From: Mytilus californianus
Lineage: Eukaryota
DNA: 64,000 nucleotides
NCBI RefSeq assembly: GCF_021869535.1
Contig: NW_026262593.1
Span: forward strand, 45,446,001 to 45,510,000
Direction of reading: 5' to 3'
A program made the translations under genes and the position numbers. The notes below the pieces were generated by a model that saw nothing but the letters and a program-made list of their open reading frames with translations, was not told the DNA's origin and made no database searches. Below, piece by piece: positions 1 to 64,000 of the stretch. Each line of letters begins with the position of its first letter. The first letter of the stretch is position 1.

Positions 1-32
1 TGAGAGAGTTTCCTTTTTGTTTGTCCTTTTGA

Positions 33-1185
33 CGGAAGCAGGACAAATCGCCCCACTGGCAAATCGCCCCACACCAAATCGCCCCGCTTTTTCACCAACT
101 CGCCCAACTTTTAAAAAAATCGCCCCAAACTAGTTTACCAACTCGCCCCACTTTTTAAAAAATCGCCCCACTTGTGAAAAGGGTTAAACCCCATTAATTT
201 TTCTCCTGCCAACTCGCCCCACTTAATGAAAAAAGGTAAAATCTAGATGAATATATAATTTTCAGGTCTGCCAACTCGCCCCACTTAAATGAAAACTAAT
301 CTACACAGAATACAAAAAAACGAAAATTTATTAAATTGTTATTATTGAAATTAGTTGATGTTTCACTTTCTTAAAATATAATTGTAAATACATTATTTAT
401 TATCATGCAATTTTCGTATTATTGGAGAATAACTTTATTCTTGTAAGCTTAGTTATTTGCATAACAATTGAAAAGAAACCTGTTAATTGTATCACAATCC
501 GATATTTTATCATAACAATTGAAGGATTTCAATTAACAGCAATTTGTTTTTATAGCACTAAACGGATTGGTTACTTTTGTCTTTGAATTAAGAATAATTA
601 AACACTAACGAGCAATCAGTGAAAGGCAAATGTTACTTTCAAGTAAACATGGTTAATATCAAAGAGAATGTCCATTCATTCTAGTCAAAGCAGGTTTTGT
701 TGTTTTTGAAAAATTGATTGGTAAGTTTTGTTTATGGTTTGAAAGAAAATACAAAATTGAGAAATTCATTGCTTGGTTTCAAAATTATAAAAAAGTAAAG
801 TAGCCTTTGTATTCCTCTTGTTACACGTATGTATTGTGTCTGAGTGATCAAATAAAAGTTAAAGTTATAAAGTTATAAAGTCATGCATTTACTATGTCTA
901 CTGTGTATCATTGTGCTGTATTGCAGGCAGCATATCTACAAATAGACTCTTACGCCAGTGTGGTCGTGTCAACGGTCCAGTCGTGGAAGCAGACAGCTAC
1001 TGAACTGTCTAATGACAATCAATTTTACCCTTTTTCATACGTGGGGCGAGTTGGTAAACAAGAGTGGGGCGATTTTTTAGAAAGTGGGGCGAGTTGGTGA
1101 AAAAGTGGGGCGATTTTTTAGAAAGTGGGGCGAGTTGGTGAAAAAGTGGGGCGATTAGGTGTGGGGCGATTTGTCATGGATTCCC
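33..1185. mobile_element. Non-autonomous DNA transposon (MITE) with subterminal AACTCGCCCCAC/AAATCGCCCCAC repeats
   Basis: Left end CGGAAGCAGGACAAATCGCCCCAC mirrors the right end GTGGGGCGATTTGTCATGGATTCCC. Arrays of the CGCCCCAC motif point inward at both ends. TTTGA flanks both sides (28-32, 1186-1190) as a probable 5-bp TSD. Confidence 0.85.
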
Positions 1186-3538
1186 TTTGACTATCTCTGT
1201 TAGCCATGATGTTAATAAAGGAAATGATTATAAAGTTGAAAAAGAAGTTTTACTCACGTGTGAAATGGGAATATAAATGTCCAATTTAAGCTACTTAAAT
1301 CCAAACAGGGAAAACTACGTCACAGCTTACACTATTTAAGTTTATGTTGATCGTTGCAGTCTAGATGACGGACTAATACATTAAAACTCCCATTTACGTA
1401 GATTTTAAAGGAAAGAAGTACACAGTAATGAAGTATGGTTATGTTATAACACAGCAGTAAACGAACACAGTTCAGAATTAAAAACAAAGAACTAGATTCA
1501 CAAAATAAATGGCTTTCCTTTTCAAAAGAATTTGCAAAACCGAGTTCTTACTACGTGTACCTTTCTAAATATGGAACAATCAATAAGAGTCGTGCGAGAT
1601 TTTTTAACACGCCTACATTATATATACGCTTACAATAATTTTCCAAATCAAAATCAGGTATCGACAGCATACCGTTTCAAACGAAACTATATGATACTGT
1701 TTACGAGTTTATTTTTTTATCTCAAAATTTTCAAAAAGCAAAACTTATGTGTCGGAACAGAATGAATCAATTTTTCAAATGAATTATTATATTTTACACC
1801 TTAAACAATTTATTTTTCTATAATAAAAAAAATATGTCTGTAAAAGCGTGCAATTGCATCTCTTGTTCGCAAAGCTTGAAAAGATTTTCTTTGGGCGCTG
1901 TCATATTAATTTGCTCATGTAGGAACGATATATCATATAGGGTCAACGATGCTAAAGATCGTTAGAACTAAATAACCCTCGGGCAGTAATTAGTGTAGAG
2001 TAGCATGAGAATATAACTCCTTAACCATAAGACACAAATAAGTTAGGAAGAGTGGTACGCGCATAAAAACAACTAACCAAAAGACAAAAGAAACAAACAA
2101 TCGATCTAAGAGTATGCACACTTACCGAATGCTAGTTCAAAGCCAAATGTCTACTATTATATCCCCCCCCCCCCGAAAAAAAACCTTTCGTTTAAGCTAC
2201 ACGGGGACTACATTTCGGAATCGTCATCGTTTTATCATACTATTGAATTATGTTACTTACTAAAAATAACAGTCGATATAAACTTTTTTTCTGGAATTAG
2301 GTTCCTTATGAAAATAGAAATCCAGAATTTGAAAGCCAATACGCGAAGAGCTGTATATGACAAAAACAAATATGCTACACAGTGACCCAAGCTAGGATTC
2401 GGTACAGGGATTCGATATGTAGATATGTAGATGTTTTGTTGTATACAAAAGATTCAACGATGACTGTAGATGAGGGGAAAACTATATTATATGAATGAAA
2501 ATCTTATGACAGTGATGGCCTTGAAATTTGAACCTGATACGCGCCATATTATATATGTACTGTCGAAGCTTGTACATCTATGTTGACTTATTGTGTAATA
2601 CCAAAGGACTTTAAGTTCGTGTAATTTTAGTACCAGTAGACAACTCTAAATTCATTTGGTAATCTTACTGACAAAGACAATTATAGGTCATTTGCGAGTT
2701 TTATAACGATTGCTTGAATAATTGATAAACAAATGTACACTGTTTTTTTTCAAATTGAACACCTTGAATTTTTTTTAGTTATGCTGATATGTGTAAAATT
2801 AGCAGGTCAGTTGCTGGGTTGACACACTTTTAGTGGTAAAGTTTTATAAAATTAACGGTACCAAATTTTCTGCATCATTCCTTCGAAAGTTTTACGAACT
2901 CTATCCGAAGACCACTGATATTTGCCAGTTGTCGTTACCACAATCCAGTTCTCTTTATCTCCATTGATACACCACCAAATCTATACTTGATCTTCCAAAA
3001 AGGTATCAGGTTTTGCTTCTAGTCTTGTATTTTTTTTCCTATATACATTGTTTTGTTTTTAAATAATAAAATTGCACATCCAATCTCAATTTTAAATAGT
3101 GCATTGTAAACACAAGGTTGTATAAGGGGAAATACCTATTTTTGACTCCTATTTATTGAAGAAATAAACATTGACCATCCAGATAGGTGTTCTCTAATTT
3201 CCCCATATATATTGTGTCATTCTAGCAATCCTATTACTACAATCATATCTATACAAAAATGTACAAAAGCTTTATTTAAAGTCGGACATGTTTACATGTA
3301 TGACACATACAACACAAACTCTACGGAGCTTTTAAACCGACAAAGACAAACTTAAAACATAAGATATGATAATATATAGACATACATACATGTAAGACAT
3401 GGCATACACACAAGCTTCAATACACAAGTATACAAAATAATCATATTCAACAACACAAGCATACACATTTTAAAAACTAAGCATTCATTCAATTATTCAG
3501 TATTAAATGCAGATCTATTTTATGTTATTAAACACAGT

Positions 3539-6500
3539 TTAAGACATGGATTCTCCATTCGTTAAATACTTTGTCGGTTCATAAATATCATTTATCTGAA
3601 TATCAGCACCTACTGGTGGTATTGATGTATCGTCATACATGACACTATACATAGGATTTTCTGCTCCATGTACTTTTCCTTTTACATCATTTAATGATAT
3701 CCTTCTCCTGTAATGTTAAATCACTACTATTATTTTCACTTTTAAAATAAAAACAGATCTTAGAATAACATAGCTATATCATTTATTAATTGTTTTCACT
3801 TTCGAAATATTTGGTCGTAAATGGAGCGAATTTTATTACAGAAACTAGTGTTGTGTGCATGAAAATATTAATTTTTTTATACAAGATATAAATCACCAAT
3901 AAAAAACTTTCGATTATACAGCGTAAGAAAGATAAACCATGAATCATTAATCATTAACTAATGATATCAACGACAATGAATTAGACAGATTTCTATTTAT
4001 TTAACAAAAATGAAAATAAATACCTTCTGATGACAAAAACTGCAACAATAATACCTGCTACCACAACTGCCACACAAACTCCACCGATGATGTAACCTTA
4101 AAACATAAACCATTAAGTATGCATGTATATTTAACGTAACTGTTATCCCGATAATATTATTATGATAACGGGAACGACTTTCCAAAGAAAACGTTGCCAC
4201 CATCCATCTAATTTAACTTTTTTTCATTTCTCCTTTGCTGATGAACACCTACAGTCAATATAGTCGTAGTCTAGTAGTTGGTAATACAAAGAACCAGCAA
4301 CACGATCAGATTTGTTTTAACTTGAGTAGTAACACATCAGTAAGTGAAGGACCATCTAGTTTTAAAATTTCCATTACATGACGATCGAAGACCATACATG
4401 TAGTTATCAAACTTTTAATCATATAAGATTTTTTTCAGAACTATTTGATGATAAGGAACTTATATATTTGTCGAATTATGACAATCATACTTTGTAAATT
4501 CTCAGCATGACCTGCAACTGAATTTTAATAAGAATTAAAAAAACTGTCATTTATTCAGGATTTAACTTGTTATAATCGCAAATACATATAAATAAAGCAG
4601 CAACCATACGACAAAAGGTATAAAAATATGTCAAAAGAGTTACTGATTTGGACATTTTGAGGGACGAATCTATTGCTTTTATTACTCAATCCTAATTGAT
4701 TAATTCTGAATCAGTGCGGTAGCAATATGTACATGTACATAGTCAAACATAGCTCTTCCAAATTGTTTTCGTCCTGGGCTGATATGCAGTAAAAAGTAAA
4801 ATCACAAAAATACTGAACTCCGAGGAAAATTCAAAACGGAAAGTCCCTAATCAAATGGCAAAATCAAATGATAAAACACATCATTCGAATGGACAACAAC
4901 TGTCATATTCCTAACTTGGTACAGGCATTTTCAAATATAGAAAATGGTGGATTGAACCTGGTTTTATAGCGCTAAACCTCTCACTTGTATGACAGTCGCA
5001 TCAAATTTCGTTATATTTACAACGATGCGTGAACAAAACAGACAAAATAGGTGAAATAGTCACACTATGGGTACAACAGTCATCACTGTGTCACAATCTC
5101 AAAACAAACAAATATTTAACAAAAAAGCACAGAAAAGTAAAATCACAAAATTACTGAGCTCATAGGAAAATTCAAAACGGAAAGTCCCTAATCAAACGGC
5201 AAAATCAAATGATAAAACACATCAAACGAATGGACAACAACATCGTTAAGCATCTATAAAATTTAAAAACCACATTCATTGCTTCACTAGTCTGACGTCA
5301 GAAAATGTAAACGTCACATAGGAAGAAATCACTTAAGTTAAGATATCCAATCGTAGTATTAATTTATCGTAGGACATGTAGAAAAATCCGTCCGGTTGGA
5401 ACAAATTTTAATTGTATAGTTTATAGTTTTATGCATTTTAGTAATAGTTATATCATAAGGACGAGGAGTGTCAGTGTAAGATCATCCCGATGGCCAGAGG
5501 CCAGAGGGTGATCTAACACTGACACACCAAGTCCGAATGGGATAACTATTTTACATCCCAGCTGTTCTAGATTTGATAAAAAACCATTTACGCTTCATAA
5601 AATCTAGTTTAGAACGCCACACAATCATTCTTACATACTTTATACATTACTATATGGTATATAACCTTTATGAGCCCCGGAAACAATGTTTAAATATGTT
5701 AAGTTAACATTGATTGTATCCAGTCGTGCTAGTGTAGGGGTATGACTCGTGGGTCTATATGCCAAAGGTCTTGAGTTCGAATCCCAGCATAGACACTGAA
5801 TTTTTCATCATAAATTTTGATAGTTAGTCTTTTCCGAAAATATTTCTAAGTTTTAGTATTAATTTAACATTCCCGCCAAAATGTTACAGAACAAAGCAAA
5901 GCATGCAGAACAAAGAAACTCAAGCTAGGGTGATCTGGTAGGGGTGATCCGGCTCACCCCGGTAGAACAAAGGAAGTCCATTTTAGGTATTGAATAACAA
6001 CAAAAAGATCATCAAAAATAGTTTAACTATGTCATATCGGAAAGGCATCTAAAAATCATTTCATACATGGCACAAACAATTTGATTTACAGCTTTACTGT
6101 ACTGCCAGTGTACAAATTTTAGTTGTCAAAAAGTTTTTTTTTTTTTAGTTTGAATCATACACTTATTACCTGTATTTGACTTGTGTGTTGGTTTCTGTCC
6201 GGTGGCACCTGCAATAGTTTTATCAAATAGTTGAATAATATCATTTCGCAAATAATTTTCAACAGTCGAATACTTTTGTCAGTTTTAACAGTTACAAATG
6301 CAGAAGTCTTTACAAGTTGTCCGGTTATTCAGTCCAAATATATTATCGTATTTAGGTTTTTTTTAAATGTATTTAGAACACAGTCAATAAATAAGACAAC
6401 CATGAAGTAAAACAAGAAAATAACCGACTATAATAGGAGTAATTAAATAATATCATATACGTAAATATGCATTGTACACGTCAAAATAGTTATTAAAAAA

Positions 6501-9500
6501 GGAATTTCCACAATAATTGATAGTTTGAGTCTTATATGTTGATAAGGTTTCTTACTGCGTCTTAAGGGACCGCCTTGATTGGTGACTAGTTGTGTAGTTA
6601 GTGGAGTATTTGGTCTAGCCGTCTTCTTTTTCATTCCGTGAATAGTTGTAGGTCTCATTGTTGGAACAGGTGTCGGTGATTTTGACCGCGAAGCCTTCTT
6701 TGGTCTCGTTGCTGGAATAGGTGTCGGTGACAAAGTCGTCTTCGCTTTCGTCGTTCGCATTGGTTGATTAGTTGTTGTTGAAGGTGTTGTTTCTTGAGTT
6801 GTTGATGCAGATACAGGAGACTGAGTTGTTGTTAATTTAGGTGAATTTACTTTTGGAGTTAATGTCGACGATACAAAAGTCGTTGGAACACGGGTTGTAG
6901 CTTGTAATGACGTTGATGACGCCTTTACCAAGTTAGTGGTTAGTGCAGGTGGTTTTGTTGACTGAGTAGTTGGTGAAGTTGTTGTCGATGTGTGTCTAGT
7001 TGATAATTTTGTGGTCGATTTCTGTGTAGTTGGTGTAGTTATCTTCTTCGACTGAGTAGTCGGTGCAGGTGTTGTCGATTTCCGAGTGGTTCGTGCATGT
7101 GTAGTCATTGACTGTGTGGTCGGTTCAGGTGTTGTTGGTGACATAGTACTCGATACATGTGTCGTCGTTGACGGGGTTGTTGAATCAGTTGTTGCCCTTG
7201 GCAAAGTTGTGAGTTTAGGTGTTGATGTTGAATGGGTTGCAGGTGTATTTGTTGGTGTAGTTGTTCGCTTCTGATTAGTTGATATTGATGTTGTCCTTGT
7301 TGGAGTTGTTGTTGACAGAATAGTAGAAGACCTGGATTTTATGACAGTAGTCAATGGAAAAGTTTTAACAGATAAAGATGTGGTTTTAGGCAGACTAGTC
7401 GTTGATCTAGGTGTGGTTGGTATAAATTCTGTTGAATAAATCCATTAATTATCTAAACACGTTTATTGAATAGTTTTAATTATCCATTAGATTTTTCTAA
7501 AATATTGTAACGTATTTAATAAGTGTGCTAACAAATTCGTTGTCTTTTTTAAAACCTTATATAGATATAAGAAGATGTGGTATGAGTGCCAATGAGACAA
7601 CTCTCCATCCAAGTAAAAATTTATAAAAGTAAACCATTATAGGTCACATACATTTCTCCTTAAAAAATGTGTATAGATCTGCGGCATTCGAAAAACATTA
7701 CGGTTAACATGGTTAAGGCATCAGTTATGAATACCTGTATTATATAAATAAGGGAAGATGAAATAATATAAAAAAAAATACTAAACCCTTTATTTAATAT
7801 AGAAAGCGGTCTGATAATTTTTTCACTGACAAATTTTAGGAAAAAGGGATATTAACTTCAGCACAAATCAACTTTTAAAGGATCTACGTAATTGAGCGAC
7901 ACAATAGTATACCGGACCGAGAAAAAAAATTATGTTATTTTGAGTAAGACATGACACTCCCTTAGGCAAGAAAACGCTTACGGTTCCAAATATTTTGAAA
8001 TGTTCAAACGGTTAAATGGCTTTATAAGCTAAAGTGAAAAACTAAATGAAGTAGTTATTATAATAACCGATTATAAACCATATTTACTGTATTCGCATAT
8101 ACTGCTGTAATGATATTTTGGAAAGTTGCATGGGTAGTCATGCCATTTATAGTTATCATCTCGGCGAATCACGGCGCAATCTTCCAATGCTCCACTTGAG
8201 AAAAGAAATCCTCTGTTTCCTGGTCCTTGTCCACTTTCCCAGTTTCCCCAGGTCATTTTTTGGCCTATCGTTTGAAAAAAAAATGAAAATAAGCATTTAA
8301 TAGTCAGACAACAGTAAACACGCGTTATCAAAACATTTCATATAATAATATGTCATTTGTGTACCTACTTTGCTTTACTGTGATTAAGTAAAAATTTGAT
8401 CAATACAAATACATTTGTATGGGAAAAACACAACCTTGTTTTCGAGAAGTGATTAATATTTTTTTAAATTCATCAAAGAAACTAGACTGGCGTTTCGTTT
8501 CGTCTACACAGATTGGCACTCGAATTAAGAAAGACGAAGTACTTGACGGATCAAATTTCAAGTGCATTGAAAAATATAAGAATTACCCGATGAATGAATT
8601 GTATGTGTATAGTAATCACTGTGTAGCATCATCACCGGATATAGGTACCCCCGAATCGGTGGAAAAAAAAAATTTGAATTAGGGTAAAGGTCGACTTCTT
8701 CTTATTTTCATTAAAGTCTACGTTTTGCCGACAAGTAAAGTTTTGTGATACTGATTCCTAATATTGAAGCTACTATTTCGAGCTGATTATAACCATGGTG
8801 ACCTTTAATTGACTTTCTCTCTCTTCAAACTGTCAGATTCGGCTAAGGGTACCTGTTCAACGAAGCATATGACGAGTTCTAACTTGTTAAAAACGTATTT
8901 ATCCTTCAACTATTCATTTAAAATTTTCGTAGAACAAAGGTATATCATATTTAAGCTTGAACAATACTGTATTTTAAAATTAACTATTGTTTACACAGAG
9001 AAATTCATGTGAATAAAGCGAATAATAAATTAAATTGTATGCCGAAAAGTTGTTAACTGTACGGGGATTATAATAGGTACTTCTTGTTATTTTATTTTTT
9101 TTTTGCTTTGGGGGTTCCTATATCCAGTTGTGATGCTACACAGTGGCAATGGAGTGGCTACTGTAAACGATTCTTTTAACAGTTTTTTTTTCATTTGAAT
9201 TATTTGAAATTGTATATCAAATTTGATTTATAAGAACCTTACTGTCTAAGATGTCAGGTGAACTTTCTTAACTAGACTCAAAACTAGCGAACAAGAAGAT
9301 GTATCAAGATCAAGCTAGCCAACAACAATGAAAAACGCACCAAACTGATCATACATTTGTACATAAAAACCTGGTTTAAAAAAAAAAAAAACATGTAACG
9401 CCTGGTACTTTTCTTTTGTGATTATACCTACTCCATATTTAGTTGTAAATTTATATGTAAATAACGAATATGGAAAAAATAAGATTCTTCTTTAATGTAT

Positions 9501-11147
9501 TATTTTATAGCATATACTTTTCATATGGATCCTACTATTTGCACTTCTTCGAGATCCTTAAATGTAGATATTAGTAAACGAGCATACCATTTACCCATTT
9601 CCACTGTCCTTCCTTTTCTCTATCAGTGCCACCAATCCAGATACCTTTTCTATGCCAGCCAGCTGTTTGTAAGGCTTTCGTAATGAATTGTTGTTTTGTC
9701 ATGTCTTGTATCATTACCAAGTCTCCGTGGTGTTGTGTACAATATCGTCTTGCATCATACCAGGAGTGCTCGTCATGTATCAGCTCAATACATGTATCAT
9801 TGTAGGCAAACAAGTGGTTATCTCTTGGAATGCTCTGAGGGCATCGCTGAACATTCCCTATTGGGTAATTAATTAAGAAAATGAAAAATCGAATTTGATT
9901 GTTTTAACTGCTTCTTTATATCATACTGTCTTCATAGATACTTAATATTTGCAACCTTTTACATGAAATATTTGACAAAAATGTGTAATTATTATCGCGT
10001 GAAGTTTCTCTAGATGGAGTTTGAAATCAATGTCAAGGACAGCATACATACAGAAGATGCTGTTCATTTTAATTATAATCAGAGAGAATAAATTTAATTT
10101 ATTAACTCAACAATTGCAGACAAAACATCATAGAAGTGGTAGATTTATAAAATAGAAATACTTGCATTGATCAACATTAAGAATGTATTTACTCGAATGT
10201 ATAACTAGTATTAAATTTTAGATTGAATATATATGAAATCTTCAGAATTGTTTACCAGTACATGTAATTGCAGTTTAATGTTTGTTTTAAATACACAATA
10301 CTGTTAAAGATGTTTAAATATTTCATTCTTCTTTCTGTTATTTAGTCACACGGATCAACTATATATGAATAAAACTAAATATTAACGGTAATATAACCAG
10401 TGGCACATTAAATCACTTAAATTTTCCTGTTATTCGCCAACTTGAATTTTTTTTTACAGTTTTTTAGACAATTTATTATGATTTGTGTTTAATAACGGGA
10501 ATGACTAAATAATTTTGATTTGCTTATCACTTTAACATTGTCATAAAAACTTCGTTACGATGAAAATGAATAGTTAGGATCATGGAATCATACATTTGCA
10601 ACAATTAATACAATATTCGAGTAGAACATAATGTTATATAATATATCTTTATTGATATTTGATTATATAACACACACAAGTAAAGGCGCATTGACAAACA
10701 AAGATGTTAACATTTTGCAAAAATTAATTTTTTTATACAGATTATCTATTATAATCGTTTGAGTTTTCCTATTCTGTTTTCAGCAAAATGTTCTTTTTTC
10801 ATAGTTTTAAAACATTTTATCAAATGCCAAAAAAAAATATTAATGCTTAGACACATACACACTTAATATTTAATAATTCATGACAGGAGTAACAATTGTC
10901 TGCGAACAATTTCAAAATATAAAATCACATTTCACACAAAAGCATGTACACATACGAGAAAAATCAGACTTTTAACATGAGCCATCAATGGATGAGCATT
11001 GTACAGAAACCCTTGCTTGTCTGAACGCTCGTACCTCACACCTTAGACTACAGATTACCTACCGTGATCTACTATTCCGTCAAAAAACCATGGTTCACAA
11101 TAGGACAAAAATGAGACGAATATAATAAAAATAAATAATCTATCCAT
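3539..11147 (-). CDS. CTL-1: type I transmembrane C-type lectin with mucin stalk and tyrosine-motif cytoplasmic tail (7 exons, 561 aa)
   Basis: Exons (minus): 11147-11063 signal peptide MDRLFIFIIFVSFLSYCEPW; 9857-9588 and 8264-8088 lectin domain (WIGG, EDC, WHDYPC); 7428-6556 Thr/Ser/Pro stalk; 6208-6170 linker SATGQKPTHKSNT; 4096-4024 TM GYIIGGVCVAVVVAGIIVAVFVIRR; 3707-3539 tail ending NGESMS*. All junctions are GT-AG with matching phases. Total 1686 nt is one open frame. Confidence 0.88.
4793..5260 (+). repeat. Dispersed mussel-type repeat (AAAAGTAAAATCACAAAAATACTGAACTCCGAGG family) with internal partial duplication
   Basis: Near-identical copies occur at about 33862-34095 (minus), 46293-46520 (minus) and 54240-54640 (plus). 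The 5' segment is repeated at about 5135-5240. Lies in a CTL-1 intron. Confidence 0.8.
5443..5550. repeat. Imperfect palindrome / hairpin element
   Basis: Arms AATAGTTAT..GTGTCAGTGT.AGATCA.CCC pair with GGG.TGATCT.ACACTGACAC..ATAACTATT around a GGCCAGAGGCC apex. Confidence 0.8.
5722..5795 (+). pseudogene. tRNA-derived sequence (pseudo-tRNA or SINE head)
   Basis: Pol III A-box-like TAGTGTAGGGG and B-box GAGTTCGAATCCC at tRNA spacing. Stems are mismatched, so it is not a functional tRNA. Confidence 0.5.
7563..7650 (+). repeat. Short abundant dispersed repeat (AAGAAGATGTGGTATGATTGCCAATGAGACAACTCTCC family)
   Basis: The same motif recurs in both orientations near 13090-13225, 18276-18330, 25715, 31740, 33530-33640, 37065-37200, 42810-42980, 45570-45665, 59750-59825 and 60045. 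Confidence 0.8.
8617..9145 (+). mobile_element. MITE with CACTGTG termini and 5-bp TSD (Transib/RAG-like superfamily signature), copy 1
   Basis: About 35-bp TIR CACTGTGTAGCATCA(T/C)CACCGGATATAGGTACCCC. Flanks are GTAAT and GCAAT (4/5 match). Homologous along its length to 58943-59448 in the opposite orientation. Lies in CTL-1 intron 2. Confidence 0.8.
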
Positions 11148-11562
11148 GTTTGACAACAAATGAAATGATGATGCAGTTTTAGATAGGCAAGTTATATGTA
11201 GACAATCAGTATACTATCAGCTTGTCCAAACTAACATGTAGACAGTCCAGCATCGTACGATGTGATACATATATGTTTATCTATAAACCAAAATAAAAGC
11301 CATCATTTACATTAAATTGATAATGAAAAGGGATGATTTGTTTGTTGACAAGTCCTTCAGTTTTATTATTATTATTAATATCATTTTTATCATTCTTGTT
11401 ATATTATCGCTATTATTACATTGTATAATTTAGTCGTTTTGTCGTGTGATTATTAGGGAAGAGGAGAAATCCTTACGGAATCTACAACACTCTTTGTCAT
11501 TATACGTGATAATTAATCGTTGATCGATCTTTAGTTTTATATGGTGACTGTGTGGTGTGTAC

Positions 11563-12082
11563 TGTTTGTCTTTTCGCCGTTTTTCTTTTTTTTGCCATGA
11601 CATAATATTGTCAGATTGTTTTTTGTCTTTTCGCCGTTTTTCTTTTTTTTTGCCATGACATAATATTGTCAGATTGTTTTTTGTCTTTTCGCCGTTTTTC
11701 TTTTTTTTGCCATGACATAATATTGTCAGATTGTTTTTTGTCTTTTCGCCGTTTTTCTTTTTTTTTTGCCATGACATAATATTGTCAGATTGTTTTTTGT
11801 CTTTTCGCCGTTTTTCTTTTTTTTGCCATGACATAATATTGTCAGATTGTTTTTTGTATTTTCGCCGTTTTTCTTTTTTTTGCCATGACATAATATTGTC
11901 AGATTGTTTTTTGTCTTTTCGCCGTTTTTCTTTTTTTTGCCATGACATAATATTGTCAGATTGTTTTTTGTCTTTTCGCCGTTTTTCTTTTTTTTGCCAT
12001 GACATAATATTGTCAGATTGTTTTTTGTCTTTTCGCCGTTTTTCTTTTTTTGCCATGACATAATATTGTCAGATTGTTTTTG
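11563..12082. repeat. Tandem array, about 57-60 bp unit, 9 copies
   Basis: Unit CTTTTCGCCGTTTTTC(T)nGCCATGACATAATATTGTCAGATTGTTTTTTGT. Copies differ mainly in poly-T length. Confidence 0.95.
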
Positions 12083-12217
12083 ATTTATACGTTTGAATGT
12101 CCCTTTGGTATATGTCGCTTTTCTTTCAAAATACGGAATCAGAGCTATACATTCCTTAATTTGAAATGATTTCCTAATTTTATAACATAAAATTCAAATA
12201 AAACAGTATCTGTTTTT

Positions 12218-12760
12218 TTCATGCCAAAACCGAAGTACTAGATCTTGGGCCAATTGTGGACTACCATAGATATAGTAATAGCATTATAAAGTTTGTGCGT
12301 CTGAAGCGCTTTTCTGGATTTACCTTCATCAAGTATTCTCAAACCTAAACAATGCCAAGCCAGGAATACCTAAATACGCTGAAACTTTAGGAGCAAGCTG
12401 TATGACCAAAAAAATCATTAGTGACTTAGTAATTTCTTATTCTACGAACGGGGATTTCAATATAAGTGTATGTTTTAAATCATGTCAGTACCGAAGCAAT
12501 GACCACTGAGCAAATAGTGTACCATTGTGGACTAACATTCCACCAGCAGTATCGACCCAGTGCTAGTTAATGAAATAAATACTAAATATTTCGTGCGTCA
12601 GAAGAGCTTAACTGGATTTACCTTCAACAGAAACGCTCTAACTTAAACATTTAAAAGCCAAGGGTGCGTAAATACACTAAAACGTAGGGAGTGATATAAT
12701 AGGCGGACTGTTCATCCGCGACACTGACCCACTGGTAGTTATATAAACGTGTCATACCGA
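12218..12760 (-). mobile_element. Degenerate tandem (about 2-mer) hammerhead-containing repeat, retrozyme/Penelope-associated type
   Basis: Two copies about 260-300 bp apart. The minus strand reads TTGATGAAGGTAAATCCAGAAAAGCGCTTCAGACGCAC (about 12294-12342) and CTGTTGAAGGTAAATCCAGTTAAGCTCTTCTGACGCAC (about 12593-12635). These are mutated CUGAUGA-stemII-GAAA-palindromic stemIII-UC cores. Confidence 0.6.
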
Positions 12761-13589
12761 TTTCTGTGAGTGCAACTGTATATATATATATAGGTTTGAA
12801 CGTTGTTTTCAATTTAGACTTGTATATATATATATATATAGCATTTATCAGTGTTGAACACAGGCGCTTTGGGCATGTACCCGCCTCCTTTTCTCTCTAT
12901 ATATATATTTTGTGTTTTATTTATTTAAATATTTTAACTTATTTTCACTTATTTAATGTATTCCTGCTCTTATCCGTAGTTTATATAAGATGTCCCTCTT
13001 TTAATCATAATTTTCCAGTAGATGCAAAATGTTTTAAAAACAGACATTTGCATTATTTTTATCACCGTGTTCTTCAACAGCCATGATCAACAGCTGACTG
13101 TGCGGTATGGGCTTTGCTCATTGTTGAAGGCCGTACGGTGACCTATAGTTGTTAGTTTCTGTGTCATTTGGTCTCTTGTGGAGTGTTGTCTCATTGGCAA
13201 TCATACCACATCTTCTTTTTTATATAGCATGAATTTTGATTGTATAGAGTTGTTTAAAATACATCTATAAGGTTTAATCACTTTCAGATTTTAACTCCTT
13301 AAATGAAAGAAGTGTATTTTTTATTGTAACATAGCATTTTATCAAAATGTGGTGAGAAATACTATTTGTTGAAATACTAGTATATATGAATAATAATGCT
13401 GTACATAGTTAATTGTAATCCAGATGCAAACTAAAATTTTCGAGCTGATTTGTAATTTATTAAGTTTGAAAAGTATCTATAGAAAATAGAATCTATTTGA
13501 ATTGATAATATTAGCTTCATGTCTATCGAGGTCAAATTATAGTCCGTAAAACGGTTTTATTAATATTGAATAAACTAGATCAATAAACA

Positions 13590-13945
13590 CACTGCTGCTG
13601 GTGCACTGCAACTACTCGAAAGTATCATAAGCTCAGTATAGTCATTGATGTTCTGTTATGATTAATGACATGTCATCATGCCTGTCTTAAATTCTCGATT
13701 AGATTAAACACTTTATAAATTATTTAAAAAAACTCCCTAGTAGGCAAAGTTGACCATACCAAATAGGTTAATTTAACTAATGCCCTTGTTGGTCATATTG
13801 CTTCCCCTGAATTAAAGTTTGTAAACAGCCTTGTCTTTCAAATGTTTAAGCGTTCGTGACATAAAGTTAAATAAAAACAGTCGCTTCGGATGTCCCAAAT
13901 TTATAAAAGTGTTATATTGAATCATTTTCGAAACCTTATCTCATT
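13590..13945 (+). mobile_element. More degraded copy of the same hammerhead-type repeat, opposite orientation
   Basis: CTGCTGGTG start and CCTTGTCTTTCAAATGTTTAAGCGTTC...CGCTTCGGATG end match the reverse complement of 12218-12760. Confidence 0.45.
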
Positions 13946-14832
13946 ATGTTATATAGCAACATACCAAGTGCACACAATCACGAGTTAAAAATAGTTTCAC
14001 GTTAATCACAGATCAAGCTCCATGCGATTAGAGATTAAAAAAGTATGCTGTTTGCATTAAATTAAAAACTCAGAAAACAAATTAAAACTATTTTCTTGGA
14101 GAGAAGTTCAAAACAATAGATTAAGGAGACGAAATGATACGAAAGTAGGTGTATACATGCAATTAACATTTTTCACGAGAATAGTCCATTTAAGATAAAC
14201 ACTGAACTGCTTTTTAAAGTGAACACAATAAAGCATTATTTTTTCTCTTCTGTTTGAAAACAAACAGTGTACAAAATGTATAACCTACATTTAGTTGTTA
14301 TCTTGTTTGCGGACAAAATTCGATTACTGATTTCACACTCGGATATATGTTCAAATGTACTTGCGAGGTCAATTTCATAACATTTTTTTTAAATAAAATA
14401 TGTTTCGAAAATTTGTTAAGAAATACTATTGAAATATATATATTTCGTTTGAAATGGTATTTTAATAGACATATAGGAGTATAATGCTTTTTGGGAATCC
14501 CAATTTTGTCATTAACATCACTCCTTATTAATTGATCACACAACGTGTTAGGCATTTCGTGTTACAGAGTGGCTTAACACTTACATCGCTGACTATTTGT
14601 AACTTGTTCAAGTGTTTGTATCTTAATTTGTGTTATATTACTCCCTGTCACATAAAACCGCCGTAATAGTTGACCTTAAAGTCTAGTACAATCACTGATA
14701 ATGAATGAATTTGTTTATTTACATTTCATATCTAAAATCATACTGTACATATATTCATGTCAGAAATGGCAGGAGATAATTGGCACATGTTCATCAAAAT
14801 CGTACCATATAATTTCCTTTCTTTTCCAATTA

Positions 14833-15235
14833 GATTGATTGATTGATGTTTGCTTTACGTCCAGTGGCAAAAATTGCATGCATGTTCAGGACGAGAACAA
14901 ATTGATAATACATACAATACGTAGGTCTTATAATTAAAAAGGGCCGATCTGTATGATATGCGGGGAATTTGGACTGCCACTAGAAAAAAAAACTAAAAAT
15001 TAGCCTTACAACAGGCCACCTATGGACCCTTCAAAGAATTGCTGCAATAGTTCGAGCGTGGCACTTTCTCTACACGAGGTATCGGATTAAACATCCCTAT
15101 TCTGACCGGACATTGCTGTGTATTTATACATCACTCACAACCAAACGGACGCCCCACTTTGACAAGGAAGTGTTTTACTGTCGATCGGAAGAAGAACTAA
15201 AGATACCATATTTCTTTTTCTAGTCACCAACATTC
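14833..15235 (-). mobile_element. Bivalve-type SINE
   Basis: Shares a GGGCGTCCGTTTGGTTGTG..GATGTATAAATACACAGC core and a TCGTCCTGAA.ATGCATG..GCCACTGGACGTAAA..(CAAT)n tail with 52715-52995 and 58560-58850. Confidence 0.65.
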
Positions 15236-15835
15236 ATAAATTAAAATGTCATCCTCATTATTGTGCTGTTCGTATTTTTGGACACCTTAATTAGTCTTTT
15301 AAAAAGCTAGTGGTTTGATGATGATTGACGTCAAAAGAAAATTCTTCTTCATTAGATTTCCCAGAGGACATCATCCTTTTGTAACTCTCAACTAGTTTGA
15401 TAGAAATTGACACTTTACTTGATTTTTTTTTGTTCTCATCATCATTAATATAGAATATGCATCATACGGTTTATCTATTAGGCGAAGATTGGGAATTTAT
15501 TTGTTTTTCCTCAGCTTGCGGAGTTTCTTATGTGTGAGGTAAAGAAAAGTACAAAAACAAAATTATATGATTTTTTTTTTAAATCAATGAATTTGGATTT
15601 ATAAGGGGAAATGTGTGAATTGTTGTATTTTTAGATTGAAATCACAATATTTTATATTGACGTGGAATTTGCTAGTTAACATTATTGAAAAATAATAATT
15701 TTCAGGTTTGAAAAATGCTCCTGACTGAGAGTATAAAATGTGTAGATTATAAAAGGTGTGTTTTGTTCTTCCTTACTTGAAGGAAGGTTCATTTTTGTAA
15801 TATGTGACGACGCCATACAAATATACTGAGTTAAA

Positions 15836-16135
15836 ACTCCCATCGGTGGTCTTGTGGCAGTGTGCTCGCCTAAAGTGCGGGAGCTCGTGGGTTCAATACC
15901 GGTATCCTAGTATTGGAAAATTGGCATTTGCTGCTTCTCCGCAAAGCACCCGGCATTTAGGAGTTAAGACAAACACTGGTAGGCCCGGTGTCCAAGTAGG
16001 ATGAAATGTCTTCCGATGAATTTGTGAACTATCACGTTAAAATTCCGGCTCAGCGTGTTGATCTAGTACCATGCAGGGTTCATATTCCTATCTCATTTAT
16101 ATGTTCTCGACCTGATATGCATGCAATGTTTGTCA
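15836..16135 (+). mobile_element. tRNA-headed SINE with Nin-like central domain
   Basis: tRNA-like head (GTGGGTTCAATACC B box) followed by GGCATTTGCTGCTTCTCCGCAAAGCACCCGGCATTTAGGAG, resembling the Nin domain of invertebrate SINEs (recognised from memory). The 3' tail resembles the other SINEs here. Confidence 0.65.
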
Positions 16136-16257
16136 CTGTTTGTTGAATATTTGTCCATTATCAACATCATTTAAAGCCTGTATAAATTTGTGAAAAGATT
16201 AAAACAGGTTTGATAATTTACATCAGCTTGAATAAAATTGTTGTTGCATTCTTCGAT

Positions 16258-17898
16258 CATACATGTCCAAGACATACCAAGATGTCGATATCGTCGATAT
16301 CGACAATGTCGACACAATTTCGGATCGATATCGATGTACTCATACACTCATATCATAACCAGATGTAGATTTTGATGACGACACCAATGACAAAACCTGA
16401 TGTTGATATCGTCGACTCGATATCGACTCGATATCGATGATGACTTAAGATAATGAATAAAAATAAGACATAACAAGCTGATTATATATATAAATTAAGA
16501 CCGAAGATTGATATAAGGATAGATGATGGCTGAATTGTAATCTATTTATTTTTTTAAAAGACAATCAGGTGGTCACTTCTCCAAAGTAATGTATCCTTTA
16601 AAACACATTAATGTATTCTTCAAAAAAAAAAAAAAACAAAATGTTTGCTTGTATTACATTGACAATGGCTGACATGGTAATTTAGGTGTTAACTAAGTGA
16701 GATATGGTTGCATACAAAGATCTAAAAATGCAGATATAGTACAAACATGACTTGCTATGTAAAATTCAAATCCATGGAATGTGAACTTGTTCCCATTTCA
16801 AACAGAGAAAACATGGTTTATCTATTGGTTGAAATTAGATTTTAACTTTATTTGAATAGTTTCGAGTACTCTTAGATCGGTACTTTGTGATTTTGTCTAT
16901 TTGTTAAATTTTATGTATTAATGCTATACCACCGTCATAGATTTAAGGGAAGTTTTAACGAACAAGTTTAACCTCGCCACATCCTTATTGTGATTGACCC
17001 TTGTCGGGAGCTCTTTGATTAACTGGTTGTCGTCCGTTGCTGTCGGTCATTTTTGATTTTTGTTTATCATTTATACATAAATCAGGATGTTTGTTTTTGC
17101 CATTTGAAATATTTGATATTTTGTTATGCCGGTAATATCGTTAATCTTTGTTGTGAAGACTGTTAGGTGACGTATAGTTGTTAACATCCTCATTCTTTTT
17201 GTGTTTGGTGGTCTGTTGTCTCATTGCAAATCGTGTTTGTGTGTAATTAAGGTACGTATACTAACTAAAAGAAATAAATAGAGAAACAAATTATGAAGAA
17301 AATGTTTAAATGTTGATATGGAATTGATATCGTCGACATATTTAAACAGACGAACTAGGAGAAACCAAATTGTCTATATAGATAATTGTAGCAGATAAAC
17401 ATTTGGAACATGTGTCGATATCGTCGATATCGACATCTTAAAACAGACGAAACAGGAGAAACTAAATTGTCTACACAGATAACTGAAGGAGATAAACATT
17501 TAGAACATAATTTTCCGATATCGACACGATGTCGTCGATATCGACGATATCGACATCTAAAAAGACGATCTGGGAGAAACTAAAATTGTTTAATATATAC
17601 ATAAATGTAAAACAGATAGACATTTGGAACATAATGTGTCGATATCGACATCTTAAAACAGACGACCTAGGAGAAACCAAATTGTCTATATAGATTATCG
17701 TAGTAGATAGTCATTTGAAACATAATGTGTCGATATCGACTTGATATCGTCGATGTCGTCGATATCGACATCTTTATTAGACGAACCAGGAGAAACTAAA
17801 TTGTCTATATAGAAAAATGTAGCAGATAAACATTTGGATCATTATTTGTCGATATCGACTCGATATCGTCGATATCGAGACTACATTGTGTCTTGGAC
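16258..17898. mobile_element. TCGATATCGA-rich non-autonomous element with TIRs and internal ~100-120 bp tandem repeats, flanked by a 143-bp direct repeat
   Basis: Ends CATGTCCAAGACA...GATATCG and CGATATC...TGTCTTGGACAT. Five internal repeats lie at about 17320-17880. Flanks 16115-16257 and 17899-18041 are identical except for 2 positions. Confidence 0.8.
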
Positions 17899-18954
17899 AT
17901 ATGCATGCAATGTTTGTCACTGTTTGTTGAATATTTGTCCATTATCAACATCATTTAAAGCCTGTATAAATTTTTGAAAACATTAAAACAGGTTTGATAA
18001 TTTACATCAGCTTGAATAAAATTGTTGTTGCATTCTTCGATGGAAATATTGGAAATGAAATACTGAATTCAAAATTGTAATAATGATTGTTGTTTATAAA
18101 AAGCAATACGAACACTTATATGTACAGCAGAGTCACAAATGATATCTTAAGAAGTATTGTTCCTACGGAAATGAACATCAGTTAGTATTCGACAAGTATT
18201 GATCAAAAGGTCGGTTAAACGTTTTGGGGTTAGGTTTTCCTAACTTTGGTCAATCCTAGGACTAGACTTAATAAAAATAAGGAGATGTGGTATGATTGCC
18301 AATGAGACAACTAGCCACCAGAGTTCAAATGACGTGAATGTAAGCAAAAATAGGTCAGCGTATGGTCTGCAACAAGAAGAAAAGAAGAAAAACTCATACC
18401 GTATAGTCGGCTATAAAAGGTACCTACATGAAAAATTAGGACAGGCACATAAAGAATGTGGCGGGTTAAACATACTTGTGAGTTTTAACCCTCCCTTCAC
18501 CTGGAACAGCTGTGTAACAGCACAACGTAAGAACAAACTGTAAAAATCAGTTACAAAGGGCTTAACTCAATAGATCGATACAAAGTGCTAAAATGACCAA
18601 CGTAAAAACAATAGACACAAAGCACCGATAAACGATCAAGTACTCGCATTTACAGAAAGCTTGTTCAAAGCCAATTACAGCTAACAAATAAATCATGTTC
18701 TCCCAGAATATACAGTATTAATCAGTACACAAACAACAGATTTAACATAAACTCTTCATAATCAATCTGAGAAACGCATTTACACTGCCAAAATATATAA
18801 GTAAACAGTAGCGACAGGGTGTAGGATCATGAGTTTTCATACATGTACCTGTACAGATATATTATATATATTTGTTTTCCTTTAATTTTGCATTGATTCA
18901 TTTATAGTAGACCGTGTTTATATACTCTCGAGAAAGGCAAACTAAGAACCAACA

Positions 18955-19060
18955 TGAACAAATCAAATAAACAAAAACAAACAAACAAACAAACAAACAA
19001 ACAAACATACAAACAAACATACAAACAAACAAACAAATATACAAACATACAAACATAGCA
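18955..19060 (+). repeat. (CAAA)n / (CATA) microsatellite
   Basis: Direct run of ACAA/CAAA tetranucleotides with CATA interruptions. Confidence 0.9.
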
Positions 19061-19565
19061 AAAACGAAATGAAATCGTCGAATACATCATACATTTACAT
19101 ATGAGAGATGAAACCATATGTGTGATTTAGCCAAGAAAATATTCAGATAAGATTGCCAACGCTAAAGGTACTATAACGCTTTTCCATTTGTTTGAACCGG
19201 TTTAAAAGACAAAAACAAGTTAACAAATTATGTCTAAGCAACCCCCTATAGTCGACAAAAACCGGCAGACCCATGAACAGTCGTTGCTATAAAAACAATA
19301 TCTATTGAATTCCGGGGTGCAGTTTTACCAGTAATTTTTCAGACTTTTGGGAAAATTTATATTGACGGATTATCTTTGGTTTGCTTTTTATTTATTTTTT
19401 TTTTTTTATTCTTAACAATTTATTGTTTGAAAAGTTATATAAACAGTTCATATATCCGAATGCTGGATTTCCTAGGTTTATTGTGTATCAGGGTTGCTGT
19501 CTCTTTGAAATATACCCAGCATCCATTTTATTCATATTATAGTATAAATTCACTTATATTTAAGG

Positions 19566-19866
19566 AATGACTGTAGTATTTTTTCTGTCTATGAAGAAAT
19601 AACATCAAAAATGTGGTGCACACTGAATAACCCGCGTAGCGGGTTATTTTAAAGTGTGCACCACATTTTTTGATGTTATTTCGAATAGACAGAAAAAATA
19701 TTACAGTCATTTCTTATAATTTTATTCTTAATTCCACTTTAAACCGGAGTAAATCATGAAAAAACGTTGATGACGTCAAGGTCACATGACAAAATTATGT
19801 CTATGAGCTGATAAACAAAACAACGTCAGCCAATCGGAAGACGCGTTACATCCAAAATTAAATTAT
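19566..19866. repeat. Long near-perfect palindrome (19566-19711) plus unique arm; dispersed hairpin element
   Basis: ATGACTGTA.TATTTTTTCTGTCTAT..GAAATAACATCAAAAA.GTGGTGCACACT..AATAACCCGC pairs with its mirror around a GTA apex. The downstream arm contains TGACGTCA and CCAAT. Confidence 0.85.
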
Positions 19867-20892
19867 ATATATATATTATTGAGAAACTACCCCTTTACAA
19901 CGGGGACAAGCGCCAGCGGGGTACTGACACCTGCGTCATCAAAAACATAGTATTTACAAACAACATTATATGATTGTAATAAAAATGGTACAAAATACTT
20001 GCAAATATTTAAAAGTCTAATAGATAAATTAATGCTAAAATAACATAATTTGAAATTTTATCAAGTACAAAGGACGTTCATTCATAACGTCTGTAAGATA
20101 TTTTTTCCCGATCTTATCTAAACCATTTCCTAAGTCTAGAGAATACAAGTAACCCAGATCACCTATCATGAACTCTATTTGTGCTAAGGGCGGCAACTCT
20201 GAAAAGCAGATATCCATTTTTAAACTATCGAAACATGCTTGTGTGTCACTTTAATACAGTTAAATAACTCTTTCATATGAACCGAAGATTTTTTATTTGA
20301 TAAAAGTGCAATTATCCAATAGACTTTCCACAGCCCTGGTTTAATCGGTGTATAAAATTCAAAAGAATATATTCCAGTTTCTTTCTAGTTTTGAATCTGA
20401 TAAAATTGACAATTCTTATTTAGAAAAGTTCACATTTAAATTATCGTTTTTTACATAAATTAAACTATCAACTAATGAATGAAATATAACAACATAAGTA
20501 TTTAATTTTCTCAAAATGAAATCTAAGCAATGAATTCCATTTCCAGAAAGCATAGATGTATACACTTACGGTGAAAGCAACTGATATTCATATTTCATGA
20601 ATATTCTTGCCTGCGTAAACATAAAGGGTTAATTTGTTCTCATGTTATCTTTGATTCATTTGCATTTCACCATGTTCAATGTTCGGACATTCGATGACCG
20701 ATAAGAACACGTACGAGAAATCAAGATATCGAAATTTTGTTATTGTACAGTTTAACAAAATTCGGACACATACAGTCATTGTTTTTAAATTTCATTGTAT
20801 ACATGATTTGTTTTGGTAGTTATCTAGAAATGCCATTATTCCCCCGGTCATTGTTTATCTACATGTTTATGTTGATAAGGTACGACTGAATC

Positions 20893-20900
20893 TATATAAA
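20893..20900 (+). promoter_or_regulatory. Candidate TATA box of CTL-2
   Basis: TATATAAA about 50 bp upstream of the CTL-2 ATG at 20949. Confidence 0.45.
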
Positions 20901-20948
20901 GTGAATGCAAACTCATATGTACATGTGAAAAATTAGAATAACTCAAAA

Positions 20949-23872
20949 ATGGAAACAGTATTATTATGCTTAAGCTTTTTCGTTGTACTATTAGAGGCAA
21001 ATGTCATCTTTAACAAAGGTAAGACACTTTAATTTGCAGAATACATTGATTGGTTGATTAGTGTTTAAAGCCACTTTCAGCACTATTGTGCTATCTCGTG
21101 GTGGTCAGTTTTTATTCGTGGAGGAATAAAGATGCGGAAATTATACAACAACCAAAAAACAACAAAGAAAGACATCTATAGGTCAACAAGTGTTGTTTTG
21201 TTCAATTTAAGCGGTTTACATGTTTTGGGTTGTCCTGTGTTCTTGTGTTGCAATTGCATTGAAGTTTATCCCTCATTTTTATATAATATATAAAGTATGT
21301 TAATTTCTACAATTGGTCTATTCGCCAGTTGATTGTATTTTTCGCTTTATTCATGGTTCGTTTTTGTGGTTATAGAATAGTATGTATTTTTGTTCTTTAG
21401 TTAACTAAATTAAAGCCTGATAGTATATTGCAGGACTTGCATATTAATTTGCCCGTCGTATTTTCTTTATTCACGTTTACTCTTTACAGCTGATATAACT
21501 CGTTGTCCTCCAATTCTTCCTCGGAACTCAAACTTGTTTGCCTACATAGACACATGCTTTGAAATGGTTCACGACGAACATTCATGGAATGATGCTAGAA
21601 GACACTGTCAGCAACATGGCGGAGATTTAGCTGTCATCAAAGACCTAACAAAACAACAGTTTGTAATGAATGCTTTGAAATATCTTCGTTGGGACAAAAA
21701 GGGTGTCTGGATCGGCGGAACAGACGGAGACAAGGAAGGGGAATGGAAGTGGGTCACAGGTAAATATCACGTGTCAGTAATTGGACCAAGTAAGCACATA
21801 TGTTCACCTTACATAACTGCATATTGTCACAGAAATCAATATCAGTATTTCTGTATAGTTAATCTATTTTCGAATGGTGAATTTCCTTAAATTGTACAAA
21901 CAAAATTGAGTTTAATATTGAACAAAATATAACTCGTCTAAGAATGATTTGAAACATTTCAAACTAAGATGATATTAATTTTTGTTTTTAATTGAAGAAA
22001 AGCTTATAGAGAATTGTTAAATTCAAAATATAAAGGACATGGAAAACAATTTGTATCTACACGTTTTCAAAATATGTTTGTTATATCAAAAGTAAGCGAA
22101 ATAAATATTTATATTTGATAAGGAGAACAGATGACCTGGGGTTACTGGCAACATGGCCAAGGAGTGACTCAAACTGGATTCCTGTTTGCAAAGGGGACTT
22201 TTGAGGACTGTGCTCAGATCCGTGTTGATGACTCTTATAAATGGCATGATTTTCCTTGCAGTGGTGGCCCAGCTTATCATTATTCGAGTATTTGTGAATA
22301 TAGTAAGTATTATCTAGATTTCAAACGGATAAATACCTATATGCCAATGTTAATACATTGAAACAAATCTTTACTAACGAACAGCCGGGATGTACCTCCA
22401 AAATATAATGTAAGGTTGGGATTTTTTTTCATTCCCCTTTTCATGACGTAGATTGTACGTATATACAATGTATTAGACATAAATCCCTATAACTTAATGA
22501 AAATATACCCCCTGAAGTTTCAATGAACACACCATTGCAACGATATGTAACTTCGTGTTCTGACACGTCTTACCATCGTTAATACATGTACCTTTGCAGT
22601 TAAATGCAGGACATTTCTTTTAAACGATCGCGCGAATGCACGAATTTTGAAGAGGGAAAATATAAATCGGCCAATTATGTGGTCTCTTCAATTCAAAAAG
22701 TAAATAGTATTATATATCCATCAATAACATCCTCCAGATGTTTGCAAGATACTTGTCTTTCAGACATTCATAAAAAAGTGATTTTTGTAATTCAGTTGCT
22801 TTGAATCTATATACTTCTTGTATTTTCGGGGGGGGGGGGGGGGGGGGGCTGCATTTGTCTCGTATTCTGACCTTTCACTTTTACATAAAATGGAATTCAA
22901 AACCTGGATTTAATATTTAAAGAAAAAAACAAAACAAAAATAGAATAGAGGAAAAGTATTTTTTTCAGTAGTACATGCATAAAGGCATAATTACCCATTA
23001 CATATAGCATGACATGTTTCACCTGCTTCCCCATTCGGAGCACCTGAACCCATCACCGATTTTTGTCAATCTTAAGTTTTTTGTACTGTGTTTTCTGTAC
23101 TGTTGTTTGTCTTTTTGTTGTTATCCTTTTGGTCATGTTGTTGTCAGTTTTATTGGACCTATAGATTTTTATTGCCTAAATGTTTAAATCTCTTACCTTT
23201 CACTTTCGAAGTATTAGAAATAAACGGTAGTGTGACAAGAATTCTTCTGTATGACTCTTTTAATAAAACAAACGCAAGAAGAAACCGAGAGGACAATCAA
23301 AACTAAAAACCAAAACCTCTCTCTTAATAATTCAAAGGTGACTTTCTTGATGGCTTCTTTACAATACAACTTAAAATAAAGGATACCATAGATGCAATAA
23401 GGTTTGCATCATATTTTTAACACCTTGAAATTGACATGTATGCAAAGACAACATCAATTCGTTTCAACACATTTATGCAGACATTGTTTTGTAGGGTGCA
23501 TACATAATTGTTTAACAATAATTTATTTTACAACAAAAGCAACACACGTATTTTTCAGAAATGCCTAAAATTTTGACATCTCCTACAACTATGACGAACG
23601 TCGAAACGCCTGTGCCAACAACTATGCCTAAGACAGGAACATCAACTTCAACCACGTTAGCAAATTTTGAAACACCAGCACCGACAATTCAGCCAAACGT
23701 GGAAACACCAGCACCGACAATTTTGCCAAACGTTGAGACACCGGCCCCTACTTCTTTACCAAATGTTGAAACACCCGCACCTAATAAAGATACAACAGCA
23801 TTTACAATTAGGATGAATAACAATCCTCCTAGTGCTGTAATAGTTAATAAAGAATCCGTCGTTATCGGCTGA
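20949..23872 (+). CDS. CTL-2: secreted C-type lectin with short ETPAP-repeat mucin tail (4 exons, 277 aa)
   Basis: Exons 20949-21018 (signal METVLLCLSFFVVLLEA), 21490-21759, 22123-22302 and 23559-23872. All are GT-AG phase 1. Lectin motifs WIGG, EDC, WHDFPC. AATAAA near 24004. Confidence 0.92.
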
Positions 23873-25044
23873 GGAAAATGAAATAAGTTTGGTGATTTAA
23901 ATTGCGATTACTTTTTAAATTATCTGTGCATAATATATGTATATAAAATGAAGCATAGTTACGCCTGTCCTATATGGTATTTGTTATTTTTTTATTATTT
24001 GTAAATAAAAGTTTGTTTTGTTTGTCAATATAACTATTTTGCCTCACCAATGTCGATGTGCACCTCTTTTCTATTTATGCGACCCATAAATAATATAATT
24101 TGCCTAGTACACTAAGTTATTTTCAGCATTTTGTTTGAATAAGAGGCATATCCACATGGCGTCCTCTAGAGGTATATTTTTGGCACAGTTGTTCTATGGA
24201 TTGATCAATATGCATGAATGAGATGTGAAGTATACGTAAGTCTACTGTCCGTCCATTAATAAAAAATTTAAAAAAGACACTTATAGGTCAATTTACACAG
24301 AGACGGCTTTCTATCACGAAACGGTCCATAGCTAGCTATAGTCTAGACAATTTTACATTAAAGAGAGTCTACGCAAGGGATATAACTTTAGACAAGATCA
24401 GCGTAAATAACAATGGTACAGAGAAAACAACAAAAGAGCTCGACGGTGAAGTGTTCTCCTTCAAAAATGAATATAACTAAATAGAAATGATGTACTCGCA
24501 CAGCAAGTGTCAACAGTTTAGAAAAGGAAGATAACACGTATGTCAACGAAAATATTTGTTTCAAAGATACAATAAAATATATAGCGTTTACTTAATTATT
24601 GAACATCAATTTATATTGTGCCATTTATGTTATATTACAGTTAAAATGAATACACTTAATTTATTTCATTTTATATATTTCTTATTTATTAAGTAAATCA
24701 TGTAAATCATATACCGAATAACGTTAACAACATTGCACTTTTATCAAGATGACAATGACGCAAATTGTATTACTATAATTACATACAAGGATGTGTGTCA
24801 CGTTCTATTGTGTCTATTACACGTATTTATATAGAACAATGTTCTTATCTTTAATCGTTCGATTATAACTGCATAGAAACAAATACGAAGTTATTACAAA
24901 GAAGAACGAATTGAAAAGCTAAAATGTATCAGGTGGCTAAATGGTTCAATGATCAATTGACGGTTTGCATATCGAAACATCCTTTGAATGAAATCACTGA
25001 GCTCTTGATTATTTCATCTACACAGATAAATTAATATAGTTATT

Positions 25045-25275
25045 CACTATGCGGGTGCCACATGTGGAGCAGGATCTGCTTGCCCTTCTATAGCACCTGT
25101 GATCACCCTGGTTTTCGTTGGGGTTAGTATTGCTCAGTCTCTAGTTTTCTATGTTGTGTTTTGTATACTGTTGCTTGTCTTTTGGTCTTTTTCTTTTTTT
25201 GCCATGGCGTTGTCAGTTTATTTTCGACTTATGAGTTTGATTGTCTCTTTGGTATCTTTCGCCTGCATGTCTTCT
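25045..25275 (+). mobile_element. 3' remnant of a Penelope-like-associated repeat (CACATGTGGAGCAGGATCTGCT..AGCACCTG.GATCACC family)
   Basis: Aligns with the tail of 36114-36655. Other copies lie at about 23015-23200, 26555-26735 and 63790-63935 (minus). Confidence 0.65.
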
Positions 25276-28200
25276 TATTCGATTCGCCGCCAGAACAAAA
25301 GGTATTCTCATACCACATCTTCTTATATCTATATAAAATTAAAAAATGCATATTGAGAAATCGAAGGCTTTTGTCGAAGCTTTTACATCTCTGTCGACAC
25401 ATACAGCCGATATTCGATCAGTTGTATGTCATGGCATGAAGCAAACATAGTACTATAATTGCATTTTTTATCAAGTTCAATATAGAGATTCGTTCAACGT
25501 AGTCACCATATTTTGAATGTTAAATGATAATGCTAGATCCGATTCATATTTCCTGATATTTGTAAAAGGTATATATATATATATACTGAAGGTTGATCTT
25601 CAGAAGGAACGTAAAACAGACCTATGATTGTTCGGGATTTTTTTTATAGTTGTTGGGGCTAAGTGTAAGATTTAGATTGCATTGACATTACATTTTTTTC
25701 TGTAACAATATAAAAATAAGGAGATGTTGTATGATTGTATATGAGACAACTACCCACAGGAGACAAATAGATGAGAATGTAAACACAATTACAGGTCACC
25801 ACACGGCCTATAACAATGAGCAAAAGTCATACCGTATGTTAAGCAATAACAGTCCTCAGAATGACAAAATATGAAACAACTCAATAGAGAAAACAAACAG
25901 CTTAATGCATGGTTGCTGTCCGTCCTTAATGTTTTTCGTTATTAGAAAAAAGAGAACATCTCTATTACGATTGAATTACTTTGGAAGTAAAGACAATTTA
26001 AAAGAAGAATTGTGGTTTAGTAAAGAATGACCCTCTAATGCATTTAAAAAAAATACTCTTCATATTCCAAAATTTATCACAAATAACAGTTTTGACCTAG
26101 TACATGTATCTTCAGGCATCCATAATTTTGTCATAATTATGTTTAGAAATAAACTATGATTTTGTTAGAACCTCATAGTATACATAGAAGAAACAGTGAA
26201 CTTGTGAATTTTATGAAAAATTGTGCCTTTTCGAAAATGATCCTCGTTAGGAATATTTTCACAAGAAACCGGTCCTAACTATTGTATTGAATCGCATAGG
26301 ATCCGTAGCAAGGGTCCGAAACATACTTTAAACAGAATTGTTTTCAGTTTAGGAGGGTGTAGTAAAAATAGGGATGATTACACAAGGGCACTGCATAAAT
26401 TATTGAATATGATGTATAAAGACGATGACCACGTCTACTTTGGGAGGCTAGTTGAAAACATTCATCACATTGATAGATCTGGGGAAGAATTTAGAGAATA
26501 CCTATAAAAGGCCATAATCAATTTTCCCATTTAAAGAAGTGTGTGGCAGTTAACATTTTTGGAGCATCTGGGATCATCCCCCGGTTTTTGGTGGCGTTCG
26601 TGTTGCTCAGTCTTTAGTTTTCTGTGTTTTTTGTCTTATCGTTGTTTTTCGTTTCTTATTTTTGTAATGAAGTTGTCTGTATTTTTTCGAATTATGAGTT
26701 TGAATATCCCATTGGTATCTTCCGCCTCTCTTTTGTAACAGTGGTATGTTTTGGAACTGTTTTGAGGCCAAGATCATTATTTTGATATTTTTGATGATCC
26801 AAAATAGCATATAAAAAGGATTGACTGATCAGATTGACAAAAATGCTGATTACAATGCTACTATATCATTATTGAAACGGCAACATGTATATATAAGAAC
26901 AGTAAGTCTTACATTTGATTTAGGATATCCGTCAGTTACTGTATACAGCAACCCCATGAAACAAAAACCAGTAAATATCTAGTCTAAGAGATCAACATAT
27001 GCTCTTCAACAAATATACAAGTATCTATACAAATTGTCAAACTCTAAATCGTTCCTAGTTTACTGAAGTTATTATTATCTTCTGGAAGGTAGCATGATTA
27101 ATGGATGGGTCAATTAGAGTCTATACACTATGGTCCTGAAAAAGATTTAACTACTTGGCGTCGACAATATGGCGGTAATAAGACTTTTTTAAGTTTTCGT
27201 TCTTCTCGGGAATTTTAGTATCACATCAAGAAGGAGTATACAATTCCTGCAAATTTGTATAATTAATAACCGAAAAGTATGATGAAAAGTCAAACAAATT
27301 TGCAAAATCCATCTGTTAAAAACCAATAAGTTTCATAAGCTTCAGGAGCTTATTAGGTTGTACCTGACTAGTGTTAATTTAACAGACACTTCTAAAGATC
27401 TGCCATCAAAATCAAGTTTGTAAAATGACTAAAACATTAAGACATCGCAAAAGACAACCACTGCCGATCTTCCTGGTTTTGGACGGAACTATGATTGTCA
27501 GAATTATTGCAGGTTTTGAGACTTCCCCGTTTTCATTTTCGTTCAGCAGAATAACAAAAGTTACTAAATAACGTACAAAAATTTAACCTAAAAGTAAAAT
27601 TCAAAATTGTCTAGATTCAAAAGTACTTGTTTTTTGAAAAATAATTCATGATATTAGAAGACTTCTATTATCTTATCCAAGACAATTAGACAACTTTCCA
27701 TCAGAGACCAAATGAAAAAGAAATTTTAAAACAACTATAGGTCATCGATCGGCCTTCAACAATGAGCAAAACCCATACTCAATTTTCAGCTATAAAAAGC
27801 CCAGAAATTACAAATGTAAAAAAATTCAAACGAGAAAACTAACGGCCTGATTTACCATGGTCGCAGTATAGCAATTATTCCAATTAAGATATTCATCTAT
27901 TGACCTGGATGGCATGCCCCCCCCCCCCCCCCCCCAAAAAAAAACAAAAAAAAAACAACAACAACTCACAAATGACGAACAATACCGTAGTCTAAAACCT
28001 AATAGTTTGACGGAATTATACCGATTAGGATCAAGCGTATCCCTTGTGAATAACGTGAAGACCATTTGTTGCATGTTTATCCATAATTACTGGTTTGCCT
28101 AAACATACTATTTATAATTTTCCATCTATAACCAACAATAATATGCGGGATGAACTCCCGAAAATTATTGTTTTTTTTTAATATAAGTTGATATTATTAA

Positions 28201-28401
28201 TCGAATATTTATAAGGATTTGTGATTCGCTTAAACTTGATCACATGTAGATTTGTATTTACTCAGTTTGCACGCCAATACTGTTGTGTTTAGCTTTTCGT
28301 AGGTCAAAAAAAGCATATTGCACGGGGCATACAGCATGTTACTAAAAATACTTTCTAGAAATACCCAAATTTTACATTGTTCATGCAATAGTTGTTGATT
28401 G

Positions 28402-28560
28402 ATAATATAACAATTGTAGCCTTTGGTTGGGGTCAATACGATGTTATATCGACCAAAAGAAGCATATCGACCTCGGACTTCGTCCTCAGTCAATATGCTT
28501 CTCTTAGGTCGATATAACATCGTATCGACCTCATATAAAGGCTATAATTGTATAATATTG
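28402..28560. repeat. Long imperfect palindrome with GGACTTCGTCC apex
   Basis: Arms ACAATTGTAGCCTT..GGTCAATACGATGTTATATCGACC..AAGAAGCATAT pair with ATATGCTTCT..GGTCGATATAACATCGTATCGACC..AAGGCTATAATTGT. Confidence 0.85.
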
Positions 28561-29967
28561 CAGGTTTACCTATCATCATACTTTTCAGTATTCGGATATA
28601 CAAATTTGCGAGAAATCGTATGCTCCTCAGATGCAAATTAGAGGGATATCGTAACTATGCTCCTTTGTGACGTATTTCGAAAAATTCCCCAGAAGAACGA
28701 AAATTGGAAAACTTGTATCCCTTCCAAGTTGTTGAAGGTTTTTCTGGACCACTAGTGTTTAAACCAAAATCGATCTTTGTATCACTTCTTGTGTCTTCGG
28801 AGAATATCAAAATACTTGATTTGATTATCATACTATTTTTTATTTAAATGTACTTCAATGTAATGAAAAAAATAGAGATGCACGGTATAAATGAGGTAGC
28901 TACCCAACGATACAAAAACATGTTTAGGTTATTATACGGTTTAAAGCCTTGTCCATGAAAACCATGCAAAATGCAGAACCTTGAAAAATGTACATACAAT
29001 TTCATCTTTTAAAAATTAACCTGAAATGACAATAAAAAGCTTGTTCCGGTCATGAAGGTATGAAAAATTCTCATGAAATTATCTTGTAACCACATATATT
29101 AATATTGTTAATAATCAGGCTTCCAAACATTCATATCTATGTGATTCATTCTATATACTATTAAATAATATTATTCACACTAACTTCTCGAAAAGCTACA
29201 AAAAGATATTTTTGTCAGAAAATGCTACAAAAAGGTAGAAAATATTTTGTAAATACTGTATATATATGCCGAATATAGTAGTACCGTGTGTTTTAACAAC
29301 ACAATATAATTTAGTTTCGAAACAGCCAGTATTGAAATATTTCATATTGATTATATACCCATATCAATATCACCCGATTGTAATCATGTATTAACAAGGA
29401 ACACTTTTGCTGAGAAAATGTATATGAATAAAAAGAGATAATTCAACGAGACAGCAATGAAACGACAAAAAAAAAGACATACAGTGTATAAAAAACAAAA
29501 GACATGTCAAGCTTAAAATCATCCCGACTCTATACAAATTTGTGAATGCTGCAATGAGTTGTGATCGTTTGGACCTGTTGACGGACCCATTGCGACTTTG
29601 AGATGAAGAACGGCGATATGTCAGCTGTGATCTTATAAGCAAAGATGTTGTGGAATCATGGAATCGGAATGAGTTATTATTAAAAGAGGACAATTAAACA
29701 TTTGTTCAAAAGTACTTCACACAATACAATAAATTTGAAGTCTTTTAACAACTTAAGAACAGAATGGCTTAGAATGCATGCGACAATTATTACAATTATT
29801 TATTATTTTATATTTTGACTGCTATGATGAGTACAATTTCATTGTGATAGCCTTATTCAATTTAGAAATATAATCAATATAGGTCATATAATCAATGGCA
29901 TTGTCGTTTCATATAAACATTTCAATTGTTTTGTAAATTGATAATTATAGATGAAATAAATAGAGTT

Positions 29968-32900
29968 TCAACGGCGCCTCCTGCGCCCAATTATAGCCGT
30001 TGGTGGAGGAAGGGTAGAGGTAGGAGTTTCTTTGTTTGGCTGAGGTGTCGTACGTGCTGGAGTTTCAATATTAGGCAGATTTGTTGTTGGTGCTGGAGTT
30101 TCAGCTTTTGGAATTGTTGTCGGCGCTGGGGTTTCAACATTAGCCATGGTAGTTGTTGGTGCTGGAGTTTCTGCTTTTGGCATTGTTGTCGGCGCTGGAG
30201 TTTCAACATTAGCCATGGTAGTTGTTGGTGCTGGCGTTTCAGCCTTCGGCATTGTTGTCGGCGCTGGAGTTTCAACATTAGTCATAGTTGTTGTTGGTGC
30301 TGGCGTTTCAGCCTTCGGCATAGTTGTTGGCGCTGGAGTTTCAACATTAGACATTGCAGTTGTTTGTGGCATTGTTATTTTTGACGACATCACCGTCGTC
30401 GTTGCTGATGATGAAATGTTGGTCATAGGAGCAAGCGTTGTAGCCATTTTTATTTTTGCTACAAAAGGAAAATAAATAATTCGGCTGTTTGATCTAATCT
30501 TTTAAACATTGCTGATGAGAATATGACAGTGAAAGAAGGTATACATTAAGTATTTTAAGTAATGTCAATAACTGTGGATATTTTGTATTACTGTTGCAGC
30601 ACTATGTGGAATAAAAATCTTATATGTAATAAAATAACTTTAAACAAATGAAAGCACACGCTTAGAGTGCAATTATTATTACACATAGAGTCGATGGTGT
30701 CAACTATATCTATACTTAAAAAAACTATATGTGTTACAAGTGTTACACATAGTGTATGGTAACTGTAACAACTGTTACACATAAAACTGCGAATATAAAA
30801 AGTGGCATAATTGAAAATCTTTAACATCAAGGTCCGTGTTAAACTATTTTTTTTACCGTTTTTTTTTTTAAATTTTCTGCTTTCAAGCTTTAACACATTA
30901 ACGTTGGTTAAAACGGCAACATACCATGCAAACATAATTTGTTTTAGATCAACCATTTTGGTATCTGGAAGGGGCCTGGGATTTTAGTTCGGACGGATAG
31001 TTGACAGATATTTTTCGACCTTGAGGCGTTTTGTTTGTTTATTCAAAATTATACATAAGGAATGCAGAGAAACGGGGATATTGAAGTACTAGAACAAATT
31101 TTGTTGAGACAATACTTATGATTTTGTGATATGTCATTTCCATTTAGTCCAGTAGATTTCTTTTTGTTTTGTCATCAGGCAAAATTGTTTGCAGCTTAAT
31201 ATTACAAGATTAAATCAGGATGTACAATGTAGGATTTTAAATTGATTCACATTTTCTATCCGGGTGTCTTATTTTACTACGCGATATATATATATATGTT
31301 TTGCTCATAGGTAAAGGCCGAAGATGAGATGTTGATTACGTCCTATAGTCTTTTGGTCTTGTGTGGTTGAGAGTCTCCTCATTGGTAAGCATACCATATC
31401 TCCTTATTTTGATATGAAAGCACCTTCACTGGTCATGCAGTATGTAGTAGTTTTGTTAATATTTGTGTTCATACTTTTATATATACTGCGGTGAACGGTT
31501 ATACGTACTGGTGAATGTAATTATAGCTGAAGTTATATTGGGCTATTTTTAACATACAATTGTGCATTGCTGACTGTCTTATTTCCTTTTCTTTGATTAT
31601 TTAAAGCATAAATCATTGCAGGTATTTGCTTTTTTCATTTGCTTCCCATTTTTGTCATACTGGGGCCTTTTATAGCTTACTATATAAGTTATAAGTTTTG
31701 CTCATTCTTAAAGCCACACAGTACCCTAAATAGACATACGGAGATGTGGTAAGATTGCCACTTATAGACAGTCCACAATAGGCAAATCACTTGGATGCAA
31801 GCAACTATAGGCAACTGTACAGCCTTCAACGATAATCATTTTTCAAAGTCAGATTATCACGTGCAGATATCAGGAATCCAAGAGCAAAGTCCATGCCGTG
31901 TTAAAATATTTCAATGTTAAGATATAAATGTACAGTGTTTGCATTAAATCTAATAAACACATGATCAATCTTAATAAACTACAGACCATGTGAGCATGAT
32001 TCACCTACAAGGATCTGGCAACGCTCTGGTATACTTTCTATTGTGAAGACCGTTTTGGGGTCCTTGAATTATGACGTAAGGACACATATCTTCATCTTTT
32101 TAAGGAAGTTTCATATGTTTACGTAGTTATTATCAGAAGAGAACCTAGAAGGAAGCTTTGACACATGATCTGTATTTCTGTATTTGAATGAAACATATGA
32201 TATTTATATCTTACGGAATTCACAGGCATACGAATAGGTATAGCCAAAAGCTAGTATTGGTTTACACGGGTAATCATGCCAGTGACCTCCATCATCACGT
32301 CGTATGAGAGCGCAATCTTCATTACCACCATTTGCAAACAGAAATCCTGTGTTGTGATTATTTCCTTGTCCATCTGCGAATCGGCTGTAAGAAATCTTGC
32401 TACCTACATAAAGAAATAAGATAGTTGCTGTTAGAAAAAAAATATTGACATACTCTGATAAATGAAAAGATTAGAGAGAGTACTTTTAAGTGAAGGGGTT
32501 CTTGTTATTTGCAGATGCCAATTAAACACGTGATTTTACCTGTCTCGTTTTGATACCCTTAAAAGTTCACTGAAGATTATTTCCGATGGTGTCTTGTAAT
32601 AAAAATATGTTATTACATGATGTTGCATTTGCTGAACTATTAAAAAATTCGCGATTGGAATTTTTTTAACTGAATTTTGGTGAAGTAAACTGATTCTTAT
32701 AGCGTACGAAAATACATATCTTCAACAGCCCCTTACGAAATGTCAATTATTTTAAATGTATTTTTGTAATTCGTTAATGGCTCTATTAAAAATGAGGATT
32801 TTAACGTTGCGTTCATACATATTTGTGTAGGAAAACGGAAAACGAATTATTCGTCCTCTATAATCAATAGCCAATGTGGTCGCCCTATGTCCCCAATGGG

Positions 32901-34608
32901 ACGAAGTGGATTAAAGCAAGTATAATCAATTAATATTATAATCTGAAAAGGATGTCCAGTCGAGAGTATCAGAATTTAGAAATAACTATATTCAACAAAA
33001 CATATATAACAAATTACAGACAAATCATATTATTATGGAGTATTCTTACTATAAATTTATCTTGTATTCATAACTTCTGATTTAACGCCATATTTTTATT
33101 TGTGCTTATACATGTATAACTATACTTTCACAGTAAATATTCAAACGGTATATATAGCTATGATTAAAATTATACATACCATCAACCCAGCGCCAGTCAC
33201 CTTCTCTGCTCTGATCAGTGGCACCTATCCATATATTATCAGTATCCCAGTGATCAAGACGAAGATAATTCAGTAAAAAACTTTGCTTACTGGCATCCTT
33301 AACCATTACCAAATCTCCTCCAAGTCTTCTACAATTTGCTCTACCATCTTGCCAGGATTTTTTGTCACGGACAAAAAGTACACAACTGTCAAGATATTCA
33401 TGAACATACCTTAGAGACCGTATTCTTGATGGGCAGTGTGACAGATCTGGAAAATTGCATTAGTTTTACAATAGCTATAACATGTACACTATTTCATAAT
33501 TTTAACAGCCTGTAAAGTACTAATATGTATTTTGCTCATTGTTGAAGGTCGTATGGTGAGCTATAATTGTTAACTTCTATGTTATTTGGTCTCTGGTGGA
33601 GATTTGTCTCACTGGCAGTAATACCACATCTTCTTATTATTATAAAACGGTATTTTGTAATTGAATACACTTTCATAAATAATAAAGGTCTTTTCCTTCT
33701 TCCTTTTCTTTCTTTCTGTGTACGAAAAGTGGTTGTAGCAAATTTTCTCAATCTAATTACCAAATTTATCCATATTTGACGTCTTTGATATAATTAACAG
33801 AAAGACAGGCATTAAACAACATTCAATATGTGGAAAATGAAAACACGGACGAAATACTTTTCAGTTGTGTTGGAATTTTATGCGACTGTCATACAAGTGA
33901 GAGATTTAGCTAGCTATAAAACAAGGCTTAATCCACCATTTTCTACTTAAGGAAATGCCTGTACCAAGTCAGGAATACGACAGTTGTTTTCCATTCGTTT
34001 GATGTGTTTTAGCTTTTGTTTTTGCCAATTGTAAAGGGACTTTCCGTTTTGAATTTTCCTTAGGGTTCGGTATTTTTATTGTTTTACTTTTTTCTCAAAC
34101 CTTATTATGCATTTGTGTATATTTCCTTTACCTGAATAAAAATATTTTTTATTATTACTTTCATTGAATTCCGAGCACGTGTATCTCCAAAACAGACATC
34201 CTATGACCCATTCGTTATCCAGGTCCATTTATCCTAATTGACATGATATGCATTTTACTGAATTAAGGTTCAATGTTAGTCTTAAAAGTGTTATTAAAAT
34301 CAAAATCTTCATATGTCTTCTCAAAGATATATATCCACAATTAATATCGAAAATTTTGTTTCCACTTATTGACTTGAACAATGCAAAAATAGTGAGTTTT
34401 TTTTGTATTTATCTGTATTCAATAGTTTATATTTTTAAAATTTATTCTTCCCTTATTGGATCATCTTTTAATATATTCTTGTTTTTATATATTAATATTT
34501 TTTCATAAATGAATAGTTATCTTACATATCAACATAAATATACATACCGGCACTGTAAACTGCTTGATGTACGAAACCAAATAGAAAAGACACAAATACT
34601 AGAATCAT
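29968..34608 (-). CDS. CTL-3: secreted C-type lectin with ETPAP-repeat mucin tail ending IIGRRRRR (4 exons, 335 aa)
   Basis: Exons (minus) 34608-34548 (signal MILVFVSFLFGFVHQAVYSA), 33446-33180, 32403-32215 and 30458-29968. GT-AG phase 1 throughout. Motifs WIGA, EDC, WHDYPC. Confidence 0.92.
30050..30348 (-). repeat. Coding tandem repeat, 69-bp higher-order unit (11+12 aa: NVETPAPTTMP / KAETPAPTTTM[AT]) x4
   Basis: Read directly from the exon-4 translation of CTL-3. Confidence 0.9.
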
Positions 34609-35626
34609 CTTGAATCAAATGAACTTAGAAAGAGTTAGTAAGATACCTGTTGGTTCTTGAACCCTTGTAATTGAACTATCTTACAATTTAGAATCATCCT
34701 TGTGTACGTAAGTAAACAATCATATCTCAAACTTAAAAGGATTTGTGGACAACATTCGGCTCTTATGTATCAAACTGAAGGTTGTCAAGTCAAAACCTTT
34801 CAAGTTGTTGACACAAAGTGATATTATTGTTTGTTCTGTTGAAGAGAAAGTTTAACTTAATTGTACCTAGATTTTGTAACTCTTGTGTCAGTTTTCATTG
34901 CCAACTGCATGTGTTTCCAGGGTAAATTTTTTCTCAAAAGAATGGTTTGATATGCATGAAATATCTGAACATTGGGTACAATGTACGTGTATTTGTTGCA
35001 TATACTACTCAAAAACGCTGCTCACGCTATTGCTGTCAGTTTTAAATAAAACGTCTTTTTGTTTTTACAATGTCCATTGTACCTTGACAGAATACAAACA
35101 ATCATATGGACTAAATGTATAATGTATACGCAAACCAAATGCATATGATATGCCATTCAATATTTACATCGGCTTTTTTTACGTTAATTAATTAATTCAT
35201 TTCCTTATTTTTTTCATACTTTATTACTATTATCATTTTTATCAATAGTAATAGACGAAATTTAGTAGAAGCAGTAGTACTAAGTGAAGTGAATCTGTGA
35301 AGAAAATCAATAAAAGTGCTGTCTTGTTTGGTGTCTGAGATCATGGAAGACCACAAAAACCAATTATCTGATATTTAATATTTTTAATTTTTCCTATGAA
35401 TGAAAGGATATGTGGAATATACATCATTTAAACAGTGACCAAACGACACAAAACGAGTACAAGATGCGGTATTCAACAAAAGATAAGGTCTAACAAGTAT
35501 CAAGTTCTCAACCGCTCATTAAAAATAATTTACATTATAATTCTAAAATAATCATTCTTTTAATATCCGAATAAAGATCAAATTATCAATATTTTGTTTG
35601 AAATATAAACGAAAAAGAATGACAAA

Positions 35627-38600
35627 TTAAAGTCTTCGTTTTCTGCCAATAATAACAGTATTGGGTGCTGTTGGTAACGGAGTCTCAATGTTTGGCATTG
35701 TAGGGGCGGGAGTTTCTACATTAGGCAAAGTAGTTGGTTTTGGTGTTTCTATGTTCGCCATCGTTGTTGGTGCTGGTGTCTCTACGTTAGGCATAGATGT
35801 GGATGGTGCCATCGTTTCGATCGTAGTCGTTGTCGGCGCCACAGATGTTGATGGTGCCATCGTTTCAATTGTAGTCGTTGTCGGCGCCATAGTACTCGTG
35901 AGATTTGAAATGTCAGTTGAACCTACTTGGATGGTCGGACCATTTGTTGTACCATTTCCACTCTTGGCTAATAGTAGCATTAAAACAAGAATATTTATAA
36001 TAAATCTCAAATACATATCTTAACAATAATAGTTATAATAATTGTAATAATAATTATACATTGTAATAATAATTCGAACAGAAATATACATTCGAGTCAG
36101 ACCTTTTGTTCAAATTCCAGCAGCGCCTGCATACGGAGTATATATCTCCCAATTGATACGATATTCCCGGGCTTGTGTTTCCTATCATGATTTCCTTGAT
36201 AGAGGATTGCTGCTCACAAGGAAGCTATTAAGCCAAGAGTTCCAAATGGTGAAGTTGAAATCATCCCTTCGTAAATTTTACGGACGCCATCACGAGTTGG
36301 TTGACCGTTATGGAATAACCGTTTCACAGATGATATCGGATATGTTCCTTATGTCGTAACTACAATATCCTTCCCGTTTCACGAATGTGACTTACCGAAT
36401 TAGACTATTTACCGGATTTGTAATAACATAAGCAACACGACGGGTGCCACATGTGGAGCAGGATCTGCTTACCCTTCCGGAGCACCTGAGATCACCCCCA
36501 GTTTTTGGTGGGGTTCGTGTTGCTCAGTCTTTAGTTTTCTATGTTGTGTCATCTGTACTATTATTTGTCTGTTTGTCTTTTTATTTTTGGCCATGGCGTT
36601 GTCAGTTTGTTTTCGATCTATGAGTTTGACTGTCCCTCTGGTATCTTCCGTTCCTGTTTTATCTTAATTTCACTATTTTATTTCTGTGTTCTTAGTAAAA
36701 ATTCAATGTGTATTTTTTATCATTCCTATCCTGGTATGTTCGTCATTTTGCACCATTAACAGGGTTACACTTGATATATATTGCTTCGTGTAAATGTTTA
36801 TGCTTATTTGCAAAAGGATAATGAAATTGTGCTGCATCAATCGTTGTTAATCAACCAAAAGTATAATTCTACATTTATTATTCATATATAGTGTTATACA
36901 TTTATGAGCATCTACGTCTTACATTTTTATTTTGTTTACTATCGAAATAATAAGTTTTTTGAATGATTGAAGAAGACAGTGTTACCGTAACTTTTGTCAT
37001 GATACATTCCAACATTATATGTAACTTTTCAAAAACATTCAATATTTAACTATAGGTACACTATAAAAATAAGAAGATGTGGTATGATTGCCAATGATAC
37101 AACTCTCAACCATAGACCAAATTACGTAGAAGGTCAGCAACTAAAGTTCACCGTACGGGCTTCAACAATGAGCAAAACCCATACTACATATAAAGCTATA
37201 ATAGACTACTTACGGAATTCACAGGCATAAGTGTAATGATATCCTATATTCCCTACGATTGGATGACATGGATAATCATGCCACAGGCCACCATCACTAC
37301 GTCTAATCAGAGCACAGTCTTCGTTTGAACCACCAGCAAACAAAAATCCGGTGTTGTGGTTATTTCCTTGTCCTTTTGCAAAATGCCCGTATGTTACACT
37401 AGTTCCTGAAAGGAAATGCATTTAGTTAAATAATACAAACTTAGTGAAATCCTGCTAATTCAAAATTGACCTTTTAACTTCAAGAAAGATAATATAAATG
37501 TGATTGTTCATAGAGTTAAAATGGAAGATATGTACATGTAAATGAGATTCGTATGAATAGGTCTTCTTTTTATCAATATTAAAACGATTTAAAACATCTC
37601 CCAGAATATTTTGAAAATTGACCTATCAGAATCAAAGGTTGTCTCCGACTGAAATGATTTTCATCCGATCGATTGTGATCATTTGTAGAATACCTTTCAT
37701 ACGTCATATTTGCCAAATTTGATAAGAACTTACCAAGTACATTGTAGACACATAGCATACAATTTAAAATGAGATTTTCAGAGGGTTCCAAGATAAGTAT
37801 CAATAGGAACTATGTGCCACAAATCGTGCTAACATGTTCGCCTTCCAAAATAAATCCTAATCCAATCTAATATTTAATACTAATATTGCACACTTGCTGA
37901 TTTTTTGTACTCATATAAAGCAGAATTGAAACAAACTGAAAAAGATCACAACATGCTTCATGTCACTTACACCTGCATTATTTTACGCATAAATCATTTT
38001 CAGTGAGTGTTTTATCTCTTAAAGCACTTGGAAGTGAAATAATAGGAAATGGAGAGCCAAGAACCACTGCTCTGTATTCTTTTTGACTGTATTAGAACAA
38101 TAAACTCATCATATATATATATGTACTAAGCATAACATTTTGTACTACAGACGAGTGTTTAGTCTACCAAAGATTCACCAGTGACGTTCGAAAAAAAAAG
38201 TTGAAAAGGCCAAATAAAGTACGAAAATTAAGAGCATTATAGACCCAAAATTCCGAAGGGTTTGCCAAAAACAGCTAAGGTAATCTATTCCTAGGGTAGA
38301 AATTCCTATGTTTCTGAACAATAATTTCATAATTATGATCATATCAATGGTAATTCATTTTCAACACAGTAGTGCTGACTACTGGGCTTGTTAACAAAGT
38401 GGCAAACACAAACTATAAAGAAAAACACGTTCGCCAGTTAGACTGGCACGGTACTAGTTACGTCTAATTTTATGGAGGAGTTCGGTTTTTGTGTTTGGTG
38501 TGATCGGTTGTACTGTCAAATACTTTTGTAATTCTTGTTATCCTGTTTAAGCATTACACTGTGTAACTCAAAAAGATATACACAGATTTTAACATAGTAT

Positions 38601-41600
38601 CAATAGTCGTTGATTTTTAGTGTCTTATATAGTCGGAGAAAATTGAATTTACGAGCGAATTATCTTTGAACGCACCGCATTGCACTTTCATAGACACGTA
38701 TTTCATGTTGTTGTTTCAGTGAGAGAGAGAAAAATATGATCCCTGTCGAGCGCCTATAGTAATACAGAGGCAACTCGAGCTTATAAGTATGAACGCAGGA
38801 AATTAAACACTTGTTTACCTATCTTCATTGTACTTAAAATATATCTCCTTAAGATAAGTCCTTACAAGATTTGCAATATTTACAGGTTGTAATAATCAGA
38901 ACAAGGAAAGTTTGTGAAATGTTATTTTAGTATGTCATATTCTTCAACAGAATAGATAAGATATTATATGATTGTTTTGATTAAAAATACCTGTCCAGTA
39001 TATATTCAGTTAAACCCAACCGTCTTCATCGAAAACTACGGAGATAACCTCTTATGCCAACGTACCCAATGAAATAGATTGGAACAAGTTGAAAAAAAAT
39101 GTAGGTATTCTCTTTTTTAAGGACAGTAAATGATTCTTTTACAAAAAGTTAATATAACGAACAATACCAAAAAACAATTTTTACAAGACTTAAAAACAAA
39201 TACCGTCTATCCAGCGCCAGACGCCTTCTTTACCCTTGTCTGTAGCACCAATCCATACATTTGCTGCATTCCAATGTTCCAATTTTAAAGAATCCAAAAT
39301 GAACTTTTCTTTTGCACTATCTTTTATTGTTACTAAATCTCCTCCTAGGTTCTTGCAGCTTTTATGGGCATCGTCCCATGACAATTCATTTTCGACAAAC
39401 AGTAAACATACATCTGTATACACACGTACGTGTTTCAAAGTCTGAATTCTTGTTGGACATGTTGATAAATCTACAGAAAAAAAATGCGTCAATGAAAATA
39501 TAATTTTATAATATTATAAGAAAAGTTGAAAACTAAATATTACAGCATTTATTTAAATGCGGCTTTGCATGATTTTCATAACGTGACATGACATCATAGC
39601 CAAACTTCGACACAGGACACCTTACATTGTGATGATAATAATAACACGATTGTTCGTAAACAATTCAATTTAAACGAAAAAAAAAACATAGCCTTAGTCG
39701 TAGAAACACATACTGTTTATACCTTTGTTAGAGGTCGGCCACACTCAACACATATGCTCTAATGAGTATCCATTATAATGAATGCGAATTCAGAAATACA
39801 AAACGCGCGTTATCCGTAACGTCATGCCAGTACTTGGCTGGTGATACCCCGAGGACTAACAGTCCACCAGCAGAAGTACTAGTATCACCTAAATTAAAAT
39901 TTACGACACCTACAAATGAAATGTCCTTGGGCAAAGATAACCTAATACACACGCTCTCGCTCCATATAACATTTACTTGTCGTGTATATATATACATGTA
40001 CCATAGGTTATTGATGGAGTGTGTAATATTTTTATCAAACAGACCTTCTGATTCTTGATATAACATGAGTATATATTACTAATTTAAATATTAAACAGAT
40101 GCCATCTTATATTGGGCAGTGTTAATAACGATAATTCTTGTGTTACATTGTATATATATTCGGTCAACACATGACATCGCACAACTAATCGAATTCTCCG
40201 AATTCTATAGATCTATATATGCATTTTCCCCTTTGCATGTCCATCGTGGCCTTGAGTTTTCGTGGTGAAAGTTAATGCAGTACCAGTGGCGGATCCAGAA
40301 CTTTTCATAAAGGGGGGGGGGGGGGGGCACTGACTGCCATAAGAGGGGGCCCCGCTACAGTCATGCTTCAGTGATTTCCTATATAACCAACCAAATTTTT
40401 CCCACAAAAAGGGGGCCTCCATGATATTAGTACTACCAAATATTGGCACAAGTTCTGTCATTCTTTTTTTTTTTTGAATATGTGAAATTTGAGGACGCAG
40501 ATATATTTTTTTTTCTCGCCAAAAATTCATACTTTAAAAATCTCGATGACATCGTTCTCATTTTCCTTCTATACAGAATAACATTGTAACCAACACAACG
40601 TACACATGATGTACCTGTAGAAAACGTATTTCAAACGGGATAGCACACCCAAATTTTTACGTGAATGTTGTTTACCGAGACCGTAAATTTACATACGATC
40701 CGGGTAAACTTATCGATCCTTTCAATAAACTTATCATAAAAGGTTACCAATTCAATACTGTAATTAGGTCATGCATATTGTTTTTATTTGTATTAATATT
40801 GATTTTGTTATCAGTATACTAAAACCATACTAAATATTATTGTTATACACATATGCACATTCACGGTACTAAAATCTGCCGACACCTATTTTTGGCATTG
40901 CACAAGGTCGTGATTTTCTCTGACTCTTAATGACGTCTTTACACTTAATCCATTGTATGTTGGATGTGTACTGATTGATATTCTAGTCTTAGATACATGA
41001 TTTTTTCATTAGTTTTTACTGATTTTGAACTAGCTGCCACTCTGGTCTTTCTTTGTTGTGGGATGTATAAATACGCTGCCAAGTCCGATCTGTGTTTCGT
41101 TAGATGTTTCCTGCTTTATATTGATCTGATGAGTTAAGCCTTGCAAATTTGCAGATTTAATATTGTTGTGCTGATATTTAGAGTAATTATGAATATAATA
41201 TGTGTTTTCAGTCGTGTATCACCAATGGATGGATCTGTCGTAGAGTTGTCACTTGTTCAGACGTACTTATATATATATTTATATATGATGTAAATAAATA
41301 ATAACAATAAAAAGATGTGGTATACCAAATCTTTTTATTGTTACTATTACATCATATGGGTAACTTCTTTTTTAACATATCAATTTAACGTTCTATATCT
41401 TATTTGAAAAGCATGTTAAGAAATATGGTTGTGTTCACTTTAATGAAATTCTTAACACTACCTTAATTGAGAACATTTGTATAGCTTTTACTGAAATAGC
41501 AATATGATCATCACTAAAAATAAAAACATATGAACGTGAACAACGTTTCCAGTATAACGAAAGAAAACAAGATACATCATTAATTGTAAATACATTTTGT

Positions 41601-41708
41601 AAAACGTTGCTGAAATTAAAGGAAATATTAATAATTATTACCTGATTGACAATAGACTTGATGACAAATGCCAATTATAACGAGTACAGTTATGAACTGT
41701 GTCATCAT
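35627..41708 (-). CDS. CTL-4: secreted C-type lectin with mucin tail ending IIGRKRRL (4 exons, 288 aa)
   Basis: Exons (minus) 41708-41642 (signal MMTQFITVLVIIGICHQVYCQS), 39470-39204, 37405-37214 and 35967-35627. GT-AG phase 1. Closest paralogue of CTL-3. Confidence 0.9.
36114..36655 (+). mobile_element. 5'-truncated retroelement fragment, probably Penelope-like (RT C-terminal region plus 3' tail)
   Basis: Open frame IPAAPAYGVYISQLIRYSRACVSYHDFLDRGLLLTRKLLSQEF..KLKSSLRKFYGRHHELVDRY resembles the post-RT region of Penelope-like elements. It is followed by the tail repeated elsewhere in the window. Antisense in CTL-4 intron 3. Confidence 0.65.
38140..38395 (-). mobile_element. Degenerate hammerhead-containing (retrozyme-type) monomer
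   Basis: The minus strand reads CTGGTGAATCTTTGGTAGACTAAACACTCGTCTGTAGT, a mutated form of the core at 62270-62330. It is followed by the AGAGCATT..GACCCAAAATTCC..GCTAAGGTAATCTAT body. Confidence 0.5.
40263..40420 (+). mobile_element. Fragment of CAGTGGCGGATCCAG-ended non-autonomous DNA element
   Basis: CAGTGGCGGATCCAGAAC terminus with a poly-G tract. The opposite terminus is not evident. Confidence 0.45.
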
Positions 41709-43799
41709 GATAAGTAAGAGTTTAATACAATAAATTAGATAATGCAGTATCAAGATTTCATGTCGCTAAGTGCATACATGACGCCATTGTACACATATAC
41801 ATGCACGATTATTATCTTTAAGATCTACTTTTCGTACTTCAAGATTTGATAAATTCAGATTAACACGAACAAAAAAAGAATTTATAGATAATGACTATTA
41901 TGGCCTTGACCAAAAAATTGTTTGAAAAATATCTTTCTTCTAGTAAGTTTCTGTAAAATATTATCATGAAGATATTTCAAATTAAAATACTCATTTATTT
42001 CCATATCATAGAATTAGGCAAAATGCAGAATAAAGCTGGCGTGTCCTGCTGTTTTAATGTTGAGAAATGAGATTGAATACCTTCATTTTACCGTCATGGG
42101 CGTATTGCATTTGCACCAATTTTTGAAAAAATGCAATATCTTATTCGCACCACAGGGTTGTTTATTATTTTCGCCAAAAATGAAACACTGCGTTGCAACA
42201 ATTTACAGGTAAAACATAACGGATACGTTTTGCTATAAGTTGTAGAAGATAACAACTGCTCAACTAACAGATTAACCCTCTTTTCACAGTTCCAAATCTT
42301 TAGCACTGGTGAAAGGTAATACGCAGCTATATCAGTCACAACAAGGGTCGATAACTCTTTTGCTACGGATCGGATGAGGGTCGATAAGTTTGTGATATTT
42401 ACATTAGGTCAAATATCGATAAAAATTTTGTCATCTAAAATTTGTGAAAAAAATCAAAATGTCCAATATCGATTGTATTGAGTTTACGACAGACTTATTT
42501 TTTTTTTTTATTCAAATGACAAAGTTGACACACAGAAAACAATAAAAAAAATACGATGTATTTTACTATTATATTAATAAAAATAATAATGTTAAAACAT
42601 TAAATTATTTGTTTTAAATATTATTGTTAAGATACATTGTTTATTTAGTGTTGTGATAGAATTTATTAACATTGGACAAAATGTGTTGTATTTACATTGA
42701 AACTATGCAAAATAACTTTGTACACGGAATGATTGTAACAAGTACTGGTTATTTTGTTTGGCATTCGTTTCTTGCATAATACCGAAATAATTGCGTCATG
42801 TATCTATAAATAAGAAGAAGTGGTATGATTGCCAATGAGACAACTCTCCATACAAGTCACAAATTATAAAAAGTTAACAATTATAGGTCAAAGTACGGCC
42901 TTCAACACGGAGCCTTGGCTCACACCGCACAGCCAGCTATAAAAGGCCCCGAAATGACTAGTGTAAAACAATGCAAACACATGTTTTGACCATTGTCATA
43001 ACTTTGTCTGAGATTTCATAGTAATCTCTGTCATTTTGTATAACACAGATGTTTTAAAAAGGAATAGACTGTAAAACGTTTATATCTTTTGCATCTTATA
43101 AAAACTATTATCAAAATTAACTTAAACATGGTCAAAACATGCAATATTCAGAAATTCGGCATAGCATTTAGATAATGAAAACAGTAAATTTTATATGTAG
43201 TATAAACACGGAACACAGCCGCCATTTAAAAAATTTGGGACATCGACATAATTTTTTTTTTCTTTTTTTCAATCGTTTAGGGACGTAAATTGCAATCAAT
43301 TTAAACTTTTAAAAGTTGCATACATTGCTAGATCAGGTATCATACATGTAATAGGGGGATTTATGAAGTTGATATATATAGAGACGTGGAGTTGCCGATT
43401 TTACAATAGAGGTTACTGGATGACGACGAAAAAAAGAGGGCTATTTACAATTTATCAGGGACGTAGTTTAATCGAAATTTAAACTGTCAGGACCAACATC
43501 TTCTGAACACCAAGGAAAAAGCTGCAAAAGGTAGAAAATGGGTCGGATTAACGAACAAAAGGGTTTTTTGTAGGGCCTATGCAATTTCTATCAGACAACT
43601 TGAAGGAAGATGGCGGATTGCCACGTCATGAAAGTCACGTGATGTCTTACTTAGTTTGATATAACATCAGACAATAGTCGAAAAAATTAGGCAGCACCAT
43701 TATACCCCTCTTATCTTGTCCATCACATTATTAGTGATTACTCAACTAAATATTTTCAAGCTAGTCTATAAATGTCAAGCTCGATCTTTATCATTAACC

Positions 43800-46700
43800 A
43801 TTCAAATGTTCGAGTGACGGAAGTCCTAGCCACTCAGCTTAAAGTATACAGACTGAGATAGACCAGTCAGTAAGTAAATTTTTATCTTACTATCAGCAAA
43901 TGCCTTTGATACAAAAACTAACCCAGGGCACAGAATCCCCAAATAGTCTTGAAGTACTTGTGGCAAGGATGTGACTTGGAATACCAGAGCAGTCTGCTTC
44001 AATATTTGCGTTATACTATTAAACGGTTCCACATAGAAGGCCAACACATCCACACAGATGTTTTCAGATTCATGGATGCTAGTAATGTGTCTTGGGAATG
44101 TGTCAACTGTGGCATGCCAAATATTATCTGCGTTATTGAACTCCAACTTTAGTATTAGAACAGAAAATCACAAGTTTATCTGGTCAGTAGCCCCCGCGAA
44201 GTACCGGTGACAGCCTCATCAACAAAATGAAATGAAAAAGTCAAGATATTCCATCAAAATCAACCTTCTCTAAACCTAAGAGACCAATAATAGTAGTTTA
44301 CATTAACTTTCAGTATAATTGTAACAAAAAACCAGAAATTGACGAAATTATTAACTATACTGTAAAACCTGATATAATTACAGGTACTGAAACTTGGCTG
44401 AATCCAAATATACCATTTCATGAACTTTTTCCACCAAACCTTTACAAAAAAGTCAACGCATACAGAAAAGACAGATTGATCAAGGAAAACGTCATGGCGG
44501 AGTTCTAGTTGGTATTACTAAAGCTTTTATAAGCTCAACAATAGATGAATTCCTAACAGATTGTGAAAGCGCGTGGACTGGAATAAACATTTCTTGCACA
44601 CAAAACAATCGTTTTCGGATGATATTACCGTCCACCTCAGACGATGGAACATCATTTAAAAATTTAAATATTTTCTAACCAAAATTATAAACATCTCCAA
44701 CTCCAACATATGGCTTGAAGGTGACTTTAACTTAGGTCATATCAATTGGTCTATTCAATCATTTTTTGCTTGGAAACCATAACCAAAACTACACCAACAA
44801 CGTCTAGACATAGCCTTCGATCCTTGTTTACAACAAACAGTAGACAAGTTAACACGCAAAGACAGAACCTTAGATTTGTTCTTCACTAATTGAAGAAGCA
44901 TAAAATTTGACCTTCTTGAGATATAAACAACAATACAAGAACAATAAAAATATAGCAGTGTAGATAAATTATGTAGTCTTTTTAGGTAGGCCTATTAAAA
45001 TCTTCCGAGGAAAACGTACCACACAAAACGATCACCTAGAAACATAGATTACCTTGGGTAACAGATAAACTGCGTAAGATCAAAAACAAACGAAAAAACT
45101 AAGCTTATAGAAAAAGGAAAAAAAAAAGATCATGAAAAGTATAAAAAATCGAAGCACACAGCGCCAAAAAATTACTTTCAGATGAAGAGCAGCAATAAAA
45201 GCGCTGTTCCTCTGTTTTTTGTGTGTTTTTGCTGTGCATGTACTGATTTCGTGTCATGGATGGATACCCCATATATTTTGTTTTCTATTAGAATATTGGA
45301 AATACTTACATTGAAAAAAAATGATCTGTGATATACCAATAAATGAACCGGGGCAATATAAAACATCAAAAACAAAAACAAAAAAATCTTTTCATTTATA
45401 TCAAAATTCTGGTGTTGCACATTAAAAAAAAGATAGCAAGCTTTTCAAAGACACAGAGGAAAAAGCAAATATTTTAAATCAACAGCGTCAGTCTGTATTT
45501 ACTAATGAAAAAGATAACATGATCACAGACAAAGGTAGAAGCCCAAACCCTCAAATACAAACATAGAACTAAGCGTACGGTGACCTATAGTTGTTAATTT
45601 CTGTGTCATTTGGTCTCTTGTTGAGAGTTGTTTCATTGGCAATCATACCACATCTTCTTCTTTATATAACAATCAGTGAATTCGAAGCAGGCATCGCCAA
45701 AGTATTGTCAGACCTTAATCCACATAAATCTTGTGGACGAGTTAGCAGCAATGGCCGGTCCTTAAAGCACAAAAGGAACAAGTTTTATTTTAAAAGTCTC
45801 GAGAAACTGGAAAAACATCTAAGGATTGGAATCATGCAAATGTAGCCCCAGCTTTCAAGAAAGGAGAAAAATATAATTCCGTAGATAACAGGCCAATATC
45901 TTTAACCTGTATATGTTGGAAGCTCATAGAGTATATCATTACCAGTAGTATAATGTCTCACCAAGAAAAACATCATATAGTATAAGATCTTCAGCATGGT
46001 TTTAGAACATCACAAGGTATTGTGAAACATAACTTATCGATTTTATTCAAGAAGTGCCACACACCAACAAGGGTAACTCTCAAACTGACTTAATCACAAT
46101 GCACATCGCTAAAGCGTTCGACAAAGATTCACATTGTCGCATCCTTTATAAGCTAACTACAATTGAATACAAAATGACACACTTAATTGGATTCAGGCAT
46201 TTCAACATGACATAAAATAAACAGTCGTCATCAATGACATTTCTTTCTTCTCAGTACCCGTACCATCTAGTGTACTCAAGGAACAGTATTATTTTATTGA
46301 AATTTTATGTGACTGTCATACAAGTGAAAGGGATTAGCTAACTATAAAACCGGGTTTAATCCACCATTTTCTACATGAGGAAATGCCTGTACCAAGTCAG
46401 GAATATGACAGTTGTTTTCTATTCGTTTGATGTGTTTGAGCTTTTGATTTTGCCATTTGATAAGGGACTTTCCGATTTGAATTTTCCTCGGAGTTCGGTA
46501 TTTTTGTTATTTTACTTTTCACGTCTAATATTGTTACTTATCTAAATGAATAACCTCCTGAATTTTCAGAACACAGTAAGCTTAGACTCTTTGCGGTTTT
46601 TGATTAATTTAAGAGTCAGCAGTACGAATGATGTCAGATTGGCTTATGGCATTCCACCCCAATAAATGTACCATTCTTATCATCTAACAAAAAAAATACT

Positions 46701-48790
46701 TACAGGAATATTAACATCCCTCATATTCTCGAATCAGTAACATCTGAAAAATATCTCGGCATCACCCTACAATCTAATCTTAAGTGGAAGACACATATAG
46801 ACAATACAGTATCAAATGGGAATAAATCTATGGCAAGCCGTTCTCGTCAAAACTATGTTTAAATCATTTTTTCGATAAAATTACACACTGAGAATTAAAA
46901 AAAAACACACTGAGATTTAAGAACCTAAAATAACACAAATCGAAATTACACACTGAGATTTTAAAATTACAGACCGAGATTTAAAAAAATGAAAAACACG
47001 CACTGAGAATTTAAAATTACACACTGAGAATTTAAAAAGACACACTGAGATGAAATAAATTGAAAAAACACACACTGAGAATAGTTAATTACACAATGAG
47101 ATTTCAAAAAATACACACTGAGATTAATATGCAAATTACTAATGAATATTCATGAGATGAAAAATTCAACAGATTAATATTTTGGTCTCCCGAACTCTTG
47201 TCATCATAATGAAATGCGGTTCCTACAACCAACATTCGTAATAAATTTCAAGACTTAACAACTTGTTTTGCTAACTCATATTCATAAGTTTGTTGCCTAT
47301 AATTCAGATTATTACTAACAGTATATCGGGATTTTTTGCTTAAAACTGTTTAAGCATGGTCCCTTTTCAAAAGTCTTTCAACTGTTTCCCTGATATCGCA
47401 CTTGTAATCTTTTATATTTTTGTTACGTTTATATGCTATAATAGGCACTTGGGAAAAAAAATCACTGCATTGTTTGTATTTTTGCAGATTGTTCCAATGT
47501 GTTCTTTTAATTTTAATAAAGTTTTTCACCATTTGGTTATATTTTGTAATGACAGTAAGTGGGTATTTTTCTTGTTCTATTGGTCTTTAATAGCGTAGTT
47601 TTTCTATCCGTTGTATTTTTAATGTTTTATATAAAACATTTAGCGCCAAATTGAAGGACTAACGAGTTCTGTCCCCAAGTTGTTTTAAGCTTGTAATAGA
47701 TTCAAAAGTATGCTAATTAGATATATGCGCATAAAAAGTGCGCACAAATGTCAGTGTATAATTTTAAATTCTCAGTGTGTAGTTTCAAATTCTCAGTGTG
47801 TGTTTTTCAGTTTATTTCATCTCAGTGTGTCTTTTTGAAATCTCATTGTGTAATTTTCAATTCTTAGTGTGTAATTTTCAATTCTCAGTGTGTGTTTTTC
47901 ATTTTTTGTAAATTCAGTGCGTTTTTATGAAATCTCAGTGTGTAATTTTTTATTCTCAGTGTGTGTTTTTATGTTTTTTAATCTCAGTGTGTTTTTTTTA
48001 AATTCTCCGTGTGTAAATTTTTCGAAAAATGGTTTAAACATAGTTTTGGCGAGAACGGCTTGCCATATAAATCACTTGGTTTTCTAAAACGAAATTAAAA
48101 ATCTCAAACCCTGATATAAAATCCAGAGCATATAACTAGTACTACCCAAACTAGAATATAGTTGTAGTGTCTGGGACCCACATATGAAAGACCAACAGCT
48201 TAAACTTGAAACAGTACAAAGACGAGCGGCTCGCTACGTACACATCAACTACGAGTACACGAGCAGTGTCACAAACATGTTATACCAGTTGAAAAGGCCA
48301 CCACTAGTTGAGAGATGATTAAATGCTCGACTTATTTAATTTTATAAATTGATACCCTGCCTTATAGCATTCCAACGCATGTTCTTGAATAAACCGACAA
48401 TAGAACAAGACAAAACCATACTCGGATATACAGACACATCCAAACTTCCTATGAAACATTCAGATTGTCGTTCCTCACTTGCATAATCATACAATGGAAC
48501 TTGCTCCCTCAGACTATCATTGAAACCACTTCTGTTGACAGCTTCAGATATCAGCTAATAACAGCTGTGTTTTCCTGTTTCAAATAACCACATTTAACCC
48601 AAAACATGAACATAAAAGATATTATTTTAATCACAATCTGTTTATTCAAACACTTACATGACTTAAATTGTTATTAAGTTATAATTACTAATTTGTTTAA
48701 ATTTTCGCCAATCACGCACACACAACAATATGTAGTCTTCAGTATTTAAGCCTTGTTGACACAAAGAAGAAGAAGAAAGAGATGAAGAAG
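43800..48790 (+). mobile_element. Decayed near-full-length CR1/L2-group LINE (2A-like motif, PHD-like finger, APE endonuclease, RT) with nested insertions
   Basis: Broken frames give TCGKDVTW..AVC / SWECVNCGMPN, then PDIITGTETWLNP and GGVLVGI (APE), RPISLTCIC.KLIE and QHGFR (RT), and LEYSCSVWDPH. Ends in a (GAA)n tail near 48770. Many stops and frameshifts. Confidence 0.85.
46829..48067. mobile_element. Non-autonomous DNA transposon with TATGGC termini, ~300-bp TIRs and 6-bp TSD TAAATC (IS3EU-like signature), inserted in the LINE
   Basis: TATGGCAAGCCGTTCTCG.CAAAACTATGTTTAAA occurs at both ends, inverted. Subterminal ACACACTGAG repeats. TAAATC at 46823-46828 and 48068-48073. Removing it restores LINE frame GNKSLGFLKRN. 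Confidence 0.88.
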
Positions 48791-49942
48791 ACACGAATTT
48801 AAAACAATTTGGGAAGAAATTAAAAAGAAAATTTCATCTGCTATCAACACCAAATGTTGAACTTCTACAATCTAGACATTACCATTGGTGGCCTTGGGCT
48901 GTTTTCTGCGTTTTGGTCGGGTGGTTGTCTCTTTTACACATTCCCCGTTGACTTGGGACAGGCACAGGATCATGTGTCAGATATAAATTAGTTTTTATTC
49001 GATCTTGATCATTCCCTTTTTATTATGCAAACGAGAAGGATAAAAAATACTTGATAAAAGTTAACTTTCCTTGTACTATAAAAGGTAATTTTTAATTATG
49101 ATATGACAACACGGTAAATTTAAATTCTTGCAGACGTTTAATTGTTTTCTGTTAAAGAAAGGCATCTTAAAGACACAAGTTGTTCAATATATTTTTGTTT
49201 ATGTAATAAACTCTGAATATGTTCAATTATAACTGTAGGATTGAGCACAATGCGTTAAGTGGCAAATATTTCAATCATATTTAGGACGGACAAAGTTTAG
49301 ATTTATGATTACTGTACATATATTATACAAGAAGCCATAATGATTTGATGTAATATTTTAGTTTCATACAAGTTTTAGAAAAATGATTGATTTAATTATA
49401 CAATTAGATACACTACCAACATATTACATAGCTTGCATATATTGTAATCCAACAACTACCGGTACTGTAATGGTTCAGTGTTATTCAGCAGAGAAAATTG
49501 AATGAGATTAATAGTTTTAAATCCTATCAAAATACATTAAGTCTGTAACCACTGTAATCACTCTGTTTTTCATGATGACAGAATGGCAATTCTTATTTTT
49601 TCAATCGTGCCATTGATACTCAAATATTCTAATTCAACAAAAATTTACTTAATTTTCAAGACAGAATAAACTAAAATGCATTTTCCTTAACTGAAAATTT
49701 AATAGTGTATAACCCTGTTTGTAGTTTCTACATTAATTTTAATTGTTCTTTTCTTTCCATTATTCATAACTGCATATGTACCATTAACAGTTTTGCAACC
49801 AAATGTAAGGCAAATATATTCTGTGCATATTAAGAAAAATGCATCTAAATGTATAACACTGTGTCCAAGCTACCCCGGCAAAAAATGTTTCTACTCCTCC
49901 ATTTTTTATTGTGATATAACATTTTCTACAACTGTTCTAGAT

Positions 49943-50237
49943 TAAAGGAGCAATAAGTCAAAAGCACGGCGAAATGATGATCTAGAGGCTAGGATGAAAT
50001 TTGAAAAAAAAGGCAGGACAAGAGTTTTGAGTAAAAAAAAGGCAGGATGAGTAACTTGGCAAAAAAAGGCAGGATGACAATTTATGTTATAAAATAGTCA
50101 GGATAAACTAATAAAAAAAAAGGCAGGACCGAATAGAATGAAAAATAAAAATGCAGGACAGAGATTACAACCAAAAAAAAAATGCAGGACAAAATGTTTC
50201 ATCCTAGCCCAATAAAAATCAAATGGTAGCTCCCTTA
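49943..50237. mobile_element. Short non-autonomous element with TAA(A/G)GGAGC ends and internal AAAAAAGGCAGGA repeats
   Basis: Short inverted termini, an inner CTAGGATGAAA/TTTCATCCTAG inverted pair, and about 7 internal GCAGGA/TCAGGA repeats. Confidence 0.65.
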
Positions 50238-50447
50238 CGATGTACCTGTTCTATTATATTACATAATGTACCAGACTGAGTGAAGACCATGTGGATCATA
50301 TGCAATGAAAGAACTATAAATCCAGATATTTGTGCCGTTATTTCACTATATTCACTTTTGAACACGGATATATAAAATGGCACAGGTTGGTCGGAAAATA
50401 TAAAGCACTTAACAAGTTAAAGTCTTTTCAAAATGATTAAATTGTCA

Positions 50448-52439
50448 TCATATACGAGTGAATATGGGTAGTTCATCAAGTTTGACATTATAATTACGCA
50501 AATATTGAGGGCCATTAATAACCCGTCCGTCTAATAACGCCCTCCATCTGCCTAGAGGTAAATATATATCTCTTGAACTTGCCCCCTTGTCTAACACAGG
50601 TGCTACAAGTGTGTTATTTCCAAGCAAAAATTCGGAGTCAATTGTTTGGCACTCTTTATCTAACGGGGCTATCCACCATAACGGGCGAATAATAGGAGCA
50701 CCGGTCTGAACAGATTCTTCCGCCAGTTCAATTATAAGATCGGAATATTCTTCGTGCAACTTCACAAATTTTCGGGATATATTGACAACTTCATCGTCGT
50801 ACTGCCATGGTACAATAGAAAACTGCATGGCCGGAAGTAGTGCAGTAGCCTCTAACCACCTAATAAATAACTCACGGTCTGGCTTATTTCCTTCATATGC
50901 ATTTCCTCCTATCATATCAGGCAATACGAATGGATATCCAAGTAAGCCGAATGCCAATGCAGTATTGATCAGCGTTTTTAATCCATTTTTATTTTCCCAG
51001 TTCGAATTTTTATCAAGCATGCGTACAAATACTGGTAAATGTTGTGTGCTGACACCAACTCGAACTTCTTGATGGCGAACACCAGTATCAGAGGCATATG
51101 CTAACTCGGCCCATTTAGTTGGATAGAAATTCGGACTGTCATATGTGGTTTCGAAAATATTTGGCAGCCAGTTTGTTTCGCCTGCATCAAATTTGAACGA
51201 ACTTAAATTGTATGTTTTCTGTAAAAATTGTAATTTATCAATAAACCACTGCACTGCATCATTATTTGAAACATCTAAAATCCCCGCTGCATTCCCATCC
51301 CACCATGAAACAAGAGCCGGCAGTAATGAATCATATTGTCTTACCAGAAAGAATTTAGATGCTGCTTCTTGAAATGTTAATGAATCAATATTGAAGAATG
51401 GATGGACCCAAATAGTTACTCTAAATCCCATAGCATTTAGTTGTTTAACCATTTCAGTTGCATTAGGAAATTTGTTGACATTAAAAACCATATCACCATA
51501 TTTCGGAGTCCAGTCATCATCTATTTCTACTTGTGAATGCGAAAAATTATAATTTAGAATATTTGAAGCAAACTCCATCACAGTTGTTTGATTTATATCT
51601 TTATGGTACTGGGCCCATGTTGACCAAATCGGATACTTAAATAATTTTCTATCTGGTATATCTGATGGTTTAGAAAATGAAGCCGACATGAAATCATGAA
51701 TCTTTCGAACGTTATCGGCGACACAAATTTTGTAAGACAAGTGAGGATAACCCCCTTTAATGTTTGTATATGGATACTTTTCATATTTAGCCATTAGGCA
51801 GATTTTCTTATCAAACGTTTGGTTGATACTAATATAAAGCGGAACATCGCTACTAATGTTTATCCCTATTCCGTGTGTATTGATGAAATAACGTTCCTGT
51901 ACACCACCAATACGCTTGGCGTATGAATCATTAGCAACGAAAGCTGAGAGATTCAATGACGTCTGTTCCATGGGCCAGAACTGGTTCCAGTCCTCGTAGC
52001 CACCATACCAGTGCGCACCATCTAAATCGAAACAATCTAATAGTATTTGATCAGAGCAAGAATACGTCCTCCAATATACATCATAGCACTCTGCAGATGC
52101 ATATTTATTATAAGATATATGTAAATCTTTCGTACCACTCCAATCTAGACAAAGTGCATTACTGCTACTTCCGCAGTCAGTCGCAACTATTTTGGTACTT
52201 CCGGTATTTGATAATTGTCCGGATAGACGAACATCTGTATCTGAATTTTTTATTTTCAAATTCCAGTAATATTTTTCTAAATGTAAATTTCCAACTACGT
52301 ACTCGTCTGTAATTTGAGGCTCCTCATTATTATGTCGTCCTGCTTGCCAGGCAATTATTCCTACAATCACACTGAGCAATATCAATGAAAGTAAGACGAA
52401 ACCAACTTTCATTCTTCCATTAATTTTTTGTCCGGACAT
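50448..52439 (-). CDS. MYORG: Myogenesis-regulating glycosidase-like GH31 glycoside hydrolase (type II membrane protein, 663 aa)
   Basis: Uninterrupted ORF with an N-terminal TM (VGFVLLSLILLSVIVGIIAW). Motifs: PIWSTWAQY, EIDDDW, nucleophile motif FKFDAGE, RMLDK, LPDMIGG and FIRW. A splice acceptor 8 nt upstream of the ATG implies a separate 5' UTR exon. Confidence 0.92.
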   Translation of the reverse strand: MSGQKINGRMKVGFVLLSLILLSVIVGIIAWQAGRHNNEEPQITDEYVVGNLHLEKYYWNLKIKNSDTDVRLSGQLSNTGSTKIVATDCGSSSNALCLDWSGTKDLHISYNKYASAECYDVYWRTYSCSDQILLDCFDLDGAHWYGGYEDWNQFWPMEQTSLNLSAFVANDSYAKRIGGVQERYFINTHGIGINISSDVPLYISINQTFDKKICLMAKYEKYPYTNIKGGYPHLSYKICVADNVRKIHDFMSASFSKPSDIPDRKLFKYPIWSTWAQYHKDINQTTVMEFASNILNYNFSHSQVEIDDDWTPKYGDMVFNVNKFPNATEMVKQLNAMGFRVTIWVHPFFNIDSLTFQEAASKFFLVRQYDSLLPALVSWWDGNAAGILDVSNNDAVQWFIDKLQFLQKTYNLSSFKFDAGETNWLPNIFETTYDSPNFYPTKWAELAYASDTGVRHQEVRVGVSTQHLPVFVRMLDKNSNWENKNGLKTLINTALAFGLLGYPFVLPDMIGGNAYEGNKPDRELFIRWLEATALLPAMQFSIVPWQYDDEVVNISRKFVKLHEEYSDLIIELAEESVQTGAPIIRPLWWIAPLDKECQTIDSEFLLGNNTLVAPVLDKGASSRDIYLPLGRWRALLDGRVINGPQYLRNYNVKLDELPIFTRI

Positions 52440-52714
52440 AAAAACTCCTGAAATGTTTTAATGATATGTTATTTCCACAATTAAATTGACAAAAATATGT
52501 AAATCTTAATGAATAAGAGGACGATACATGTCTAAATTTCGGGGGGAGGGGGGGGGGGGGGATTTATAAACAGTTAATCTACTCTTCTTATAGTAGAAGT
52601 TGCAAGGACGAAAGCTTTAACTGACTTCGCTTGTGTCCTATTTTAGCTTAGAATTACTGAAAATTATTTAAAACCGCAAGGGTTGACAGGGGAAAAAAGA
52701 TGGGACTTTAAAAC

Positions 52715-52995
52715 CATTGCTACTTGGGGCGCCTGTTTGTATGTGCGGGATGTATCAATACGCAGCCACTTCCAATTGCAATGGGGATGTTACTTTTGTT
52801 TTTAATGCTAAATATCTACCCTATCAAACATACCCTCATTTTCCAATGGCAGTTCAAATTTCGCTCCCTTCGGCATATCTTGCAGAACCGGCTACATATT
52901 GTATTATTTTATTTTGAATTATTCTCGTCGTGAATATGCATGAAATATTTGCTCTACACGTTCAGCAAGCAACAAGCAATCAATCAATTATTTAT
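52715..52995 (+). mobile_element. Bivalve-type SINE (degenerate)
   Basis: Same core and ATGCATGAAATATTTG..(CAAT)n tail as 14833-15235 and 58560-58850. Confidence 0.55.
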
Positions 52996-53504
52996 GCACT
53001 ACCTTGCACAAAATAAAACAAAAATCATTTCCATTTGTTTTAATAGCAACTGCATGATTTATGGTTGAAATTATCTGGATCAATGTTTGCATTTCATATA
53101 TTATAGATCACATTACATGTATTGATTTCTTTTTTTAGAATAAATCAGATTGTATTTCTTGTTTGTGGAACATGTATAGGATAAATAATTACTATGGTTG
53201 AGGTTTTTTATTCAAGAATAAGTTCAGAAAGGTAAAACGACACTTGTCCGGTTTTTTTTCTAGACTTGTGTTCATTAAAAAAGGGTTGTGTTGTTTTAAA
53301 TTTTAATGTGTGTATACAAAATGCCATATTTTGGAGTCTACATATTTGCTCCCTCAATATAATAGTGATGGTGAATGAATACTCGTAGATCAGTTAAGCT
53401 GGTTAAGCTGGATGCGGGTGATCCGGTACAAACTGTACAAATGTTGTTCTTTTTTTATGTAAAATGTTCAAGTTGTTTCAAAAAGATTTTTATAAAGTGC
53501 GTTT

Positions 53505-53620
53505 AGATTGGTTGGTGTTTAACGCCACTTTCAGCACTGTTGGCTATTTTGAGGAGGTCAGTTTTTATTGGTCGGGAAAACCGGAGTGCCCAGAGAGAAA
53601 CACCTATCTTCGACTGGAAA
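53505..53620 (-). mobile_element. 3' fragment of a second SINE family
   Basis: The minus strand reads GGGCACTCCGGTTTTCCCGACCAATAAAAACTGACC..GCTGAAAGTGGCGTTAAACACC. A related fragment lies at about 21045-21125. Confidence 0.5.
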
Positions 53621-53703
53621 TTGTGCGTATAGTTGAACCGTAAAGACAACACTTATTTTGAACTATAATCTGTAGTAAAAATCAAACTTGTCACCAAAGA
53701 ATA

Positions 53704-53909
53704 CTGTAAATTCAGAAACTATTGCGATGTTTTTATTATTGCGAAAAATGCGACAGGGTTATAATCGCAATAATTTAAACTCGCATTTTGAAATTTTTGA
53801 TATGAATTAAACAGGATTTTTCTCAATATCGCAAAAATTAAAATCGCATTTTAGTCTAAAATGACAAAATCGCAATAATAAATGCACGCAATAATTTCTG
53901 AATTTACAG
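53704..53909. mobile_element. TA-flanked MITE (Tc1/mariner-pogo type ends)
   Basis: TIR CTGTAAATTCAGAAA.TATTGCG and CGCAATA.TTTCTGAATTTACAG, with TA on both sides. Confidence 0.8.
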
Positions 53910-55829
53910 TACTAAATTATTTATAGAAAACATGACAATCGAGGTATTCGATTCAAACTCGTTGTTGTTTTATCAATATTTATTTAACTTTTATATTGCT
54001 TTTATGTTGTTTTTTTTTCTGTATTAGTATGATTCCTTTTTGTACCTTTTTGATCGTCATAGGCTTTGGTGTCCTTCGGCTATTTCTGCTGATTGGTTAA
54101 TTATTGCCTCTTTGACACATTCCCCGTGTCCATTCTCAATTTTATTTGACCAAAGGTGATAGGTGTTGGGAGGGAGCCGTATTTTCTGATATTGATAAAT
54201 GTATGTACGCATGACAGTCATTGTACATGTTATCATAAAAAAAAGTAAAATAATAAAAATTCCGAACTCCAAAGAAAATTCAAAACGGAAAGTCCCTTAT
54301 CAAATGGCAAAATCAAAAGCTCAAACACATCAAACGAATGGAAAACAACTGTCATATTCCTGACTTAGTACAGGCATTTCCTTATGTAGAAAATGGTGGA
54401 TTAAACCTGGTTTTACAGCTAGCTAAACCTCTCGCTTGAATGACAGTCGCATAAAATTCCGTTATATTGACAACAATGTGTGAACAAAACAAACAGACAT
54501 AATAGGTAAAAATGTAAAAAATAGGGGTACAGCAGTCAACATTGTGTTATAATCTCAATCACTATAAAAACAAACAAATATGTAAACAAAGAAAAACAAA
54601 ATGTCATATACACAAAGCACATAAGCAAACAAAGGGAGAGTACCAATCAGCCTATTTTTGATATTGATACATGTACGTGTGTACATATTATTATATTACT
54701 ATTGCATTGCTTGTCATGAACATTGTGATTTTGTTAATGGTTTCGTCCGTTGCAAGATCGAAGCTAGTCAGATTTTTTGGCACAAGTTCGAAATCGAAAT
54801 AGTTTATGACCTTCCGTGGTTTGTATCCAATTCATATTGTTCAATTCGGTTCTAAAAATTTTGTCAAAATATGGTCTACCCATAGAGAACCATATAAAAG
54901 ACTCAAATGAATTAAGACAGCGATTGGGCAATTTTGAATGATATTCCCAAATGAACAGTTAACTTATAATAGAATAAAATAATTTCACTACCATGCAATG
55001 ATAATTTGTTTATATTCATATGCTCGTTATACTGAACTATTAGTAATCAATTTTAAAGAAAAAAGAAATAAAACTTACCTCTTTAACTATTTCGATAAAA
55101 CAATTCTTTGTATGGGATAACCAAGGTCGTCCCTATATTTTGCGAACGATTAATGTTATCATGAAAAGGTAAATCTTATTGTACAAGTATCAAATGTCTT
55201 GAAAGAGATTGTAATTTATAACAAATAAATTGTTGAACTGCGATAAAAAATGCAAATAAGGTGAAGAAACTGTTATCAACACTTGAACGTACTTACTAGA
55301 TAAAACTGTTCCCTATATATGTATATTGTGTATTTAAAGTACACAACGGCACAAGTAAACATAAATGGATCTTAAACTTTACAGGAGCTTCAAACAATTT
55401 AAAAAAATTAAAGCATGTTTGCTTAGTGATATGATAAATGTATACTATAAAATTGGTGAATCTGGTAACATTTTTTATGCGGAACCAGGTCTCCGTCTGT
55501 CCATCCGTCCGGCCGAAAGAAAACTTTCGTCAAACTTTTCTTTGCTTCTATGAAAGGGAATGAAATAATATTTAGTCTGCAGTTTAATAATATTAAGTTG
55601 TAGCAAGTGGGCATTTTTTTACATCTACCATGTATTCACTTCCTGTTTGTCGATAATTTGAAATTTTACAACACTCATTGTACAAGGACAATTGTCGTCA
55701 AAGTTTTTTTTGCATCAGTGAAAGGGAATTTTTAGTTATGCTATTACCTCAATCGATTGCATGCAGGGACGCAAGGCCATCCCCGGTATTGGTCTAGTTT
55801 TAAAAACAATTATACCACTTATTCTATCT

Positions 55830-57245
55830 TGATGCAGATCTGTATCGGCTTTTATACACGATGGAGAAGAGCGCCGTTGTTATGGGCGGTGTTCTTGTAG
55901 AGCGGTCTTGAATGCTTCTACAGAATATGCATGCACAACTTTATCTGTCAGTTGGTTCCAGTGTATGGTTGTTTCCACAAAGAATGAATATTTATATTGT
56001 GGCTTATTGCTGTCTGGCACTTTAAGCCCTCTGGTGTTGTCTATTATTTGTCGTTCAATAATATTGTCTGTTTCATAATTTGAATACATTTTGGCTTTGA
56101 TTGGTCTTTTCGGTCTTCCTGGTGTGACAAAATTGTCGGCTGAGCAGAGCCGGCACTAGACCCCCAACTACCTTGTATATCAGGATCAGGCTGAGGCTGT
56201 GTCTTCTTTCCTCTAGCGTCTCAATTTCAAGCTGGGGTCTCATGTTGGTGATGGACCCCGTCTCTCGACTCCTGTAGTTTTTCTTAACGAATTGTATGCC
56301 TCTGTTTTGGATACGTTCCAATTTGTCTATATCCCTTTTCATATATGGGTTCCAGATGGTTGCGCCATATTTCATTGTAGATCTTACTAGGGATATGTAT
56401 GCTGCTTTTCTACATGCTTCTGGTACGTTTCTCAAGTTCCTTCTAAGAAAGCCCAAGGTGGCGTTGGCTTTCTTGCTGATGTTGTTTATGTGGATACTCC
56501 ATTTCAGGTCATTTGATATTTGGAGTCCTAAATATGGGTTCACTTGTACTTCTTGTAGGATGTGTTTATTAAGCGTGTAGAATTTGTCTTGTTTTTTTAT
56601 TGATGGATAAGACATAGCATTTTTTCGCGTTGAATCGTATTCACCATTTGTCGGCCCAAATTTCAAGTTGATCTAAATTTGATTGAAATTTGTTTTGGTC
56701 AGTTTTAATTGTTCTGTACAATAGGCAATCGTCTGCAAAAAGTCTTACTGATGATGTTACACTGTCTGGCAGGTCGTTTATGTGGCACATAAACAGGATG
56801 GGTCCTAAGACGGTTCACTGGTGTACCCAAGAGTAAACTGTTGTTTCGCCGGATATTTCCCCTTCCACGATGGTGCGCATTGATCTGGCAGTTAGGAAGT
56901 TTGATAGCCATTTGTGTGTATTTCCTTTAATTCTATATTGGTCTATTTTGTGAAGTTATTTGTTGTGTGGTACTGTATCAAATGCTTTGGAGAAGTCTAA
57001 TATGGCTACGTCGATTTGATGTCCCTTGTCATGCTCTTGTAGGAAGTCATTGATGGTAGTGATGAGTTGGGTTTCGCACGAGTATCCTGACCTGAATCCA
57101 TGATGGTTTAAGTTGGTTAGGATCTTGTTTTTTTCCAGATGTTTTAGGATGTGCCTGCATATGATGTGTTCTAAAATTTTGCTGGTGATAGATGTTAAGG
57201 ATACAGATCTATAGTTTTCTGCGAGGTGTTTGCCTACTTTTTTAA
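55830..57245 (-). mobile_element. 5'-truncated, frameshifted CR1/L2-group LINE (RT and 3' region)
   Basis: Fragments ENYRSVSLTSITSKILEHII, NHGFRSGYSCETQLI, LDFSKAFDTVP, NPYLGLQISNDLKWSIHI and LGFLRRNL..AYISLVRS. Confidence 0.88.
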
Positions 57246-58559
57246 AGATACTAGATATATTTGCATTCCTGGATATTTTTTTTAATTAAGTAAACAATTT
57301 TTAAATCAAAATTATTCTTGCTCAAATTTTTTTTTAACTGGCAAACTTCACGTCAGTATCAAACGTTTGTATTTTGACCGTTCAAAATGTCTAATCCTTA
57401 TTCAATCATTACAACACAAAATGTTTTTGAAATATTTTTGTGTTGGTTTTGAAAATCTTTTTATTATTTACTTACCAATAAGAATACGAAACAAACACAC
57501 CTAAGGCCTTTCCTAAAAAAACATTCATTATTGTATGTTAACTTTATAACAGCTAGTGGGAAATATTATACGTGCTTTCAGGACATAACAGGTTAATACT
57601 TGAAAAATTATTGGTCTCTATTACTTATCAACAAGTTTTAAATGCAAGTCTTTCCTGTTTGTCAAGCCTGTGACATTTTGTCACGGAAGCGATACATGGC
57701 GGTCCTACAATCCGTCGTCAATATTAAGGTTCAGTCAGTGGTTAAGGTTTTTGTAGACATTATTATCTTTGTCAAAACTTTAAGGCATGTTTTGAATATT
57801 GAACAGAAGCTTTTTCATGATCCAGAGAAAAATCATAAACTTTTTTTTTTCATTTCCCCGTTTTTTACTGAAAAGGGACTTTTCATACAGTTTACATTTA
57901 GATACGGTCTAGGATTAAAGTTTTTTTATTATTATAATAATAGAAATCCATAATTTTGTCAAACCTTTGTAAAACCCTATGTTTTGTTTTGTATACTGTT
58001 GGTTTTCTTTTAGTCCTTTTCCTTTCTTGTCAGTTTATTTTCGACTTATGAGTTGTTACAGTTTGTGTAATAGCATTAATATACAGACTGGGATAAATTT
58101 TTGTCCACATCAACTACTGCATGAAATGTTATATAACCCTGATAGAAGCTTTTTGAAGATCAAGAAATAGCCTCTGAGGGGAAAATAATTTTCCCCGTAT
58201 TTTACTGAAAAATGGATATAGTTTTTGGCAGTCAACATTACACTTTTATACTGACATCAGCAATAGACGAGACACAGAGTTTTGTGGAACTCTAAACGAT
58301 ATTTTTGATAGCTGCTCATGATGCGCAATTCATACACTGTTTGATGAATTTGTCGCCAGTTAACAAAACATATGAATATTTCATTATTCAATTGGACTTC
58401 TCATCAATGCAATAAGAAAACAAAAAAACCAAGCAATGAAAATATAACATAAACATCTACATGTATACTACAGATCACATATAATTATGAACGCTTCGTC
58501 TCCAAAGAAAGTTGAAAAATGGCTACTTACGGTCTTCTGACGCAAGTTAAAGTTAACCC

Positions 58560-58850
58560 TTGCAAATTGGGGCATTCGTTTTCGGCTGTGTGTGATGTAT
58601 AAAAACACAGACGAGTCCGGTCAGTAAGTGGACGTTTAATCCAATGCCTCGTGCAGAGAAGGTGCCACGCTCTCTACATGTTACGAACCCTTGCAAAACC
58701 TTCCAACATACCCTAATTTTCCAGTGGCAGTCCAGATTTCACCCATATTACATGACTTACCTGTTGTATTTAGTGTTAATTTCTTCTCGTCCTGAATATG
58801 CATGCACTTGTTGCCACTGGACGTAAAACAAACAAAAATCAACCAATCCT
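58560..58850 (+). mobile_element. Bivalve-type SINE
   Basis: Core GATGTATAAAAACACAG..GTCCGGTCAG..GCCTCGTG.AGAGA.GGTGCCACGCTC and tail TCGTCCTGAATATGCATG..GCCACTGGACGTAAAACAAAC. Confidence 0.65.
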
Positions 58851-58942
58851 CTTTCACATACAACACCTGTTTCGTGTAATAATTTATAACAAATTTGAAT
58901 TTTTCATTCTCAAAAGCCTGGTCAGTGATTGTCTTTTGTGAT

Positions 58943-59448
58943 CACTGCGTAGCATCACCACCGGATATAGGTATCCCCGAAGCAAAAACACCATGATAAC
59001 AAAAACAATTATCTATTCCATTCCTCGTACAGTAAAAACTATTCGCCGTACAATTTACCCGCTTTATTTTACACGAGATTCTCTGTGAAAAGAATAGTTT
59101 ATTTTGAAATTCAATATTATTCAAGCTTAAATACGACATAACTTTAACGAAAACGTCAAATGAAATAAATGTTTTTAACGAGTTTGAACTCGATCGTTAC
59201 ATTCTTCTTTGAACAGGTACCAACCTTTCCGATTCTGACGATTTGAAAAGAGAGAAAGCCAATTAAGGATCATAATCAACCCTAAGTAGTAGTTTCATTA
59301 TTAGGAATCACTATCACAAATTTTTACTTGCCAGCAAAATTTAAAATATAATGAAAAAAAAAAAAAAGAATTTGACCTTACCAGACTTCACATTTGTGTT
59401 TTCCACCGCTTCAGGGGTACCTATATCCGGTGGTGATGCTACACAGTG
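58943..59448 (-). mobile_element. MITE with CAC termini and perfect 5-bp TSD GTGAT (Transib/RAG-like signature), copy 2
   Basis: CACTGCGTAGCATCACCACCGGATATAGG ... CCTATATCCGGTGGTGATGCTACACAGTG. GTGAT at 58938-58942 and 59449-59453. Confidence 0.85.
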
Positions 59449-60659
59449 GTGATATCTTAATGTAATCTGTTATTTGGAAAATTTAATGTTGACGGCATAT
59501 CTTCAATTGTTTTTGTTTAATTTATTCCCAGAATGTTTATTGACTGTGGACGATATAGATATAAGTTATTCAGCTGGTATTGATAAGATAATTGCACCAA
59601 ATTTTTAACTATTTTGCAAATGTATTAATGAAGGCAAGCTCATAAACCTATATTAGTATTCTTTACAGTATAGTTGTATATTAAGTGAATTGTTATATAA
59701 ATTTGACCCGAGTATGTACCGTAGGAATATGTACTTTATTGGACATTTGTGTCCTTTTGTCTCTGATGGATAGTTGTCTCATTGTCTCATTGGCCATCAT
59801 GCCACATCTCCGTATTTTAATATACGTCAGGGAACAAACACCTCATGGTCCTTATCGAATGCCTGATACACCGAATATAACACAGATGTTTACCCATAAA
59901 ACCTCTCAAATTATTAGATCTATATCAGATCCTTTTGAAGTCTGCATTATACAATCTCGAAATGAATTATATTGCAACGTTGAAAAAAAAAATACACGGT
60001 AGCCAAAATGCAAAATCGCAGAGCTAAAAATAGTAACTGTATAGAAATAAGAAGATATTGTGTGATGGCAAATGAGATAGCTATTCACCAATGACCACAT
60101 GATCGATTGATCATCGGTGTTTGGTCGGGTTACATTTGCTTAGTCAATTTCTGTGTAATATTTTCGCACTACAGTTTATCTTCTATTATCCATGACGTGT
60201 CTGCTCTTTTTATGACCTCTATTATTCCATAGAGTTCTGGAAACAACATAGAAAATTAATACAGATAGAATTTGAAAATCATAAATTTAATAGCATAAGT
60301 ATTTATAAAAATGTACATCAACGCTATACATGTACACTTATATATCATATACATGGATACAAATCGAAGTGATCAATGAAAACTATAACGACTTAGACAA
60401 CAGTGTGACATAAAATATTTTATTGAACGCTTGTTTTATAGAGATTATGTTCTATACACTGATTGTGTCATGAGCAAACTAGTAATTTAAGAGACAGTAC
60501 ATCAGTGTGTCCTACTTTTTGAAACCTTATTCCTCCTTGGCTATTAACAAAATGTTCATACTTGCTTTCAATGAAGCATTGTTAATCAATTATTTCAGAT
60601 GACATTAACTTTTCCATTAAAGCTTAAAACCTTGCTTAGAATTTGCACTGTTCATAACT

Positions 60660-62131
60660 TTAAAATTTAGTATTTTCAATTTTTTCATTATTTTCTGGCT
60701 TTTCAAAATTAATTTCAGTTTCATCTTTGGCCCATTCCTGAACTTCTCCACTAGCAAAGCTTCCATAAACAACAATTCCAAGAACACACACTCCAGCACA
60801 TACATAAAACATGTGTCTCCACTCTTCAGCTGTATCCTATCGAAACAATAGCAGGCAATGTTATCCCTATGTTTTTAAATAGTTTACAATGAATAATTGT
60901 TTGAAAACCTTCATTATAGAGTTAGAATTGTTAGTTCTGGTCATGCATTACATATCAAATCCAGAATTCTTTAAAAAAATTATCGGGGTATTTCATAATT
61001 CTTATCAACAAGCTGTTTATAAATCAAATGTCACAAAAGATAAAATAACCGCAAAAGTAGGGTGATAGGCCCTGGTAACACCTATTTATTTCAATTTATA
61101 TTTACAACATTGCATGGGTAGAGACAATGCATGATCCATGAAAGTCATGTTGAAATTAACCTTGCATGTAATGGTGTATGTGAATGGGTTTGGAGTACCC
61201 TCAAAACAAGTCGACATTCTCTTGGAACAGCTTTTGAAGAGTAACGATGCTAATACGGCTCTGTATCTCGCACCGATGATACAAATGTAAAAAATGTAAA
61301 ACAAATATGTTGAATATATTATACGCATTACATATTTTGCAAGAACAGTTGATAAAAAAATATCGATATTTAACAGACATATTTAGACAAATTCAGTATG
61401 AAAATTATTAACGATTGTTTTCAAGTTTGAGTTTAACTGTAAACGTATTGCTTAATTATTTTCGTTTCGAAAACGTTATAATAAAATTGTCAAACTTCAG
61501 AATATTAGAATTTACATATAGTTAAAAGTTGCGTAGATATGCATAGTTTTTCATTAAAGGAAACGATTCGATAGTGATTAAATTTATCCACTTCAAAATA
61601 ATTTTCGATAAAAGCACCTATTACAAAAAACATCTACAATGAAAAATGTGGTTTTTGTTACAAATAATTGCCTTACATGCTTTGGTTTACTTCTAGAACC
61701 CAACTATTAGCGAGATGTGTTAGACTTCGATCTTAATTGTCATGGATTGATATATTTCGTACTGAAGATCAGTATGTCTCTCCAGTTTCTCCGGCTTCCT
61801 CTACCAGTACTCCAGTTTCCTCAACCGGTAAACACTTTATTGATATCGTCATGGCAATAACAGTTTCCCGGCATTGATCATTAATGGTAACGAGCCAGTT
61901 ACAGCTATTTATCTTGCACCGATTATACAATTTTCAAAAATATATTGAATATAAGTTTACTTTGTTGCAACATCAGTACTTGCTTACAGCTTACTTTCTA
62001 ATCTTAGCTCATCCTGCATAAGTGTAATGATATTACTTACATTTGGTGTTAAAATACCTGTTACAATTGGTGCCACCATGCCAGGAACAATAGCCAGTGT
62101 ATTGGTCAGCCCCAATAAGGTGCCCGCATAC
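60660..62131 (-). CDS. Sialin-like SLC17 anion transporter, last two coding exons (gene continues beyond the window)
   Basis: Exon 62131-62041 reads YAGTLLGLTNTLAIVPGMVAPIVTGILTPN. Exon 60836-60660 reads DTAEEWRHMFYVCAGVCVLGIVVYGSFASGEVQEWAKD...*. These match the C-terminal SLC17 pattern (YAG..G.TNT, EW..VF, F.SGEVQ.WA). GT-AG junctions are in frame. Confidence 0.88.
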
Positions 62132-62269
62132 CTGCAAGACCATTATAGTTCTGTTACAGAAAAACGTCTCTTATTATGTATTTTTTTTGGTCTTGAGTTA
62201 TTATCAGATTAAGGCGTTTAGATAGAAATAATGTTTCTTCATAGAAATATCTCATCAAAGATACTAGGC

Positions 62270-62330
62270 TTATAACGTTGTACGCCAGGCACGCGTTTCG
62301 TTTACATTAGACTCATCAGTGGTGCTAGAA
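62270..62330 (-). ncRNA. Type I hammerhead ribozyme motif, probably inactivated
   Basis: The minus strand reads GCACCA-CTGATGA-GTCTAATGTAAAC-GAAA-CGCGTG-CC-TGGCGT. CUGAUGA and GAAA are intact, stem I can pair, and stem II has one mismatch. The cleavage triplet is GCC rather than GUC. Confidence 0.6.
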
Positions 62331-64000
62331 TAAATACAGTAGAAAGGCAAATCAAATACAGATGAAAAGCTTTTCATTCGAATTTGATTTACCTTCCTTG
62401 CTACTGTTTTTACTACAAACAAGTCTCGTAAATCCAAATAAAACCTGTACATGTTCGTATTCAATTGAAACAAACCATTATTTGTTTCTTCAATGGTAGC
62501 GTTAGTAGTCATTTTGTTTTAGCAAATGCGCGTCAATATGTTAGAGAGCGACACTTTAAAATCTTCTTTTTTTTCATTTACTTACTGTTGTCCTATATCG
62601 ATATTGTTTACAAGACATCCAGCATTATGGAAACCAGTAAACAAAAATGCCAAAGACAATAGTAACACGGCAATTTCACGATCTTCACATGATGTAAAAC
62701 CAGTTCCTATTAGAAATACTCCACTTCCAACAAAACCTGATAAAATAACGCAAGCATCAGAATTAAAGAAACTATTTTAGTTTTATTATGTAACTATAAA
62801 TTTTTGTAAGGATTAAAAGCGGGAAAATGCGAATTGGGCGGATAGACCAACATCGCCTTACCATAATACGTACGTCTCTTAGTAACCTGAGTAGTTATTG
62901 AATAAATATGGTCCTACATCATGTCGATATTATGGTCTTTTATATGTTGGCATTGCACAAGCTCATACTTGTTCAGACTGTTAATTAGGTATTAACACTA
63001 AAACTGTAAGATATGTATTGATTGATACTTTACTCTAGGAGTACCTGTGAATCGGCCCTTTGTGTCTTTTGTTCATTATATTAGTTTTTTGCGCTGTTTT
63101 ATGTTTTGTGCTGCGATGCTTATCTGATGAGTCAAGCCATTTCCAACTTATAAATACTGTTTGTTTTTATACTGTGCTGTTACACAACTGTCCCAGGTTG
63201 AGGCCAACAAACATGTTTAACCCCTCCACATTCTATATTTGTCTGTTTCAAGTCAGAGGCCTGTAACTCATTGTTTGTAGTGGTTGCTGTCTCGTTTTCG
63301 TTTGTGGTTTGTCATAAATCAGGCCGTTGGATTGTAGGTTTGATTTATTTTACATTTTGTCAGGCCTTTAGAGTTTACTATACTGTATGGTTTTTTGCTA
63401 ATTTTTATAGGCTGTACGGTGACCTATAGTTCCTTAAACCAACTTTATATGGACTCTTTGATTTTTCAACTGGGATAGTGAGATAATTTTCGTCACCATT
63501 TTTGATGGTTAGTATCTACTTTTAAATGCTTTATAAATAAAACAAGTCTTGATTTGTTGTAGTTTTCTTCAGGGATACTATTCTTTTTCATCATTTTGCT
63601 AATTTTCAGACATCAGTGAACTTATCTTTAGCTGCATTATAATGGCTATTTCCTTAGTCATACATATCATTACTGTTTTTGTATTTATATATCATTTGAT
63701 CAATTGCAGATTGCTATTTCCATAAAAGGGCAGAAGATATAAAAAAGGGGGGGGGGGGGGGCAATAAAAAAACAAAGAGTCGAAAAAAGACATATTTGTA
63801 AAAAAGACTAACAAAAGTCCAACAAAACAAAAAACAGTTAATTACGAGTAAACAATATGAACATCACAAACACCGGGGAGGAACTCAGGTGCTCCGGAAA
63901 GTAAGCAGTTTGTATTTCCAAGTGACGCCCGTCGTTTCTATGTTAACCTTGCAAAATTCTCTGGTAACACTTGTCGGGGATACATTTATTATATAAAACT

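What the first reader, a model, noticed from the sequence alone, without database searches (positions are those of the whole stretch)
3539..6208. Hidden linker, transmembrane and signalling exons turn CTL-1 into a receptor
Seen in sequence: three small exons missed by the ORF track splice in frame after the mucin exon. They give a 23-aa hydrophobic helix, an RRRR stop-transfer stretch and a ~57-aa tail containing ENPMYSVM, VMYDDT and DIYEPT. Established: NPxY is a PTB-binding/clathrin internalisation motif and YxxM is the PI3K p85 SH2 consensus; here the two overlap on one tyrosine. Inference: an endocytic or signalling lectin raised above the glycocalyx on a ~290-aa O-glycosylated stalk.
Basis: partly seen in the sequence, partly recalled or inferred. 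Interest (0 to 1): 0.72.

Follow-up and report, generated by a model that had tools for sequence, protein, structure and literature searches.

The report
Mussel membrane-anchored C-type lectin-like receptor
The three small exons are real and make this mussel gene a single-pass surface protein with a lectin-like head, a sugar-rich stalk and a conserved tyrosine-motif tail, but the same layout is already annotated in a related mussel and its function is untested.

Summary
It has a signal peptide, one C-type lectin-like domain (CTLD), a 291-aa Thr/Ser/Pro stalk, a 13-aa linker, a 22-23-aa membrane helix, RRRR and a 57-aa tail.

- **Gene models:** four models in Mytilus edulis and M. coruscus carry the same linker, helix and tail. 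One is an NCBI M. edulis model named "mucin-2-like". Splice sites sit at identical positions in both species.
- **RNA evidence:** one transcript-like contig from a public run joins 4024/3707. The other two junctions rest on homology only, because no run covered them.
- **Conservation:** the tail core (HGAENPMYSVMYDD and PPVGADIQIND-x-YEPTKY) is invariant across three mussels. Substitutions there are mostly synonymous. No relative of the tail was found outside Mytilus.

A type I membrane CTLD receptor on a mucin stalk is well supported. Endocytosis or PI3K signalling is only motif inference:
- YSVM is also an AP-2 YxxΦ signal.
- NDIY equals layilin's talin-binding N(D/E)IY repeat.
- The sugar-binding site is non-canonical (Q-G-P-G and WHD).

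This is a new member of a known kind. The scan has noted other head-stalk-membrane families in this genome, but not this gene.

The parts
11063..11147 (-). Exon 1: ATG and signal peptide (MDRLFIFIIFVSFLSYC, then EPWFF...). Donor GTAGGT.
   Evidence: 96.6% identical to the first exon of the M. coruscus gene. Hydropathy peak of 1.88 at residue 4.
9588..9857 (-). [quoted passage not shown]
   Evidence: Pfam Lectin_C, E 4.6e-12, 47.1 bits against a cut-off of 22.6. 90% identical to M. coruscus and 78% to M. edulis.
8088..8264 (-). Exon 3: C-terminal third of the CTLD, carrying Q-G-P-G and WHD in place of EPN and WND. Donor GTAAAT at 8087. A second in-phase donor, GTTTAT, follows 8079.
   Evidence: The orthologues read ...ICEY-N-FIPTT across this junction, which fits the 8088 donor.
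6556..7428 (-). Exon 4: 291-aa Thr/Ser/Pro-rich mucin-like stalk.
   Evidence: 58% T+S+P. No Pfam family. Only 31-49% identical to M. edulis and M. coruscus proteins, while both ends of the protein are conserved.
6170..6208 (-). Exon 5: 13-aa linker (S-ATGQKPTHKSNT-G).
   Evidence: Same exon with the same cag|GTG...ACAG|gta boundaries in L001 and L002.
4024..4096 (-). Exon 6: transmembrane helix YIIGGVCVAVVVAGIIVAVFVI and the start of RRRR.
   Evidence: Kyte-Doolittle peak 2.99; the only such segment in the window. Orthologous exons in L001 and L002. Covered by the X1 contig.
3539..3707 (-). Exon 7: rest of RRRR, cytoplasmic tail with NPMYSVM, MYDD and NDIYEPT, and the TAA stop.
   Evidence: The X1 contig joins it to exon 6. 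94.6% identical to M. coruscus and 80.4% to M. edulis, with an invariant core.
3271..3538 (-). 3' untranslated region, with AATAAA at 3271-3276.
   Evidence: X1 contigs run from 3706 down to 3312. The signal was read.

Best explanation
One seven-exon gene of a Mytilus mussel encodes a type I single-pass surface glycoprotein.

Shown or read directly from the sequence:
- A cleaved signal peptide and one CTLD head.
- A roughly 290-residue stalk that is probably heavily O-glycosylated and holds the head far from the membrane.
- A short linker, one membrane helix, a polybasic RRRR stop-transfer stretch and a 57-residue tail.
- The tail core is under purifying selection.

Inferred mechanism: the head binds an extracellular ligand, possibly not by the canonical Ca2+/sugar site. 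The tail then docks cytosolic adaptors. NPMY and NDIY are NxxY motifs of the kind read by PTB and FERM-F3 domains. YSVM, which overlaps NPMY on the same tyrosine, is a YxxΦ signal for AP-2. The most likely outcome is adaptor-driven internalisation or sorting of the receptor and its cargo. My recalled parallel is the overlapping NPxY-YxxL signal of LRP1 (from memory, not checked here).
For: - **Gene model:** canonical splice sites and an open 561-aa frame.
- **Domain:** Pfam Lectin_C. The nearest solved relatives are CTLDs of the endocytic mannose-receptor family and collectins.
- **Topology:** hydropathy and a unique helix plus basic cluster.
- **Same architecture elsewhere:** P0002 (555 aa) and P0003 (562 aa, 'mucin-2-like') of M. 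edulis, and the first halves of P0004 and P0005.
- **Exon boundaries:** identical in L001 and L002.
- **Selection:** dS 0.16-0.24 against dN 0.04-0.09 over the three exons. Tail core dN/dS is 0.06-0.23. 44 invariant columns in the tail alignment.
- **RNA evidence:** a spliced contig joins exons 6 and 7 at depth 380.
- **Motif rarity:** NPxY occurs in 2.2% of shuffled tails and NPxYxx[LIMFV] in 0.6%.
Against: - No experiment or binding data exist.
- Two of the three junctions have no read support. The one raw-read RNA run laid (X19) shows no expression of the gene.
- X1 is only guessed to be RNA and also holds some intron-like sequence.
- The signal lacks the aromatic residue at -5 of FxNPxY.
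- Conservation is known only within one genus. The tail has no detectable relative among 1.84 billion representative proteins, so the motif pattern cannot be tested over deep time.
- Motif matching after the fact is permissive. Yxx[LIMFV] occurs in 70% of shuffles.
Confidence: 0.55

Rival explanations
1. A layilin-like adhesion receptor. The tail links the surface CTLD to the actin cytoskeleton by binding talin or other FERM proteins through NDIY, NPMY and the juxtamembrane RRRR. It does not drive uptake.
For: - Layilin is also a type I CTLD membrane protein. Its ten-residue talin-binding site is ESG(F/W)V plus N(D/E)IY (PMC2132847).
- The tail here has NDIY followed by E, and this is invariant as ND-x-YE.
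- N[DE]IY occurs in 0.5% of shuffles and two NxxY motifs in 2.3%.
- Basic juxtamembrane clusters (RKK, RKR) bind ERM proteins in thrombomodulin and CD93 (PMC6852297).
Against: - The ESG(F/W)V half of the layilin site is absent; the tail reads GADIQI instead.
- The profile search with the tail did not retrieve layilin.
- In M. edulis the motif is NDMY, which falls outside N(D/E)IY.
- Layilin has no mucin stalk.
- The CTLD was not compared with layilin's, because no layilin sequence was available from a tool.
Confidence: 0.2
2. A phosphotyrosine signalling receptor. After ligand binding, Tyr in NPMYSVM is phosphorylated and recruits PI3K p85 through its SH2 domains (YxxM), or a phospho-dependent PTB adaptor.
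For: - YSVM fits YxxM and is invariant.
- NPxYxxM occurs in 0.12% of shuffles.
- Oyster membrane CTLs do signal through tyrosine motifs: the hemITAM receptors CgCLec-TM1 and CgCLec-HTM act through Syk/ERK (PMC13027682).
Against: - YxxM alone is common by chance (21%).
- The tail has no YxxL/I, so it has no hemITAM.
- No kinase, phosphorylation or expression data exist.
- The same residues are explained equally well by sorting signals that need no phosphorylation.
Confidence: 0.12
3. Mainly a membrane-tethered mucin, acting as a barrier, lubricant or shed decoy. In this reading the stalk is the functional part, and the CTLD and tail only position and turn over the protein.
For: - The stalk is more than half of the protein and evolves fast in length and repeats. 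M. edulis has regular TTPAPTTQ-type repeats.
- NCBI names the orthologue 'mucin-2-like'.
- In CD93, O-glycosylation of the mucin region stabilises surface expression and limits shedding (PMC6852297).
Against: The CTLD (78-90% identity) and the tail (80-95%) are far better conserved than the stalk (31-59%). Selection therefore acts on the two ends.
Confidence: 0.1
4. The three small exons are chance open frames or belong to another gene, and CTL-1 is a secreted protein that ends after the mucin exon.
For: - Reading past the donor at 6556 gives 37 more codons and then a stop.
- The M. coruscus model P0001 does exactly this.
- No reads link exon 4 to exon 5.
Against: - Identical exon boundaries and purifying selection in two other species.
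- Four gene models use these exons.
- A spliced contig joins exons 6 and 7.
- There is no other start or upstream exon for a separate gene between 6556 and 3539, only repeats.
Confidence: 0.03

Closest known systems
Mytilus edulis 'mucin-2-like' (P0003, 562 aa) and the C-type lectin domain-containing proteins P0002, P0004 (M. edulis) and P0005 (M. coruscus)
   Same: Same seven-exon layout, signal peptide, CTLD (78-90% identity), mucin stalk, linker, helix, RRRR and tail with NPMYSVMYDD and ND-x-YEPTKY.
   Different: The stalk is only 31-59% identical and differs in repeat structure. P0004 and P0005 are mis-fused with the next tandem gene through a cryptic donor after ...SIPP. None has been studied.
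Vertebrate CTLD group 14 (thrombomodulin, CD93, CLEC14A, CD248/endosialin)
   Same: Type I membrane proteins with an N-terminal CTLD, a Pro/Ser/Thr-rich O-glycosylated mucin-like region, a single membrane span and a short tail. The tail has a basic juxtamembrane cluster in some members (PMC6852297).
   Different: No sushi-like or EGF modules lie between the head and the stalk. The tail is unrelated. There is no evidence of common descent beyond the CTLD fold.
Layilin
   Same: Type I CTLD membrane protein whose tail carries N(D/E)IY repeats and YxxΦ motifs and binds the talin head (PMC2132847).
   Different: No ESG(F/W)V repeat, no repeated 16-18-aa LH1 units, and a long mucin stalk instead of a short neck. 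No sequence match of the tails was found.
Oyster membrane C-type lectins CgCLec-TM1 and CgCLec-HTM
   Same: Bivalve CTLD receptors with a membrane span and a tyrosine motif in the tail. They have been shown to signal in haemocytes (PMC13027682, PMC12842671).
   Different: Those use a hemITAM (YxxL) and Syk. This tail has no YxxL/I. They are not described as having a mucin stalk.
NPxY/YxxΦ endocytic receptors (LDL-receptor family, mannose-receptor family)
   Same: An NPxY motif about 20 residues below the membrane. It overlaps a YxxΦ on the same tyrosine, as I recall for the distal LRP1 signal (own knowledge). The CTLD's best solved matches are CTLDs of the mannose-receptor family.
   Different: No aromatic residue at -5, a single CTLD, no LDLa or FnII modules, and no functional data.

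Membership tests
C-type lectin-like domain superfamily (Pfam PF00059) | Significant match to the Lectin_C profile, with WIGxTD, EDC and terminal C...CE landmarks. | tested here: met
   Exon 2 part scores 47.1 bits against a cut-off of 22.6. Exon 3 part scores 15.6 bits on the last 31 profile positions. Single-domain PDB matches reach down to 1e-11.
Ca2+-dependent carbohydrate-binding C-type lectins (true lectins) | EPN or QPD tripeptide plus WND at Ca2+ site 2. | tested here: not met
   Aligned to human mannose-binding protein (1hup), EPN corresponds to Q-(G)-P-G and WND to WHD, with a 6-residue loop insertion. The paralogues in the window have GQGV or GQGN.
Type I single-pass membrane proteins | N-terminal signal peptide, one C-terminal hydrophobic span of about 20 residues, and positive charges on the cytosolic side. 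| tested here: met
   Hydropathy peaks at residues 4 and 484 only. RRRR follows the helix directly. No dedicated signal or TM predictor was available.
CTLD group 14 (thrombomodulin/CD93/CLEC14A/CD248) | Sushi-like region and one to six EGF repeats between the CTLD and the mucin region. | tested here: not met
   The CTLD exon splices directly to the mucin exon. The stalk has no Pfam family.
CTLD group 14 (thrombomodulin/CD93/CLEC14A/CD248) | Pro/Ser/Thr-rich mucin-like region, then a membrane span and a cytoplasmic tail. | tested here: met
   58% T+S+P over 292 residues, followed by the helix and a 57-aa tail.
FxNPxY endocytic signal (LDL-receptor type) | NPxY with an aromatic residue at -5. 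| tested here: inconclusive
   NPMY is present and invariant, but position -5 is Ala (HGAENPMY). Adaptor binding is not testable here.
PI3K p85 SH2 docking site | Phosphorylated YxxM. | not testable with these tools
   YSVM is present and invariant, but it occurs by chance in 21% of shuffles. Phosphorylation is unknown.
Layilin-type talin-binding site | ESG(F/W)V (LH2) directly followed by N(D/E)IY (LH3). | tested here: not met
   LH3 is present (NDIY; NDMY in M. edulis), but LH2 is absent and GADIQI stands in its place.
hemITAM C-type lectin receptors (CgCLec-TM1/HTM, Dectin-1 type) | A single YxxL/I in the tail. | tested here: not met
   The four tyrosines read YSVM, YDDT, YEPT and YLTN, so there is no YxxL/I.

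The most novel reading that the evidence does not exclude
A genus-restricted mussel receptor in which one tyrosine carries three overlapping codes: NPxY for PTB/FERM adaptors, YxxΦ for AP-2 and pYxxM for PI3K. Phosphorylation would then switch the same CTLD-on-a-stalk receptor between uptake or cytoskeletal anchoring and PI3K signalling. That would be a compact invertebrate counterpart of vertebrate endocytic and phagocytic receptors, built on a head that no longer has the canonical sugar site.
Probability: 0.1. Interest if true: 0.55.

Novelty: new member of a known kind. Interest (0 to 1): 0.3.

Why it matters
Bivalves have hugely expanded C-type lectin repertoires. Most studied members are secreted, and reviews single out the few with a C-terminal membrane anchor as unusual (PMC12842671).

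This gene adds a small, apparently Mytilus-restricted subfamily of type I CTLD receptors with a long mucin stalk and a strongly conserved tyrosine-motif tail. That gives a concrete candidate for how mussel cells might couple surface recognition to uptake or to the cytoskeleton.

It also shows that several public gene models of this subfamily are wrong. One is a read-through and two are fusions. This matters for repertoire counts. It does not reveal a new kind of system.

Tried and rejected
- **Read mapping.** I laid four runs on 3200-9000. Only run X1 gave an informative joint, at 4024/3707. The raw-read RNA run X19 and runs X2 and X4 hit only interspersed repeats (4790-5300, 7560-7650). Junctions 6556/6208 and 6170/4096 therefore stay unconfirmed by reads.
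- **Tail profile search.** I searched the tail profile against 1.84 billion representative proteins. Apart from P0003, the seven hits are repeat proteins matching a KVYGAANP...Y-type unit several times over; most look bacterial, and P0008 and P0009 were not read. I rejected them as spurious.
- **Family scans.** Pfam found nothing on the stalk or the tail.
- **Word searches.** The three searches returned only five Mytilus proteins.
- **Paralogue helix exon.** A candidate for the plus-strand paralogue at 25935 (FVIRKKRTSL) was rejected, because no full hydrophobic span precedes it.
- **hemITAM reading.** Rejected, because there is no YxxL/I.
- **Group 14 membership.** Rejected, because there are no EGF or sushi modules.
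- **Full-length search.** I did not search with the 561-aa model, because a spliced protein has no reference and I did not type it.
- **Layilin CTLD.** I could not compare it, because no tool gave me a layilin sequence.
- **Earlier scan notes.** The near-place look-up was empty.

Full report
**What is in the sequence**

The window is AT-rich (about 33% G+C) and has no N. On the minus strand I read seven exons with canonical GT/AG sites:

| Exon | Coordinates | Content |
|---|---|---|
| 1 | 11063-11147 | ATG and signal peptide |
| 2 | 9588-9857 | CTLD, first part |
| 3 | 8088-8264 | CTLD, second part |
| 4 | 6556-7428 | stalk |
| 5 | 6170-6208 | linker |
| 6 | 4024-4096 | membrane helix |
| 7 | 3539-3707 | tail and TAA stop |

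The three exons of the finding have compatible phases. They read S-ATGQKPTHKSNT-G, then YIIGGVCVAVVVAGIIVAVFVI, then RRRR and a tail holding ENPMYSVM, VMYDDT and DIYEPT.

**Is it more than chance?**

- The helix is the strongest hydropathy peak of the protein. It is also the only hydrophobic run of 19 or more residues followed by a basic cluster in any of the six frames of the 64-kb window.
- A word search with the stalk exon found Mytilus proteins. Two M. edulis proteins have the same order of parts and a nearly identical linker, helix, RRRR and tail. They are P0002 (555 aa) and P0003 (562 aa, NCBI name 'mucin-2-like').
- A search restricted to the C-terminal 93 residues added P0004 (M. edulis) and P0005 (M. 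coruscus).
- I fetched the loci. The linker, helix and tail exons lie in the same order with identical boundaries in both species: cag|GTG...ACAG|gta, aag|GTTAC...AG|gtat, and tacag|GAGAAGG...TAA.
- Over these three exons, synonymous divergence is 0.16 (M. coruscus) to 0.24 (M. edulis), against non-synonymous 0.04 to 0.09. From HGAEN to the end, dN/dS is 0.06 to 0.23 (the counts are small).
- 44 columns of the tail alignment are invariant, including HGAENPMYSVMYDD and PPVGADIQIND-x-YEPTKY. The changes cluster just below the membrane.
- The flanking intron and UTR DNA is 68-81% identical. The coding parts are 89-94% identical (differences).

**Reads**

Only one read-laying run was allowed. Run X1 is from 'organism A' and its kind is a guess, but it has only 87 Mb of contigs. 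It holds a 396-nt contig at depth 380 that covers 4098-4023 and then 3706-3387. It skips 316 nt whose ends are GT..AG on the gene's strand. This confirms junction 4024/3707 and a 3' UTR reaching at least 3312. An AATAAA lies at 3271-3276.

The contig stops two letters past the helix exon. Those letters, 'ag', fit both the intron and the end of exon 5, so it says nothing about 6170/4096.

No run covered the CTLD, stalk or linker exons at 95% likeness. The one raw-read RNA run (X19) had no reads on any exon. X1 also holds a piece inside the intron (about 3867-3975) and one at the exon-3 acceptor, and I cannot explain these. The two upstream junctions therefore rest on homology with gene models, not on reads.

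**What the protein is**

- **Head.** The head is a CTLD (Pfam Lectin_C). Its best solved relatives are CTLDs of the mannose-receptor family and collectins, at roughly 30% identity. Against human mannose-binding protein, the Ca2+/sugar site is not canonical. EPN aligns with Q-(G)-P-G and WND with WHD, and the loop carries a six-residue insertion. The three other CTLD genes of the window share GQG at this place. I therefore call it lectin-like, not a proven lectin.
- **Stalk.** It is 32.5% Thr, 13.4% Ser and 12.3% Pro, and the whole model holds a single N-glycosylation sequon, which lies in the CTLD head. It is the fast-evolving part, at 31-59% identity. In M. edulis it has become a regular TTPAPTTQ-type array.
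- **Pattern.** Conserved ends with a variable spacer is what one expects of a receptor on a stalk.

**How it may work**

The architecture is shown. The function is inferred. The tail has two NxxY motifs, NPMY and NDIY. YSVM overlaps NPMY on one tyrosine.

In shuffles of the tail:

| Motif | Share of shuffles |
|---|---|
| NPxY | 2.2% |
| NPxYxx[LIMFV] | 0.6% |
| NPxYxxM | 0.12% |
| N[DE]IY | 0.5% |
| YxxM | 21% |
| Yxx[LIMFV] | 70% |

However, the same four residues are a YxxΦ AP-2 signal that needs no phosphorylation, and the classical aromatic residue at -5 of FxNPxY is missing.

NDIY equals the LH3 repeat N(D/E)IY of layilin. Layilin is itself a type I CTLD protein, and its ten-residue ESG(F/W)V-N(D/E)IY site binds talin (PMC2132847). 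The LH2 half is absent here, and M. edulis has NDMY. Basic juxtamembrane clusters bind ERM proteins in CD93 and thrombomodulin (PMC6852297).

I rank the readings as follows:
- adaptor-driven internalisation or sorting first;
- cytoskeletal anchoring second;
- phosphotyrosine/PI3K signalling third;
- a mainly mucin role fourth.

**Comparison with what is known**

- Type I CTLD proteins with a mucin-like region are a known kind (CTLD group 14, PMC6852297). This protein lacks their EGF and sushi modules.
- Bivalve membrane CTLs are known. Examples are CgCLec-TM1 and CgCLec-HTM with a hemITAM, and ScCTL-1 with a C-terminal anchor (PMC12842671, PMC13027682). This tail has no YxxL/I.
- The tail has no relative outside the Mytilus cluster among 1.84 billion representative proteins. 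The other seven hits are repeat proteins matching a KVYGAANP...Y-type unit several times over; most look bacterial and I rejected them as spurious.
- The CTLD-based word search found only the same four proteins in the allowed length range.

The subfamily therefore looks small and restricted to this genus, within the limits of these searches.

**Species**

The nearest DNA is M. coruscus (dS 0.16, introns about 80%). That fits, but I did not test it.

**Verdict**

The membrane-receptor architecture is well supported. The exons are already in a public gene model of a sister species, and the proposed signalling is untested motif reading. This is a new member of a known kind, of modest interest.

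Noticed in passing
L002:4001-21394, L003:2588-13422 and L003:8001-17690 (M. coruscus); P0004 (M. edulis): Public gene models of this subfamily are faulty. P0005 and P0004 fuse two tandem neighbours by leaving the tail exon at a cryptic donor after ...SIPP. P0001 reads through the donor of the mucin exon into the intron. The second M. coruscus copy has in-frame stops in its CTLD exon (GNV*QC) and its helix exon (LIIN*VC) but an intact tail exon, so it is probably a young pseudogene or an assembly error.
   Followed up: partly
window 21381-23872 (+), 33447-29971 (-), 39471-37218 (-): Three more CTLD genes lie in the window, 39-47% identical in the first CTLD exon. Two are followed by short mucin-like exons (23561-23872 and 29971-30501). 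The second of these ends ...AIIGRRRRR and then a stop. My scan found no membrane-helix exon for any of them, so they may be secreted.
   Followed up: partly
window 11430-12063: A minisatellite of about ten copies of a roughly 60-bp A-rich unit lies about 300 bp upstream of the gene's ATG. It is open in several frames (the KKEKRRKDKKQSDNIMSWQ repeats in the ORF list).
   Followed up: no
window 4788-4891, 5133-5232 and 7558-7646: Interspersed repeats sit inside the introns and reach very high depth in all four runs. The two copies at 4788-4891 and 5133-5232 match the same element in the M. coruscus locus. These repeats, not the gene, account for most of the run hits.
   Followed up: partly
window 8079-8088: Exon 3 has two in-phase donors nine bases apart, GTAAAT after 8088 and GTTTAT after 8079. 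They give 561-aa or 564-aa products (...ICEY-K-FIP or ...ICEYSKY-E-FIP). The orthologues fit the first.
   Followed up: partly
window 50451-52457 (-): An uninterrupted 669-codon open frame has an N-terminal hydrophobic anchor (…VGFVLLSLILLSVIVGIIAW…), like a type II membrane protein. It is unusually long for a single exon in this genome.
   Followed up: no
window 3867-3975 and 8244-8292: Run X1 holds contigs over a piece of the intron between the helix and tail exons, and over the acceptor of exon 3. Both have diverged or unlike continuations. Retained intron, DNA carry-over or a paralogue were not resolved.
   Followed up: no
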